Made by a program: the position numbers and the translations under genes | In this document: positions 1-64,000 of the stretch, piece after piece | Layout of the letters: the number at the start of each line of letters is the position of its first letter | Position numbering within the stretch: the first letter of the stretch is position 1 | Assembly (NCBI GenBank): GCA_965219415.1 | Contig: CBDCNP010000002.1 | Location: forward strand, 5,312,001-5,376,000 | Length of the DNA stretch: 64,000 nucleotides | Source of the DNA: Candidatus Marinacidobacterales bacterium | Lineage (GTDB): Bacteria > Acidobacteriota > Vicinamibacteria > Marinacidobacterales > DATDRI01 | Reading direction: 5' to 3' | The notes under the pieces: generated by a model | What the model was told of the DNA's origin: nothing | Databases searched by the model: none | What the model saw: the letters and a program-made list of their open reading frames with translations, nothing else

Positions 1-126
1 TGGATCGTCGGGGTAGAACTTTTGTGCGGTTGCCGGCGTTGTCAAAACAACCAGCAGGAGGGCACACGATACGATAGTCCAAATTGTTGGGTTACAGGAG
101 CCCAGAGTTCTCTTCCGCATGTTCAT
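1..126 (-). CDS. Secreted hypothetical protein, N-terminal fragment (runs off the window)
   Basis: Not in the ORF track. Manual translation gives MNMRKRTLGSCNPTIWTIVSCALLLVVLTTPATA-QKFYPDDP, a clear signal peptide. It starts 4 nt after the stop of the upstream Omp85-like gene. Confidence 0.7.
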   Translation of the reverse strand, partial: MNMRKRTLGSCNPTIWTIVSCALLLVVLTTPATAQKFYPDDP

Positions 127-130
127 CGCC

Positions 131-1361
131 TTACTGCCCGAAGGGTCTTAGCTTGAAGATGTCGCTGAAGGTCCACATGAAGCGCACCCTTTCGTTTCCG
201 TATGCGAAATCGATGCGCATGACCACCGAGTTCTGCACCCGGACGCGAAAACCAATGCCGCCGCTATACCTCATGTCGCTGAAATCGACATCCGACCTCT
301 CGTGCGCAACGGTGCCGGCGTCCGCAAAGAGGGCGACGTCGAGTGCGGAAAAGGCGTACCAGCGGTGCTCCACGTTCACAATGAGGTAATTGTTATCGTA
401 GTATCGATAACGAGCGAAGCTCCGTAGATCGTCGTTGCCTCCGAGCTTGGGCTGTCCATAAAAGGGAACCAGCTGTCCCTCGTCGGCATAGGACAGCATC
501 ACTTTCGCCCGGATCGCGAGGACCCGCGTCTTGTTGAAGTACGGAATGTACTGTTGGAACTCGAACTCGGGCTGCGAGAAGCTGAACTTGTCCAGGCCGC
601 GATCGGAGTACTTGCGGAATCGAGCCGCGTAGAAACCTCCGCTCCTCGGCCCCCCAGGATGGTCCCGGTAGTCGTGTAAAACGAAGCCTGCGAAGTGCAT
701 GTACCACGTGTTCTCACCCGAGGCCGGGAGGATTGAAGACCTCTTCGGTCGAGGGCGTGTTCCTTCCGGTTCCGGTGGCCACGTCTAGAAATCCTCCGTC
801 AATGCCGAGCCGGAAGTTGTTGAACAGCTCATAAGCCGCGTTACCCGCGAAGGCGAGCGTATCGAACGAGTAGCTCGTGCGGTCGTCTTGACTCGAGTCG
901 ATGCCCTCACCGTAGTAGTCCATTTGCGGCGAGCTCTCGAACTTCGAGTAGAGCGTTATATACCCTCTCTCGCTCCTGAGCTTCGGGAAATCGAGCTCCG
1001 CATCGAGCATCCACGCGTTTTGGAGGGTACCGCGGGCGGTGAACCGGTACGCGAGCCGATCGTTCCAGATGTCACGACGACGATAGCCTATTCCGAACGC
1101 CGCACCCTGGCCGGATCGCATCCCTCCCAACACGATCTGGAAACCGTTCGCCCCCTTGCCGTCTGAATCATCCAGGAGCCCTCGTTCCACGAAACCGTTG
1201 ACGATATCCACCATCGGAGACTTACGTTCCGGCCATAGCCGCGCGATTTTCTCGCGTCGTGCCAGGTCGATCTCCTCGGCACGCGTCTTCGCTTGCGCGT
1301 AAAGTGAAGCCGCACCTAGCGTTAACTGTAGCAGCACGACCCCAAAGATTGTGCGTTTCAT
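131..1361 (-). CDS. BamA/TamA (Omp85)-family outer-membrane barrel without obvious POTRA domains, one frameshift
   Basis: ORFs 714-1361 and 131-700 join by removing one G at ~716 (PPGLG-ENTWYMHFAG). It has a signal peptide, an Omp85 loop-6-like LGGNDDLRSF motif and C-terminal GIGFRV...RIDFAYG strands. Confidence 0.75.
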
Positions 1362-1477
1362 CTATTTTAGGTCCCCATCTTGCCGGCGCGGCTCCTTTTT
1401 TTGTTAGCTTATTGAAAGTAAATCATTCCGAATCATACTGATACCATAAACAGCGCCGTTCATTCGATCGCCAACAT

Positions 1478-2313
1478 CTAGAAGACGAGCTCGACTAAAC
1501 CGCGCAAGTCGTAAACCGTCCCTTTCGTGGGCCGCACGACGTTCTTGAAAAGCTGCAGACCCAGATTCATCTGCAACGAGCCCCGTTGAAAGCGCCGCTG
1601 CGCCCCTCCCCCCAATGGGAGATACACCTTCTCGCCCGAGGGTTTGTTCCAATACACGGACACACCATAGGCATGTAGAGCAGATCCCATCTATCCGTGA
1701 GCTTGTACACGAAGAAGGGCTTGATCATCAGCATGTTGACGTCTTTGCGGGCCGAGTCTCCTGCGAACGACCAGACCTGAAGGGCAATGGCGCCCGCGAA
1801 GACCCTCCCGCTCTCGTATTCGTAGTCGAAGCTGGGACCGATCGACCACTTGCCGCTTCCCAGGGTGTCATCCGATGCCGTTGGAAGCTGCGCCGCTACG
1901 CCTGGGGCAAAATGGTGCTTTCCGTGGTGTGGGCTTTTCTTCGAAAACCAAAAGGCCGTGAGAAGATCGTTGATGCCGTTGGCGGCCTCCATTCCAGGCG
2001 TGGGATTTCCCGGCGGTTGGCCCGGAATCGCACGCGGGTAGGCGTTGACTTCGAAATAGCTGATGTTCTTGATTTCGAGGTTCCCCAAGCTCAAGTAACT
2101 CTCGAACTCGAGACCGAGGGTGTCGGCGTCGTCGCCTTCGTCTTTCAGAAAGCTACGAAACAGCCACGTTCGTTGCGAGCCCAGCCGAAACCCGTTGGAG
2201 CCCGACTCTCGTTCCTCGCTTTCGGCCTCCTGAGCCCAGGCAGCGGGATCGACGCTCGATAGCACGAGCGCAACGAGCGCAATCATTGATGCTTTTTGCC
2301 ATGTGCACTGCAC
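1478..2313 (-). CDS. Secreted beta-barrel-like/transporter-like protein, one frameshift
   Basis: ORF 1567-2385 continues into the 1478-1690 frame at ~1668 (LYMP-YGVSVYW). It has a signal peptide, LPTASDDTLGSGKWSIGPS and a C-terminal Phe. GTG start at 2313 follows GAGGAG. Confidence 0.6.
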
Positions 2314-2417
2314 GTCGTTCAGCTCCTCAGAAAGCGAAGTTGTAGCCGGTCGATCTCTCGGCTCGTGTCCCTCGCCCGCCGACAAAAGGCAGGCGAGGGC
2401 CCGAGCTCTTCGTCAAA

Positions 2418-3993
2418 TCAATTGTTCGGCCTCGCAATAGTCTCCAACTCCTGCAATCGCTTCATCGCATCCATCGTCTTTAGGGTCTGGTAGTTGATCC
2501 CCGCGGCGTTCAGGCTGCTGCCCTCTTGGAACGGATAGTCTGGAATCGTCACCAAGAACTCCTTAATCACTTGCTGCACCGGTACGAAGATCTACATGTT
2601 GTCGGCGTACCACCGCAAGTAACCCATGTCGCCTTCGAACATCGCCTGCTCGTACGGATCGGCGCGTAGGTTCACGATGGCCGGCCAGCCGGTCACCTCG
2701 CGGACGGCAGTGGCGATGTTGCCCTTCTGCATCGCGAAATGGATCTTCCAGTTCTCGAAACGGACCGCGTTCAGCTCGCCACCCTGGCTGAAGTAGATGA
2801 TCGATTTACGGGGTCCTTTGTTCACCTCACCCTTGAAGAACGGTAGGAAATTGTATCCGTCGAGGTGCACTCGGAAGTTCTTATCGCCGACCTGATGGCC
2901 CTCTTTCAGCTTTTCCTTGACGTTCGGCGCACCCGCCGCCGCTAGAAGCGTCGGCATCCAGTCTTCCTGCGACATGATGTCGTTGTAGACGGTTCCTGGT
3001 TTGATCGTACCCGGCCAGCGCACCACCGCGGGAACGCGAAAACCACCCTCCCAGGTCGTCCCCCTTCTCACCGTGGAACGGTGTCGTTCCGCCATCCGGC
3101 CAACTGAAGGTTTCGGCACCGTTGTCGGTGCTGTAGATGACGATGGTGTTATCGGCGATGTCGAGATCATCAAGCTTCTTGAGCGCCCGGCCGACCATGT
3201 CGTCGTGCTCCACCATACCGTCCGGATAAAGTCCGATCCCAGTGCGGCCCACCGACGATTCTCTGAGTCGAGTCCACACGTGCATGCGGGTCGCGTTATA
3301 CCAAACGAAGAATGGCTTCCCCTGCTCGTGTGCCCGGTCGATGAAATCCATTGCCGCACCATGGAACTCCTCGTCTACCGTTTCCATCCGTTCGCGGGTG
3401 AGCGGGCCGGTATCCTCGATACGCCCGTCGGCGTAGGCATGGATCACGCCACGGGGACCGAACTTCTTCCGAAACTCCGGATCCCTAGGGTAGTAGTAGG
3501 TCTCCGGCTCTTCCTCGGCGTTCAAGTGATAGAGGTTGCCGAAGAACTCATCGAAACCGTGCGCGGTCGGCAATTGGCTGTCGCGATCGCCGAGATGGTT
3601 CTTGCCGAACTGTCCGCTGGTGTAGCCCTGCGGTTTAAGCAGTTCGGCGATGGTCGGGGCCCAGTCTGGCATACCGTGGGGTGAGCCCGGCATGCCAATG
3701 GTGAGGAGACCGGTCCGGAAAGGATGCTCGCCCAGGATGAAAGAAGCCCGGCCGGCGGTGCAGCTTTGCTGAGCGTAGAAGTCGGTGAACAATGCACCTT
3801 CCTTGGCGATGCGATCGATGTTGGGCGTCTGGTATCCCATGACGCCGAGGTTGTAGGCGTTGATGTTGGACCAGCCGATGTCGTCCCCCCAGATGACGAG
3901 GATGTTGGGTTTGTCCTGGGCGAAGACGGGCGTCGCTACGAAACTCGCGAGAACCATCAACGTAAGACCAAGAACATATTGCTTGTCTTTCAT
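2418..3993 (-). pseudogene. Arylsulfatase (Cys-type, formylglycine-dependent S1 sulfatase) with a frameshift and an internal TAG
   Basis: KPNILVIWGDDIG, SCTAGRAS (CxAxR), GKNHLG and TDNG motifs. Frameshift in a C-run at ~3060. In-frame TAG at 2592-2594 (YADNM*IFVP), after which the frame continues to TGA at 2418. Confidence 0.85.
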
Positions 3994-4104
3994 GGAAACT
4001 CCTTTCGAAATCGAGTTATTCGTAAACACGCTATCCAGTTACAACGAAAACGAAGTGGCTGATGTTGTTCATGGTGCGTTACCTCCTTGTACAGAAACTT
4101 GCAA

Positions 4105-4965
4105 CTACATAGGCATCGTGTAGCTGACATTGAAGCGGTAAGAGTTCTTGACCGCGGGTCCCGGATAGCTCTCGTAGATCAAGCTCGTCTGGTATTCCCC
4201 GTAGATGTTCCAGCTCCCCTTCTCTTTGACGATGACCTTGCCGAAACGAACGCCGATCGGAAAGTAGAACTTGTTGGAGTCCCAGTCGTAGAGAGCGACC
4301 ATGTCCCCGTTTCCGATGTACCACCCGCCTCCGAGCTGGAAGTTCAGGATGGTAGCAATTCCGAGAGGATTGGTATCCGACTTGCCCGGCGGAAGCGCTG
4401 TGGGGTCGATACCCCGCCACGTCTGGGTGAAGAGCAAGCCGTAGTACCAGGGACCGCTGCTGTTGACCGCCGCCGCGGCGAACCCGTGGCCCCACTCGTC
4501 ACGGGCGACATCCTTATTGCCTGGCAAGGTGACGAGCGGGCCGATACCCGTCCGTCCCGAACCCCAGTCGAAAGCGCTGGGAATGATGAGCGCGAAAATC
4601 TCGGTATTGCCGAGGCCCGACTGCCCTTGAGCGTTCTCGTAGTGGCGCAGCGTCAGCCGGGGAAGGATCGTGAAATCCTTGAGAGGTACCGGCGCCATGA
4701 TGCGCGCCTGGATGTAGTCCGTCGAGCCAACGGGCCGCGTCTCACCGTTGTCCAAAGTGTCCTGGTGGTAATCGGGCATCACCTGGTAGGCGAACTGAAA
4801 GCTCCACTGCGTCGCCGTAGAGTCGAGGGCCTTACTCAGCGCGCTCTCTAGATCTTCCGAGCCGCCATCCGCCGACTGGCTCTCCTGGGCGATGCCGGGC
4901 GTGATCATCACAATGACCAGCAGGCTGGATACAGCTAGCGCGATGAGTTGTCGCTTGCCATTCAT
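4105..4965 (-). CDS. Secreted outer-membrane beta-barrel-like protein
   Basis: Intact ORF with AGGAGG RBS and signal peptide. Aromatic/Gly-rich amphipathic strands (FPIGVRFGKV, YRFNVSYTMP). Confidence 0.6.
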   Translation of the reverse strand: MNGKRQLIALAVSSLLVIVMITPGIAQESQSADGGSEDLESALSKALDSTATQWSFQFAYQVMPDYHQDTLDNGETRPVGSTDYIQARIMAPVPLKDFTILPRLTLRHYENAQGQSGLGNTEIFALIIPSAFDWGSGRTGIGPLVTLPGNKDVARDEWGHGFAAAAVNSSGPWYYGLLFTQTWRGIDPTALPPGKSDTNPLGIATILNFQLGGGWYIGNGDMVALYDWDSNKFYFPIGVRFGKVIVKEKGSWNIYGEYQTSLIYESYPGPAVKNSYRFNVSYTMPM

Positions 4966-5006
4966 GGCTCCGATTTCCTCCTGTTTCCTTTTACAAACAT
5001 TTTTCT

Positions 5007-5922
5007 CTATAGGCCCCATGTGTACTGATAGGCCACGAGGACCGAGTTGAAGTCGGCTCCAACGCGCGTCGTCACGCCACTCGCGAATGCGAGCTTCAAC
5101 GTGTTGCGGGGCGCCACCGGAAACGAAAATGTAAGCCCGAGCCGGGTGTTCTTTTGGAAATTGTTGCGGAGCACGCCGTCAATTTTCCGTCTCTCCCCCA
5201 TAGGCGAGGCCGAAATTGAAGGACAGCCAAACGCGAGGTCTCAGAATGCGGACGACGTGACCCTTGACGAACAGGATCGGGTTTTGTTTCACGTTTCTAC
5301 CGCCGAAGAAGTCGTCGTTCTCGGTGAAGAACCACACGCCGTTCGCCGCTTCGAAATACCACTTTTCGAACTTCCGCGAGACCGCGACTTCCGGAAGTAA
5401 GGACCAACGGTTGGTCCCGAGATTGATGAGCCGTTCAGCGTCGTATTGTCCGAGAGGTACGGCCACCTGTAGGCTGGCACCGACGATAGTCCCTTGTTTG
5501 AACTTCGCGAAGTCCGCCGCCTCCATCGCCGGCGAGCCCACGAAATTCACCGCGAAACGAATCCGTGGGTCAGCGAAGCCGGAGACGTCGCGCGTGCGAA
5601 ATACACCCGCGTCGAAACCTTCCCAATGCCCCGTGGAGATAGGCGTCAGGACATCGACTTTGGCAAGGCGCCCTGCCAGGTTGAAGGTCCTCAGGTAGGC
5701 AAGGAGCATGACGTGGAGATCCGCCTCCACGTCCTCGATGGGAAGCGCGACGTGTCGAACAAGACGTTTCCCTGCGAGAAACCGTAGGCGAGGGCGAAAG
5801 CGTTCAGCCCTACCGGGGCGTTTCTGTACAGACGTGGTTCGAGCTCCTGGGCAAATGGCGCGGAAGTCGGAATCATCATTGCCATTCCCAGTACTTCCAA
5901 GAGGTCGCAGTGCGCTTCGCAC
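5007..5922 (-). CDS. Outer-membrane transporter, phenol-degradation MetA-like barrel family, 2-3 frameshifts
   Basis: Stitched from the 5691-6239, 5179-5922 and 5007-5201 frames: QELEPRLYRNAPVG, GFADPRIRF, PLGQYDAERLINLGTNRW, C-terminal AYQYTW. Confidence 0.7.
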
Positions 5923-5926
5923 GAAA

Positions 5927-6292
5927 TCAATGCTCCCACTCCGTCGAGCTCCCCGATGCGGGATCCGAGGGGCACTCGACGAACCGCACCTCTTCGAGCT
6001 GGCCCAGCACCTGAGCGGCTCCTTTGATGGCGTGGTACGTCTGGGAGCCCAGGAATTGGCTCAGCGCCTCTCGGCTGTGCCAATCGCCCATCCAGCAAAT
6101 GAGGCTGTCGTCGCTCAGATCCTGCAGGATCAATCGGCGAAACGGCTTCAACGGTGCCTCCGCGACGAAGGAGCTGAGGGCCTGGATCACCTCCTGACGT
6201 TTGTTGGACGGTACTCGCACCATCAGCCTCAGTGTCCATAGCGATTCGCTCAATTCGTCTTTCCCGTCAGGCTCGAACTTGGTCCCAGCCAC
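5927..6292 (-). CDS. Antibiotic-biosynthesis-monooxygenase-like small dimeric alpha-beta barrel protein
   Basis: 121 aa with an ABM-like pattern (DWHSREALSQFLGSQTY). First gene after the sigma54 promoter. Confidence 0.55.
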   Translation of the reverse strand: MAGTKFEPDGKDELSESLWTLRLMVRVPSNKRQEVIQALSSFVAEAPLKPFRRLILQDLSDDSLICWMGDWHSREALSQFLGSQTYHAIKGAAQVLGQLEEVRFVECPSDPASGSSTEWEH

Positions 6293-6304
6293 CCCTGGGC
6301 CTAT

Positions 6305-6321
6305 CGCACAATCCCTGCCAG
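6305..6321 (-). promoter_or_regulatory. Sigma54 -24/-12 promoter
   Basis: Minus strand CTGGCAGGGATTGTGCG matches GG-N10-GC. It lies just upstream of the operon and next to a sigma54 activator gene. Confidence 0.7.
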
Positions 6322-6419
6322 CTCCGGACTCCTGGCCGATGTTTCTCCAATTGATTGATGTGGAACGGGTTAACGGTTTGATCTAGGCGAGCGACCCAAG
6401 CGAGGCGAACCGTCCTAAT

Positions 6420-6454
6420 CCACGGTATGTTGTGGGGGCCACGAAATGTTGTGG
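6420..6454. promoter_or_regulatory. Tandem palindromic enhancer (UAS) pair
   Basis: CCACGGTATGTTGTGG (6420-6435) and CCACGAAATGTTGTGG (6439-6454), both CCAC-N8-GTGG, 19 bp period, 100-135 bp upstream of the -24 box. An IHF-like CATCAATCAATTG lies between (~6348-6360). Confidence 0.65.
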
Positions 6455-7756
6455 GGAAGGTAGCCGACCGCTAAGCCGGCTTAGGCGGTCGTTCGATCCT
6501 GAGTTTTCGCATCCGGAAGCGCAATGTGTTGGGATGAAGCCCAAGAAGCTCGGCCGCTCCTTTCTGGCCTTCGATGCGCCAGCCGCTGATCTCCAATACA
6601 CTACTGATGTACTCTCGCTCGACCCTTTCGAGACTCCCCCGGTACGTGGCAGCGGTGGCACCGTCTTCGGCAGCAACGGCACTCGGCGTTAGCCGCTCGG
6701 CCAGATGAAGCGTGTTGTCACGCGTCGTGATGACCGCGCGCTCGATGACGTTTTCCAGCTCCCTCACGTTGCCGGGCCAGTCATAGCGCATGAGCTCGTC
6801 CATCACCGGCTGGGGGATTTGATCGATCTGCTTACCCTGCGTGCGGGCGAATCGCCGAACGAACGCGTTCACGAGCGGCGGGATATCATCCGTTCGCTGA
6901 CGCAGAGTCGGGACGGTAATCGGATAGACGTGCAGGCGATAAAAGAGATCTTCACGGAAGCGACCCGCATCGACTTCCTCCTTCAAGTTACGATTGGTGG
7001 CCGCCAGCACGCGGACGTCCACCTTGATGGTCGCTTCGCCCCCGACTCGCTCGAGCTCACCTTCCTCTAGGACTCTCAAGAGCTTGCCTTGAAGATCGAG
7101 CGGCAGTTCCCCGATCTCGTCGAGAAAGAGCGTGCCACCGCTGGCCAGCTCGAAACGTCCCTTGCGCAACCTCATCGCTCCGGTAAAGGCTCCGCGCTCG
7201 GGCCCGAAGAGCTCCGCCTCGATCAGATTTGCGGGAAGGGCGGCACAGTTGACCTTGACCAGCGGACGCTGGCGGAGGGCCGTGTTCGTGAATCGCTCTT
7301 GCCACGAGCTCCTTACCCACACCGGTCTCACCCTCGATCAATACGGTGGTGTCCAGTGGTGCCACTTCTTCGATTTTCTGGAGCACATACTGGCTCCCTT
7401 CGCTCTCTCCCACGATGGTGTCGAAGTGTCCAATGGTCGTTATCTCGTTCTTAAGGTAGATAACTTCTTCTTCCAATCTCCGCTTCAGGGCCTCGACTTC
7501 GGTGAGCGCTTTCTGCACGTCGTTCAACGCCCGGTCCCTGGCCGCTTCGGCTCTGCGGCGCTCCGTGACGTCCGCCCCGATGCTCAACGTGCCGGTGATC
7601 TCACCGCTTGGCGCTCTAAGAAGCACACTTCTCCAGATGACCAGACGCTCATCGCCACCCTTGGTGATCAGCGATGCTTCCTGGAGGCGTCGCACCCGGC
7701 CCTCGAGAGCCTCTTCGAAAGCGAGCCGCAGCTCTTTCTCCCGGGCCGGTAATAAC

Positions 7757-9216
7757 GGGGATGTCCCGGCCGCTGTTGAATTTGGTCGGGTAGCGGCGGC
7801 ACCTGTGAATACTCTTAGGCAGCAAACTCATCGCTGTCAAGAGATTTCTGTTTGCTTCTAAGCGCGTGAACGAGAGCGCCCATATGGCGATAGCCTTTGA
7901 TACGCCGGAACTTTTTCTGCGCGGTGACGACGCCAAGAGCGGTCCATCGGCGAACCATGGAAGGACTCTTCCAACGCTTGAGGTTTCTCGATACTCTGCG
8001 AATGGTTCCGTTGAGATTCTCAATGGCGTTCGTCGTGGCAAGAGACTGGCGAAGTAAGGCGGGCAGCGCGAGCTTCACGACCGTGAGTGTCTCTTCCATC
8101 CCTTCACGAAGGCTTCCGGCAGCTTCGTCGTAGCCGTTTCGCTCGAGCCACGACACCAATGCCTGAAGTCGCTTGCGCGCCTTGTCGGCACTCTTGCACT
8201 TGTAGGCTTCCTTCATCGTCTGGAGTACGTAGGCGTGACGAGACTTGGGAAGGTACGAGCGAAGATTCCGGAGTTTATGGATCTGGCACCTTTGGATGAC
8301 CGCGAGGTCCCCCAAAACGTCGACGAGTGCCTTGCGGATGCCTTTGCCTCCGTCCACTACGCAGAGAATCGACTCATCGACGCGCAAGCCCCGCTCGAGA
8401 AGGTCCTGCAACATCGCGGTGCACACCCGAGAGTTCTCCGTCGAGCCCAGCCATATACCCAGGGGCACCTTCGTTCCATCTATTGTGATACCTAGAGTTA
8501 CGACGACGGTCTGTCCGGCCACCTCAAGGCCATCCAGCATCAGTGCCGCAAGCTCGAACTCCTCTAGCCGCCGAGACAGGTATTCCTCGAGCTTCTTAGT
8601 CGTCTGGCTCACGAGGTGACGGCTGGCGGCACTCTTACTCGTGCCACGAGACTTCAACTTGGCCGCGGGTTTGTTCAGACTCGATTCGTAATTTCGGGTC
8701 GATACCCCCACCAAGATCTGATTCAACACTCGCTCTGGAAGCGGGTCTTCTTCGCGGAAGGCTTCGAAGTGTGGAAGCGACGCCTCCTCGCCCGACTTCG
8801 AGCGAACTCGAGGTCGCGACACTTGGATGCGACGACCACCGAAGCTCAGCTCTCCGTTCGTGCTCCCCCAGTGGTTATGAGTTCGCTCCTTCTCGTGCTT
8901 GCCCTTGAGCCCCGCGATCTCCTCGGCGTCCTCTCTGAGCAGTAGGTGCAGAGCTGTCAGTCCTTGCTCGTACACCCATTCCGTCAGTTCCGCCTTCGTG
9001 GCCGCGATCCCAGCTATCATCGGTAGCAGTATCTGACCGACTTGGCCAACTACCTTGCCCGTAGGCGAGTGCGTTTGCTTTCTTACTGGCTTCTTTGATT
9101 TCCTAGGCATTGGTGGCTCCTTGTCCCCCTCTGGAGACGGTTGTTTGGCAGACCTATTCTTAGGCCGGCCAAGGAGCCGCCGCTACCCCAAATTCAACAT
9201 CCGGCGGGACATCCCC
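7757..9216 (-). mobile_element. IS256-family insertion sequence, 1460 bp
   Basis: Imperfect ~40 bp terminal inverted repeats GGGGATGTCCCG...TGTTGAATTTGG..GGTAGCGGCGGC. Perfect 8 bp target duplication GTAATAAC (7749-7756 and 9217-9224). Confidence 0.95.
7815..9110 (-). CDS. IS256-family (Mutator-like) DDE transposase
   Basis: Intact 431 aa. [25 protein letters not shown] and TTNAIENLN motifs. Confidence 0.95.
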
Positions 9217-11282
9217 GTAATAACTCCCCGATCGGCTTACCGATGAGCTCTTCAGCCGAAAATCCGCTAACGTCTGTGAAGAACGGGTTGACGTAATCGA
9301 TTCGCCCCTCGCGGTTCACGCCCGCGACCAGCATCTCCACGTTTTCGAGGAGCGAACCCCAACGACGTTCGTTGGCCTTCACCTCCGCCAGCCACCAGCG
9401 TCGATGCTCGTGCCACGTCGCCTGCCAACTGGTAACTCATGGCCAAGGCGACCGCGAGATAGCCGAATGTATAGAGATACGGGATCTCTACTAACCCCAA
9501 GTCGACTACGATGCCGGTCACCAGCAACAAAACAAGGTAAAGGAGAAGGAGAAGGCTCCCGCCTAAAAACCAAGCGCTCCGGTGCTCCCTTCGACGCGAA
9601 AGCCGCAGCGTGCCATCTACCGTGAGTGCGATGACGCCGACGAACGCGATATCCGTAAGAACTCTCCGCAGGCTGGTCGTTCCCACCGCGGTTACGAAGG
9701 ACTCACCCCAGGGAAGGACCACCTCTCGCAAACCCGTCATCTCTTGGTAGAGGAAACCGTACGGTAAGAGGGCATTAGCCACCGCGGCGAAGAGGAAGAC
9801 GGCGACCAAGCTCAGAGCTGGCCGGCGCCGGGCAGGCCAACCCCCGGTATAGACCACGATGAATCCAATCAGCGCCATGAGCCAAATGGTATTGAAACCG
9901 TTGGACCATCTGAAGGCCGCATTGAAGGTTTCTACCGTCGTGGCCTGGTAGAAAAACGCCTCGGCGACGGCGTTTGCCGCGGCGCCAAACGCGGTGAAGG
10001 TAAACAGGAGGTGTACCTTGGGTCCAGGCTGTCGCGCGTAGATGAAGCCCGTGGGACAAGCCAACGGTCACCAGGGCGGCCGCGGCGACGAACTGAGCGA
10101 TGATGAGTGGACCCATTGATGTCAGCCAATCACAGAACGTACCGTGTTCTCAAATCCCCCCTCATGAATACTTGACGAGGAGTCTTTTTACACTTTCCGC
10201 CCGGTCGGTGGTACCCGGAAAAATACGGGTTTTCAGTCGAGACCTCCGATGAGGCCGCCAAGGCGTTGAAAATAATAAAGTTAGAGGAGGAAATGTCGGT
10301 CCCGCTTGTTGCGTCAATGATCCGCAGGCCAAAAGGGAGACTTGCACTCATGCCCTTGGACACCTTATAGAGCGACTATGCTGCAGACCCGATTTCTCCC
10401 AAGCCTAGGCCTCCTCGTTTCGTTAGCCACCACAGGAAGCGCTTTTGCTCAGTCAACAAAAGAGCCGCAGACTTTCCTGAAGACGCACGCCGGTTTTTCC
10501 GAGGAAGATCTCCGAGCGATCGAGCAAGGGAGCGTGATCGTGAAAACGGTCCGCACCCCCTCGAAGGAAGAAGTCACCATCGTGGGGGCCGCTCTTTTCA
10601 AAGCTTCCACCGCATTCTTCCTAAGGATGTACCGGGATATCGAGCGCTTCGAAAGCGGGTTGGGGCCCTTGAAGAAGTTGAGCGATCCGCCCCAAGCAGA
10701 AGATTTCGCGCCCTTGACCTTGCCCGACAAAGATTTGAAGGACTTGGCCAAATGTCGCGTCGGCGATTGTGATCTCAAACTCGGAGAGGAGTCTATCGCG
10801 CGTTTTCAGACGGAGGTGAACTGGTCGAGCCCGCAGGCGCACCAGCAAGCGATGGCTCTGGTTCGCGAGCTCGGGTTGCGGTTCGCCCGCGCCTACAGCG
10901 AGGGGGGCAATCAGGCGTTGGGAGTCGACCGCGACAAGAAAAAACCGACCTTTATTCAGGAAGAATTCGAGGGACTACTCGAAAACTCACCGTACGTTCT
11001 GAACTACATCCCGGAGCTTCACGAGTATCTCCTCGAATACCCCAAGGCGGAGCTTACGGGATCCACCGACGACTTTCTTTATTGGGCTCTCAACGATTTC
11101 GGATTGGAACCGGTACTGAGGCTCAGCCATGTAACTATCTACCAGCCCGAGTCAGGGGACAATGCCTCGGCCGTAATTTCCTCGAAGCAGCTATATTTCA
11201 GCCGGTACTTCCACACTGGGCTCGATCTCCGCTTCCTCGTCCAGAACGACGACGATCCGAGCGACGAAAGCTTCTATTTAGT

Positions 11283-12666
11283 GGATCTACGCGGATTCGT
11301 GTGGGTTGAAAACTGCATTTCTGGGTAATGGCGGAAGGAAAGCCGCCACGATCTTCAGCTTGAGATATTCCTCGTCGCGATAGCCGTAGGCGCGTCGTTG
11401 CAGAACACGGATTTTGTTGTTGACCCCTTCAACTAGGCCGAGACTGACTTTGTTCTCCGGATGACAGTAGGAGGCGATACCGTCCCAATGGGACTCAATC
11501 ATACCGGCGAACTTCTGGTACGGATGCAGGCGTTGCCATTTGAGGCTGTCTTTCCAACGAGTGAAAAAGGCGCGAGCGCCGCGTTCGGTGCGGTAACCCC
11601 AGAGTTGCCCGAAGGCCTCCTTCAAAATATAGGCGGTGTTCAGGCGCCGGTTGGCCTGGAGCAACTTTTTGAGTGCGCGGCGACCGTCTAGGCTCAGGTT
11701 CTCCCGCCGGGAAAGCAAAGTGTAACGCTGCCCCTTGATGTACGACCGGTCCTTGCCGCTGAGGCGTTTGTACTCACCGCGCCGGACCTCATCGAGGGCC
11801 TTTGACAGATGACGCATGATATGAAACTTGTCGAAGATGATCCGCGCATTAGGCGCGTTGTGAATCACCGAGTTCCGGAAGGGCTTCCACATATCCATGG
11901 CGGCCAGCTTGATACGGGCGCTTTTCTTTCCGCCCGGCGCCTTGAAGAACAAATCGATGTCGGTTTCTTTGCGACCCTCACCGCCCACCCAGATGGGACG
12001 CGCCCGCTCCAGGTCGCTGACAATGACGCGATAGTTATGTCCCTTGCGGATGGAGATCTCATCGACACCGATGGCCCGAGGCGCCGGTAGCCCCGCCCGG
12101 TCGACCTGCTCTTGCATGTAGAGCGTATCCAGAGCCTTCACCGTACCGTGGTGCAGACGTTCCATCTCGGCCACCGCCTTGTTCGGCATATCCCGGCACA
12201 GCTTGCCCACATGCGTCGCAAAACGCTGGGTGTAGCGCGAGTTGTTCGCCAGCCAGTCTAGGTGTTCTACATGCACACCGCCGCACCCAGAACAGTTGAC
12301 GCGCCAACGCTCGTATTCCAGATAGATCCGCCAGCCTGCCAACGACAGGTCGCGGACCCGGCACACTTGCTTGTCATAGCGCCCCCGGCACCGTTGCCCA
12401 CAGTAAGAGCACACAGCTGTTTTTTTCGCCTCTTGAGCTGGATGACGCGGGCGTATCGGTCACCGAATAGACCCTTCAATCCGGCACCAACCACGAAACC
12501 TGGCAGCGCAAACAGCGAGCGGATCGACTGGGAATTTTTCACTCGGTTAGCCTATCCTAAAAATGGACCACTTTTCAGCACCTGATGAAGTACTCGATAC
12601 CTTTTCCACACAATGAGTTACACTGTTTTTCCGTCAGAACTTACCCACACGAATCCGCGTAAACCC
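11283..12666 (-). mobile_element. ISL3-family insertion sequence, 1384 bp
   Basis: 24 bp inverted repeats GG(A/G)T(C/T)TACGCGGATTCGTGTGGGT. AT-rich target duplication TATTTAGT (11275-11282) and TATTTAAGT (12667-12675). Confidence 0.92.
11287..12542 (-). CDS. ISL3 transposase, two ORFs joined by a probable -1 frameshift
   Basis: Zinc finger CSYC...CSGC, IGVDE, AMDMW, FDKFH and EGVNNKI motifs. ORFs 12267-12542 and 11287-12414 overlap at an A7C run (12419-12426). Confidence 0.9.
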
Positions 12667-12994
12667 TATTTAAGTTACGGTGAGTCGTTTCCGCTCGGGT
12701 GAGCTCGGCGGATTCTTCGGGGGGCTGATTCGCAAGGCGGCCGAAGAAGGGGCGAGCGAAGGACTCCGGCAATACATTGAGGTTAGCAAGACCGCGATCG
12801 AATCGTACTACCGGGATCGCTAATCTCGTTCCCCGCGTCAGGCCGCAACTCATCGCCTAGAACAGCAGCTCAAGCCCCCAAAGGCAACAGCTCATGAGCT
12901 AAAGCCGCAACTCATGAGGAACCAGCACCCGACCAGCGAAGAGGGTGTCTCGTTATCGGTGGGCGGTAGCTCGTTTGCTGGATCGGAGGCTTCC

Positions 12995-13216
12995 TCAGTC
13001 CTTTCCCGCGACCGGGGAAACGATGTCACCGACGATCCGCCCGGTGCCACGAGCGGACCCTAGCCATTTGCGCTTTTCCCTTTTCACCGCGGCCGGAACC
13101 ACCTGAGCGATGGGCTCTCCCCTCCTCGTGATAAGGATCGGCTTTCCGGTTCGTTGAACTTTCTCTAGCAGCTCATGGCAACTTGCCTTGAATGTCGAGA
13201 TATTCACTGTTTCCAT
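12995..13216 (-). CDS. Phd/YefM-family antitoxin (orphan)
   Basis: METVNISTFKASCHELLEKVQRTGKPILITRRGEPIAQV is the typical Phd fold. No toxin ORF follows. Confidence 0.8.
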   Translation of the reverse strand: METVNISTFKASCHELLEKVQRTGKPILITRRGEPIAQVVPAAVKREKRKWLGSARGTGRIVGDIVSPVAGKD

Positions 13217-13247
13217 GAAAAATTGTCCCGATGTTAGCTGGTGCTCA

Positions 13248-16200
13248 CTAGGGAGTCGTAGCTGCGACCCGGTTCCGTCGCTCGACGCGGCGGGTCTGGT
13301 ACCGCTCGCGGTCACGGCGGTGGGCTTCCGTATCAGGAAAACCTTCACCCGGACTGTAGGGGTAGGCCGTCATATCGTGAAACGGAAGAGGTTCAACCGT
13401 ATCCGAAAAGGCGGAGTTGAGATCCATATCCTTTCCAAAGCCATCGGCGAACACCAGGAACGTTCGTGTCCAGCCATCCGGCAATGAAGGAAGGCGGTCG
13501 GCTTGGAAAAAAAGGGTGAGCTCATCGCCGTTCTTGGTGATGACGTAACGATCGTCGATGTCATGCACCAGCTCCCGTACGTCACCATATCGGGTATAAC
13601 CGCCCTCGTGTGCGTCCCAAACCTCGGTCGCAGAGATTCGAGAGTAATCATAGATGTACGGTGCTCGGCCGTCCGGATTGATGGAGGCTGGAAAGCCACG
13701 GAAACCAAGCTCGGCACGATCCGGGGCAAGCTCGGTGACTTGAAGATCGATGTCGGGGGCAACGGTCGCCACCAGGATCTGATCCCAATAGATCTTCTGG
13801 CTGGTGCTGATGCGCACGCGGCGATGTCCTGCGTCGACGATGCCACGTAGATCGACCAGCATGGTCTTGGGAAGACCGGCCGGGAATCCCATCTGTTCGA
13901 TCGCCATGCGAAAGTCGCCTTCCCCGTCCTCCACCTCGAGATACGGGGTCCTCACCGTAGCCCCAGCCTGCCAGGCAGCGAGGTTCGAGCTCGAATCGGT
14001 GTAATCGATCCACCCATAAAGAAGCAGCACCGCCTCTTCCCCGTCGTCGATCTCACCGAGATCCAGCGTCAGGGAATGCGGCTCGGCATAGCCCTTGAAT
14101 GGCAACGTCGTGAGCTCACTGGGATAGAGTCGATCCTTCTCGGCGATCAGATGCGTCACGTCGTTGCCTCGGTGATCGACCGCCTCGATCGGAGGGCGCG
14201 CATCCCGAACCGGATAGAGTTGCGGCTTGGGATAGGGTGGTGCCGGTAAGAGGCGCTCATTGGGAAAGACGTCGACCTCAGCGGGATGATCTACCGCGAC
14301 CAATGACGCTTTGTCATAGCCGAGCACTTCTTCGAGCTGGTTGATCCAGCGGAGCTCATACGCTCCATCCCTCGGTTCGGGCGGAAAGTGCTCGAGCTTG
14401 ATGTACTCATCCGTATCGGGATAGTTGTACTTTCCTGGAGCGTGGAGATAACCGACGGCGGCCCCGCCGAGAAAGTCGGTCACGAAACGAATCTTTTCGC
14501 CATCCCATGTGTAGAGGATCGGACAGGAAGTCCCTTTGCGATTGAGCTCTTCGTAGGTCACGGTCTGGCCGCCTTCGACATCCATCTCGATCTGCTTCAC
14601 ACCACCCGGCCAGAGAAAACGAATGTAATCGGCGGCTTTTTGTGACCCCAGCCCGAAATGAAGGGGCAGATCGTTCTGAGACATGTAGCCGGAGATCGAG
14701 CGGACCTCCCGGCGGACGCGCGCCGAGCCCGCTTTCAGTTCGATTTTGGTTCCGAGGCCATCCTTGTTGCTTCGGAGCCCTTGCGCGATGACGTCGATCC
14801 ACCCTCCCGAGTTGCCGCCATCGTTTCGGAAGAACAACAGCCGACCGCGATTGGTACCGACCACCGCGTCGAGATCGCCATCGCCATCAACGTCCGCGAC
14901 AGCCAGCGCTCGGCCCGCACCAACATTCCCCCTCGGCGTTGCGAGAACGCCGGCCCGCCTATAACCGGAGCGCGAGTTTTCATAGAAGGCGCCGACCGCC
15001 CCGGCCTCGTTCGTCACCAAGAGCAAGTCCAAATCGGCATCGTTGTCGGCGTCCAGGAAGGTTGTGCCGAACCGACCGCCCGGGACTCCGGCTGCCAACA
15101 GACCGGGCGACACCACATCGGGGGTGAAACCGCTCTGCGCGGGCCCACGTAGAAGTAAGTTCAAGGCGGAGCCCTCGGCGGTGAAAAACAAATCGAAATC
15201 GCCGTTTCGATCTATATCGGCGGAATCTATGCCCCGCATCCTTCCGGAGGTTTCGATGCCCCAAGCGCCGGCGCTCTCGGTAAAGGTTCCGACCCGATCG
15301 TTCGAGAAGGCCTGCACCGGTTGGCCATCGTTCACCACCAGGAAATCGATGTCTCGGTCATCGTCCAAATCGGAGAAGACCGAGCCCAAACTTCGGGACG
15401 GTCCGCCCGCGGTGCGACTCGCCGAACCGATCTCCGTGAACGTGCCGTTGCCATTGTTTCGATAGAGACGATTCGGAGCGCCCACTAGGTCTTGTGGCAC
15501 GCGTAGCGCCCCACTCTCGGGATGAGCTTCGGGATCGACATAGTTCGAAACATAAAGGTCCAGATCGCCGTCGTGATCGACATCGGTGAAGGTTGCACTT
15601 ACCGAAACGTCACTGCCACCCACGTCCGCGTCTGATTTTGCGAATTGTCCCGCGCCGTCGTTGAGGAACAGCGCATTCGATCCCGAACCAACGAGATAAA
15701 CATCGGCATCGCCGTCGCCATCGACGTCTCCGACTGTCACGCCGAAAAACTTACCGTTTTCCGGGATTCCCGCCGCACCCTTGCGAAACCGACCACCCTC
15801 GTTGACGAAGACGAGTGCTCCACCGTCTCGAACGAAGATCAGGTCCGGGTCTCCGTCGGCATCGAGATCACGAAAGGCCAGCCCGCTGCCCAAGTGAGGC
15901 AGGAGCCGGCTCTCGATGAAATCCAATCCGAACCTCGAAGCGACGACGGAATCGGGCCAAGCGGGAGGTGATGGCAAGGCCGGTAGGCCGAGCCCGGCTT
16001 CTTGGGTCGCTTCCACCCAGCGGACCGCGGGCTCCACGGTCGCCTCGGGTCGCGCTTCCTGAAGCGGTGGTGATGACTCTTCGATGGCTTCAGCGTAGGG
16101 TCCGAGCTCGGTGTACTGGAGCCCGGCCGATGCGGCCTCGGCGGGAAAACTTTCCTTGAGGTTGCGGAAGATCCCCAACTCTTTTCGGCCCTCATCCGTT

Positions 16201-16754
16201 CTCCCTTGACGAATAAGAACGTTTCCCAAACTGAAGTGGGCCGATTCATTGTTGGGTTGAAGCTCGAGGGTCTTTCTGAGGGTCGCCTCCGCGTCCTCCA
16301 AACGTCCCAGGTTGGCGTAGAGGGTACCCAAGTAGTAAATCGTCATCGCGTCCGTAGGGTCTTGCGCTGCCACCTTTTCGAAGGCGGTCACCGCTTCTTC
16401 CGTGTTTCCCATGAGTTTGAAGATGAGCCCGAGGTTATAGAGAACGTACGGATTGTCGGGACCGAGGGCCTTCGCTGTCTCGAACGCCGCTTGCGCACTA
16501 TCGAAGTCGCGTTGGTTGAAATAGGCGATCCCCAGATTCACCTGGCCGGCTAGCGAATCCGGCTCTAGGGCGACGACCGCTTCGAACTCAGCTGCCGCCT
16601 CCTCGAATCGAAATTGCTCTAGAAGTGCGACGCCCCGGTTGGCGTGAACCTGCGCATTATCCGAGGTTTCCTGCTCTGATGGAAAGCCCCGCAGAGAAAC
16701 TCCAAAGATCAAGACAAGCAAATAGATACCGACGGCTAGATTCGTTGTTTTCAT
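13248..16754 (-). CDS. Large secreted TPR + FG-GAP/VCBS repeat + ASPIC/UnbV (CRTAC1-like) protein
   Basis: Signal peptide, N-terminal TPRs, many DxDxDGDxD Ca-binding repeats, GYMSQND...LHFGLG UnbV motif and a C-terminal domain starting SCPILYTWDG. Confidence 0.85.
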   Translation of the reverse strand: MKTTNLAVGIYLLVLIFGVSLRGFPSEQETSDNAQVHANRGVALLEQFRFEEAAAEFEAVVALEPDSLAGQVNLGIAYFNQRDFDSAQAAFETAKALGPDNPYVLYNLGLIFKLMGNTEEAVTAFEKVAAQDPTDAMTIYYLGTLYANLGRLEDAEATLRKTLELQPNNESAHFSLGNVLIRQGRTDEGRKELGIFRNLKESFPAEAASAGLQYTELGPYAEAIEESSPPLQEARPEATVEPAVRWVEATQEAGLGLPALPSPPAWPDSVVASRFGLDFIESRLLPHLGSGLAFRDLDADGDPDLIFVRDGGALVFVNEGGRFRKGAAGIPENGKFFGVTVGDVDGDGDADVYLVGSGSNALFLNDGAGQFAKSDADVGGSDVSVSATFTDVDHDGDLDLYVSNYVDPEAHPESGALRVPQDLVGAPNRLYRNNGNGTFTEIGSASRTAGGPSRSLGSVFSDLDDDRDIDFLVVNDGQPVQAFSNDRVGTFTESAGAWGIETSGRMRGIDSADIDRNGDFDLFFTAEGSALNLLLRGPAQSGFTPDVVSPGLLAAGVPGGRFGTTFLDADNDADLDLLLVTNEAGAVGAFYENSRSGYRRAGVLATPRGNVGAGRALAVADVDGDGDLDAVVGTNRGRLLFFRNDGGNSGGWIDVIAQGLRSNKDGLGTKIELKAGSARVRREVRSISGYMSQNDLPLHFGLGSQKAADYIRFLWPGGVKQIEMDVEGGQTVTYEELNRKGTSCPILYTWDGEKIRFVTDFLGGAAVGYLHAPGKYNYPDTDEYIKLEHFPPEPRDGAYELRWINQLEEVLGYDKASLVAVDHPAEVDVFPNERLLPAPPYPKPQLYPVRDARPPIEAVDHRGNDVTHLIAEKDRLYPSELTTLPFKGYAEPHSLTLDLGEIDDGEEAVLLLYGWIDYTDSSSNLAAWQAGATVRTPYLEVEDGEGDFRMAIEQMGFPAGLPKTMLVDLRGIVDAGHRRVRISTSQKIYWDQILVATVAPDIDLQVTELAPDRAELGFRGFPASINPDGRAPYIYDYSRISATEVWDAHEGGYTRYGDVRELVHDIDDRYVITKNGDELTLFFQADRLPSLPDGWTRTFLVFADGFGKDMDLNSAFSDTVEPLPFHDMTAYPYSPGEGFPDTEAHRRDRERYQTRRVERRNRVAATTP

Positions 16755-16870
16755 CGCGACCCGATTATGAACACGCGGTCGAGAGGGTGTCAATGTCGGG
16801 AAGTGCGCGTGCTATAATTTCGTCCACCCCGGCTTTAACAAGCCGGGCTTTTCATTGATAGGGCCAAGCC

Positions 16871-18826
16871 ATGCAACAAGTCCAAAGCCTCACCAAGGGC
16901 TTCGCCGGTCAAATCCTCTTCGACAACGTCACCTGGAGCGTTTCGGAAGGCGACCGAGTGGGTCTCACCGGTCCCAACGGCTCCGGGAAGACCACACTGC
17001 TTCGCATCCTGGCGGGGACGGAGACCCCCGACAAGGGCGACGTCACGGCGCCGCGAGGAACGAGAGTCGGCTTCCTTCCACAGGACGGGCTCAGTCATAG
17101 CGGCCGGACACTCAGAGAAGAAGCGACGTCTGTGTTCGCCGAGGTTTTGGCGCTCCGGGATGAGCAGCGGGAGCTCGAGGAAGCGATGGGCCGGCTGGAT
17201 CCCGAACATAGCGACTACCGGGCGGTGCTCAAGCGATATGGGGAATGCCAAGAAGAGTGGGATCGGCAGGAGGGATTCGGCATCGAAGGACGCGTCGAGG
17301 AAGTCCTCCGCGGGCTGGGGTTTCAAGGTACGGAGCTCAAAGCGCCTACCGAGACGTTCAGCGGCGGCTGGCAGATGCGTATCGCCCTAGCCAAGCTGCT
17401 TCTCTCTCGCCCCGATATTCTGTTGCTCGACGAGCCCACCAATCACCTCGATCTCGAGGCAAGAAACTGGCTGGAGGAATTCCTCGCGGTCTACCCGCAT
17501 GCGGTGGTCCTCGTCTCCCACGACCGCTTTTTCCTCGATCAGGTCGTCACCCGCATCACCGAGATCGATCGGCGCCGACTCCAAGACTACCCGGGCACCT
17601 ACTCCAATTTTCTCGAGGTTCGGGAAAAGGCGATCGCCGAGCTCCGGGCCCGTGCTCGTCACCAACAAGAGGAGATGGAGCGCATCCAGCGATTCATCGA
17701 CCGCTTTCGCGCCAAAGCCAGCAAGGCCAAGCAGGTGCAAAGTCGAGTGAAGATGCTCGAGAAGATCGAACGGATCGAAGTCCCTCCGGAGAGGAAGCTC
17801 ATGAAGCTGCGACTGCCGCAGCCGGAAAGGAGCGGCCGGGTCGTTCTCGAACTGAAGGCGGTCACCAAGAAATATGGTGAGAAGCGAGTGTTCGACGGTG
17901 TCGATCTACTGGTGGAGCGCGGAGAGCGGGTAGCCTTGGTGGGCCCGAACGGTGCCGGCAAGTCCACTCTTATTCGCCTCCTGGCCGGCGTGGAGCCGCC
18001 GAACTCCGGCAAGCTCAAACCGGGTCACAAAGTAAGCCGAGGCTACTTCAGCCAAGAACGGGCCTTCGACCTCGACCAAGACAAGACCGTTCTTGCTAAT
18101 CTGATGGCAGTCGCGCCGGTCGAACTCGTTCCCCGGCTCCGCAGCATCCTGGGGGCGTTTCTCTTCAGGGACGACGATGTGGACAAGAAAGCCAAGGTGC
18201 TTTCCGGCGGCGAGAAGAGCCGGCTCGCGCTCGCCAAAATGTTGCTGCACCCCGCGAACGTGCTCTTGCTAGATGAGCCCACCAACCATCTCGATCTCGA
18301 CTCCAAGGAAGTGCTGCTCAACGCACTCAAAGGATGCACCGGAACTCTCATCTTCGTCTCTCACGACCGCTACTTTATCGACGAGCTGGCCACCAAAGTG
18401 GCCGAAATCGGAAACGGAACGGTCCAGCTGCACTGGGGGAACTACGAGGATTTCGTGCGCGCCACCGCACCCCCGGACGCCGAGGAAGTCCCCAAGGAAG
18501 TCCCTCGGGAGGTCCCGAAGGAAATAAAAGCCATCTCGAAGAAACCTTCGCGACCGACCTCTACCAAGGAAGCCATGGCCGCAGCGCGTAACGGGAAATC
18601 CAACCGAGCGCGGGAACGGCGCAAGAAAGTTCAGAAGCTCGAGGACGGGATCGCCGAGCTCGAGACCGCGATAGCCAGCCTTGAGGGGAGGATGGCGGTC
18701 CCTGGCTTCTACGACGACGCAGGCGCCGCGGCTGGCGTGGTCGCCACACACGAAAGCCTCAAAGTGGAGTTGGATCGGCTCTATAAGGAGTGGGAGAGCC
18801 TTACTGCAGAGACCGAGCGACGTTAA
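16871..18826 (+). CDS. ABC-F family ATPase (translation factor-like)
   Basis: Two ABC domains (GPNGSGKT/FSGGW, GPNGAGKS/LSGGE, LDEPTNHLD), no TM segments, C-terminal coiled coil. Confidence 0.93.
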   Translation: MQQVQSLTKGFAGQILFDNVTWSVSEGDRVGLTGPNGSGKTTLLRILAGTETPDKGDVTAPRGTRVGFLPQDGLSHSGRTLREEATSVFAEVLALRDEQRELEEAMGRLDPEHSDYRAVLKRYGECQEEWDRQEGFGIEGRVEEVLRGLGFQGTELKAPTETFSGGWQMRIALAKLLLSRPDILLLDEPTNHLDLEARNWLEEFLAVYPHAVVLVSHDRFFLDQVVTRITEIDRRRLQDYPGTYSNFLEVREKAIAELRARARHQQEEMERIQRFIDRFRAKASKAKQVQSRVKMLEKIERIEVPPERKLMKLRLPQPERSGRVVLELKAVTKKYGEKRVFDGVDLLVERGERVALVGPNGAGKSTLIRLLAGVEPPNSGKLKPGHKVSRGYFSQERAFDLDQDKTVLANLMAVAPVELVPRLRSILGAFLFRDDDVDKKAKVLSGGEKSRLALAKMLLHPANVLLLDEPTNHLDLDSKEVLLNALKGCTGTLIFVSHDRYFIDELATKVAEIGNGTVQLHWGNYEDFVRATAPPDAEEVPKEVPREVPKEIKAISKKPSRPTSTKEAMAAARNGKSNRARERRKKVQKLEDGIAELETAIASLEGRMAVPGFYDDAGAAAGVVATHESLKVELDRLYKEWESLTAETERR

Positions 18827-18863
18827 TGTCAGGGATGACCGGGACGCGAACCGTACTTAGTAG

Positions 18864-19310
18864 CTAGTAGTCGCCGATTTCGAGCTCGCTGATGGCGTCC
18901 TTGGCGAGGGCATCCACTCTTTCGTTCTCCGGATGTCCATCGTGACCTCGGACCCATTCCCACGTCAGCCGGTGTTTCTCTCCGAGATCCCAAAGCATTT
19001 GCCATAGGTCCCGGTTTTTCACCGGTGAACCGCTTGCCGTCTTCCATCCCTTTCGTCGCCAGGCGTGAATCCAGCGCGTCATGCCTAAGGCAACGTATTG
19101 GGAGTCGGTGACGACTCGCACCTGGGAAGGCTGTGGCAGAGATTCCAAGGCGCGGATGACCGCCAAGAGCTCCATGCGATTGTTGGTCGTTTCGGCCTCT
19201 GCACCATGGAGCTCGCGCCGCTCGCTATTTTCGTCGACGATGGCCGCCCAGCCGCCGGGACCTGGATTGCCTTGGCAGGCGCCGTCGGTGAAAACCGTTA
19301 CCTCTTTCAT
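18864..19310 (-). CDS. rnhA: Ribonuclease HI
   Basis: FTDGACQGNPGPGG, TTNNRMEL, TDSQY and WVRGHDGHPENERVD motifs. Confidence 0.97.
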   Translation of the reverse strand: MKEVTVFTDGACQGNPGPGGWAAIVDENSERRELHGAEAETTNNRMELLAVIRALESLPQPSQVRVVTDSQYVALGMTRWIHAWRRKGWKTASGSPVKNRDLWQMLWDLGEKHRLTWEWVRGHDGHPENERVDALAKDAISELEIGDY

Positions 19311-19384
19311 GCTGGGAGCCGGCCCATCATACCGGACAGATGATGCTTCGGGGGAATTGGGAAAGGAGAGAAGGTCCTCTTCTA

Positions 19385-19520
19385 CTCCTCTCCCTTCCGC
19401 CTTCGCGGAAGCTTCAGCGGACCCGCCGAAGTCCTTAGGACGGAGGCGGGCAGGGAGAGCATGGCGTCAGTCGATGCCGTGCCGCTATCAAGGGAGCCAG
19501 ACGCGACGCCGGGTGAGGGT
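19385..19520 (-). repeat. REP-like palindromic element with a second palindromic element (19396-19450) nested in its loop
   Basis: Outer CCCTCACCCGG...CTCTCCC/GGGAGAGG matches the copy at 47757. Inner TCCGCCTTCGC.GAAGCTTC.GCGG...GGCGGG matches the copy at 39781. Confidence 0.7.
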
Positions 19521-19732
19521 GGTCAAGAAAAGCTGGGGAGCCGGAGGGGAAGGCCGGTATCCGTGAGGGGTTCCTATGACCGGATCCGGGTGCCGATTTT
19601 CACTTCAATCCCCCGACTCCCACCGCTTAGCAATACAAGGCGTGTGCCAATCTCCCCTAAATGATGTAACCCATTTAAAATTAATGGCTTGAATGGAAAT
19701 CGCTTCTTCCTGGCCTTCGAAGAGGGCAAGAA

Positions 19733-22300
19733 TTACATAGCAGAAAGGACTACAAAGCACCCGAGCCGACGGGGATCGTCTCCCGTCCCCTCTCGACGCG
19801 GGACGAAGCTTCCCCGCGAGCGAACCGTGATCTCGTAGACCCACCGGTTTCCTGAAGGTCCGCGGAACTCTCGCGGCCGACGCAGCGGTAGCACAACCGT
19901 CTCGCGAGTGGAGGGTCCGAGTGCTTTGTCCAAAGGATCGGCACCCCGTTGCCGGATCTGCACTCGGTTCTCACTCGGCGTATTCGTGAGGGCGAGTTGA
20001 ATCCGATCGATTGGATGTTCGGCTTGCACGAAAAACCTGGTCTCTTCGCCACCTGGAACCCAAACACCTCGGTTCTCGAACCCGTAGCGGCCCTCCGTCC
20101 AGAACCTGGCCGTTTGTTCCGCGCCGCGAATCGCGTGGGTGTCGTTGAACACCGGGCCGGTCTTGGTTGTGACGTTCGATGGGAGGTGTTCCAAAATTCC
20201 AGCCATGATCACCAGAGCTCCAAGCGCGCAGGCAGCCCCGAGTGTCACTCTCCATGGAAAAAGCACCGCATCGCGATCGCGCTGGAGGTCTTCTTGCTCG
20301 ACGCGAGGCGAGAGCGTGTAAACCAGGAGCACCAACAGGACGACCAATGCACCGAGCTTGTAGAAGTGGGCGGGACCCGATCCCACCAATCCCTCGCTCA
20401 AGAAGGTAGGCAAGTATTGATAGGGATCGCTGAAGAGCGTCCGGTCGAGTAGTAGCTTGGTGAGATGACTAGCAACAATGTCCTTCTGAAAAACGATCGT
20501 AAAGGACAGGGTCGCGGCAAAAAGCACCGCGGCCACGCCGGCGAGGAGACCATCGGAAGAACTTCTTCGCAGCACGAAGACTAGGGGCAGCGCGGCCAAC
20601 GGAGTCACACCAAGAATGTAGCGGGCCACCGAGCTCACCGCCCCGGGCCAGTGAGGAAAGGAAGCTATCACGAAAACATAGGACAAGACCACCACCGCCA
20701 GATAGAAACGGATCTCGCGGTGGCGGAATGCCAGTCGCCCCAACCCGGCGAGAGCGAGGGCATGAATGGGCGCGTAGATGAAAAGTCCATTCTCTCTATC
20801 GAGGAAAAGCCCCAGAAAACCCGAGAGCACGTTGCCCGGCTCGAAAGACGTTCGCCCCACCGCCCGGAAGGTCGCATCGGGAAGAATGCTTCCTGTCAAC
20901 GCATGGTTGTAGATGGTGATCGACAGCGCCGACACGATGAGCGGCACGAAGAGAAGCCCCAAACGGACGATGCGCTGCGAGCGGCTCGGCGCCGTGCCGA
21001 GAATCCGCCAGGCGATGAAAACGCCCATGATCGCGGCGGTGAGGGAGTACTTTTGGTGAAGCCAAGGCAGGAAGGCGAGCGCCATCGCACCGAACAACAA
21101 CCCACTCCCGCTCGGTGCCAGTTCGATGAAAAGCTTTCGAAACGCATAGAGCAAGAGAAGTGCAGCGGGAAGCTCTGGATAAATTTGGTACGAGTAAAGC
21201 AGAAGCGGGGGGGATACCGCGAGGGCGAAGGCGGTAACGAAGGCCGCACCCCAACCCACGTCCACCTCGCGCGCCACTCGGAAGATCTCCAAAACCAACA
21301 AAGAGCCGAGGAAGCCCCAAAAGAGGATGGCCGCGACCTGACGGTCCCATCCCAGCCATCGGTTCAACGAGCGATCCAGTAAGTAGGGCGGCACTAAGAG
21401 GAGCCCCGGCCCAGGGGCGTTGATGTAATAGATCCCTCCGTCCGGGCTTCGAAACATCGAACGATTGGCCCGGGTCGCGACGACTTCTCCCACTTTTCCA
21501 TGGCTGGCGGAGCCGACGAACGCTCCCCCCAGCTCGAACGTTTCGCCCACCCATCGCGAAGTGATCCCGGGAAGCCGTGATAGGAATCCGGGGAAACTTG
21601 CCCTCTCGGCGGCCCCCTCCGCTTTCGCGATGTCCAAAGTTCCCGACTGAGAGACCGCCGCCGCCATGCGGAGGTACTTGAACATGTTCCCTTGACCTTC
21701 GCCGTCCTTCCATAGCCAGGACGGAGTGGCCAATGCAAAGATCGTCATCGCGAGGATCATGATCGCGGCACCACCGAGCCGCCAACGACGGAGGTGTCGT
21801 TCGGTCACGGCGAGGAAGGAGAGCGCCGGCCTAGGATCGGCGATACGCCAGATCGTAATGGCAAGAGACAAAGCCAGGAGAGTCCATGTCAGCACGGAGG
21901 CGAAGGAGCCCTCGTAGCCAAGCGTCAAGATGAAGTTCAGACCGTGTGGGAACTGTGGCGATAGAGCGAGGGACAGACAAGAAACGAGTGTTAGACCGAC
22001 CGGGATCAAAAGAGGTGCCATCGAGCGACCGATCCAGGTTAGCAGTTCATCCATCGGTCGCTCGGAAAGCCAGGCGAGAAGAAACGAGATCGCCAACCAG
22101 AGGCAGAGCCCGAAACTCATCACCGTCACGACTTCGGAGACGGCCTCTCCAGCGCGTAGATTCCTGGCCGCCGCGGTGAGGAACGATTCGCCGGTCTGCT
22201 GTCGGAGGAAAACCCGGATGAACCCGTCCAGATAACGGGAGAACCCGAGCGCCGCGAAGACGGTAGCGGTTGTGAGTATTGCCCTGAGATAGCCGGTCAT
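19733..22300 (-). CDS. Large polytopic membrane protein, probably a GT-C glycosyltransferase-like
   Basis: 855 aa with many TM helices, YSYQIYPELP and LPWLHQKY motifs, and a soluble C-terminal domain. Confidence 0.55.
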   Translation of the reverse strand: MTGYLRAILTTATVFAALGFSRYLDGFIRVFLRQQTGESFLTAAARNLRAGEAVSEVVTVMSFGLCLWLAISFLLAWLSERPMDELLTWIGRSMAPLLIPVGLTLVSCLSLALSPQFPHGLNFILTLGYEGSFASVLTWTLLALSLAITIWRIADPRPALSFLAVTERHLRRWRLGGAAIMILAMTIFALATPSWLWKDGEGQGNMFKYLRMAAAVSQSGTLDIAKAEGAAERASFPGFLSRLPGITSRWVGETFELGGAFVGSASHGKVGEVVATRANRSMFRSPDGGIYYINAPGPGLLLVPPYLLDRSLNRWLGWDRQVAAILFWGFLGSLLVLEIFRVAREVDVGWGAAFVTAFALAVSPPLLLYSYQIYPELPAALLLLYAFRKLFIELAPSGSGLLFGAMALAFLPWLHQKYSLTAAIMGVFIAWRILGTAPSRSQRIVRLGLLFVPLIVSALSITIYNHALTGSILPDATFRAVGRTSFEPGNVLSGFLGLFLDRENGLFIYAPIHALALAGLGRLAFRHREIRFYLAVVVLSYVFVIASFPHWPGAVSSVARYILGVTPLAALPLVFVLRRSSSDGLLAGVAAVLFAATLSFTIVFQKDIVASHLTKLLLDRTLFSDPYQYLPTFLSEGLVGSGPAHFYKLGALVVLLVLLVYTLSPRVEQEDLQRDRDAVLFPWRVTLGAACALGALVIMAGILEHLPSNVTTKTGPVFNDTHAIRGAEQTARFWTEGRYGFENRGVWVPGGEETRFFVQAEHPIDRIQLALTNTPSENRVQIRQRGADPLDKALGPSTRETVVLPLRRPREFRGPSGNRWVYEITVRSRGSFVPRREGTGDDPRRLGCFVVLSAM

Positions 22301-22359
22301 GCTTTAGGAGCGGCGATTATACCCGGGACCTCGACGAGTATGGTATCGTCACCGAAAAC

Positions 22360-22770
22360 ATGGCAGAGCCTTTCTACCAAGGCGGACTCCGTTTCGACTG
22401 CCAGCAGTGCCACAACTGCTGTCGGGGCGCGCAGGCCGGCGGCGTCTACCCCAGCCGACCGGAGGTCAAGCGCATCGCAAGCTGGCTCAAACTTTCACTC
22501 AGCAAGTTTCGAAACAAATACATGCTCAAGAATCTCGACGGAGCACCGAGCCTGCGGATCCGTCGGAACGGAGACTGCATTTTTTGGGATGGCGGTTGCA
22601 CGGTCTACTCAGTCCGTCCACGGCAATGCCGTACTTTCCCATTCTGGCCGGAAAACATCGACTCGCGAGAGAGTTGGAACGCCGTGAAGGAAACGTGCCA
22701 CGGTGCCGGAAAAGGAAAGCTGTACCACCTCGAAGAGATCCGCTCGGTGCTGCACGGCCGGGCGACGTAG
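22360..22770 (+). CDS. YkgJ-family CxxCxxCC zinc/iron-chelating protein
   Basis: CQQCHNCC, CIF, CTVYSVRPRQCRTFPFW motifs. Confidence 0.88.
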   Translation: MAEPFYQGGLRFDCQQCHNCCRGAQAGGVYPSRPEVKRIASWLKLSLSKFRNKYMLKNLDGAPSLRIRRNGDCIFWDGGCTVYSVRPRQCRTFPFWPENIDSRESWNAVKETCHGAGKGKLYHLEEIRSVLHGRAT

Positions 22771-22785
22771 TCGGCTGGCAGCGAC

Positions 22786-22864
22786 CCCCTCACCCGCCGT
22801 CTGGCCACCTTGTTCGTTGACACAGCGTGTTTTGACGGCCACAGTCCCCCAAGGGGGCGAGGGA
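22786..22864 (+). repeat. Degenerate REP-like palindrome between convergent genes
   Basis: CCCTCACCCGCCGTC...GACGGC...CCCCCAAGGGGGCGAGGG, related to the copy at 47757. Confidence 0.55.
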
Positions 22865-22885
22865 ATAAAGGAACAAGAGCTTCGA

Positions 22886-24628
22886 TTAACGCAGTGACTC
22901 GAGCCGGACCGGCTCGCTCAAATCATAAATAACCGGATAGAGCAGATCCTCGCGCCGGTAGGTCACGCCTTGGGCATCGAGGCGCCGACCGATACGCCCT
23001 GCCATGCGGAAGCTGCGGGGGATGAGAGCGACGTCCTCCGCATTCGCTATCTCATCCCGATATGGGGAATAGCGTTCGGTCTGCTCGGGACCGAGCTCCG
23101 AGGTCATCAACAATCTGCCATGAGAGAGAAAAATGTATTTATAGGAGACATAGAAATCGGTATAGGCGTACCGCACCCCGAGCTCCTCGAGCTCCCGAAC
23201 GAACTCACGATTCAAGGCGTCACTCTCGAGAGCACGCACGCCGTAGAGCCCGCTGCCATAGATATTGACCGCCAGAAGCACTCCCGCGGCTAGCCCAGCC
23301 GCCAGCCGAGAGCGTCGGCCCAGCTGTGCCAGACCTGCCAGAGAAGACGCCAGGAAAATGGGAATTACCGAAAATAGAAAAATGAGATAGCGCGGCTCTT
23401 TGGTAAGCCAACCGAACGTACTCTGTGCGAAGACCGCTACGACCAGCATCGCAAAGACGACGAGCATGCTCTCGGCGGTCAACCGTAGCCGAGTCAATTC
23501 GCGCAAACGATCACGCTTCTGGATGATGAATCCGCAAAACGCAGCGGGAAAGATCAGCATCAGAACGACTCGCAATACGGATCCCAAAACTGGTTGTTCG
23601 GTCGGAAAATCCATCGGCCACCAGCCCGTCAGCACCGGAAGCGATTCGACGGCGACCGCGTGGACCTGGGTCGCCGTTCGAACGATGCGTTCGGCAAGAG
23701 TAGACTCGTCGTGCGTCCACCAGCGGTAGCTTTGTCCGTAGCGCGTGAGGTTCCAGAGAAAGAGAGGGAGGTTGCCCAGAAGGAAACCGGCCAGAAACAG
23801 CGCCAGGCGCCCGAGGCTTTTGCGAGTCCAATCCGCGGCAATCAAGACGATCAAAGCAACCAGCAGGTAGTAAGTGGAAAGGATGTGGGCCCACAAGGCG
23901 AGACCTCCCAGGACACCCATCCAAAACGCGCGCCTCGCTCTGTCTTCGGGATCCCCAAGAAGGCGCGCACCGACAGCCAAGAGCGCCGTGCCAAAAAAGA
24001 GCACCTCGACGTAGCTGCCGTCCGCCTTCACACTCCACGCGGTCAGGAATCCGGGAGACAAGATCGCATACACCGCCGCGATGGCCGACTCACTCCGGCT
24101 CAACACGGTACGCGCAAGGGCATAGAGCGCGACGGCGAATCCGGCATAAAGAAGAATGCCCGCCGCGGTCAAGCTCACCACCGGTTCTCCGCTCAGCACC
24201 GTGAGGAACGCCGTAGCATGTGCCTTTAGGCTTCCGTCGTAGGATTCGGCATAGCTGAACACCGGGTGGTGTTTCCCCTCGAGGATGTGCAGGGCCATCA
24301 CGCCATGGACCGCGGCATCCGAGCTAGGAATCCCGTAGGCTCCGACGAGTAGCGGAATGCGAGTGATCAAGGTCAGTACGAAGAACAACACCGCGAGGCG
24401 ATTGTCCGCCCTCTCTTTGAAGAGCTTGGGGGAACCGTTCTGGCGCACGAGGAGCCCGAGTGCGATCACGAAAGCAACGGCTGGGATAGCAGGAGACCGC
24501 AGGAACGCAGGTAGGAAGGAAAGGCTTTCTTTGACGCCGGTATCGAACCAGAAGAGGCAAAAGAGCACATAGGACGCGATTGCGACGGCGAAGGCTCCCC
24601 GCATCCCCATTTTCGATCCTTCCAACAT
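22886..24628 (-). CDS. ArnT/PMT-like (GT-C) membrane glycosyltransferase
   Basis: 580 aa, multi-TM, SSDAAVHGVMA loop after an early TM, and an EPRYL motif. Confidence 0.6.
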   Translation of the reverse strand: MLEGSKMGMRGAFAVAIASYVLFCLFWFDTGVKESLSFLPAFLRSPAIPAVAFVIALGLLVRQNGSPKLFKERADNRLAVLFFVLTLITRIPLLVGAYGIPSSDAAVHGVMALHILEGKHHPVFSYAESYDGSLKAHATAFLTVLSGEPVVSLTAAGILLYAGFAVALYALARTVLSRSESAIAAVYAILSPGFLTAWSVKADGSYVEVLFFGTALLAVGARLLGDPEDRARRAFWMGVLGGLALWAHILSTYYLLVALIVLIAADWTRKSLGRLALFLAGFLLGNLPLFLWNLTRYGQSYRWWTHDESTLAERIVRTATQVHAVAVESLPVLTGWWPMDFPTEQPVLGSVLRVVLMLIFPAAFCGFIIQKRDRLRELTRLRLTAESMLVVFAMLVVAVFAQSTFGWLTKEPRYLIFLFSVIPIFLASSLAGLAQLGRRSRLAAGLAAGVLLAVNIYGSGLYGVRALESDALNREFVRELEELGVRYAYTDFYVSYKYIFLSHGRLLMTSELGPEQTERYSPYRDEIANAEDVALIPRSFRMAGRIGRRLDAQGVTYRREDLLYPVIYDLSEPVRLESLR

Positions 24629-24669
24629 TATTATCTAATAGAGCTCTAATTACCGGAGGAGGTGCGCGG

Positions 24670-25200
24670 GTGGCCTGGATTCGTATGATTCGAGAGAGTG
24701 AAGCGAATGGAGAGCTCGCGGATATGTATCGACGCTACGGTGGACCCTCGGGACAGGTAGACAACATTCTCAAGATCCACAGCCTCAACCCGCCGTCGCT
24801 CGAAGGGCATTTCAAGCTGTACGCTCATCTCATGCGCGGCCCCTCCGGGCTCACGCGCGTCGAGAGAGAGATGATCGCCGTCGCGGTATCTAAAGAAAAC
24901 GCGTGTCACTATTGAATCGAGCACCACGCGAGGGGTCTCCTCCGATTGAGTCGTGATCAGGAACTGGTAGACGCCTTGAAGCAAGATCCTCGCAGCGCGC
25001 CCCTCGAGGCCCGGCAGCGGGCGATCGTCGACTACGCCCTCAAGTTGACGCGAGAGCCGTGGAACGTCAGGCAAGAGGACTTGGAGGCTATGCGAAAAGC
25101 TGGTTTAGAAGACGCCGACGTCTTGGACGCGTGCCAGGTCGCTTGCTACTACGCGTACGTGAATCGGCTAGCGCAGGGGCTTGGCGTCGAGCTCGAGTGA
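24670..25200 (+). CDS. AhpD/carboxymuconolactone-decarboxylase-family peroxidase-related selenoprotein (CxxU)
   Basis: GGAGG RBS and GTG start. REMIAVAVSKENACHY-TGA-IEHH is in frame with ORF 24946-25200 (...AYVNRLAQGLGV). The TGA sits at the second Cys of the AhpD CxxC motif and a SECIS-like hairpin follows. Confidence 0.85.
24913..24947 (+). promoter_or_regulatory. Bacterial SECIS-like element
   Basis: UGA-AUCGAGCACCA-CG[C]GAGG-GGUCU-CCUC-CG. The hairpin starts 11 nt after UGA, with a bulge at position 17 and loop GGUCU at positions 22-26. Confidence 0.75.
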
Positions 25201-25213
25201 ATCCCGGTTCCTC

Positions 25214-26248
25214 CTAAGCCACACAAACGTAATCACGACCGTCCACGAAACCGGCCTCTCCGAGCTGGGCGCGGATCTCCTCACGCGCCGAGACAAACCG
25301 AGCCCCCGCCCGACGACTCAATGCGCCCACCGCGACGAGAAGGAACGTCCCCCGAAGGGTATCGACCTCGGTCGCGGCGATGACCTCCGCGTCGTGGATG
25401 CGTTTGCCAATCTTGCGCGGATCGACTTCCACGAAGTAACTGATTTCGACTCCTCGGCTGGCCAGCCTGCGTGCCCAACCCTTGCCGACTGGGCCGGCGC
25501 CCCAGATTGCGACCGGAGCCCGTTCGGCGAGAAAATTTTCCACGAGATAGTGTTCTTTTAATGAAAGGAAGCTCTCCTCACTGAAGCGGGGATCTACGCG
25601 GCTCGCTCTCTCGCTCCAATCTCTCCATAGGAGCAGCCTCTCGGGAGTCTTCCCGAACTGCACCTTCGCTCTCGACATCCTCATCCATAGGTCGTAGTCC
25701 TCCGGCCAACCGGATTCCCTATAACCACCCGCGCGCTCGAGGGATTCCCGACGCATCATCACCGAGGGATGAGGCAGAGGACTCTCTACGAAGAGATCCC
25801 GCAGAATTTCGTCGTGTGTTAGAAGCCCGTTCACCCAACGTTCGTAGCGCAAGAGCCCATCGGACAACCCCTCGCGGGGGAACATGCGAACGCGCGAAGC
25901 GACGACCCCAACATCGGGATGAGCCCGGAGGAACTGCGCCTGCACGGCAAGCCGCTCCGGTCGGCAAATGTCGTCGGCATCCATGCGGGCTAGGAGAGGC
26001 GCTCTCGCTTTTCGGCTGGCGGTGAGAAGCGCCGTTGCAATACCGCGATGGCCTTGCGTGAAGACTCGAACTCTTTCGTCGGACTCCGCAACCTGGGAAA
26101 GAAGTCGTGGCGTGTCGTCCTCGGAGCCATCATCGACGGCGATGATCTCGAATCGATCGAGACTCTGACAGAAGAGGCTCGCAAAACACTCCGAAAGGTA
26201 GACCGCGGCATTGAAGCACGGAAGGAGGATGCTGACTTCAGGAGTCAT
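25214..26248 (-). CDS. Glycosyltransferase family 2
   Basis: VSILLPCFN, VDDGS, ARMDADD and EDYDLW motifs, plus a C-terminal Rossmann-like domain. Confidence 0.9.
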   Translation of the reverse strand: MTPEVSILLPCFNAAVYLSECFASLFCQSLDRFEIIAVDDGSEDDTPRLLSQVAESDERVRVFTQGHRGIATALLTASRKARAPLLARMDADDICRPERLAVQAQFLRAHPDVGVVASRVRMFPREGLSDGLLRYERWVNGLLTHDEILRDLFVESPLPHPSVMMRRESLERAGGYRESGWPEDYDLWMRMSRAKVQFGKTPERLLLWRDWSERASRVDPRFSEESFLSLKEHYLVENFLAERAPVAIWGAGPVGKGWARRLASRGVEISYFVEVDPRKIGKRIHDAEVIAATEVDTLRGTFLLVAVGALSRRAGARFVSAREEIRAQLGEAGFVDGRDYVCVA

Positions 26249-26273
26249 GTTCGCTCGGGTTATGATAGCCCCT

Positions 26274-27182
26274 ATGGAAATCCCCTTCATTCAAGCCGAC
26301 GTCTTCACCGATCGTGCTTTTGCAGGGAATCCGCTCGCCATCATCCCCGACGGCTCGGGGCTTTCCACGGAACAAATGCAAGCCATCGCCCAGGAGATGA
26401 ACCTCTCCGAGACCACTTTTATTTTGCCCTCCGAGGATCCGTCGGCCACCTTCCGCCTTCGAATCTTCACGCCGGCTAAGGAGCTCCCGCTGGCCGGGCA
26501 TCCCGTGGTGGGGGCTTGCTTCATCCTGGCCCAGAAGGGTCGGTTCCCTCTCGAGGAAGGCACCAACCGAATCTTTCAAGAGTGTGGCGCCGGCGTCCTC
26601 CCCGTCGACATCCATGTCCGGGAGGGCAAAGTCGCTCGAGTCTATATGACGCAGGCGACGCCTCAGTTCTTCAGGAGCACTACCAGCCGCCAGCTGTTGG
26701 CCGCCGCGGTTGGCCTGGACGAGGATCGACTGCTCCCCGATGGGCTCCCCGCCGAGGTCGTGTCGACCGCCGTTCCTCAGCTCATGGTCCCCGCGCAAGG
26801 CCTCAAAGACCTCGAAGCCATCGAGCTCGACCTCGTCGCCATGCGAAAGATCTTCCGGGCCATGGAGACCGACTGCTTCATGATCTTCACTCGGCAAACC
26901 GCGCAACCCAACTCCACCGTCCATGCCCGCATGTTCGCCCCCGAGCTCGGTGTGCCTGAGGATCCCGCGACGGGAAGTGCGGCGGGCGCTCTAGGCGCGT
27001 ACTTGGTTCGGCATGGTGTACTGACCGCCAATCCTACCGCGCACCTGATCATCGAGCAGGGCTACGAGATGGGGCGCCCGAGCACGATCTACGTGGAGGT
27101 CGATGGGACCGACAACGCCCCAACCGAGGTGAGGGTGGGTGGCACGGCTGTCGAGGTCGCGGAGGGAACGATCAAGATCTAG
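26274..27182 (+). CDS. PhzF-family isomerase/epimerase
   Basis: DVFT...GNPLA, NLSETTF, RIFTP..ELPLAGHP and EDPATGSA motifs. Confidence 0.92.
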   Translation: MEIPFIQADVFTDRAFAGNPLAIIPDGSGLSTEQMQAIAQEMNLSETTFILPSEDPSATFRLRIFTPAKELPLAGHPVVGACFILAQKGRFPLEEGTNRIFQECGAGVLPVDIHVREGKVARVYMTQATPQFFRSTTSRQLLAAAVGLDEDRLLPDGLPAEVVSTAVPQLMVPAQGLKDLEAIELDLVAMRKIFRAMETDCFMIFTRQTAQPNSTVHARMFAPELGVPEDPATGSAAGALGAYLVRHGVLTANPTAHLIIEQGYEMGRPSTIYVEVDGTDNAPTEVRVGGTAVEVAEGTIKI

Positions 27183-27238
27183 ACGAACGGCCCAGCATCG
27201 AGCGTTTTGAGGAGTGAGCACAAAATAGGAGAAACCAA

Positions 27239-28925
27239 ATGAAGGAGAGTATCGCGGCTATTCTCACGTCGATCGCCATAGTCTCTTTCGGATGTTCGGA
27301 CACGCCATCCGCTCCGAAAGTTTCGGACCGCGAGCTCGAAAAAGCCATCGAGCTCGTAAAGGCGCGAGACTTCGCGGGCGCGGTGGTCATCCTCAACGAA
27401 GTGACGAAAAACCAACCGGATAACGCCAGAGCGTGGTCACTCCTAGGAATGGCCCTCCACTCGATGGGATTCCTCGACCGGGCATTGCCCGCCTACCTCA
27501 AGGCAACCGAGTTTCCCGAGACCGCGCCGGGATGCCATGTACAACACAGCGTGCGCCTACGCTCTGAACGGTGACAAGGACAAGGCCTTCGAATGGTTGG
27601 GGAAGGCGCAGGAGACAGGACGGGTCGACATGACCAAGATCGAGATCGACCCTAATCTCAAGAGCCTTCGAGAAGACTCTCGTTTCAAAGAACTGCTCCC
27701 CAAGCCGGAAGATTTCCACGACCCGTTCGTCGAGGACACCCGCATCCTCAATGAGTGGGTCGGCGAGGGCAAGGGTGGCGCCTTCGGCTGGATGGCTCGA
27801 AACATCGGCGATGGCGACGGCGATGGCGTGAACGACGTCACCACTTCTGCACCCAACTTGGAAGTGGACGGAGCAAGATCGGGACGCGTATACGTCTACT
27901 CGGGTCGCAGCGGAGAGCTCATTTGGACTCAATCGGGCAAGCCCGGCGATCAGCTTGGGTTGGGCATCGAAGCCGCCGGAGACACCAATGCCGACGGTGT
28001 TCCGGACGTCATCGCCGGCGCTCCCGGTGCGGGCGAGACTTACGTCTTTTCGGGAAAGGATGGCAGCTTGCTGCTCACGCTCGCCGCCGAAGTGAAGGGC
28101 GATACGTTTGGCCGCAAGGTCTCGGACCTGGGAGACCTAAACGGTGACGGCTACGATGATGTCATCGTGGGTGCGCCGGGCAGCGACATAGGCGCGGTAG
28201 ATGCAGGCCGAGCATACGTATTTTCTGGGAAGGACGGAGCGCTTCTACTGACCCTGACGGGTGAAGAAGAGGGGGATGGATTCGGCAGCTCTGCCGCTGG
28301 ACTCTTCGACAGCGACCACGAGCTCATCGTCATAGGCGCACCGAACGCTGGTCCCGAGAACAAGGGGCGTGCATACGTCTACTCCGGCGCCTCCGGTGAA
28401 ATCGATTTTGTGATCGACGCCGAGGAGACCGGGTCGCAACTCGGAGGCATGTTTGTTTCCGTCGTGGGCGATGTGAACGCCGATGGTGTGGCAGACATCT
28501 ATGCCTCGGACTGGTCCGACAACGCACTCGGGGCTCAAACCGGGCGCATTTACGTTCACTCCGGTGCGAACGGCGAGCGCCTGCTGACTCTTACCGGTGA
28601 AGTGGCGGGAGACGGGTTCGGCATTGGCCCCGCCGATGCGGGCGATGTCGATAAGGACGGGCACGACGACCTCATCGTCGGTGCCTGGCAACATAGCAGT
28701 GCCGCGCCCGCCGGCGGCAAGGTCTATCTTCACTCCGGCAAAGACGGCTCACTCATGCGAACCTTCACCAGCAGGGTTCAGGGAGAGACCTTGGGCTTCG
28801 ACGCCACCGGCATGGGTGACGTGGATGGCGATGATAGGATCGATTTTTTGGTGACGTCCGCCTGGAGCGCTATCGGAGGCGCTCGCACCGGCCGGATGTT
28901 CATCCTTTCCGGTGAAACCCCCTGA
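27239..28925 (+). CDS. TPR + integrin-alpha-like FG-GAP beta-propeller lipoprotein, one frameshift
   Basis: Lipobox SFGC, TPRs and ~7 FG-GAP repeats (GDLNGDGYDDVIVGAP). The two ORFs join by removing one G at ~27530. Confidence 0.8.
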
Positions 28926-28935
28926 CGTCAGCTGG

Positions 28936-30792
28936 CTACCAGGCGATCCCGTAGTCCTCGCCGTGGTGGCTCGATCCACCCCACATGGTTCCGTGCTCCC
29001 AATCGAAGAATATCGCATTGATGGGACCCGACGTCCGCGGCTCAAAGTCCAGGTCGTAGCCCATCTTCTCGAGCTCGGCGCGCACCCAAGGGGACACGGA
29101 GTCATTCAAGGTCAGCCTCCCGGGTTCAGATTCGTGTGCCCCGAAGGAGCTCTGCATCTGAAAGCTCGTGATGTTTGAAGCTTCGGCCGCCTCCTGCACG
29201 TTCATTCCGAACTCCACCATGTTCAGAAAGAACTGCAACAGATTCTGATCCTGCGTATCGCCCCCCTGTACCGCGAACGAGAGGAACGGTTTCCCTTCCT
29301 TGAGCGCTAGGCTCGGCGTCAGGGTCGCTCGTGGCCTTTTCCCGGGCTCGAGCACATTGAAGGGATTCTTTGCCTCGTCGAGAACAAAGCTCTGCATCCT
29401 CTGGCTCATGCCGATACCGGTCTTGCCGGCGATGGCGGCTGGAATCCATCCACCGCTAGGGGTCACCGATACCACCCATCCCTCCTCATCGGCGGCTTGG
29501 ATGGAGGTCGTGCCGGCATAGAAACCCTCTTCGAAGGAACGCGTGTCGGTCGCCGCCGTTACCGGCTGCTCGGTTCCCCACGTGTCCAGGTAATGAAGGA
29601 AGGGGTTTTGTCCCGCTTGAAAGGGATACGGATCTCCCGGTTTGACATTGGGATCGTTTTTCTCCCAATTGATTTGTTTCAGCCTCGCTTTGGCGTACTC
29701 CTTGGAGAGAAGACCCGCAACCGGTTCCTCTGGAGGAAAGTACGGGTCGCCATAATAGAAATCGCGATCGGCGAACACCAAATTCATCACTTGGTAAAGC
29801 GTATGGATGTATCGACTGGAGTTGTAGCCCATCGACTTCACGTCGATGTTCTCGACAAGGTTGAGCGCCTGTAACAGTACGGGTCCCTGAACCCACGTCG
29901 TCAGCTTGTAGACGTCGACCCCTTTGTAAGACGTCTTGACGGGTTCTTCGAGATAAACCTTCCAGTTGGCCAAATCTTCCAAAGTGTGGAGCCCGCCCTG
30001 CTCTTGCGAACCCCGGACGAACTCTTGGGCGATGTCGCCCTTGTAGAATCGATCGTAGGCGGCGTATATGGCCTCTTTGCGGTTCTTACCCGCAGCCAGT
30101 GCTTGATGCTCCGCTTCCACGAGCTTCCGAAGCGTTGCTGCGAGATCGGCTTGCCGAAATGTCTCCCCCGGACGAGGGGCTTCATGCTCGTCACCCAAGT
30201 GGGGCAAGAGAACGTCCCGCGAGTACGGCCACTGCTTGATCCTCTCTTTCTCCTCCTCGATGCTCGCCGACCGCGCTTCCTCGATGGGATAGCCGTCGGC
30301 CAGCTGAATGGCGGGCTCCAAGACGTCCTCGAGACTCAAACGACCGTACTCGGCCAACATGACCAACAGGCCACCCGGTGTTCCTGGAGTGACGGCGGCA
30401 AGCGGGCCGTACTCGGGAGGGTAAGGCATACCCTTCTCGCGAAAAAACTCGGCGGTGGCGCCCGTGGGAGCTACGCCCAAGGCGTTGATGCCATGAACCC
30501 TTTTGCTGTGCGGATCGTAGATGAGGGCTTGCGTTTCCCCGCCCCAGCTTAGTGAATCGAACATCGTGCTAGTGGCGGCTAGCATCGTGCAAGCAGCATC
30601 GACCGCATTGCCACCCCTTTGGAACGTCATCGCGCCGGCGGTGGCCGCCAAAGGCTTGCCGGTAATCGCCATCCAGTGCTTCCCGTGAAGCACCGGTTTC
30701 GCGGTCTCCTCAGAGCCGGCCGCCGCTGAGATCACCAGCAGGCCCGCGGCCATCACGGCAAGCGTCGCCTTTTCTATTTTTTGTGGATGCAT
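28936..30792 (-). CDS. ggt: Gamma-glutamyltransferase family protein (secreted)
   Basis: GGNAVDAA, catalytic TTSI, PGKRPRATLTP and QGGDTQDQ motifs, plus a signal peptide. Confidence 0.9.
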   Translation of the reverse strand: MHPQKIEKATLAVMAAGLLVISAAAGSEETAKPVLHGKHWMAITGKPLAATAGAMTFQRGGNAVDAACTMLAATSTMFDSLSWGGETQALIYDPHSKRVHGINALGVAPTGATAEFFREKGMPYPPEYGPLAAVTPGTPGGLLVMLAEYGRLSLEDVLEPAIQLADGYPIEEARSASIEEEKERIKQWPYSRDVLLPHLGDEHEAPRPGETFRQADLAATLRKLVEAEHQALAAGKNRKEAIYAAYDRFYKGDIAQEFVRGSQEQGGLHTLEDLANWKVYLEEPVKTSYKGVDVYKLTTWVQGPVLLQALNLVENIDVKSMGYNSSRYIHTLYQVMNLVFADRDFYYGDPYFPPEEPVAGLLSKEYAKARLKQINWEKNDPNVKPGDPYPFQAGQNPFLHYLDTWGTEQPVTAATDTRSFEEGFYAGTTSIQAADEEGWVVSVTPSGGWIPAAIAGKTGIGMSQRMQSFVLDEAKNPFNVLEPGKRPRATLTPSLALKEGKPFLSFAVQGGDTQDQNLLQFFLNMVEFGMNVQEAAEASNITSFQMQSSFGAHESEPGRLTLNDSVSPWVRAELEKMGYDLDFEPRTSGPINAIFFDWEHGTMWGGSSHHGEDYGIAW

Positions 30793-30998
30793 CTCCCCTC
30801 CTTCCAAAGGACCAAACGCATTGTATCCTGCTCGCCTCTCGACGGCTACACACCTCGAAAGGCCCGCAGCAGCAGCATTTGCGAAGTGGACCCCGATCAT
30901 CTAATCTGGGCGCACAGGGGGGAGCTGCTCCTTGTTTGGATCGGCGTGGGTGGACCGCCGATCGCGTCACGCCGGAGAGTTTACGAGAGCAAGCCCCT

Positions 30999-32768
30999 AT
31001 GGAAACAGAAAACAGGCCAGTCACACCGTCTACAATCGATACCGGCGGCGAAGCGGCCGATAGGTCCGGCTGGACGCGATCGCGCTCCTGGCTGATCCCC
31101 GGGGGACTCCTAGTCCTATGCTTGGTGACCGCGGCTTTTTTCTTTCTGGCCGCTAAACACAAGTACACCGCCACGACCGGAACCACCAATGAGCCGGAGG
31201 CCTTTCAAGGCGGGGTCTTCCGTTTTCCAATCTCTCGACCGGTTCAAACGCTCGATCCAGCGAGGGCGACGAGTGGCAGCGAGATCATGCTGATCCAACA
31301 AATCTACGAAGGCCTCACCGCGTTCGACCAGCATCTGAACATCGTGCCCGCGCTCGCTCGTTATTGGGATATCTCACCGGACGGCAAAACCTATACCTTC
31401 GAGCTCCACCCGGAAGCCCGTTTTCATAACGGTGAGCCGATCACCGCCGAGGATTGTGTCTTCTCTTTCGAGCGACTGCTCACGCCAGGCCTGGACGAGA
31501 CGAACTATCATTACTTCACGCGCATCGTCGGCGCGCAGGACTTTCGAGAAGGCAAAGCGAAAACGGTGGCCGGGCTTCGCGTCATCGACGAGCGCGCGTT
31601 TCAGATCCGTTTCACCACCCCCTTCGTCCCCGCCCTCTCCGTTCTCAGCATGTTACAGCTCGAAGATCTTGCCGAAGAAAGAAGTCCTGAAGAGAGGCGA
31701 GAACTTCTTCAAGGAGCCGATTGGAGCAGGGCCCTTCCGATTCTCGCGCTGGACGAGTCGGGAAGAGGATCCGGCCATACCGGTCATCAAGGGAGTTCCA
31801 CAAGGGATTCGGCTGGACGCGAATCCTCACTATATTGGAGGGCGTCCTCATCTAAATGCCGTCGTCTTCCGCGCCATCGTGAACGCGCGGGACGCAAAGG
31901 AAGAAAAGCCCCTCAACGAGCTCGTCGATTGCATCGAAGCACCGATCGACCGCTACTACGACTGGGTTCGGGTAGAAACCGACAAGCTGCTGGAGCTCAA
32001 CTACTACTATTTTCCGACGCAAGTCGCGCCCTATGACGATTCGCGCGTGCGGCGCGCCATCAATTACGCACTCAACAAACGAGCGCTTCTGGATTCCAGT
32101 CGTTTTACCGCGGGGACTCCGGCCGCGACGGGTATCGTGCCGCCAGGGATCCCAGGATTCTTGCCGATGGGTGCATCCTGGGGACACGACGCTGATAAGG
32201 CGAAGAAGCTCCTGGCGAAGGCGGGTTATCCAGAGGGAAGAAACCTTCCCCCATCAAGACGATCGTCTGTGGACGGGAAGACCCATACTCGACGGCCCGC
32301 AGAGAATGCATCACCAGTTGCCTGTCCAAGATAGGCATTGAGGTAAAACCCCACAAGGTACGCCGATTCCCCTCATTGGACAATCCTATCTTCCAGGAGA
32401 GTCCTTTCCTTCGGTACAACGGATGGATCGCCGACTTCCCGGACCCGGACAACTTCCTGCGCGTCTTGTTCCATTCCACGTCACCCGTCAATCGTTCCGG
32501 CTACAACAACCCTGAGGTGGACAGCCTGCTCGACCTAGCCTGGTCAGAGACCAGCTATAAGGAGCGGAACAATCTCTACCGGCGTATCGAGAAGATGATC
32601 CTTCATGACTCGCCTATCATCCCTCTCGACTACGGTCGGTCCCGCTTTCTGGTTCGTCCCAACGTGCGGGGTTTCTCCCTATCACCGATGGGCTACACCT
32701 ATATCAAGATGAACAAGATCTGGCTCGACGAGTCGGAGACCGAAGAATCCAAGCCCAAGGATCTCTAG
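30999..32768 (+). CDS. Membrane-anchored ABC substrate-binding protein, family 5 (OppA/DppA-like), two frameshifts
   Basis: LDPA, IYEGL, FHNGEPITAED, PIGAGPF, VRRAINYA and WIADFPDPDNF motifs across three ORFs. Shifts at ~31652 and ~32250. Confidence 0.85.
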
Positions 32769-32773
32769 CCCCG

Positions 32774-34348
32774 ATGCTCACTCGTCACCCCTTGAGCTTG
32801 CGGAGCCGCTTCATCCTGAGCTCCACGGTGCTCATCACCCTTCTCATGATCATCGTGGTCTTCTTCGTGGAACGCCGACAGACGGCGGTGATCCTGGATC
32901 AAGTGCGCGAACACGGTGCCGCCCTGGCCAAAGCGGTGGCCGATCTGTCGGTGACTCCCCTCCTCTACTACGACACCGTCGCTCTGCAACAAAACATGAA
33001 AGCGGCGGAAGACCCCGACATCCTCTACGCCATCATCTTCAGTCGCAACGCCAAAGCCCTGGCCTCCAATCAGGACGCCCGGCGCAGCTTCCCCGCAGAG
33101 CTCTTCGAAATGGGTGCCGAAATGGGGCGCATCGAGGAGGGCCGCGTGCTGATGGGATCCTTGACGTTCGAGACGCCGGCATCCAGCGACAATGAGTCGA
33201 TGCAGGAAATCGAGGTCTTGGAGATCGTGGCCCCGATTCTCGCCGGTGAAGACGAGCTTTGGGGAGCGGTGAAGTTAGGGCTATCGCTCGAACAGCTCAA
33301 TGCAGAGATCCATCGCACCCGAATCGGCCTGGTGAGCCTCGGCTTCCTGGGGCTCGCCTTGGGCACCTTGGGAGCCATGTTCCTAGCCAAAAGGATCAGC
33401 AGCCCACTCGAAACCCTCGTGGAAGGAACGATCAAGGTCGCGCAGGGTGACCTGAACCACCGCATCCACATCGCCCCGGGGGATGAGATCGGAGAGCTCG
33501 CCGCGAACTTCAACCAAATGACCGCTCAGATTCTGGAAGACCGGCGTGAGATCGAAAGGACCTCCCGGCGACTCATCGAAGTCGAAAAACTGGCAACCAT
33601 CGGTCGACTGGCGGCCGCCATGGCGCACGAGATCCGGAACCCGTTGACCGCTATCAAACTCAACATCCAAAAGGTCGGCAAGAGTCCCTCGCTCGCCGCC
33701 CACGAGAAAGAGCAGGTCCAAATCGCGGAGAGCGGCATTCATCAAGTCGAACGAATCGTGAAGGAACTACTGGCCTATGCCCGAGAACCGATCCTCACCA
33801 AGGACTTCTTTTCCTTGGACAACCCCGTGGACGACGCTCTCAAGTTCGTCAAGGATCAACTCGAGGATAAGAACGTCCGCATCGTCAAGGAGTACGCTTC
33901 CGATCTACCGCTCATCCTTGTCGACGGTGACAAGCTACGCCAAGCCTTCTTGAACATTTTTCTCAATTCCGCCGAGGCTGTGGGAGCGGGAGGCAAAGTC
34001 GTGGTCAGGACCGCCCTGCTTCCAGAGCCGCCAGAGACGTCTGCAACCGAAGGCGGGGAGAAACCACGTGTGATGGTTGAAATTGAGGATGACGGAGCGG
34101 GCATCGATGAAAAGGAACTCCAGTCTATTTTCGAGCCGTTTTTCACGACCAAGAGCCTCGGGACCGGCCTCGGGCTCACCAACGCGCGCAAGGTCATCGA
34201 GCTCCACGATGGGACGGTCGCTGTAAAGAGTACGGTCTCGGTGGGTACTACCGTGACCATCAACTTGTCCTACGAGGACGTCCAACCGACAAGCCACAAA
34301 CCGGGCGTGGCGACGAAAGATTCCCATGAAGTCCATCCTAGCCATTGA
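32774..34348 (+). CDS. Sensor histidine kinase (2 TM, HAMP, HisKA, HATPase)
   Basis: AHEIRNPL, DDGAGI and FFTTKSLGTGLGL motifs. Confidence 0.95.
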   Translation: MLTRHPLSLRSRFILSSTVLITLLMIIVVFFVERRQTAVILDQVREHGAALAKAVADLSVTPLLYYDTVALQQNMKAAEDPDILYAIIFSRNAKALASNQDARRSFPAELFEMGAEMGRIEEGRVLMGSLTFETPASSDNESMQEIEVLEIVAPILAGEDELWGAVKLGLSLEQLNAEIHRTRIGLVSLGFLGLALGTLGAMFLAKRISSPLETLVEGTIKVAQGDLNHRIHIAPGDEIGELAANFNQMTAQILEDRREIERTSRRLIEVEKLATIGRLAAAMAHEIRNPLTAIKLNIQKVGKSPSLAAHEKEQVQIAESGIHQVERIVKELLAYAREPILTKDFFSLDNPVDDALKFVKDQLEDKNVRIVKEYASDLPLILVDGDKLRQAFLNIFLNSAEAVGAGGKVVVRTALLPEPPETSATEGGEKPRVMVEIEDDGAGIDEKELQSIFEPFFTTKSLGTGLGLTNARKVIELHDGTVAVKSTVSVGTTVTINLSYEDVQPTSHKPGVATKDSHEVHPSH

Positions 34349-35696
34349 CGACGATCGACTGATCCGCCAAACCTTCAAGAGCCACCTCTCCGGAGAGGGT
34401 TTCGAGGTTCACCTCGCCGCCGATGGCAAAGAGGGCGTAGAGCGATTCAAGGATTTAGAGCCGGATCTGGTAATCCTGGACATCCACCTTCCGGAGCTCG
34501 ATGGTCTCGGCGTGCTAAAACAGATCAGGGCGGTCGATCCCAAAGCATACGTCATCATGATCACCGCCTTCGATGATATGCGCACCACGGTCGAGGCGGT
34601 GAAGCTCGGTGCCTTCGAGTACATCTGTAAGCCTATCGACTACGACGAGCTGCTCCTCAGCATCCACAAGGCGATGCGGATGCAGGAAATGGACACCAAG
34701 CTCGATTACATCGTCACCGAGGCCTCTCGGGAGTGGAGTATCGATAACATCATCGGCCGCACATCGCAGATGCGCGAAGTGTTCAAGACCATCGGCATGC
34801 TCTCCCGGAGTAAGACCACCTCACTCATTCGGGGTGAATCCGGAACCGGAAAAGAACTGGTGGCGCGCGCCATCCATTACAACGCCGACAATCGTCACGA
34901 GCCGTTCGTAGCGGTCAACTGCACCGCTTTGGCGGAAGGCGTTCTCGAGAGCGAGCTCTTTGGTCACGTACGTGGAGCCTTCACCGGTGCGGTACGTGAC
35001 AGCCGAGGCAAGATCGAGATTGCCGGCAACGGAACCCTCTTCCTCGACGAGATCGGCGACATCTCACCGAACCTTCAGGCCAAATTTCTGAGAGTCGTCG
35101 AGAATCGAGAGTACTCGCGTGTCGGCGGAGAAAAGACCCAGCGTACCGAGGCACGCATCATCGGGGCCACCAATCGAAACTTGGAAGATCTAGTCCGGCG
35201 AGATGCCTTCCGGGAAGACCTCTACTATCGACTCAAGGTGGTAGAAGTCATCCTACCACCGTTGCGAGAAAGGCGCGACGACGTTCCGGCATTAGTGGCC
35301 CACCTGTTGCAGAAGATCAACCGACAACTGCACACCAACGTTCGCAAGGTACCGGACAGCGTCATGCAGCTTCTTGTGAACTACGAATGGAAAGGCAACG
35401 TCCGGGAGCTCGAGAACGCCCTGACCCGAGCCGTCACTTTGTCGCGAGGAGACGTGTTGGTGGGGGAGCATTTGCCGCTGGTCTCTGCGGAGCCCGGCAA
35501 GATTCCCAGCGAGCTCATGTCCCTGAGGGAAATGGAGAAGCAGTACATCGACCACGTGCTGCGCTCCACACGCTGGAACAAGTCGCGAGCCAGTGAGATC
35601 TTGGGGATCACCCGTCCCACCCTCGACAAGAAGATCAGAGACTACGAATTGGTCGACCCCCGAAAGACCGAAGAGGCGCTCTCGGAAAAGCCGTAG
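34326..35696 (+). CDS. NtrC/AtoC-family sigma54 response regulator
   Basis: REC domain, GESGTGKE, GAFTGA and a Fis HTH. Overlaps the kinase stop. Confidence 0.95.
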   Translation: MKSILAIDDDRLIRQTFKSHLSGEGFEVHLAADGKEGVERFKDLEPDLVILDIHLPELDGLGVLKQIRAVDPKAYVIMITAFDDMRTTVEAVKLGAFEYICKPIDYDELLLSIHKAMRMQEMDTKLDYIVTEASREWSIDNIIGRTSQMREVFKTIGMLSRSKTTSLIRGESGTGKELVARAIHYNADNRHEPFVAVNCTALAEGVLESELFGHVRGAFTGAVRDSRGKIEIAGNGTLFLDEIGDISPNLQAKFLRVVENREYSRVGGEKTQRTEARIIGATNRNLEDLVRRDAFREDLYYRLKVVEVILPPLRERRDDVPALVAHLLQKINRQLHTNVRKVPDSVMQLLVNYEWKGNVRELENALTRAVTLSRGDVLVGEHLPLVSAEPGKIPSELMSLREMEKQYIDHVLRSTRWNKSRASEILGITRPTLDKKIRDYELVDPRKTEEALSEKP

Positions 35697-35717
35697 GCGC
35701 GTGGCTCTCCCTCCACA

Positions 35718-36353
35718 TCATTTCTTGATCACCAACATAACGCCGTCCCGGATGGTCAGCAGGACGTGATCCACTCGATCGTCCTTGCTCACTCGCTCGT
35801 TTAGAGTAGCAATGGCACGGGTTTCCTCGTCCTGGGGATCCAGCACTCGGCCGCTCCACAGCACGTTGTCCACCGCGATGGCGCCTCCCGGTCGGAGCCT
35901 CTCCAAACAAAGCTCGTAGTAAGAGGGATAGTTTTCCTTATCGGCATCGATGAAAGCGAAGTCGAAGGGGCCCTCGAGTTTTTCGAGCGTTTCGAGCGCC
36001 GGTCCCATACGGATTTCGATCTTGCTGCCGTGGGGACTCTCTTGGAAATAGCGGCGGGCGAGGGCTTCCGCTTTGGGGTTCACTTCGCACGTGATGAGCT
36101 CACCATCGTCGGGAAGCGCCTCTGCCATCGAGAGTGCGCTGTAGCCGGTGAACATGCCGACCTCGACAATGCGGCGGGCTTGGAACGCTCTCACCATCAA
36201 TCGCAGGAAGCCGCCCTCCAGTCGTCCGGTGAGCATCTCCGGGTCTTTCATCGACCCGTGCGTTTCCTGGGCGAGACGATTCAACAGCTCGGGCTGAGGC
36301 CGAGTGTGATTGGCGGCGTACGCTTCGATCCTCTCGTCTACTAAAGCGATCAT
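35718..36353 (-). CDS. O-methyltransferase (caffeoyl-CoA/catechol OMT family)
   Basis: VEVGMFTGYS, FIDADK and DNVLWSG motifs. Confidence 0.92.
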   Translation of the reverse strand: MIALVDERIEAYAANHTRPQPELLNRLAQETHGSMKDPEMLTGRLEGGFLRLMVRAFQARRIVEVGMFTGYSALSMAEALPDDGELITCEVNPKAEALARRYFQESPHGSKIEIRMGPALETLEKLEGPFDFAFIDADKENYPSYYELCLERLRPGGAIAVDNVLWSGRVLDPQDEETRAIATLNERVSKDDRVDHVLLTIRDGVMLVIKK

Positions 36354-36386
36354 TCCGTGTCCCTCCCAGAGTTGTACTAACTTCTC

Positions 36387-36803
36387 CTAACCAATAATTT
36401 GAATCACATAGTTCCGGCTCCGAGGCCGGGTGTCGAAATCGATAATAACGATCTGTTGCCAGGTGCCTAGGACCAGCCCCCCGTGCTCGAACGGTACGGC
36501 CAGCGAAGGACCAAGAAAGGAAGCACGAATGTGACTGTGGCCGTTGTCGTCGCCCCAGGTCTCATGGTGTCGATATTCGAGCTCTCTCGGCATGAGTCGA
36601 TTGAACGCTGCGTCTAGATCCTTCACCAGGCCGGGCTCGAACTCGACGGTGGTCACGCCGGCCGTCGAACCCGTCACGAACACTGTCGCAACGCCGGTCT
36701 CGATTCCAGCTTCGGCAACCGAGCTCGCGACGTCGGAAGTAATATCGATGACGTGAGTGTTGCCTCGGCTCTCCACAGTTTTTTTGACGCTAACCACCGA
36801 CAT
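36387..36803 (-). CDS. yjbQ: YjbQ/UPF0047 family protein
   Basis: GSTAG, NGHSHIRAS and LGTWQQI motifs. Confidence 0.88.
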   Translation of the reverse strand: MSVVSVKKTVESRGNTHVIDITSDVASSVAEAGIETGVATVFVTGSTAGVTTVEFEPGLVKDLDAAFNRLMPRELEYRHHETWGDDNGHSHIRASFLGPSLAVPFEHGGLVLGTWQQIVIIDFDTRPRSRNYVIQIIG

Positions 36804-36949
36804 TCGTTCCGCTCCTGTGCCGGGAATGGTAACACCAAGTATCCACCCCTTCATCCTTGACTGCGATCTTCCAGGACATTAATTTAGAGGTGTTGGCGCG
36901 CCCGACAGCCCTAACAACCCTGACAAGCCTGACAGGTCGACAGAATCTC

Positions 36950-38098
36950 ATGGACGATCGGGAAACCCTCGAGCTCGCACGCCATCTCGTGCGTATCAAC
37001 TCGGTCAACCCCAAACTCGTGCCCGGAGCCCCGGGGGAACAAGAGATTGCTGGCTTTGTGCACACCTTTCTCGAAGAGCACGGCGTCGAAGCCGAGATGG
37101 TCGAGGTCGAGCCGGCGAGACCGAATGTCGTGGGCCGTCTGCCGGGCGGCGACGATGGGCCCAGTCTTCTATTGTGTTGTCATATGGATACGGTCAGCGC
37201 CGAAGGGATGGAAGACCCGTTCGAGGCGCGGATCGAAGACGGCAAGCTATACGGCCGCGGCGCGCACGATATTAAGGGCGGTCTAGCCGCCTTGCTCGCA
37301 GCAGCTTCCAAGCTTGCCGAGGGCTCTCCAAACGGGGGAGAGATCATTGTCGCCGCGGTCGTCGATGAGGAATATCAATCTTCCGGTACCGAGGCGCTGG
37401 TCAAAACCGTTCAGGCGGACGCCGCGATCGTATTCGAGCCCTCTGACTTGAAGGTCTTGGTTGCCCACAAGGGTTTCGCCTGGTTCCATATCGAAACGCA
37501 AGGAAAAGCCGCACACGGAAGCCGTCCCGCGGAGGGTATCGACGCCATCGCGCACATGGGACGTGTTCTCGTCGGCCTCGAGGACCTCGACCGAAAACTG
37601 CGAGACATTTCGCCTCACCCTCGCCTCGGCACGCCGTCCATCCATGCCTCGCTCATACGAGGCGGTCGGGAGCTTTCCAGCTATCCGGATCGCTGCGGGC
37701 TCGACGTCGAGCGGCGCACGCTCCCCGGCGAGTCAGAAGCCGATGCCGAAACCGAGCTCGACGCTCTGCTCGAGCGACTCCAGCAAGAGGACCCCCGTTT
37801 CAAGGCCGAGTGCAAGCTGACGTTTGCCCGCCCGCCCTACGAGATCTCCACATCCCATGCCCTGCCGCAGGCTGTGGCACGGGCCATCGAGCGCGCAATT
37901 GAGAGAGGAGTCGAGTTCGGCGGACTCACCGCATGGACCGACTCCGCAATCCTAGCGGAGGCGGCGATCCCGAGCGTGATCTTTGGCCCCGGCGGAGCGG
38001 GTCTCCACAGCCTGGTCGAGTATGCGGAGGTCCAAGACATCTACGACTGCCGCGACGTTTTGGTAGAGCTGGCCCAGGAGTATTGCCGAAGGATTTAG
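36950..38098 (+). CDS. M20 family ArgE/DapE-like deacylase
   Basis: HMDTV, GRGAHDIKGG, DEE, AHKG and FGPG..GLH motifs. Confidence 0.9.
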   Translation: MDDRETLELARHLVRINSVNPKLVPGAPGEQEIAGFVHTFLEEHGVEAEMVEVEPARPNVVGRLPGGDDGPSLLLCCHMDTVSAEGMEDPFEARIEDGKLYGRGAHDIKGGLAALLAAASKLAEGSPNGGEIIVAAVVDEEYQSSGTEALVKTVQADAAIVFEPSDLKVLVAHKGFAWFHIETQGKAAHGSRPAEGIDAIAHMGRVLVGLEDLDRKLRDISPHPRLGTPSIHASLIRGGRELSSYPDRCGLDVERRTLPGESEADAETELDALLERLQQEDPRFKAECKLTFARPPYEISTSHALPQAVARAIERAIERGVEFGGLTAWTDSAILAEAAIPSVIFGPGGAGLHSLVEYAEVQDIYDCRDVLVELAQEYCRRI

Positions 38099-39225
38099 CG
38101 GTTCCGCCATTCGTCGTAGAGGGCGATGAACTCCGGATCGCGCTTCTTCAACTTTTCGTAGTCGACCTTCCTGCTGCGGGTCATCAGTTCGTAAGTGAGT
38201 GGGATCGGCTCCAGGTCGCTCTTTTGTTGCGCGTTCTCGAGCCAAACCAAACTGGACTCTGCTGCATTTTGCAAATCTTCGACAACTGGTTTTCGGACGC
38301 TCTGATATTGAGCCAAGGCGCCCGCCACGTCGGTGGTGCCACGAATACAATCGGCGAGAGAGATGGCGTCTTCGAGCGCCAACTTGGTACCGGAACCGAT
38401 CGAGAAATGAGCGGTGTGAGCGGCGTCACCGAGGAGTACCGTGTTTTCGTGAACCCAGTTTTCGTTCCGCACGATGATAAAATTGAGCCACCGTAAGAAG
38501 TTGTTGTGCAGAAGAGGCTCTCCTTCGAGGTCGTCCTTGAAGACTTCTTCCAAGTAACGGCACGTCTGTGCATCGTCCTTGGCTCCGAGGCTCGCCCTTT
38601 CCCATGCCTCTCCCACGCACTCAACGATGAAAGTGCTGTGGGTCTCGTTGAATTTGTAGGCATGGGCGACGAAGAGCCCGGCCTCGTTGGTGCGTAGAAT
38701 CAGCGTCAATCCGTGGAACAGACGCTTCGTACCTAGCCAGATGTATTGGTTCTTCCTTACATCGAGGCTGGGCTTGAAAGTGCTTTCATAAGTCTTCCGC
38801 ACCAAACTATTGGCTCCGTCGGCGGCCACTAACAAGTCACAATCCGCTGCATCGCCCACGTTCGCGATGTTGGTGAGAAACTGCATGTCCACACCAAGGC
38901 CCTTGCAACGTTCTTGGAGAATGTTGAGAAAGGCGACTCGAGCGATACCTGAAAACTGGTTGCCCAAAACTGAGTGCTTCACGCCGCGATGAACGACGTC
39001 CACGTTCGGCCAGGTCTCGAAGGCTCGGGTGATACCTTGGTGAGACTCTCGATCGGCATCTCTTAGGTAAGTCATTGTTTTGTCGGAGAAAACGATCCCC
39101 CAGCCGTAGGTATCGTTGGGCCCGTCGCGCTCGTAGAGCGTGATCTTGTGTCCCGGGTCGAGGTTCTTCATCAGAATGGAGAAGTAGAGGCCGGCGGGCC
39201 CTCCTCCGACGACATTGATCTTCAT
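38095..39225 (-). CDS. FAD-dependent monooxygenase (salicylyl-CoA 5-hydroxylase N-domain-like)
   Basis: GGGPAG, DTYGWGIVFSD and GDAAHTAHFSIGSGTKLALEDA motifs. Confidence 0.88.
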   Translation of the reverse strand: MKINVVGGGPAGLYFSILMKNLDPGHKITLYERDGPNDTYGWGIVFSDKTMTYLRDADRESHQGITRAFETWPNVDVVHRGVKHSVLGNQFSGIARVAFLNILQERCKGLGVDMQFLTNIANVGDAADCDLLVAADGANSLVRKTYESTFKPSLDVRKNQYIWLGTKRLFHGLTLILRTNEAGLFVAHAYKFNETHSTFIVECVGEAWERASLGAKDDAQTCRYLEEVFKDDLEGEPLLHNNFLRWLNFIIVRNENWVHENTVLLGDAAHTAHFSIGSGTKLALEDAISLADCIRGTTDVAGALAQYQSVRKPVVEDLQNAAESSLVWLENAQQKSDLEPIPLTYELMTRSRKVDYEKLKKRDPEFIALYDEWRNR

Positions 39226-39322
39226 CGTCGGATAGTACTCATGGTTCACCGAGAGGGCAATTGAAGTGGTGCAGGGAATCTAATATACAGGTGATCGCTT
39301 AGTACTAAGAGGGAGGATTTCA

Positions 39323-39769
39323 ATGTCGAGCATACCGCCACCACCACCGCCACCGCAGATGTCCCCGCCGACACAGGCTGGTGACCCCGTGCAAGAGGTT
39401 TCGGGCCCAGCCATCGGGCTCTTGATCACAGCGGTCATCGGTGGATTCTTCGCGTTCCTTGGTTTGCTCGCGAATCTACTGGGAGTCAGCCTCGCTACCA
39501 TGATGGCGGGAAGCGCCGAGGAGGAATTCGCTCGGTATCTCTCGGGAGGGTTCGGTATCACTTCGAACGTCCTGTATCTCTTGGTGGCGGGATTTGTCGT
39601 CTACGGGTCCCTCGAGATGAAGAGACTCAGCCAGTACGGTCTCGCCGTCGCGGCCAGCGTCGTCGCAATGGTGCCTTGCGTCAGCCCTTGCTGCATCATC
39701 GGGCTTCCGGTTGGGATTTGGAGCCTGGTAACGCTAACCAAGCCCCACATTAAGGAAGCTTTCCATTAG
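39323..39769 (+). CDS. Small membrane protein with a Pro-rich N-terminus and Cys-rich TM
   Basis: GGAGG RBS, poly-Pro, 3-4 TMs, PCVSPCCIIGLPVGIW. Confidence 0.7.
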   Translation: MSSIPPPPPPPQMSPPTQAGDPVQEVSGPAIGLLITAVIGGFFAFLGLLANLLGVSLATMMAGSAEEEFARYLSGGFGITSNVLYLLVAGFVVYGSLEMKRLSQYGLAVAASVVAMVPCVSPCCIIGLPVGIWSLVTLTKPHIKEAFH

Positions 39770-39780
39770 AACGAAGAGTG

Positions 39781-39856
39781 TCCGCCTTCGCTGAAGCTTC
39801 GGCGGGACCTCGCCGAAGCTGGCTTGGTTGGATTCGTGAAGCCAGCGAAGGCGGGA
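39781..39856 (+). repeat. Intergenic palindromic REP-like element
   Basis: TCCGCCTTCGCTGAAGCTTCGGCG...CGCCGAAGCT...AGCGAAGGCGGGA. A second copy lies at 19396. Confidence 0.7.
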
Positions 39857-39874
39857 GCGCGCATTGAGGCACTA

Positions 39875-40318
39875 ATGCCCCGCGAGCCCGCAGCACCCCA
39901 CCTCGTGATTCTCGCGGCCTGCGCTTCGGTGCTCCTCTTCGCCAGTCTTCTCACGCCAGCCTCGAACACGGAAGCGTCGCTTCTCATCGGCGGGAAAGCG
40001 GTACCGAATTTGTGTGTGATGAAACAAGCAATGGGGGTACCTTGCCCGGGGTGCGGGTTGACACGCTCAATGGTGGCCGCTGCAAACGCGGATTGGGCGG
40101 GAAGTCTGTCGCATCATCGGATCGGTATTCTTATTCTCGTCTACCTGGTCTTGCAGTCGTTGACGCGAATAGCCTGGTTGAGCCGACCGCGCCTTCGGGA
40201 GAAGCTGGCCCGCTATTGCCGCGTGCTCGATCTCAGCCTCATCCCCATTCTGATTCTCCTCTTCATCAATTGGATCCCCACCTTGCTCGATGTGCTGTCG
40301 GCACGCACCGCCCTGTAA
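39875..40318 (+). CDS. DUF2752-like membrane protein
   Basis: C...GVPCPGCGLTRS motif followed by TM helices. Confidence 0.8.
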   Translation: MPREPAAPHLVILAACASVLLFASLLTPASNTEASLLIGGKAVPNLCVMKQAMGVPCPGCGLTRSMVAAANADWAGSLSHHRIGILILVYLVLQSLTRIAWLSRPRLREKLARYCRVLDLSLIPILILLFINWIPTLLDVLSARTAL

Positions 40319-40321
40319 CCC

Positions 40322-40358
40322 AACAACAAAAAGCCCCGGCAGCTTTCGCCACCGGGGC
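40322..40358 (-). terminator. Intrinsic terminator between convergent genes
   Basis: GCCCCGG...CCGGGGC stem with a U-rich tail on the minus strand, just downstream of the sigma factor gene. Confidence 0.7.
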
Positions 40359-40372
40359 CGGTTGTTCTTCTC

Positions 40373-41521
40373 TTATTTTCTCAAGAAGTAACTCAGCGCA
40401 CGCCGATCTCCGGCCGCCCGGAGACGCTGTAGAGCCTCGACTTCGAGTTGGCGAACGCGCTCGCGCGTGAGGTTCAAGACCTTGCCAATCTCCTCGAGAT
40501 TGTATTCGGAGGTGAAGCCAATCCCGAAGCGCATGCGCACGATCAGCTGCTGACGAGGAGGTAAGAGCTCGAGAGTCGCTCCCACCTTCTCACGCATGTC
40601 GCGATCGACGACAGCCTGCCAAGGAGACTCCGACCGCTCGTCGGTCTGAAGCTCCCAGCGGGGGCTTCCGTCCTCGACCGCCAGCGCGTCCAGAGACTCG
40701 AGGTGGGGAATCGATTGCATGGCCGCTTCCACCTGGTAAGCCGGCGCGCCGACCGCCTTCGCGAGCTCCTTCGTGGTCGGTGCTCGTCCGAGTTGCTCCT
40801 CCAGCTTGACCTTGGAGCGGGTCGCGATCCGGACGAGCTCCAGCTTGTTGATGGGCACCTTAATGGTCCGTGACTTCTGCGACAAGGCTCGCGTGATGGC
40901 CTGGCGAATCCACCACGTAGCATAGGTCGAGAACTTCAGATTGCGGCGAGGGTCGAACCGCTCGACCGCCTGCATGAGCCCGATGTTTCCCTCTTGCACC
41001 AGGTCGGTAAGCTCCATGCCCATATTCTTGTAGCGCTTGGCGATCGAAACGACCAACCGAAGGTTGCTTTCGATCATCCGGGCCCTGGTCTCATCGAACT
41101 CCTTTTGAGCAGCCCGCCTCTTGCTTGTGGTCGAACCCTTGCGTTTGAGCGCCCGCTCGGACTTTCGCATGGCCCGAGAGACCTTCTGCTCCTGCTCTCG
41201 GTTGAGGAGCGGATGACGGTGCGTTTCCTTGAGGTACTGGCCAAGTGTGTCGAGCTCTCCCACACCGGGATTGGCGGTATGGGCGGTACTCGCGGTATGG
41301 GCGATACTCGCGGTAGCGGCGGTACGCGCTGGCACCTCGAGCTCCGGCTCCGCCGCCTCCACGGCGACGCGGCCGTCTACGTCCGCCTCGTAGGTGCTGT
41401 CGGAGATCTCGATATCAGTCGTTCTCATAAGTTCTTCCCTTTCCTGAGGACGGGCTCCCCTCCTCTCAAGTTCCATATCCTTCAAGTCCCGTGCCAAAGC
41501 GCGGTTTAGCCTCGATGTCAT
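40373..41521 (-). CDS. Sigma70-family factor (RpoD/RpoS-like, no region 1.1)
   Basis: NLRLVVSIAKRY, DLVQEGNIGL, KFSTYATWWIRQA and LTRERVRQLE motifs. Confidence 0.92.
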   Translation of the reverse strand: MTSRLNRALARDLKDMELERRGARPQEREELMRTTDIEISDSTYEADVDGRVAVEAAEPELEVPARTAATASIAHTASTAHTANPGVGELDTLGQYLKETHRHPLLNREQEQKVSRAMRKSERALKRKGSTTSKRRAAQKEFDETRARMIESNLRLVVSIAKRYKNMGMELTDLVQEGNIGLMQAVERFDPRRNLKFSTYATWWIRQAITRALSQKSRTIKVPINKLELVRIATRSKVKLEEQLGRAPTTKELAKAVGAPAYQVEAAMQSIPHLESLDALAVEDGSPRWELQTDERSESPWQAVVDRDMREKVGATLELLPPRQQLIVRMRFGIGFTSEYNLEEIGKVLNLTRERVRQLEVEALQRLRAAGDRRALSYFLRK

Positions 41522-41651
41522 TACTAATCAGCGAGTTAGAGCTTTTGAGGGGGTTTCTCGCCTGAGCCGAAAGCCTCAAACCTTTACACTCCCTGTCCAC
41601 TTTTTACCCCTTCCGCGTCCTCATTATTCCGGGAACCCCTCCATTTCCCAT

Positions 41652-41685
41652 TAAACTTGACCAAAAAGATGAGGATTTATAGTAT
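41652..41685 (+). promoter_or_regulatory. Sigma70 promoter of the cysM operon, overlapped by an AT-rich imperfect palindrome
   Basis: TTGACC-N17-TAGTAT inside TAAACTTGACCAAAAAGATGAGGATTTA. Confidence 0.5.
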
Positions 41686-41737
41686 GCATAGGTATACAAA
41701 GTCCGCAAGGAACCGACCACTTAGGGAGAGCTGGGTC

Positions 41738-42688
41738 TTGACGAAACCCAGAATGCTAAGCTATTCCGACACGGGTGCTTCCGCCCGATCGAGGTCCTTG
41801 GAAGAGGCCATTGGTGGGACCCCTTTGCTCAGGATCGGGGAGAGCCAAACTTCTCCCACCGAGATTTACGCCAAGGCCGAGTGGCTCAATCCAGGGGGCT
41901 CGGTTAAGGATCGTGCCGCCCGGGAGATGTTGCAGGAAGGCGAAAAGAATGGCCACCTTAAACCGGGCAAAGTCATCCTCGAGGCCACCAGCGGCAACAC
42001 CGGGATCGCCCTCGCCATGTTGGGAGCCGCGAAAGGCTACCGCGTTCGAGTGTGTCTCCCCGCCAATGCCAGCAAGGAACGGAAACAGATCCTTCGAGCG
42101 TATGGGGCGGAGCTCATAGAAACGAGCGCCCTCGAAGGAACCGATGGTGCTATCGTCAGGGCTCGCCGACTTTCCGCCCAGAAGCCGGACCTTTACTTTT
42201 ATCCGGATCAGTACAACAATCTGGCAAACTGGCAGGCTCACTATCGGACGACGGCCGAGGAAATTTGGGAACAAACCGGGGGACGTCTGACTCACTTCGT
42301 CGCAGGGCTCGGAACGAGCGGAACCTTCGTCGGGAACAGCCGCAGGCTCAAGGAGCTGTCCCCGGCGATCCGGTGCATCTCCTTCCAGCCCGATTCACCG
42401 ATGCACGCCATCGAAGGCTTGAAGCACATGGAGACCGCCATGGTGCCGGGGATTTATGACGATACGATTGCCGACGAGACGCTGGCGATTCGGACCGAGG
42501 ATGCCTACCAGGCTTGCCTACGACTATCCCGGGATCGCGGTCTTTTCGTTGGCCTTTCCTCCGGTGCCGCCTGGGTCGCCGCTCAGCAAGTTGCCGAGCT
42601 GGTCAACGACGGTTTGGTGGTCACGATCTTCCCCGACGGTGGCGACAAGTATCTCTCCGAGGGACCCTGGAAGCGTGAAGTCCCGTGA
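41738..42688 (+). CDS. cysM: PLP-dependent cysteine synthase (CysM-like)
   Basis: NPGGSVKDR, ATSGNTG, GLGTSGT and GLSSGA motifs. The exact start is uncertain. Confidence 0.88.
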   Translation: MTKPRMLSYSDTGASARSRSLEEAIGGTPLLRIGESQTSPTEIYAKAEWLNPGGSVKDRAAREMLQEGEKNGHLKPGKVILEATSGNTGIALAMLGAAKGYRVRVCLPANASKERKQILRAYGAELIETSALEGTDGAIVRARRLSAQKPDLYFYPDQYNNLANWQAHYRTTAEEIWEQTGGRLTHFVAGLGTSGTFVGNSRRLKELSPAIRCISFQPDSPMHAIEGLKHMETAMVPGIYDDTIADETLAIRTEDAYQACLRLSRDRGLFVGLSSGAAWVAAQQVAELVNDGLVVTIFPDGGDKYLSEGPWKREVP

Positions 42689-43113
42689 TTCGAATCCCTG
42701 AACATCTGCTAGAAACCATCCGCGGTCATGGCCGAGAAAGCTACCGCGACGAAGCATGTGGCGTCATGCTCGGACGGCAGGAAGGGCCGGACTTGAACAT
42801 CAAGGACGTTCGGGACGTGCTCCCGCTTGCCAACTCTCGAGACGGTGAGCGTCACCGCCGCTTTCTCGTCACCCCAAAGGACTACCAGCGAGCCGAAGCC
42901 GAGGCGTCGGCACGCGGAATGACCTTGCTGGGTTTTTACCACTCGCACCCCGATCACCCGGCGTTTCCTTCGGGGTATGATTTGGCACATGCGTTTCCTT
43001 TCTTTTCGTACGTCATCGTTTCCGTCCAGAAGGGCGAGCCGACCGAAGTGCGGTCTTTCGTGATGAGGGAGGACCGCTCGGCCTTCGATACAGAGGAGCT
43101 TCAGACGGTTTAG
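42685..43113 (+). CDS. JAB/JAMM (Mov34, M67) metallopeptidase, Mec-like
   Basis: EACG...YHSHPDHPAFPSGYD JAMM motif. Confidence 0.92.
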   Translation: MIRIPEHLLETIRGHGRESYRDEACGVMLGRQEGPDLNIKDVRDVLPLANSRDGERHRRFLVTPKDYQRAEAEASARGMTLLGFYHSHPDHPAFPSGYDLAHAFPFFSYVIVSVQKGEPTEVRSFVMREDRSAFDTEELQTV

Positions 43114-43147
43114 GCTTCCAGCGATTTCCAAAGAAGGAGTACTTGTT

Positions 43148-44605
43148 ATGGCGGTCAAGGTAATGATTCCCACCCCTCTTCGGGCTTACACCGACAATCT
43201 CGAGGCCATCGAGCTCGAGGGCAATACCGTGGCCGAGTTGCTCGCCAATCTCGCCGAACGGTACGGGTCCCTGAAGAAACATTTATTCAATGATGAAGGG
43301 AAGCTCCGAAACTTCGTCAACGTCTACGTCAACGAAGAGGATATCCGATACCTGTCGCGGGAAGAGACTCCGGTCAAGGACTCCGACGTGGTCAGCATCG
43401 TGCCCAGCATTGCTGGGGGGGGCGGCGGTGCAACCGGTACCGCCAGTACCAGCGTGACCTTCAGTCACGACGAGATCCAACGCTACAGCCGACACCTCAT
43501 CATGCCCGAAGTGGGCATGGAGGGTCAGGCGAAGCTGAAACAAGCTAAGGTACTGCTCATCGGCGCCGGGGGTTTGGGTGCTCCTTTGGGGCTCTATCTG
43601 GCGGCCGCAGGGGTCGGTCGCATCGGGCTCGTGGACTTCGACGTCGTCGACACTTCGAACCTGCAGCGACAAGTGACCTACTCAACGAGCGATGTCGGAC
43701 GGCCCAAACTCGAGGTCGCCAAGGAGCGACTATCAGGAATCAATCCACACATTCAGATCGACACCCACGAGGCCCGGCTGAGCTCGGAGAACGCTCTCGA
43801 GCTCTTCCAGGACTACGACATCATTGCAGACGGCACCGACAACTTTCCGACTCGCTATTTGGTGAACGACGCCTGCGTGCTTCTCGGAAAGCCCAACGTT
43901 TACGGAAGTATTTTTCGCTTCGAGGGTCAGGCCTCCGTCTTTTACGCGAAGGAAGGACCCTGCTACCGCTGCCTCTATCCCGAGCCACCCCCACCAGGCC
44001 TCGTCCCGAGCTGCGCGGAAGGCGGAGTCTTGGGGGTCCTCCCCGGGATCGTGGGCACCTTGCAAGCGCTCGAAGTCGTTAAACTGATTTTGGGACAAGG
44101 GAATCCTCTCATTGGAAGGCTTCTTCTCTTCGATGCTCTCAAAATGAACTTCCGGGAGCTGAGACTCCGGAAAGATCCCGATTGCATGCTGTGTGGGGAG
44201 CACGCCACCATCACCGAGCTCATCGACTACGAGCAGTTCTGCGGCATCCCCCGCGAGGAACCGGCGGCAGCGAGCGCTGGAGCAAGCGTGCCAACGATAT
44301 CCGTCGAGGAGCTTAAGACTCTCATGGACAAGAAAGAGGACGTCTTCATCCTAGACGTACGGGAAACGCAGGAGTGGAACATCGCCCACTTGGACGATGC
44401 CAAGCTGATCCCGCTCGGAGATCTCCCTCAGGCCGTGAATCAGTTGAGCTCGGCGGACGAGATCGTCGTTCATTGCCGAAGCGGTGCGAGAAGCGCCAAG
44501 GCTGTCCAGTTCCTGATGGGCATGGGCTTTCGAAAAGTAAGAAATCTCGAAGGAGGGATCCTCGCCTGGGCGGAGCGCATCGACCCTTCTCTACCTCGCT
44601 ACTGA
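43148..44605 (+). CDS. moeB: Fusion of MoaD/CysO-like ubiquitin-fold sulfur carrier + MoeB/E1 adenylyltransferase + rhodanese
   Basis: N-terminal Ubl ending IVPSIAGG, then RYSRH, GAGGLG, SNLQRQ, CYRC, PSCAEGGVLG, and a C-terminal rhodanese CRSGARS. Confidence 0.92.
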   Translation: MAVKVMIPTPLRAYTDNLEAIELEGNTVAELLANLAERYGSLKKHLFNDEGKLRNFVNVYVNEEDIRYLSREETPVKDSDVVSIVPSIAGGGGGATGTASTSVTFSHDEIQRYSRHLIMPEVGMEGQAKLKQAKVLLIGAGGLGAPLGLYLAAAGVGRIGLVDFDVVDTSNLQRQVTYSTSDVGRPKLEVAKERLSGINPHIQIDTHEARLSSENALELFQDYDIIADGTDNFPTRYLVNDACVLLGKPNVYGSIFRFEGQASVFYAKEGPCYRCLYPEPPPPGLVPSCAEGGVLGVLPGIVGTLQALEVVKLILGQGNPLIGRLLLFDALKMNFRELRLRKDPDCMLCGEHATITELIDYEQFCGIPREEPAAASAGASVPTISVEELKTLMDKKEDVFILDVRETQEWNIAHLDDAKLIPLGDLPQAVNQLSSADEIVVHCRSGARSAKAVQFLMGMGFRKVRNLEGGILAWAERIDPSLPRY

Positions 44606-44650
44606 GCCGGCTTTTGACAGTCTCGAGACTTCTACGATAGAAATCTGTTT

Positions 44651-45319
44651 GTGGGTGAGCTCAACGATTCCGTAAAAGAGGAAGTTGCGGGCACGCTTCG
44701 CGATGTACGTGAGCGCGTGCGCTCGGAAGACAATCCCTCACCCAAGCCCTCCCCCTATCCGACGCCGTCTGAGCCGCATGCTCCACTGGGTTCGGTCCAG
44801 TCGCCGGAACGGCCATCGACGAGGGTCCCGACCTCGCCGAGCACCGAACAGTTGAACGCGTCCTGGGACATCTCCACCGCTCTCGGGACCCTGCCCTCAG
44901 GTCGAATGGCGCGGATTTTCTCTCCGCTGCGCCGCCAGCTCCAGAGACTCGTTCGCTTCGCCTTCGGTCCCGTCGTCGATCGCCAGGTCGAGGTCAACTC
45001 CGCGCAAGTCCGGTTCAACAACGAACTGGTGCAGTACATCGACACGCGATTGGATCGGATTTCGGCGCACTACGACCAGGTGCTCGGGCTGCATGGGAAG
45101 CGGATGGAAGAAATCGACGAGCGCCATCTGATTCTTCAACAAGAGCTGGTAAGGCACGTGCACGAGCTGGTTAAGCGCATCGATTTCGTTTTCGAAAACG
45201 CGGAGCAAAACCACCTCTACCTCGAGGGCATGCTTAAAGAGGCGCGAGAGGAGCTTCGCGACATCGCTCAAAAGACTCGCCGGCTGGAGGAGAAGCTGTC
45301 AGCCTCGACGAAAAGCTGA
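44651..45319 (+). CDS. Coiled-coil hypothetical protein in a glycosyltransferase operon
   Basis: 222 aa with a heptad-rich C-terminal half, directly upstream of two GT4 genes. Confidence 0.6.
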   Translation: MGELNDSVKEEVAGTLRDVRERVRSEDNPSPKPSPYPTPSEPHAPLGSVQSPERPSTRVPTSPSTEQLNASWDISTALGTLPSGRMARIFSPLRRQLQRLVRFAFGPVVDRQVEVNSAQVRFNNELVQYIDTRLDRISAHYDQVLGLHGKRMEEIDERHLILQQELVRHVHELVKRIDFVFENAEQNHLYLEGMLKEAREELRDIAQKTRRLEEKLSASTKS

Positions 45320-45331
45320 GCCCTACACCAA

Positions 45332-46378
45332 ATGCCTCGCCGAGCAATCTGCATTTGTGCCGTCCAGGCTCCGCTGATCACCGGGGGAGCCGAGATCTTA
45401 GTCGGCGAGCTCGCTGCACAGCTCAAGACGAGAGGCTATGCGGTCGACGTCGTCAACATCCCCTTCAAGTGGTATCCGGTTCAAGACCTCATCAAGCAAG
45501 CTCTTCTCTGGCGCTGGGTAGAGATCACCGAGTCGAATGGCATGCCGATCGACATGGTCATCGCTACGAAATTTCCATCGTACCTCGTTCGACATCCGGC
45601 CAAAGTCACTTGGCTCTTCCACCAGCACCGCGAGGTCTACGATCTGTATGGAACCCCGTATTGCAGTTTCACCGACGATCCCGAGGAACAGGAGATCCGG
45701 CAAACGATCATCCGCATGGACAGCAAAACACTGCGCGAGTCTCACTCTGTCTTCACGATTTCGCAAAACGTGTCTTCCCGGCTCCAGCGCTACAACGACA
45801 TTCAATCGACGCCCTTGTACCCTCCGCCAAATTATATGGGTCGATATCGAGGTGGCTCTTTCGGTGACTATGCGCTGTTCGCGGGACGACTAGACCCGTT
45901 GAAGCGATGCGATCTCCTGGTGGACGCTTTTCGCCACATCGGAGAAGCCAAGTTGGTCATCGCTGGAACCGGGCCTCAACGAGAGAACCTGGAGCGCCAG
46001 ATCGAGCGGCTCGGGCTTAAGGACCGCGTACTGCTAAAGGGCTTCGTACCTGATGAAGAGCTACTCGAGCTCTACGCCGGAGCCTTCGCTGTTCTCTATG
46101 CCCCCCTCGATGAAGACTACGGCTACGTCACGGTGGAAGCTTTCATGTCCGGGAAGCCGGTCGTGACCTGCAACGACTCCGGAGGAACCTTGGAGTTCGT
46201 AGACCATGAAGTGAACGGCTTCGTCGTCGAGCCACGAGCCGAGGCTATCGCCGAGGCGGTCGAGAATCTCTTCGCCCATCGCGATCGGGCCCGGGAGATG
46301 GGAGAACAGGGCAAACCCAAGGTAAGCGGGATCGGCTGGGACCACGTCATCGACTCCCTTACCACTTCCCTCCGATGA
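45332..46378 (+). CDS. Glycosyltransferase family 4
   Basis: GGAE, GRLDPLKR and EDYGYVTVEA motifs. Confidence 0.92.
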   Translation: MPRRAICICAVQAPLITGGAEILVGELAAQLKTRGYAVDVVNIPFKWYPVQDLIKQALLWRWVEITESNGMPIDMVIATKFPSYLVRHPAKVTWLFHQHREVYDLYGTPYCSFTDDPEEQEIRQTIIRMDSKTLRESHSVFTISQNVSSRLQRYNDIQSTPLYPPPNYMGRYRGGSFGDYALFAGRLDPLKRCDLLVDAFRHIGEAKLVIAGTGPQRENLERQIERLGLKDRVLLKGFVPDEELLELYAGAFAVLYAPLDEDYGYVTVEAFMSGKPVVTCNDSGGTLEFVDHEVNGFVVEPRAEAIAEAVENLFAHRDRAREMGEQGKPKVSGIGWDHVIDSLTTSLR

Positions 46379-47736
46379 AGATCGCCTACTGGAGTCCGCT
46401 CAGCCCGATGGGAACGGGCGTTGCCGATTATAGCGAAGAGCTTCTTCCCTATCTCACAGATGGGGCGGAGATCCATTTGTTTATGGACGGCTATACGCCG
46501 TCCGGGCCCGCCATCATCGAACAATTCCCGTGGCACCAAGCGAGGGAGTTCGAAGAAGTCAACCAGCGAGAGCAATTCGATCTGAACCTGTACCAGCTTG
46601 GCAACAGTTCCTACCACCGTTACGCCCTCAACGCCGCCCTTCGTTTTCCGGGCGTTGTCGTGTTGCACGATCTCGTTCTCCAGCATCTGTTTCTTGGTCT
46701 TTCCGTGGAGCGCGCCAACGTCGAGCTCTACGTGGCGGAGATGAAACGGGCCTACGGCGACCGCGGGGCTGCGTTAGGAAGGCAGATCGCGCTGGCGTTG
46801 GGAAGCGATCTACTAGTCTCCAAGTTTCCGTTGTGCGAAAGAGTCGTCGAAAGAAGCTATGGGGTATTGGTTTTGACGCGCTTCATGCAGGGGTGGTTGA
46901 GGCGTCGGTTTGGAAGCATGCCGGTGGGTAAGTTCATTGGTAAGGCGCCACACCATTACGCACCCCCGCCCGCTCTCCCTACGACGGAGGTTGCCGAGGC
47001 CCGTAGGATACTTGGCCTACCTCAGGACGGCTTCCTGGTCTCGTCTTTCGGCCTCGTTACGCGAGCCAAACGCATGGAGGAAGCGCTCGAGGGGTTTCGC
47101 CTGTTTGCTCGAAACCGGCCGGAAGCCCGCTTCCTGATCGTCGGCGAGGTGCAAAAGGGCTTTCCCATCGAAGCCCACACCCGCTCACCGGAGCTCAAGG
47201 ACAAGATCGTGGTGACCGGGCGACAGCCGATGGATCGCTTCTACCTCTACATGCTCGCGTCAGACGTCGTCGTGAACCTCAGATTCCCCTCGACCGGAGA
47301 GCTCTCCGGCACTCTTATCCGAACCCTGGGCATGGGCAAACCGGTCCTCGTCTCCAATACCGGTCCATTCCTAGAGTTCCCGGAATACACGGTGGCTAGG
47401 ATCGATTTGGGACCACCGGAGGTGAAAGAAATCGCGAGGACTCTCGAGCTATTCGCCAGCCGGCCCGAACTGAGGCGTGACATGGGGCGATACGCGCGGG
47501 AGCACGTCGAAGAAACCTACAGCCTCCGCGCGGAAGCGAAGGCCTATTTGGCGTTTCTCGAAGAAGTGCTCGCCGGTCTGCACGCCGGAAAAGTAGCCCC
47601 GCCACCCCCCTTCGAACAAGCCGATCTGGCGGCCGCGATCACCGCCACCATCTCGGACATGCCGCTGGGCGGCACGTTTGGATTGGAAACCGTGCGGGAA
47701 GCGTTGAGGAGTGCTACAGAAGATGGCGCGCAGTAA
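46375..47736 (+). CDS. Glycosyltransferase family 4-like
   Basis: MKIAYWSPL...GVADYS, YQLGNS, VVVLHD and GELSG motifs. Confidence 0.85.
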   Translation: MKIAYWSPLSPMGTGVADYSEELLPYLTDGAEIHLFMDGYTPSGPAIIEQFPWHQAREFEEVNQREQFDLNLYQLGNSSYHRYALNAALRFPGVVVLHDLVLQHLFLGLSVERANVELYVAEMKRAYGDRGAALGRQIALALGSDLLVSKFPLCERVVERSYGVLVLTRFMQGWLRRRFGSMPVGKFIGKAPHHYAPPPALPTTEVAEARRILGLPQDGFLVSSFGLVTRAKRMEEALEGFRLFARNRPEARFLIVGEVQKGFPIEAHTRSPELKDKIVVTGRQPMDRFYLYMLASDVVVNLRFPSTGELSGTLIRTLGMGKPVLVSNTGPFLEFPEYTVARIDLGPPEVKEIARTLELFASRPELRRDMGRYAREHVEETYSLRAEAKAYLAFLEEVLAGLHAGKVAPPPPFEQADLAAAITATISDMPLGGTFGLETVREALRSATEDGAQ

Positions 47737-47756
47737 AGGAGGAAGCCAGCCATATA

Positions 47757-47791
47757 CCCTCACCCCGGCCCTCTCCCAGAGGGAGAGGGAG
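47757..47791 (+). repeat. REP-like palindromic element between convergent genes
   Basis: CCCTCACCCCGGCCCTCTCCCAGAGGGAGAGGGAG forms a perfect CCCTCTCCC/GGGAGAGGG hairpin. Confidence 0.8.
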
Positions 47792-47814
47792 TAACGGAAA
47801 GAAGCCAACTTCTA

Positions 47815-48444
47815 TTACCACACGTACCTTCGCACGTGCGCCCGCGACTTGAGATCTGAAATCCAGCGTTCCACGCGCTCGTTGAACGCCTTCTCTTCTA
47901 GGATTCTTCGGATGCTTCCCGCCACGCTCTCCAGAAGCGGTACCGCTTCGCCGGCGTCGTCGAGGACCGGAAGGAGCTCGTCGTCGTAGTACTTTTCGAT
48001 GTCGACATCGGTTACGTAGACGAGTGGCCGGAACCGACGCTCCAAGTAACGCTGGACTGTCAGTTGCTTTCTCACCAACGCTTCCATCTCGTCCAGAGTC
48101 ATCACCCGAGAATCCCTGAGCGTGTCCCCCGAAGAAAAGGACTCACCGATCGAGTCCAGCACTTCGTCGATTCGTTCTTGGGTAATAGACTCTTCGGGAT
48201 AGCGATTTACTTCCCTCTCCACCAGACGCGCTTCGATGAGTCTCTCAACCACATCTTCCATCGAGAGTTCCTGTTGACCACGGAGGGTGCGCAGCTCCGT
48301 TGCTTGCTCGACTTCGGACAGGGTGATTACGTCGCGGTCAACGACGGCGGCAATCCGATCGACGATTTCCGCTCGCGCACTGGGTGCGACGGCTGCGCCC
48401 ACCAGAAGTAAGCCCGCGATTTGCATCGGTCGTGTCTTGTTCAC
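47815..48444 (-). CDS. SurA N-terminal-domain chaperone-like protein
   Basis: Signal peptide, EIVDRIAAVV..DVITLSE, and C-terminal WISDLKSRAHV. Confidence 0.75.
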   Translation of the reverse strand: MNKTRPMQIAGLLLVGAAVAPSARAEIVDRIAAVVDRDVITLSEVEQATELRTLRGQQELSMEDVVERLIEARLVEREVNRYPEESITQERIDEVLDSIGESFSSGDTLRDSRVMTLDEMEALVRKQLTVQRYLERRFRPLVYVTDVDIEKYYDDELLPVLDDAGEAVPLLESVAGSIRRILEEKAFNERVERWISDLKSRAHVRRYVW

Positions 48445-48452
48445 GCTTCTCC

Positions 48453-51188
48453 TCAGAAAGGATGTCCCAAGCTCACGTGAAGCCGCCCGAACGACTCACC
48501 GGGTCGGGGATTGAGCTTGATCCCGTAGTCCACCCGTACCGGGCCAATCGGCGTTTCGTAGCGAAATCCCAATCCTGCGTTATAGCGCCAGTTGAGAAGG
48601 CGGATAACCTGCAAGCGACGATAAACGTTTCCGTTATCGGAAAACACCACGCCTCCCAGCCTCTTGGCGATCGGAAACCGAAACTCCAGGTTGAGTAACA
48701 TCAAGACGTTCCCTCCCACCGGTTCCCCGCTGTCGGGGTTGGTAGGGCTGGCCTCATCCAGCGCGAAGCCACGCAACGTATTGGCTCCACCGGCGAAGAA
48801 ACGCTCGGTGATGGGCAGCAGGGCATCCCGGTCTTCTCTGAAGGTTTGACCAATTCCCCCTCGGAGTGCGAGGACGAACACCGTGTTCCTGGGAAGCGGA
48901 AAATAGAAAAACTGCTGGGCCAAACCCTTGATAAAAGGTGAGTGGGTCCCCAAGAATTTGGTGGAGAGATCGAAGTCCAAGATCCGGAACTGGCCGCGAG
49001 TCGGAGCGACCGGATCATCGCGGTTGTCGGTTACGGAAGAGACCGAGACCTTCGAGATGAGGGCTGACCGAAACTCGGGCGGTGGTGGATTTTGAGGATC
49101 TTCTTCCAGGAGGTCTACGTCCTCCAACGAGTAACGGAAGAAAAAGGTCTGGCTCTTCGACACCCGCTTGAGGACTTGCGTACCGACGCCGACCCGTTTG
49201 AATTTGAAGTCGGCCCGTTCACCCTCTTCGCGAACCGCAGTGACGAACGATGGTAGCTCCAATCCAAACGTATCCGGCTGTTGGTACGAGAAGAACAGCC
49301 GATTGCTCCGAAAACTCGCGCGGGCGAAGACGCTGGCGGAGCGGTTCATCCCCAAGATGTTGTGACGAGAAATTTGTCCTTCCACCCGTGCCAGATCTCG
49401 CTCGCTATATCCGAATCCGTAACCCACCGTCGTTCGAGGGGCTTCCTTCAGATCGATCAAAACGTCACTGGATTGGGTAGCCGGGTCGCGAGGGAGCACC
49501 TCGATGCTCACGTCGCGAAAAAGTCCGGTACCGATCAATCGCTGTCGCGTCTCGAGGAGGTTCTCCGATGAAAGGGGCTCCTGCGGAGAGAGAGTGACAT
49601 GTGGGCGCACCGCTTGCTCTTTGGTTTGATCGAGTCCCGTAAAGACAATGCGATCGACACGCGTCTGGGCCCCTTCGTCAATGAGAAGGCTCGCCGTCCC
49701 TCGAGTCCCGCTCGCATCCAACTCGGTGGCGAGCTCCACGACGACCTGCTGGAAGCCACGGTTCCGGTAGAGACCGATGGTCCGCTCCCGCGCTCCTATG
49801 AGCTTGGCCGCATCGAAGATCTCCCCGACCTTGAGGCGACTGTTTGCCATGACTTCGTCCGGTGGAATTTGCTCTGCACCTTGTAGGTCGACGCTCTCCA
49901 AATAGGCCTGAGGGCCTTTCTCGATACGCAAGAGCATATTGACTCGGCTGGGGTCGTCGTCTGTCGCCTCAACCTCGCCCGTGACCTCCGAGCGGTGATA
50001 TCCCTGCTGGAGAAAGAATCTGCGGACCGCCCTCTGGTCTTCGTCCCACTTACGTGGGACGTACGGAGAGGAACGAAATCGGCCCTTCGGTCCCGTGGTG
50101 AGAAGTGTGCGAATCGTCTTTTCGTCTGCCTCGCTCACTCCTTCGATTCGCACCGACTCGATTTCTAGATGTTGCCCGGGCTCAATCCGGAACCGCAACG
50201 TGAGCTGTTGGTTGCCCACCAACTCGCGCTCCACCAAGACCGACGCGTCGGAGTATCCGCGCTCCCGAAAGTGGGCCTCGATGTTCGCCCGCGACTCTTC
50301 GATCAAGTCCTCTGAATCGCTCGTTTCTTTCTCGATCGGCACCAACGCGCTCAACGTTTTCTGGCTCAACTCGGCACCAGTCGCCTCGATCACGACGCGA
50401 GGGCCTATCCGAGCCAGTATGTCGATCGAAACATGCTCGGGAGGCTCGGGGGAGATCTCCGAATCGAGCCGAGCCTCGTAGAACCCCTTGCCCTTCCAAC
50501 GCTTCAGGATCGCATCGAGCTCCCTCTCAACGGTTTGCTCGTCATAGAAGCCGCCCGGCTTCAAACCGATCTCACGCCTCAAGCTCTCTTTAACGCGCGG
50601 GGTGACTCCTTCAATCCGGATCTCGTTGAGCCTCGCCCGCGGACCGAGCTCGATATGGAAAACGACCTGTGCTTCGGCTTCCCGTATCCGCGCCTCGGGA
50701 TCCACCTGGGCCCATAGAAAGCCTTTCTTCTGCAGCAAGACCGCCATTCGCACCGCGGCTTCTTCGACTCGCGTCGCGTCGAACGGCTCCCCGGAAGAAA
50801 TGGCTCCCTCTTCGAGCAATATCTCGCGCATCGAGGAAACTTCCTTCGAGTTGGCGGTGGGTTCCGAAAGAAGGACCTCGCCGACAGTCAAACGTGGGTA
50901 GAGATGAAAAGTAAGCGCGACCCCATCTCCCTCCGGTCGGGCGTCCACCTTGATGTCGCTAAAGCTCCCGAACGCGTAGAGGCGCTTGATCGAGCGACGC
51001 ACCGCTGCGGGATCGTAGGCATCTCCGGGCTGAACATCGACCAATTTCCTCGCTCGCTCGGGGAGCGGCCCGCGCGAAGACGCCATCTGTACATCATTCA
51101 CCACCATTCCGGTGAATCGTTCCGAGGCGTTGCCGCTAGGCAAAGCGAGTGCTAAAACCACTCCAGCTACCATTGACGAAGAGAGCAT
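48453..51188 (-). CDS. Omp85 outer-membrane assembly factor (BamA/TamA-like) with multiple POTRA domains
   Basis: POTRA repeats, RFFAGGANTLRGF, TPIGPVRVDYG and a C-terminal F. Adjacent to tamB. Confidence 0.9.
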   Translation of the reverse strand: MLSSSMVAGVVLALALPSGNASERFTGMVVNDVQMASSRGPLPERARKLVDVQPGDAYDPAAVRRSIKRLYAFGSFSDIKVDARPEGDGVALTFHLYPRLTVGEVLLSEPTANSKEVSSMREILLEEGAISSGEPFDATRVEEAAVRMAVLLQKKGFLWAQVDPEARIREAEAQVVFHIELGPRARLNEIRIEGVTPRVKESLRREIGLKPGGFYDEQTVERELDAILKRWKGKGFYEARLDSEISPEPPEHVSIDILARIGPRVVIEATGAELSQKTLSALVPIEKETSDSEDLIEESRANIEAHFRERGYSDASVLVERELVGNQQLTLRFRIEPGQHLEIESVRIEGVSEADEKTIRTLLTTGPKGRFRSSPYVPRKWDEDQRAVRRFFLQQGYHRSEVTGEVEATDDDPSRVNMLLRIEKGPQAYLESVDLQGAEQIPPDEVMANSRLKVGEIFDAAKLIGARERTIGLYRNRGFQQVVVELATELDASGTRGTASLLIDEGAQTRVDRIVFTGLDQTKEQAVRPHVTLSPQEPLSSENLLETRQRLIGTGLFRDVSIEVLPRDPATQSSDVLIDLKEAPRTTVGYGFGYSERDLARVEGQISRHNILGMNRSASVFARASFRSNRLFFSYQQPDTFGLELPSFVTAVREEGERADFKFKRVGVGTQVLKRVSKSQTFFFRYSLEDVDLLEEDPQNPPPPEFRSALISKVSVSSVTDNRDDPVAPTRGQFRILDFDLSTKFLGTHSPFIKGLAQQFFYFPLPRNTVFVLALRGGIGQTFREDRDALLPITERFFAGGANTLRGFALDEASPTNPDSGEPVGGNVLMLLNLEFRFPIAKRLGGVVFSDNGNVYRRLQVIRLLNWRYNAGLGFRYETPIGPVRVDYGIKLNPRPGESFGRLHVSLGHPF

Positions 51189-51192
51189 CGCC

Positions 51193-54100
51193 TCAAAAGC
51201 TCTTTCGGAACTTCATGTCCACCGCGAGAGCCCCGGTCTCGTCCCGAGAGACAATCCAAGATACCGGTCCCTTGGGTGTGTACTCGATGACGACTACGAT
51301 CGACTCTGTGGTCTCGCCGAACGCAGTCGAGTAATTGATGGCCAAGTCGCGGGAGATCTGCTTCCCGACGCTGACCCGCGCCACTGGATTTGCGAACTGT
51401 CCCACCAGCGACGGATCGACGCTGATGCGATCGAGACCGAATAGCCGCTCCGCTCGCCGGCTCAGCTGCTGGTTGAGCCTCTCCGTCAGAAGGCCGGCCA
51501 CCGTGACGCTGGCAAGTTCTTCCTCTTCGGTGCCCACGGTTCTGAGCTCGGACTCCGTTGCGCCGGCGAGGAGCCTCAGGATCTCTAGAGGTCGGAGCGG
51601 AGGGTCAGAGCTCAGCTCCGGAAAGAACCGGTCGGGTGTTCCGGCCAGGCGAAGCTGAACCCGGTAGCTCCTGACCCGCGCCTCCGCCGCCAGGTCGAAA
51701 AACGGCTTGATCGAGCTGGGATCGACGAACTCGACTTTCCCAGAAAGAATGTTGTACCGCTGTCCGAGGAGAAATACTTCGCCCCGCGCCGCTTCGGCCC
51801 GTCCGAGCAAGGCCGGCCGATCGAATGTCCCGCGAAGCTGGAACTCCGCACCGCCATCGATGGTGGCTAGCGAGTTGCGAACCCTCAAGCTGTCGGGGGC
51901 GACCACGCTCACATCCAGGCGGAGATCGGGAAACGTTTGCTCGGCGGTCGGTTCCACGAGCTTTATGGGGTCACGAGTGCCGAGGATTCCAGCCGCGACG
52001 TCATATTCCCTCGTCCAAGTCGCTTCTTGAACGTCGATCCGTCCGGCGAGGATCTGTGCGCTCGCCGTACCGGTGAGTGATAGGTCCGCATCCACCGTCG
52101 CGGTCAGCCCTTGTGGATAGCGGAGCCGCAATCCGTTGCCGCTTGCCCTCAACTCGAAGGAATCGGGACGTAGGCCGGTAAGCGAAAGGGAGCCGGTCAA
52201 GCTGACCGGCGCTCCCCCGAAGCGAGCTTCCAAACCCTGCAGTCGCACGGTCCGGTTGTCGAAGAGAGCGCGACCTTGAATGTTCCCGAAAGCGTGGGGG
52301 AACTCTCTGAAGCTCAACGCTCCCTGGTCGAGATCGACGTGGCCCGAGATGGACGGATGCTCCCACCCACCTTCGAGACTCGCTGCCACCTGAGCTTCCC
52401 CAGACCACGTCGTCGAAGGGAAGAACGAGTTCAGGACCTGGAGGTTGACCGAGCCGTCGGCATCCAGGTCCATCTCCGTACCATCGAAGCCTATGTTGCC
52501 ACTCACGTTCAAGCGTGTTTGGTCTCCGACCAGCTCCATCGCTTTCAATTCGAGCTGTCCCATCTGAAGCTCTAACTCGATCGGCGCTGACGAATCGAGA
52601 CGGTAGTTGGAGACCACGGCGGTAAGACTGGACAGGCGACCCTCGGCGGAAAATGTCTCGATGGAATCGAGTCGCCCCTCGAAGGATGCCTCGCCGCTCG
52701 AGATCAAACGCAAGGACTCGGGAAACCCTTCCCGTACGGAGCGAAGTACGGGTGCGACGTCGGCTCCGCTCCAACGAGCCCTACCCTCGATGGGAAAACC
52801 AGGTGCGATCCGGGCTTGCACGTCGGTTTCTAACTCGAGCGCGTCCCCGGCAAGTGTCAGCCTGCCTCGTAGAGTCTGGTCACGCAGACGAGCCTCGAGT
52901 CGTCCGCTTCCGAGCTCCGTCTTGGCGAACGCCAAGCCCGAGACAGTCGCTTCCAATTCGATATCCGGCCTGGAAAGTGTGCCAGCCACGGCTAGCGAGC
53001 CATCGAGCTCGCCTGCGAATCTCGAGGCCGCTGGGCCCCGTACATCCAGTCGGTAAAGTTCGGAAAGTACCGAAACGGGTATTCGTCGACCCGTAAGCTC
53101 TCCCTCCACCTCTCGCGTTTCGGTGTGAAGCCCGATGGTCCCCCCGAGCTCGCCCGGACCCCGTGAGATCGAGAGCTCGTCGAGGAACACCTCGCGACCA
53201 CGAAGCCTTATACGGGATGACGCTTGATCGAACGAGTGACCTTCGACGGATCCCGCCTCCAGAGTGGCGATCGCTTCTCCACTGCGCGCGCCGTCCACGG
53301 AGGTAAACTTTCCCTTTCCGGTGAGCCGCCCCTGTAGATCGAGCGGGATGCCCAAAAAGATCTCGAGCGACGAGGCAGGCCAGCCCCGGCTCTCCACCGC
53401 CACGTCGAAATCTCTGGTCGACTCGAGAGAACCCGGGCCGAGTGCAAGCGCGCCACGACCGGTGAGCTCGGCGTCACCCGCTTTGGCATGGAAAGAATCG
53501 AATTGCGCGGTTGCGGCGCTAAGGCTTCCCGCCGCCTCTACGCTTCCCCATTGAATTCCGCGGTAAGTAACGTCGCGACCGCTAAACCTGCCTTTGAACG
53601 TCAACCCAGGAAGACGTCCTTCCAGTCGGCCGTTGGCGCGACCGCTTCCAGTGACTCCGAGTAGCCGCGGCTGATGTTCGGGATTCACGAGAGCACGCAG
53701 TCCTCGCTGCAGTCGGTCGGCGTGGGCGAGATCTTGGGCGACGGCTTCGAAGCTCAAGCTCGCAGGCGCAGTTCGTGGGTACGAGCCCGCGAGGGTCGCG
53801 ACGACGCCGTCGCTCTCGAAGCGACTAGGACCGATTTCCAGCTCCCCGCCTTCCAGGACGCCGCCTAACGAAAAGTCGAGTCCGGGAAGCTCGGACTCGT
53901 CAGACTCACCAGGCTCGTCGGGGGCGACACCTACGAGCTCGAAATCTCCATTGGCAAGAGAAAGATCGGCCAAGGGAAAGTTGACTTTCACACTCCCCGA
54001 CAGCCGAGAGGCAAAACGATCGAGCTCATTGCCTGACGACTCCATGATTTGGGACAAGCGGGCGTCCTCGAACTTCAAGTCGAGCTCGGCGGGCCCGATA

Positions 54101-55176
54101 GCTATCGAAGTTGGTTGTCTGAAATCGAACGACGCCACACCGCCAGCCAAGACCGCCTCGGCGGATTGCAACTCGATGACGTTGCGATCCCAAAGTACGT
54201 TCCCCTTGAAATCGCGGAGAGGTAATCCGGCGAATCGTGCCTCCGGGATCCGCGCGACACCCCGCAAGAGGTGCCAGCCCCGCCCCATCAGGAGAGTGCC
54301 TTCGAAACTTCCCTTCCGATTTCCTCGTCCGCCCTCCAATACGGTGAGACCGAGGAGACGCGTGGCCGCGGGGCCCACCTCCGATTCGACGTCGATCGTG
54401 AGCTCGGCGTGTGGTTCCGTTCCAAGCCGTATGGTCCCTTTGGACACGAGTTCGTAGAAGGATCCGTGGGCGTTGAGCTCCTCTAGCTCCAACTCTCGCC
54501 CGTTGAGCCTGAAGCGAGCGTCGACGGCAGCCTCGATCGGCTGACGTCCCTTGAGTCGAACCGAGCCGCGCTCGTACTCGATCGTGCCCCGAAAGCGACT
54601 CGAACCGTCCCTCTCTAGATTCGCGGCAAGTGCTTCCGCTTCTAGTCGCCACGGGATATTCGTGTTGTTGTAGACGAAGAGTGCGTTTTCGATTCGAATG
54701 CGATCCGCGAGAAGGGCCAATCCACCGGCTTCCGAACTTGCCGGCCCCCCCGGTGTCCGCGGACGCCCGGGCACCTCGATCCGACCGCCTCCATAGTCCT
54801 GCACGCGAAACTTGAGGCCGCTGACTTCCAGAAGGGCAAGATGGAGTTCCCGGTCGAAGACCCCCGTCAGGTTGAGCTGACCACGTACGCTCTCGATCTC
54901 GAGTGGGGTTGGCCCATCCGTTCGGCCGTCGACGCGGACGCCCGCAATGACGAAACTGTAATTAGGTAGATCAACCGAAATACTGTCGATCGAGATCGGG
55001 CTGTCCAGAACCCGGGTCGCCTCGCCCTCGATCCACTTCCGCAGGTAATCCGGGTAATCGAAGAATAGGATGAAAACCGCTAAAACAAAGAGGGTTATCG
55101 CCGCAAGCGAAGCGGCCACACCGATCACCCAACCTAGAACACCGGTTAGGATGCGTTTCCAGCGGTAGCTCTTCAA
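51193..55176 (-). CDS. tamB: TamB/AsmA-like translocation and assembly module protein
   Basis: 1327 aa with an N-terminal TM anchor, beta-taco repeats and a C-terminal DUF490-like region (LSSDPPL). Confidence 0.85.
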   Translation of the reverse strand: MKSYRWKRILTGVLGWVIGVAASLAAITLFVLAVFILFFDYPDYLRKWIEGEATRVLDSPISIDSISVDLPNYSFVIAGVRVDGRTDGPTPLEIESVRGQLNLTGVFDRELHLALLEVSGLKFRVQDYGGGRIEVPGRPRTPGGPASSEAGGLALLADRIRIENALFVYNNTNIPWRLEAEALAANLERDGSSRFRGTIEYERGSVRLKGRQPIEAAVDARFRLNGRELELEELNAHGSFYELVSKGTIRLGTEPHAELTIDVESEVGPAATRLLGLTVLEGGRGNRKGSFEGTLLMGRGWHLLRGVARIPEARFAGLPLRDFKGNVLWDRNVIELQSAEAVLAGGVASFDFRQPTSIAIGPAELDLKFEDARLSQIMESSGNELDRFASRLSGSVKVNFPLADLSLANGDFELVGVAPDEPGESDESELPGLDFSLGGVLEGGELEIGPSRFESDGVVATLAGSYPRTAPASLSFEAVAQDLAHADRLQRGLRALVNPEHQPRLLGVTGSGRANGRLEGRLPGLTFKGRFSGRDVTYRGIQWGSVEAAGSLSAATAQFDSFHAKAGDAELTGRGALALGPGSLESTRDFDVAVESRGWPASSLEIFLGIPLDLQGRLTGKGKFTSVDGARSGEAIATLEAGSVEGHSFDQASSRIRLRGREVFLDELSISRGPGELGGTIGLHTETREVEGELTGRRIPVSVLSELYRLDVRGPAASRFAGELDGSLAVAGTLSRPDIELEATVSGLAFAKTELGSGRLEARLRDQTLRGRLTLAGDALELETDVQARIAPGFPIEGRARWSGADVAPVLRSVREGFPESLRLISSGEASFEGRLDSIETFSAEGRLSSLTAVVSNYRLDSSAPIELELQMGQLELKAMELVGDQTRLNVSGNIGFDGTEMDLDADGSVNLQVLNSFFPSTTWSGEAQVAASLEGGWEHPSISGHVDLDQGALSFREFPHAFGNIQGRALFDNRTVRLQGLEARFGGAPVSLTGSLSLTGLRPDSFELRASGNGLRLRYPQGLTATVDADLSLTGTASAQILAGRIDVQEATWTREYDVAAGILGTRDPIKLVEPTAEQTFPDLRLDVSVVAPDSLRVRNSLATIDGGAEFQLRGTFDRPALLGRAEAARGEVFLLGQRYNILSGKVEFVDPSSIKPFFDLAAEARVRSYRVQLRLAGTPDRFFPELSSDPPLRPLEILRLLAGATESELRTVGTEEEELASVTVAGLLTERLNQQLSRRAERLFGLDRISVDPSLVGQFANPVARVSVGKQISRDLAINYSTAFGETTESIVVVIEYTPKGPVSWIVSRDETGALAVDMKFRKSF

Positions 55177-55296
55177 GGTCTATCTACCTAATATTGTTTC
55201 TGGGATTCCGCAGCACGGATCCCCGACCTGGTGTACCTTTTTGGGAGCTCCGTACTATTGTAGCGCTAATGGGCACGTGGCGCGGCCCGGCGATGG

Positions 55297-55824
55297 CTAT
55301 TTCTCGCCGGCCTTCACCGTAAACAACCGGTCCCGCGACTCGACCACTTGGCCCTCTTTAACGTCGATCGCCACCAGAGTCCCGGCCACTGGACTTCGGA
55401 TCTCGTTCTGCATCTTCATCGCCTCGAATAGGAGCACCCCTTGGTCCGCTCGGACTTGCTCTCCAGAACGAGCTAGCAGCCTAACCACCTTGCCGGGCAT
55501 GGGGGCCTCGACTTGCGCCGACCCCGGCGTCTTCCCACCCCCCGACTGAGCCCCGGCGTTCGCTGCATCTTCTAGCTCGAAGACCCGTCGCTCCCCGTCT
55601 ATCTCAACGGAGATGCGATTGCCATCGATGGTTACTCGGGCTTCATAGGATCGCCCTTCGAGAATGATGGATAGTCCTCCTTCTCGCTGACCGCCCAGAT
55701 CGAAATCCAAGGGTTTACCAGAAAGACTCACCTGCAGCCGGCCTTCGCCTTCGCCGACCTCCATAGGAAAGGATTGTTCGCCTGAGAGCAGCGTCAGTCT
55801 TTTCACGTTCTTCGCATCCTTCAC
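55297..55824 (-). CDS. Biotin carboxyl carrier protein
   Basis: APMPG and EAMKMQNE motifs. The GTG start overlaps the biotin carboxylase stop. Confidence 0.9.
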   Translation of the reverse strand: MKDAKNVKRLTLLSGEQSFPMEVGEGEGRLQVSLSGKPLDFDLGGQREGGLSIILEGRSYEARVTIDGNRISVEIDGERRVFELEDAANAGAQSGGGKTPGSAQVEAPMPGKVVRLLARSGEQVRADQGVLLFEAMKMQNEIRSPVAGTLVAIDVKEGQVVESRDRLFTVKAGEK

Positions 55825-57359
55825 AGGCGGTCCCCATGCTGCTCGCGAACACCGGCTCGCTTCCAAACCGACGGCGCCGTCGTGCGCCGTCGGGGTCGGT
55901 CGGCCGAACGATAAGCGGCGACCGCGGCGGCGATGAGCGCGGCTCGGTCGCGCTCGGCATTGATCGAGACGGGGAGCGAGACAGGGTTGGAAACCGACCC
56001 GGCGCGGCGCGTCGATCCCTTCCAATTCCGATCGACGTAACCGACATCCATCTCCCCGGCGAGGAACTGCGGATCCTGGAGTACTTTCTGAAAGAATGGC
56101 AGAGTCGTCGAGATCCCCTCCACGCGATACTCCTCGAGCGCGCGCTTCGCCCGCGCGAGACAGTCTTGGCGGTCTCGCCCCCAGACGATGAGCTTCGCAA
56201 TCAATGGATCGTAATGCGACTGAACTTCCCATCCCGAAAAGACGCCGCTATCGTCCCGGACGCCCGGCCCACCCGCCGGCCTCAGAAAGTCGATCCTGCC
56301 CGGCGACGGTTGAAAATCCTGATACGGATCTTCCGCGGTAATCCGGAATTCCATCGCCCAACCCTGCGGACGTATATCGGCTTGCGTGAAAGGAAGAGCT
56401 TCTCCGGCCGCCAGGTCGATCTGCAGCCTAACCAGGTCCAGCCCGACCACCATTTCGGTAACCGGATGCTCCACCTGGAGGCGCGCATTCATTTCGAGGA
56501 AATAAAAATCACCACTGCCATCCAATAGGAACTCGACCGTGCCGGCGTTTCGGTAGTCGGCCATCCTTGCCAACGCCACCGCCGCCTCACCCATGCTTTG
56601 CCGGAGCTCGGAGCTCAGACGCGGCGACGGGCACTCCTCGATGAGTTTCTGATGCCTTCTTTGAATCGAGCATTCACGTTCGAGTAGGTGAACGACCGAT
56701 CCCGCATCGTCGGCCACGATCTGAAACTCGATGTGACGAGGATGATGAAGATAGCGTTCGAGATAAACCGAAGGATTGCCGAAACTCGAGCCCGCCTCCG
56801 AGCGCGCTTGACGGAGCGCAGTTTCTAGCTCGGACTCTGCGTTCACGATGCGCATCCCCTTTCCGCCGCCGCCAGCGACCGCCTTGACGAGAAGCGGAAA
56901 CCCGATCCGTTTCGCTTCGCGGAGCGCATCGGCGTCACTCGACATCGGCTCACTTCCTGGAACGATGGGAACTCCGGCCTTTCCGGCAACCCGGCGAGCC
57001 TCGGCCTTGTCGCCCATGAGGGCAACCGCTTCGGGAGTCGGTCCTATGAAAACCAACCCCACTTCCTGACACCGCTTGGCGAACTCCGCGTTCTCGGCCA
57101 AAAAACCGTAACCGGGATGCAACGAGTCCGCACCTGTTTCCCGGGCAGCCTGGAGCACCGCATCGATGTCTAGATAACTCTCGGTCGACGGTGCCGGCCC
57201 GATTCGCCGTGCTTCGTCGGCGTAGCGCACATGCAAGCTGTCGCGATCCGCATCCGAATAGACCGCCACCGTTGGTATCCCGAGTTCGCGACAAGTCCTC
57301 AGAATACGAACCGCGATCTCGCCTCGATTGGCGACAAGTAGCTTGCGAAAGGGTGGCAT
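55821..57359 (-). CDS. accC: Biotin carboxylase subunit of acyl-CoA carboxylase
   Basis: ANRGEIA, HPGYGFLAEN, GGGGKGMR and EMNARLQVEHPVTE motifs. Confidence 0.93.
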   Translation of the reverse strand: MPPFRKLLVANRGEIAVRILRTCRELGIPTVAVYSDADRDSLHVRYADEARRIGPAPSTESYLDIDAVLQAARETGADSLHPGYGFLAENAEFAKRCQEVGLVFIGPTPEAVALMGDKAEARRVAGKAGVPIVPGSEPMSSDADALREAKRIGFPLLVKAVAGGGGKGMRIVNAESELETALRQARSEAGSSFGNPSVYLERYLHHPRHIEFQIVADDAGSVVHLLERECSIQRRHQKLIEECPSPRLSSELRQSMGEAAVALARMADYRNAGTVEFLLDGSGDFYFLEMNARLQVEHPVTEMVVGLDLVRLQIDLAAGEALPFTQADIRPQGWAMEFRITAEDPYQDFQPSPGRIDFLRPAGGPGVRDDSGVFSGWEVQSHYDPLIAKLIVWGRDRQDCLARAKRALEEYRVEGISTTLPFFQKVLQDPQFLAGEMDVGYVDRNWKGSTRRAGSVSNPVSLPVSINAERDRAALIAAAVAAYRSADRPRRRTTAPSVWKRAGVREQHGDRL

Positions 57360-57376
57360 CTTGGGCCTCGATGAGA

Positions 57377-58927
57377 TTAGAGCGGGATGTTGCCGTGCTT
57401 CTTCGGTGGGTTCCGGTCTCTCTTGGTGGCGAGGGCCGATAAGGCCGTGATTAGCTTTCGGCGAGTCTTCCGAGGCTCGACGACCTCATCGATGTATCCC
57501 CGTTCGGCGGCCACATAGGGATTGGCCAGTTTGGCTCGAAACTCCGCCACTTTTTCCTTGCGTAGGGTCTCAGGGTCCGATGACGACGCGAGCTCTTTGC
57601 GATAAAGGATGTTCACCGCCCCTTCGGGACCCATGACGGCGATCTCTGCCGTCGGATACGCATAGTTGACGTCGGTGCGGATGTGCTTGCTGGCCATCAC
57701 GCAATAGGCCCCGCCGTAGGCCTTCCGTGTGACCACCGTTAGTTTGGGAACCGTGGCCTCCGCATAGGCAAACAAGAGCTTGGCGCCATGCCGAATGATG
57801 CCGCCCCATTCCTGATCGGTGCCAGGGAGGAACCCAGGCACGTCCTCGAAGGTCACCAAAGGGATGTTGAAGGCATCGCAGAAGCGAACGAAACGAGCCC
57901 CTTTGACCGAGGCGTTGATGTTCAGCACGCCAGCGAGCACGGCGGGCTGGTTGGCGACAATGCCTACCGATCTTCCTCCCAATCGGGCAAAACCGACCAC
58001 GATGTTCCGAGCGAAATGCTCGTGTATTTCGAAGAACTCACCATCATCGACCACCGAGCGAATAAGCTCCTTCATGTCGTAGGGACGATCGGGTTCTTCG
58101 GGGACCAGGCTGTCGATCGCTTCATCTTCGCGATCCAGTGGATCGGTGCATTCCAGAACGGGCGCTTCGTCCAAGTTGTTGCTCGGTAGGAACGATAGGA
58201 GCCTTCGAATCCTCTGCAGGCAGTCCCCATCGTCCTCGGCCATGACGTGGGCCACCCCGGAGACTTCGTTGTGCGTCGCCGCTCCACCCAATTTCTCCAT
58301 GCTCACCTGTTCGTGGGTCACAGTCTTGATGACATCCGGACCGGTGACGAACATGAAACTCGTGTCCCGCACCATGAAAGTGAAATCGGTAATGGCCGGC
58401 GAGTAGACCGCCCCCCCCGCACAAGGCCCCATAATGGCGGAAACTTGTGGAACGACTCCGGACGCGAGAGTGTTGCGGAGAAAGATATCCGCGTAGCCCG
58501 CGAGAGAGACGACCCCTTCTTGGATTCGAGCGCCGCCGGAATCATTGAGTCCCAAGATGGGTGCACCGATCTTCATGGCCAGATCCATCACCTTGCAGAT
58601 CTTCTCGGCATACGCCTCGGAGAGAGATCCGCCGAAGACGGTAAAGTCCTGGGCGAAGAGATAAACGAGACGATCTTCGACGCGCCCGTACCCGGTAATC
58701 ACGCCGTCGCCGGGGATAACGGTCTCATCCATCCCGAAATCCCTAGCCCGATGAGTCACCAACCGATCGAGTTCCTCGAAGGTTCCGGGATCGACGAGGG
58801 CTTCTATTCTCTCTCTTGCGGTGAGCTTCCCAGCCGCGTGCTGTCGCTCGATGCGCTTGGCACCTCCGGCTTCGCTGGCTCGACGATTTCGCTCGTTGAG
58901 CTCGGCCAACCGGTCGCCTGGGGGCAT
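57377..58927 (-). CDS. pccB: Acyl-CoA (propionyl-CoA) carboxylase carboxyltransferase subunit
   Basis: [27 protein letters not shown] and KKHGNIPL motifs. Confidence 0.93.
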
Positions 58928-58930
58928 GAT

Positions 58931-59575
58931 CTACTTCTGAGCCTTTTCCCAATCCTTGAGAAATCGTTCGATCCCGATGTCGGTGAGTGGGTGTTTGAAC
59001 AGAGAATGGAGCACCTTGGCCGGCATGGTCGCGATATGGGCCCCTACCCGAGCCGCCTCGATGACATGCAAAGGGTTGCGAATGCTGGCCACGAGTACCT
59101 GAGTCTCGAATTGGTAGTTTCGGAACACCTGGATGATGTCTCGAATGAGAGCCATCCCCTCGCTACCGATATCGTCCAGCCGGCCCACGAACGGGCTTAC
59201 GAAATAGGCTCCGGCCTTGGCAGCGAAGATGGCTTGCGGCACGGAAAAACACAAGGTGACGTTGCAGCGGATCCCGTCGTCCTTGAGCCTGCGGACCGCC
59301 TTGAGCCCTTCCGGTGTTAGCGGGCATTTCACGACGATGTTCTCGGCGATGGTGGACAGCTCTTTCCCCTCGCGAACCATACCTTGATGACCTTCCGACA
59401 CCACCTCGGCGGAAACCGGGCCGGGGACGATTTGGCAGATTCGCTCGAGCACCTTCCGATAAGGAGCCGATTCCTTGGATAGAAGAGTCGGGTTGGTGGT
59501 TACTCCGTCGAGGAGACCGAGCTCCGCGGCCTCCCGAATCTCCTCTACGTTGGCTGTGTCGAGAAAGATCTTCAT
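58931..59575 (-). CDS. fsa: Transaldolase / fructose-6-phosphate aldolase (TalC/Fsa type)
   Basis: [23 protein letters not shown] and ASIR motifs. Confidence 0.92.
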
Positions 59576-59699
59576 CTGACCTCCTCCACCTTACCGGCAT
59601 GACCCGCCGGCGAGTGGGTGGCTCATTATACCCGGGGCCCCCAAAAAAAACGCCTTGGAAGTTAAGGTGGATCGGGAAGCCGGCGATGAAACGCGGGGC

Positions 59700-61388
59700 C
59701 TATTTGAATGCCTGAGCCGGTATGGGGGAGCTCCGTTCGCTTTCGTTGGGAGACTCGGCGGAATCTACCGCGCTCACCGCGTAAAAGTAGTTCTCACCTG
59801 GACTCACATCGCTGTCGGTAAAGCTCGGCAACGGAATCGGTTCCTTTGTCAGAAGCTCGAAGGGTCCTCTTCTCTTGTCGGCCCGATAAACGAAGAATCC
59901 TTTTAGATCCCGCGCGTCGGACTCACTCCAGGAAATCATGATTCCGTCCGGGGTCTCGAGGGCGACCAGTCGGGATGGGGCGGCGGGCGGGAATGTGTCG
60001 ATGGGCTTCAGACAGATTTCGTCGGCGCTCTCGCTTTCGATGAGGGATGGAGGTTCGGGTGGCAAAAGCTGTTTGGCCTGCTCGAGATTCGTCCCGGCCG
60101 CACCCTTCAACCCTCCCGCAACATTACTGGGAGCATTCTCAATCTTGCTAGCCGCGGTTTCCATTTGTTCATCCGATGGCATGGGGAGCTCGGAACCTTC
60201 GGTCCCGTCAACAAGAGCCTCGGGCGGAGGTTCGGGCACAATCGGAATCGCCACTCCTCGCACGACGTAACACCAGTCGCTGCCAAATTTCACGTTTCGA
60301 TCTTCGAACGCCGACTCTACCAGAGGTTTTTTGTTCACCGGCGCGGTCGATGGGTAAGTTCCGTCCGCAGGTTTCCGGTACACATTGAAGCCGAGCTCGA
60401 AGGTCACGCCTTCTTCTTCCGAAGCGTCCGCGGCCTCCCGCCATTCCGCCAAACCCAGTGGTTCCTCCCAGGCGATCCTCACCAGGCCGTCGTACGCCGT
60501 AGCCGAAAGCCCCGACGGCGCTGGAAGCGGTGGCGCAGGCTCGATCGAGGTTGGACGGGAATGGGCGCCCTTCAACCCCTTCGGATTGACGTACCGAACC
60601 GCGTACTCGAGCTGCTTACCCTGCCACCGAGGCTTCCACTCATCCTCGTAAGACAGCGGGCTCCCGGACGCGTCCACCTCGAGCTTAGCGATGATCCTCG
60701 CTTCCGCACCGAATCCTTTGGGCTTGAGTGACAGTTGGATTGCTGACGGGGGAGGGGTCATGACCAAGGGGCCATCGCCCTCTGCCACTCCTTCCGTTTG
60801 CCCTGCGGTTGCCCCTTCACGGGGCGAGTCCGTGGCCTCTTGGCCAGTTTCCTGAGACGGGCTCGAGGTCACCGCAGCCGGTTCGGACGGTTCCCCTGCA
60901 GGAGCCGTCGGAGTGTTCGGGTTGACCTCCGGCTGTGCCGTGTCGTCCATGCTAGGCGTGGTAGGTACGGTCGTTGCGGCCGGAGTTGTGCCGGCCACTT
61001 CGGGCTCGCCCGCGGTCACCGTGCCCGGGGTCGTGCTCCCCTCCGCTTCGGTGACACCAAGGCTTCCCTCGGTGTCCAAGATCACCGGGGTCTCCGAGGC
61101 TTCCAGCACCGGTGGCGGCGGCTCGACGATCCGTCGAAGCACTTCGACCTGCTCCAGTCGAAGCTCGGAGCCATCGGTCGTCTTGGTCGGAGGCTCCCAT
61201 TCGATAACGATGACCGGACCACGTTGAGAGACCCGAGCCTTGGGTACCGGAGAAGGAATGTGTTGAAACGGAGGCAGCGGATCGCCCCTCTTCCCACAAG
61301 CAGTTGAGCTCGCGGTCAGCAGTAGAAGGGCCAGGAGTGCAAGTGAAGCCGCGCGGGAGCCCAGGTGCGATAGCCTAACGCCAGGCAT
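59700..61388 (-). CDS. Lipoprotein with fibronectin type III domains and a long Pro/Thr/Glu-rich linker
   Basis: Lipobox STAC-GKRGDPLPP and FN3 motifs (GFNVYR, YAVSAVD..PNES). Confidence 0.75.
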   Translation of the reverse strand: MPGVRLSHLGSRAASLALLALLLLTASSTACGKRGDPLPPFQHIPSPVPKARVSQRGPVIVIEWEPPTKTTDGSELRLEQVEVLRRIVEPPPPVLEASETPVILDTEGSLGVTEAEGSTTPGTVTAGEPEVAGTTPAATTVPTTPSMDDTAQPEVNPNTPTAPAGEPSEPAAVTSSPSQETGQEATDSPREGATAGQTEGVAEGDGPLVMTPPPSAIQLSLKPKGFGAEARIIAKLEVDASGSPLSYEDEWKPRWQGKQLEYAVRYVNPKGLKGAHSRPTSIEPAPPLPAPSGLSATAYDGLVRIAWEEPLGLAEWREAADASEEEGVTFELGFNVYRKPADGTYPSTAPVNKKPLVESAFEDRNVKFGSDWCYVVRGVAIPIVPEPPPEALVDGTEGSELPMPSDEQMETAASKIENAPSNVAGGLKGAAGTNLEQAKQLLPPEPPSLIESESADEICLKPIDTFPPAAPSRLVALETPDGIMISWSESDARDLKGFFVYRADKRRGPFELLTKEPIPLPSFTDSDVSPGENYFYAVSAVDSAESPNESERSSPIPAQAFK

Positions 61389-61392
61389 CCGG

Positions 61393-62793
61393 TTAGAGAA
61401 TATAACGGGAGAGATCGTCGTCCTTGGCCACCTCGTCGACCATCTTACCGACGTAGGCGGCGTCGATGACCCATTTCTTCTGCGTCAAGTCGGGCGCTTC
61501 GAAGGAAAGCTCGTCGAGGACTCTTTCCATGATCGTATGGAGGCGCCGCGCGCCGATGTTCTCGGTAGCCTCGTTGACTCGCATCGAATAAGAAGCCACT
61601 GAATCGACGGCGTCTTCGGTGAAGTCCAAATCGATGCCTTCGGTAGCCAGTAACGCCTTGTATTGTTTGAGCAGTGCGTTCTTCGGCTCCTTCAAGATCC
61701 GCACGAAATCCTCCTTCGTCAAAGACGAAAGCTCCACGCGGATCGGAAACCGTCCCTGCAGCTCGGGGATGAGATCGGAAGGTTTGGAAACGTGAAAAGC
61801 CCCCGCCGCAATGAACAGGAAGTGGTCGGTTCGCACCATTCCATATTTCGTCGAGACCGAGGTCCCTTCCACGATCGGCAGTAGATCACGCTGGACGCCC
61901 TCGCGAGAAACATCCGGACCGTGGCCACCTTCTCTCCCCGCGATTTTGTCCAGCTCGTCCACGAAGATAATTCCCGTCTGCTCGGTACGCTCCACAGCAA
62001 GACGCGCCACTTGCTCCATGTCGACCAGCTTCTGTTCCTCCTCCTGGATCAAGTACTCGAGTGCCTCCGGCACCTTCACCTTCCGCTTCCGCGTCTTGCC
62101 ACCGAAAAGGCCGGGGAGCATGTCTTTCAAGTTGATGTCCATCTCCTCGACCCCACCACTGGTGATGATCTCGAAGGAGGGGAACGCCCGCTCCCGGACG
62201 TCAAGCTCTACGGCGCGGTTATCCAACTTTCCACCGCGCAGCTGAGTCCTTAGCTTCGCGCGAGTGGCCTGAAAATCGTTTTGGGCGGCGTGTTGTTGCG
62301 CCGCCTGGTCCGGATCGGTGCGGAAAACCGGTTTCAGAGGAGGCAGCAACAGATCTAACAAGCGGTCCTCGGCGTTTTCTTCCGCTTTATCCTGGACTTC
62401 GTAGATCTTCTCCTCCCGGACCATATCTACCGCGATCTCGACCAAATCTCGCACCATCGATTCCACGTCCCGGCCCACGTAACCGACTTCGGTGAACTTC
62501 GAAGCCTCGACTTTGGTGAACGGCGAGCCCGACAGACGAGCCAGTCGTCGTGCGATCTCGGTCTTGCCGACGCCGGTGGGTCCGATCATGATGATGTTCT
62601 TCGGTGCCACTTCGTCCGCCATCTCGGGCGGGAGCTTCAACCGACGCATTCGATTGCGGAGCGCGATCGCCACCGCGCGCTTTGCGGCGTGCTGGCCGAT
62701 CACGTACTTGTCCAGCTCCTCTACGATCTGGCGTGGGGTGAGCTGATCCAGCGAATTGCTAGTGCCGGCGGTTTCGGGCAGGAAAAAGACCAT
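61393..62793 (-). CDS. hslU: ATP-dependent protease ATPase subunit HslU
   Basis: [23 protein letters not shown] and ENIGARRL motifs. Confidence 0.98.
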
Positions 62794-62815
62794 CGTTTAC
62801 CGTGCCGTCCTTCTA

Positions 62816-63370
62816 TTAGATCTCCTCGAGCATGATCTGCGAATTCGTGTACACGCAAATCCCAGCCGCGACTTGCATCGCCTCGGTCGCGACCTGGGCG
62901 GCGGATAGCTTGGTGTGCGATAGCAAAGCCCGAGCCGCCGCCAGTGCGTAGGGGCCACCGGAACCAATGGCGATGACGCCGTCGTCCGGTTCGATCAGAT
63001 CGCCGTTGCCAGAAAGCAAGAACACATGCTGCGAATCGGCAACGAGCAGCAGCGCATCCAAACGCCGGAGCACGCGATCGGTTCGCCAATCTTTCGCCAG
63101 CTCCACCGAGGCCCGTTCGAGGTTTCCACGATATTCTTGAAGCTTGCCTTCGAACTTCGTGAAGAGCGCCTGAGCATCGGCGGTGGTGCCGGCGAATCCC
63201 GCCAGGACCTGGCCATTAGAAAGCCGTCTCAGTTTTTTTGCCCCGTGCTTCACCACCGTGTCGCCCAGGGTGACCTGTCCATCGGCGGCGATTGCGGTCT
63301 TGTCGTCACGTCGGACAGCGAGGACCGTCGTTCCGTGGGCTCGGGGCGAGCGCGTTCCGTTGATCACCAA
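62816..63370 (-). CDS. hslV: ATP-dependent protease subunit HslV
   Basis: HGTTVL with the N-terminal Thr nucleophile after a short propeptide, DGQVT, GSGG and ICVYTN. Confidence 0.97.
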
Positions 63371-63389
63371 AGGAGTATACTTAATGTGT

Positions 63390-64000
63390 TTAACCGGCGC
63401 AAAAGGCTGAACCGATTCCCTTTATACCGAACCGCCGGAGCAATTGCTCGATGAGGGATTCGCGAAGCAAGTCGGCGGCCGACTTCTCTTCATAATCTTC
63501 CGGGATGTTGAACGCGTCTTCGGGGGTCTTCCGTCGTTCCTCGATTCGAAGGATCCGCGGACGGCTCAAAAACACGAACCGCTCCTCGGAAACGAGCGGT
63601 AGCCTCGGAAGGCTCGCATAGAGCTCGAGCCGTTTCTCCTGTGCCGCCTCGGGCTCGGGTTCTCCCCAGAACTCCTGATAGACCTCGGTCCATTGAAAAA
63701 ACAGCGTGGGAGAAGCCCTCGGATCCAACCGGTACTCGGCGACCGGTCGATCGTACTCCGGACTATCGCCAACGTAATGGAGCCCTTGCCTTCCATCAGG
63801 AAGGCGTGCATGGCCCCTTTCCTCCAACGAAACACCCTCGATGAGATCGGGGCTTACCGACGAAACCCACGGAAACCAATTTCGCGCTACCAGCTCTGCA
63901 TCAACAACCTGAGGCAAGATACCGGAATCAATACGGACAAAGTATTTGTCTTTGGGATGTACCAGGGTCAGGGTCGGTGTCGATACGTCCAGGATCAAAT
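63390..64000 (-). CDS. Hypothetical protein, 5' end outside the window
   Basis: Open frame to the window edge, co-oriented with hsl[11 protein letters not shown] resembles DUF4412-type C-termini (weak). Confidence 0.5.

Follow-up and report, generated by a model that had tools for sequence, protein, structure and literature searches.

A probable AhpD-like selenoprotein gene, deposited as two fragments, from a bacterium of the Marinacidobacterales

Background

Does a TGA in the middle of an otherwise continuous reading frame end a gene, or does it encode a residue of a longer protein? The question is raised by a locus on the plus strand of a 64,000-nucleotide stretch of DNA from a Candidatus Marinacidobacterales bacterium (assembly GCA_965219415.1, contig CBDCNP010000002.1), which is the whole stretch analysed here and is called the window below. 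Under translation table 11 the locus appears as two open reading frames, 24580-24915 and 24946-25200, which share one frame, and in public collections the gene is represented by two proteins, one of 81 and one of 84 aa. A preliminary description, made from the letters of the window, proposed that both pieces belong to one selenoprotein gene of the AhpD family, in which the TGA lies within a CxxU motif and is followed by a hairpin resembling the SECIS element of Escherichia coli fdhF.

Proteins of this kind have been known for some time. A survey of the Sargasso Sea reported 27 AhpD-like CxxU selenoproteins belonging to COG2128, with their SECIS elements drawn (PMC1088965), and Table 2 of the GOS survey gives 299 selenoproteins and 902 Cys homologues for the family 'AhpD-like 1' (COG2128, CxxU) (PMC2398784). 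AhpD-like selenoproteins are also reported from complete genomes (PMC1794560), and a table in a 2026 review has the row 'AhpD-like protein, TIGR01926, CxxU' (PMC13188914). The remark of the preliminary description that such proteins are known from surveys thus agrees with PMC1088965, PMC2398784 and PMC13188914. According to the BSepDB paper, annotations commonly truncate selenoprotein genes of this sort (PMC13326102). In the literature searched, which comprised surveys, reviews and one unrelated preprint, we found no biochemical study of a Sec-containing AhpD-like member. With the family, the CxxU motif and the SECIS element in the literature since 2005, the gene described here is real but ordinary, and it changes no concept.

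Results and discussion

A single gene across the internal TGA

Read with TGA as U, 24670-25200 is a single frame broken only by the TGA at 24913-24915; its read-through product has 176 aa and shows C-H-Y-U-I-E-H-H around the internal TGA. The frame is therefore continuous, in agreement with the proposal that an in-frame TGA in CxxU divides a single gene, and the companion claim that standard pipelines split the gene is borne out by the public proteins of 81 and 84 aa. In orthologues of other genera, ATG takes the place of the GTG start and the protein opens with the same M-A-W-I; the public 81-aa gene call likewise begins at 24670. The best full-length database match to the 176-aa protein has 60% identity. 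A consensus scan of 24450-25350 found neither a promoter nor a terminator, and none of the sequencing runs listed as holding the stretch is recorded as RNA. The features of the locus and of the Sec machinery are collected in Table 1.

Table 1. Positions of the features of the AhpD-like gene, of its neighbours and of the selenocysteine machinery (window coordinates, or contig of the genome)
Feature	Position	Strand	Remarks
580-aa protein	22886-24628	-	neighbour; no Pfam family
Shine-Dalgarno-like GGAGGAGG	24655..24662	+	7 nt upstream of GTG 24670; putative function
Whole CDS, AhpD-like (TIGR01926) selenoprotein	24670..25200	+	176 aa; GTG start; terminal TGA 25198-25200
Glu67 codon	24868..24870	+	relay Glu of E-x11-C-x-Y-U-x3-H, by comparison with PA0269 and M. 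tuberculosis AhpD
Cys79 codon TGT	24904..24906	+	opens the CxxU motif; presumably the resolving residue; aligned to first Cys of CxxC
Possible extended lower helix enclosing UGA	24905..24957	+	predicted; 56-nt fold -16.2 kcal/mol, z -0.78, not significant
UGA, predicted Sec82 codon	24913..24915	+	conserved TGA; second Cys of CxxC in structures
His86 codon	24925..24927	+	His at +4 from Sec
Core SECIS-like hairpin	24927..24944	+	24927-24928 pair with 24943-24944; 24930-24933 pair with 24939-24942
Family-2 glycosyltransferase	25214-26290	-	neighbour
PhzF-like protein	26211-27182	+	neighbour
selA	contig C3		569.7 bits
selB	contig C2		375.8 bits
selD	contig C3		328.3 bits; gene itself has one in-frame TGA
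tRNA-Sec	contig C3		69.7 bits; anticodon tca

The TGA could in principle be a true stop, leaving either a pseudogene or two small genes (81 and 84 aa); public collections do keep two separate proteins, and the second might be initiated at a TTG that lies in frame at 24946. However, proteins of solved structure align unbroken across the UGA, namely 3c1l (E 7.7e-30, query 12-171), 2pfx (1.7e-28) and 6k40 (2.4e-21), and so the two 'ORFs' are halves of one domain. The conserved relay segment I-E-H-H is encoded by the 30 nt from the TGA to the TTG, the TGA lies exactly on the catalytic Cys column, and it is kept in 43 genes from numerous genera, although the gene otherwise diverges to 27-45% identity. 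The two sides of the TGA also evolve alike: against two same-genus orthologues (dS 0.43-0.56), dN/dS amounts to 0.149 and 0.109 for the 5' segment and to 0.111 and 0.145 for the 3' segment, so that purifying selection continues past the TGA at the same level. That the TGA acts as a true stop is accordingly extremely improbable.

Family membership and active site

The 176-aa protein belongs to the TIGR01926 / COG2128 'AhpD-like' group. The model TIGR01926 "peroxidase-related enzyme" (NCBIfam) matches residues 2-173 of 176 with 146.2 bits (cut-off 81.8), TIGR00778, which models the AhpD core domain, scores 44.1 bits (cut-off 27.8), and the Pfam family CMD, PF02627, scores 45.7 bits (cut-off 23), which by sequence would give the protein a carboxymuconolactone-decarboxylase fold. 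The canonical AhpD model TIGR00777, on the other hand, whose cut-off is 191.95 bits, gives a score of only 18.3 bits. The assignment to the AhpD family in the preliminary description therefore stands for the AhpD-like group and falls for canonical AhpD.

The CxxC motif of 3c1l, 2pfx and 6k40 falls on C79 and U82, with Sec on the second Cys. In AhpD, the second Cys of CxxC is presumably the attacking residue, as the preliminary description has it. The full motif of the window protein is E67-x11-C79-H80-Y81-U82-I-E-H85-H86, in which E67, C79, Y81, U82 and H86 correspond one-to-one, and with equal spacing, to the relay residues of PA0269 and M. tuberculosis AhpD. As given in PMC3141380, these are Glu36, Cys48, Tyr50, Cys51 and His55 in PA0269, and Glu118, Cys130, His132, Cys133 and His137 in M. 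tuberculosis AhpD. A relay His at +4, as the preliminary description had pointed out, is thus found in His86, the counterpart of His137 (PMC3141380), and His at +4 occurs in 62/62 Cys-class and 44/44 W-class homologues among those listed in the database.

The likeness to M. tuberculosis AhpD therefore lies in the proton-relay pattern (Glu, Cys, x, aromatic or His, Cys, His at +4; PMC3141380), whereas by the TIGR00777 scores given above the two proteins belong to different subfamilies. By analogy, the window protein probably functions like M. tuberculosis AhpD, as a redox partner of a peroxiredoxin with weak peroxidase activity. Nearer at hand are the full-length relatives DR1765 of D. radiodurans (6k40), 3c1l (Mlr4105), 2pfx, 2prr and 2oyo, with E-values from 2.4e-21 to 7.7e-30, which share the E-x11-CxxC-x3-H core but have Cys where the window protein has Sec. 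The last four are uncharacterised structures and DR1765 is the closest characterised relative; according to a review, its mutant is H2O2-sensitive and complementation needs the CxxC cysteines (PMC8945050).

As to the selenoprotein family itself, the window gene agrees with it in the HMM score over cut-off, in a CxxU with Sec in the second position, in the existence of both Cys and Sec forms, and in a small hairpin 3' of the UGA with G in its apical loop. There is no essential difference, except that the window copy is public only as two fragments. Since AhpD-like CxxU proteins are already in the surveys and the public record holds only the pieces of 81 and 84 aa, the gene is a new, mis-annotated member of the known AhpD-like selenoprotein family. 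The annotation is corrected accordingly: the public 'hypothetical' fragments are parts of one predicted selenoenzyme, and the same applies to the orthologues in at least 30 related genomes.

Conservation of the TGA and its exchange with Cys codons

The preliminary description proposed a comparison of homologues at the column of the internal TGA, with Cys against TGA as the point of interest. Among 41 related genomes searched, 39 gave a match, a tally that includes the genome of the window itself and a genome, G007, from which nothing was taken. The best 35 rows, ranging from 99% down to 45% identity, have each exactly one internal TGA. Fetching 31 loci gave C-[H/Q]-Y-TGA in 31/31, and 12 further genes with identity down to 27% also have TGA at the column; TGA thus stands at the same place in all 43 Sec-form genes compared among relatives, although such counts overstate independence, the related genomes being kin. 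The terminal stops of the 31 genes vary (TAG 15, TAA 8, TGA 8), and hence the internal TGA is specific. At nine distant loci, obtained by a scan of the genomes of all species, the codon is TGT or TGC in 7/9 and TGA in 2/9, and the Cys forms carry the same CHYCIEHH. The comparison thus came out as a Cys/Sec pair at one column of one family.

A sequencing or assembly error, by which TGA replaced TGT or TGC, would need only a one-base difference, and the genome is apparently a metagenome assembly with 8.45% contamination. Against this, the site is spanned by contigs of 4 runs from 4 studies, in which no deviating base occurs at 24913-24915 (this DNA may itself derive from at least one of these runs), and the TGA is also present in 42 other genes of related genomes. 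The probability of such an error is negligible.

Of the 120 homologues listed from the protein database, 62 have C at this column, 45 have W and 7 have G, while R, L and A occur once each and 3 proteins fall outside the pattern. The W and G entries are probably TGA codons as rendered by gene callers that apply codes 4 or 25. We had also considered whether Gly at +7, which supplies G22 and G23 of the hairpin loop, is tied to Sec, since it occurs in 44/44 W-class but 4/62 Cys-class proteins; this idea is weakened by the distant Cys-form loci, 6/7 of which carry Gly as well, and so the link is only a tendency. Stop-free paralogues in relatives were another candidate source of Cys forms and were ruled out, all 8/8 having Ser (AGC or AGT) at the column; the Cys forms were found in the distant genomes and the protein database. 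As a separate observation, unrelated contigs of high depth matched only 24907-24944, which corresponds to CHY, the UGA and the hairpin and is the most conserved DNA of the gene.

Selenocysteine machinery and the use of TGA in the genome

The genome (8.05 Mb, 3 contigs, 96.33% complete) was expected in the preliminary description to encode the Sec machinery elsewhere, and selA, selB, selD and tRNA-Sec were indeed all found, each above its cut-off (Table 1). Because of the 8.45% contamination, a contaminant origin of some sel gene is possible in principle; selA, selD and tRNA-Sec share contig C3 with the window, which counts against it. ARAGORN reported 49 tRNAs for the whole genome, of which the sole one with the anticodon tca is tRNA-SeC, and tRNA-Trp has cca. 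TGA is at the same time an ordinary stop here, terminating 10/34 open frames of at least 300 codons in the window as well as the 176-aa gene itself. The genome encodes two AhpD-like selenoproteins in addition to the Sec-containing SelD, which suggests a lineage that actively uses selenocysteine.

These data bear on the reading in which UGA is passed as another residue, either by reassignment to Trp or Gly or by suppression with a near-cognate Trp or Cys tRNA. The W in 45 and G in 7 of the 120 listed database homologues are what codes 4 and 25 would print, and misreading of UGA by Cys-tRNA or Trp-tRNA occurs in bacteria. Reassignment, however, hardly agrees with a genome whose only tRNA with a UCA anticodon is tRNA-Sec, whose tRNA-Trp has CCA and which uses TGA as a terminator both for this gene (25198-25200) and for other long frames. 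Moreover, Trp or Gly at the redox Cys column would abolish the motif, the Sec machinery is complete with a SelD that itself has an in-frame TGA, and a hairpin follows the UGA at the spacing of fdhF. We consider read-through without Sec very unlikely, and regard it as highly probable that 24670-25200 is one gene for an AhpD-like selenoprotein whose UGA is decoded as Sec.

The hairpin downstream of the UGA

In what follows, hairpin positions are numbered with the U of UGA as 1. When 24924-24947 is folded alone, the 24 nt form the pairs C15-G32 and G16-C31 and a stem of G18-G21 with C27-C30 at -6.6 kcal/mol, with C17 (C 24929) bulged and G22 G23 U24 C25 U26 (24934-24938) in the loop. The hairpin begins 11 nt after the UGA, with a spacing of 18 nt from UGA to loop, an upper stem of 4 bp and a loop of 5 nt. 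For comparison, the fdhF sequence and fold were taken from E. coli K-12 NC_000913.3. In that element, G15-C31 and G16-C30 are paired, U17 is bulged, the upper stem has 3 bp, the loop reads A21 G22 G23 U24 C25 U26, and the energy is -5.7 kcal/mol. Its G23, U24 and bulged U17 are presumably the contacts of SelB. The two elements are alike in the start 11 nt past the UGA, in a pyrimidine bulge at 17, in G22 G23 U24 C25 U26 within the loop and in the closeness of the minimal-hairpin energies (-6.6 for the window and -5.7 kcal/mol for fdhF); they differ in the bulged base (C in the window, U in fdhF), in the loop length (5 nt against 6 nt) and in the stem sequence. The fdhF-like hairpin of the preliminary description, with its 11-nt spacing, bulge at 17 and GGUCU, was thus recovered with an identical 24-nt fold, and the layout it ascribed to E. 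coli fdhF was verified.

Taken alone, the hairpin of this gene is not beyond chance, in view of the results from shuffling, from the 63-nt fold and from recoding. None of the folds from the window was more stable than its dinucleotide shuffles (z +1.03 to -0.78), the minimum-energy fold of 63 nt prefers another structure in which the core hairpin is absent, and compared with synonymous recodings the fold of the gene is not more stable (z +0.44), a stem of at least 4 bp at the same place arising in 267/2000 synonymous recodings of the gene. By such measures the proven element of fdhF does not stand out either (z -1.15 to -1.28). Long stems comparable to the possible helix of 24905-24957 are present in several orthologues. 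A search of 24600-25300 with the Rfam covariance models at E <= 10 gave 0 matches.

The published bSECIS consensus has a loop of 3-9 nt with G in its first two nt, an upper stem of 4-16 bp, a distance of 16-37 nt from UGA to loop and an MFE of at most -7.5 kcal/mol (PMC13188914 Fig. 2). Against this energy limit, the core hairpin has -6.6 and, with flanking pairs (38 nt), -8.0 kcal/mol. In our own implementation of the consensus, which is distinct from bSECISearch, 42/43 Sec genes pass; since 8/8 Ser-form genes and 1362/1720 recodings pass too, passing it is uninformative.

The hairpin across the family

A clearer signal comes from the comparison of many genes. The sequences of a 30-member alignment do not vary at positions 22, 25, 26 and 28 after the U of UGA, and a fixed structure modelled on fdhF (structure A) has 73.4% of cells paired, compared with 29-63% when the partner columns are slid; its pairing value was reached by 0/500 shuffles. 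The loop-closing pair in the 29 distinct sequences is G-C in 21, A-U in 5, G-U in 1 and unpaired in 2, and the change from A-U to G-C takes place at synonymous third positions (AGA/AGG for Arg, CTT/CTC for Leu). A second fixed structure (structure B), which follows the register of the f2 clade, did not exceed its controls on the whole alignment.

The register of fdhF is not universal in the AhpD-like family. Clades with other peptides after Sec (HHGAGLR, AHGEDLR, AHAHDLREEV) have different hairpins with G-rich loops, whose loop starts at nt 20-21 or 28. A hairpin of at least 6 bp with its loop start at nt 20-22 is present in 29/43 Sec genes, compared with 631/8600 synonymous recodings and 1/8 Ser-form paralogues, so that relative to synonymous recodings the family shows a strong excess of hairpins at this place. 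The sequences being related, independence is overstated in these hairpin counts too. The effect on the overall energy is modest: relative to synonymous recodings, the MFE of the 43 Sec genes has a mean z of -0.83, with 8/43 at <= 0.05, and that of the Ser-form genes a mean z of +0.64 (7 genes; L059 left out).

Proposed decoding and catalysis

Under the preferred reading, that of Sec insertion, the UGA at 24913-24915 would be decoded by tRNA-Sec delivered by SelB, and the small hairpin 11 nt downstream, with G22 G23 U24 in its apical loop, would recruit SelB. Sec82 would then replace the second Cys of CxxC within E67-x11-C79-H-Y81-U82-x3-H86. The oxidised substrate that its selenolate would attack may be a peroxide or, with greater likelihood, an oxidised Cys of a partner of the peroxiredoxin type; Cys79 would resolve the adduct to form a selenenylsulfide with Sec82, and a thiol system would presumably re-reduce the latter.

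The SECIS core has the spacing, the bulge position and the GGUCU loop that E. coli SelB recognises in fdhF, which makes the gene a natural choice if an AhpD-like selenoprotein is to be studied biochemically for the first time.

Gene neighbourhood

The genes around the locus are listed in Table 1; no ahpC gene adjoins the window gene. One may speculate that the Sec form is standard in this order of Vicinamibacteria and that the protein is a selenium-dependent recycling partner of a detoxification module of the peroxiredoxin type or one reducing quinones or nitro compounds, an idea that we hold to be unlikely. On this reading, the fdhF-like SECIS core would also allow direct expression of the gene as a selenoprotein in E. 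coli, and the product would be the first AhpD-like selenoenzyme amenable to biochemistry. Among the nine loci scanned, a nitroreductase gene lies directly upstream on the same strand in two, with a 1-Cys peroxiredoxin gene upstream of it in one, and five have a PhzF-like gene no farther than 1-2 kb away.

Residues at the selenocysteine column

The column of Sec82, the residue assigned to the UGA in the CxxU motif of the 176-aa AhpD-like protein, is occupied by Trp in 45 and by Gly in 7 of the 120 listed database homologues, which is most simply explained by metagenome gene callers having translated TGA under genetic codes 4 or 25. The best database match (P0002, 60% identity) carries Arg there, in the motif CHYR. 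In assemblies of the sequencing runs examined, contigs from other organisms align only to a stretch of 38 nt (window 24907-24944), which spans CHY, the UGA and the SECIS-like hairpin and differs in them at 2-3 positions. For two of these foreign contigs the depth is 117.5 and 127.6, which exceeds that of the window's own contig several-fold. Those samples evidently contain orthologues of the selenoprotein gene in abundance.

The seventh residue after Sec82, Gly89, is encoded within the hairpin loop. Among the listed homologues, Gly occurs at this position in 44/44 of those with Trp at the Sec column, versus 4/62 of those with Cys. However, it is also found in 6/7 Cys-form loci from distant genomes, which speaks against a clean link between Sec and Gly; the glycine may reflect a constraint of the RNA on the protein, though the pattern is not clean.

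Related genes in the same genome and in relatives

The genome (G000) contains a second AhpD-like selenoprotein gene, with 29% identity to that of the window and a TIGR01926 score of 88.8 bits (cut-off 81.8). Its UGA is followed by a 7-bp hairpin, whose loop CGGGCU begins 28 nt away, counted from the first base of this codon, and TGA-bearing orthologues are present in both same-genus genomes. SelD of this genome is probably itself a selenoprotein, because one in-frame TGA lies inside the selD match.

In related genomes, all eight stop-free paralogues (L055-L062; 37-40% identity) have Ser, encoded by AGC or AGT, at the Sec column, in the motif C-[D/E/Q]-Y-S, and the one at L055 scores 92.5 bits with TIGR01926. 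These CxxS proteins, which retain the first Cys together with the Glu and the +4 His, are unable to form the intramolecular bond.

Features discussed, in the window and elsewhere in genome G000 (contigs C1 and C3)
Feature	Location	Strand	Remarks
580-aa ORF	window 22886-24628	-	divergent from selenoprotein gene
Gly89 codon, +7 from Sec	window 24934-24936	+	source of loop G22 G23
PhzF-like gene	window 26211-27182		
Second AhpD-like selenoprotein gene	G000:C1:1750483-1751010 (locus L025:1492-2079)		outside window; TIGR01926 and C-Q-Y-U
selD match	G000:C3:3889655-3890587 (L011)		outside window; one in-frame TGA

Gene neighbourhood

Neighbourhood observations are named for the window and the loci L026, L028, L031, L041, L045 and L048. 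Of the 9 loci scanned, 5 have a PhzF-like gene no more than 1-2 kb away from that of the selenoprotein. At L045 and L048 a nitroreductase gene is found immediately upstream on the same strand, preceded at L045 by a 1-Cys peroxiredoxin gene. No Pfam family was found at E <= 0.001 for the 580-aa ORF of the window, whose hydrophobic sequence is apparently that of a multi-pass membrane protein.
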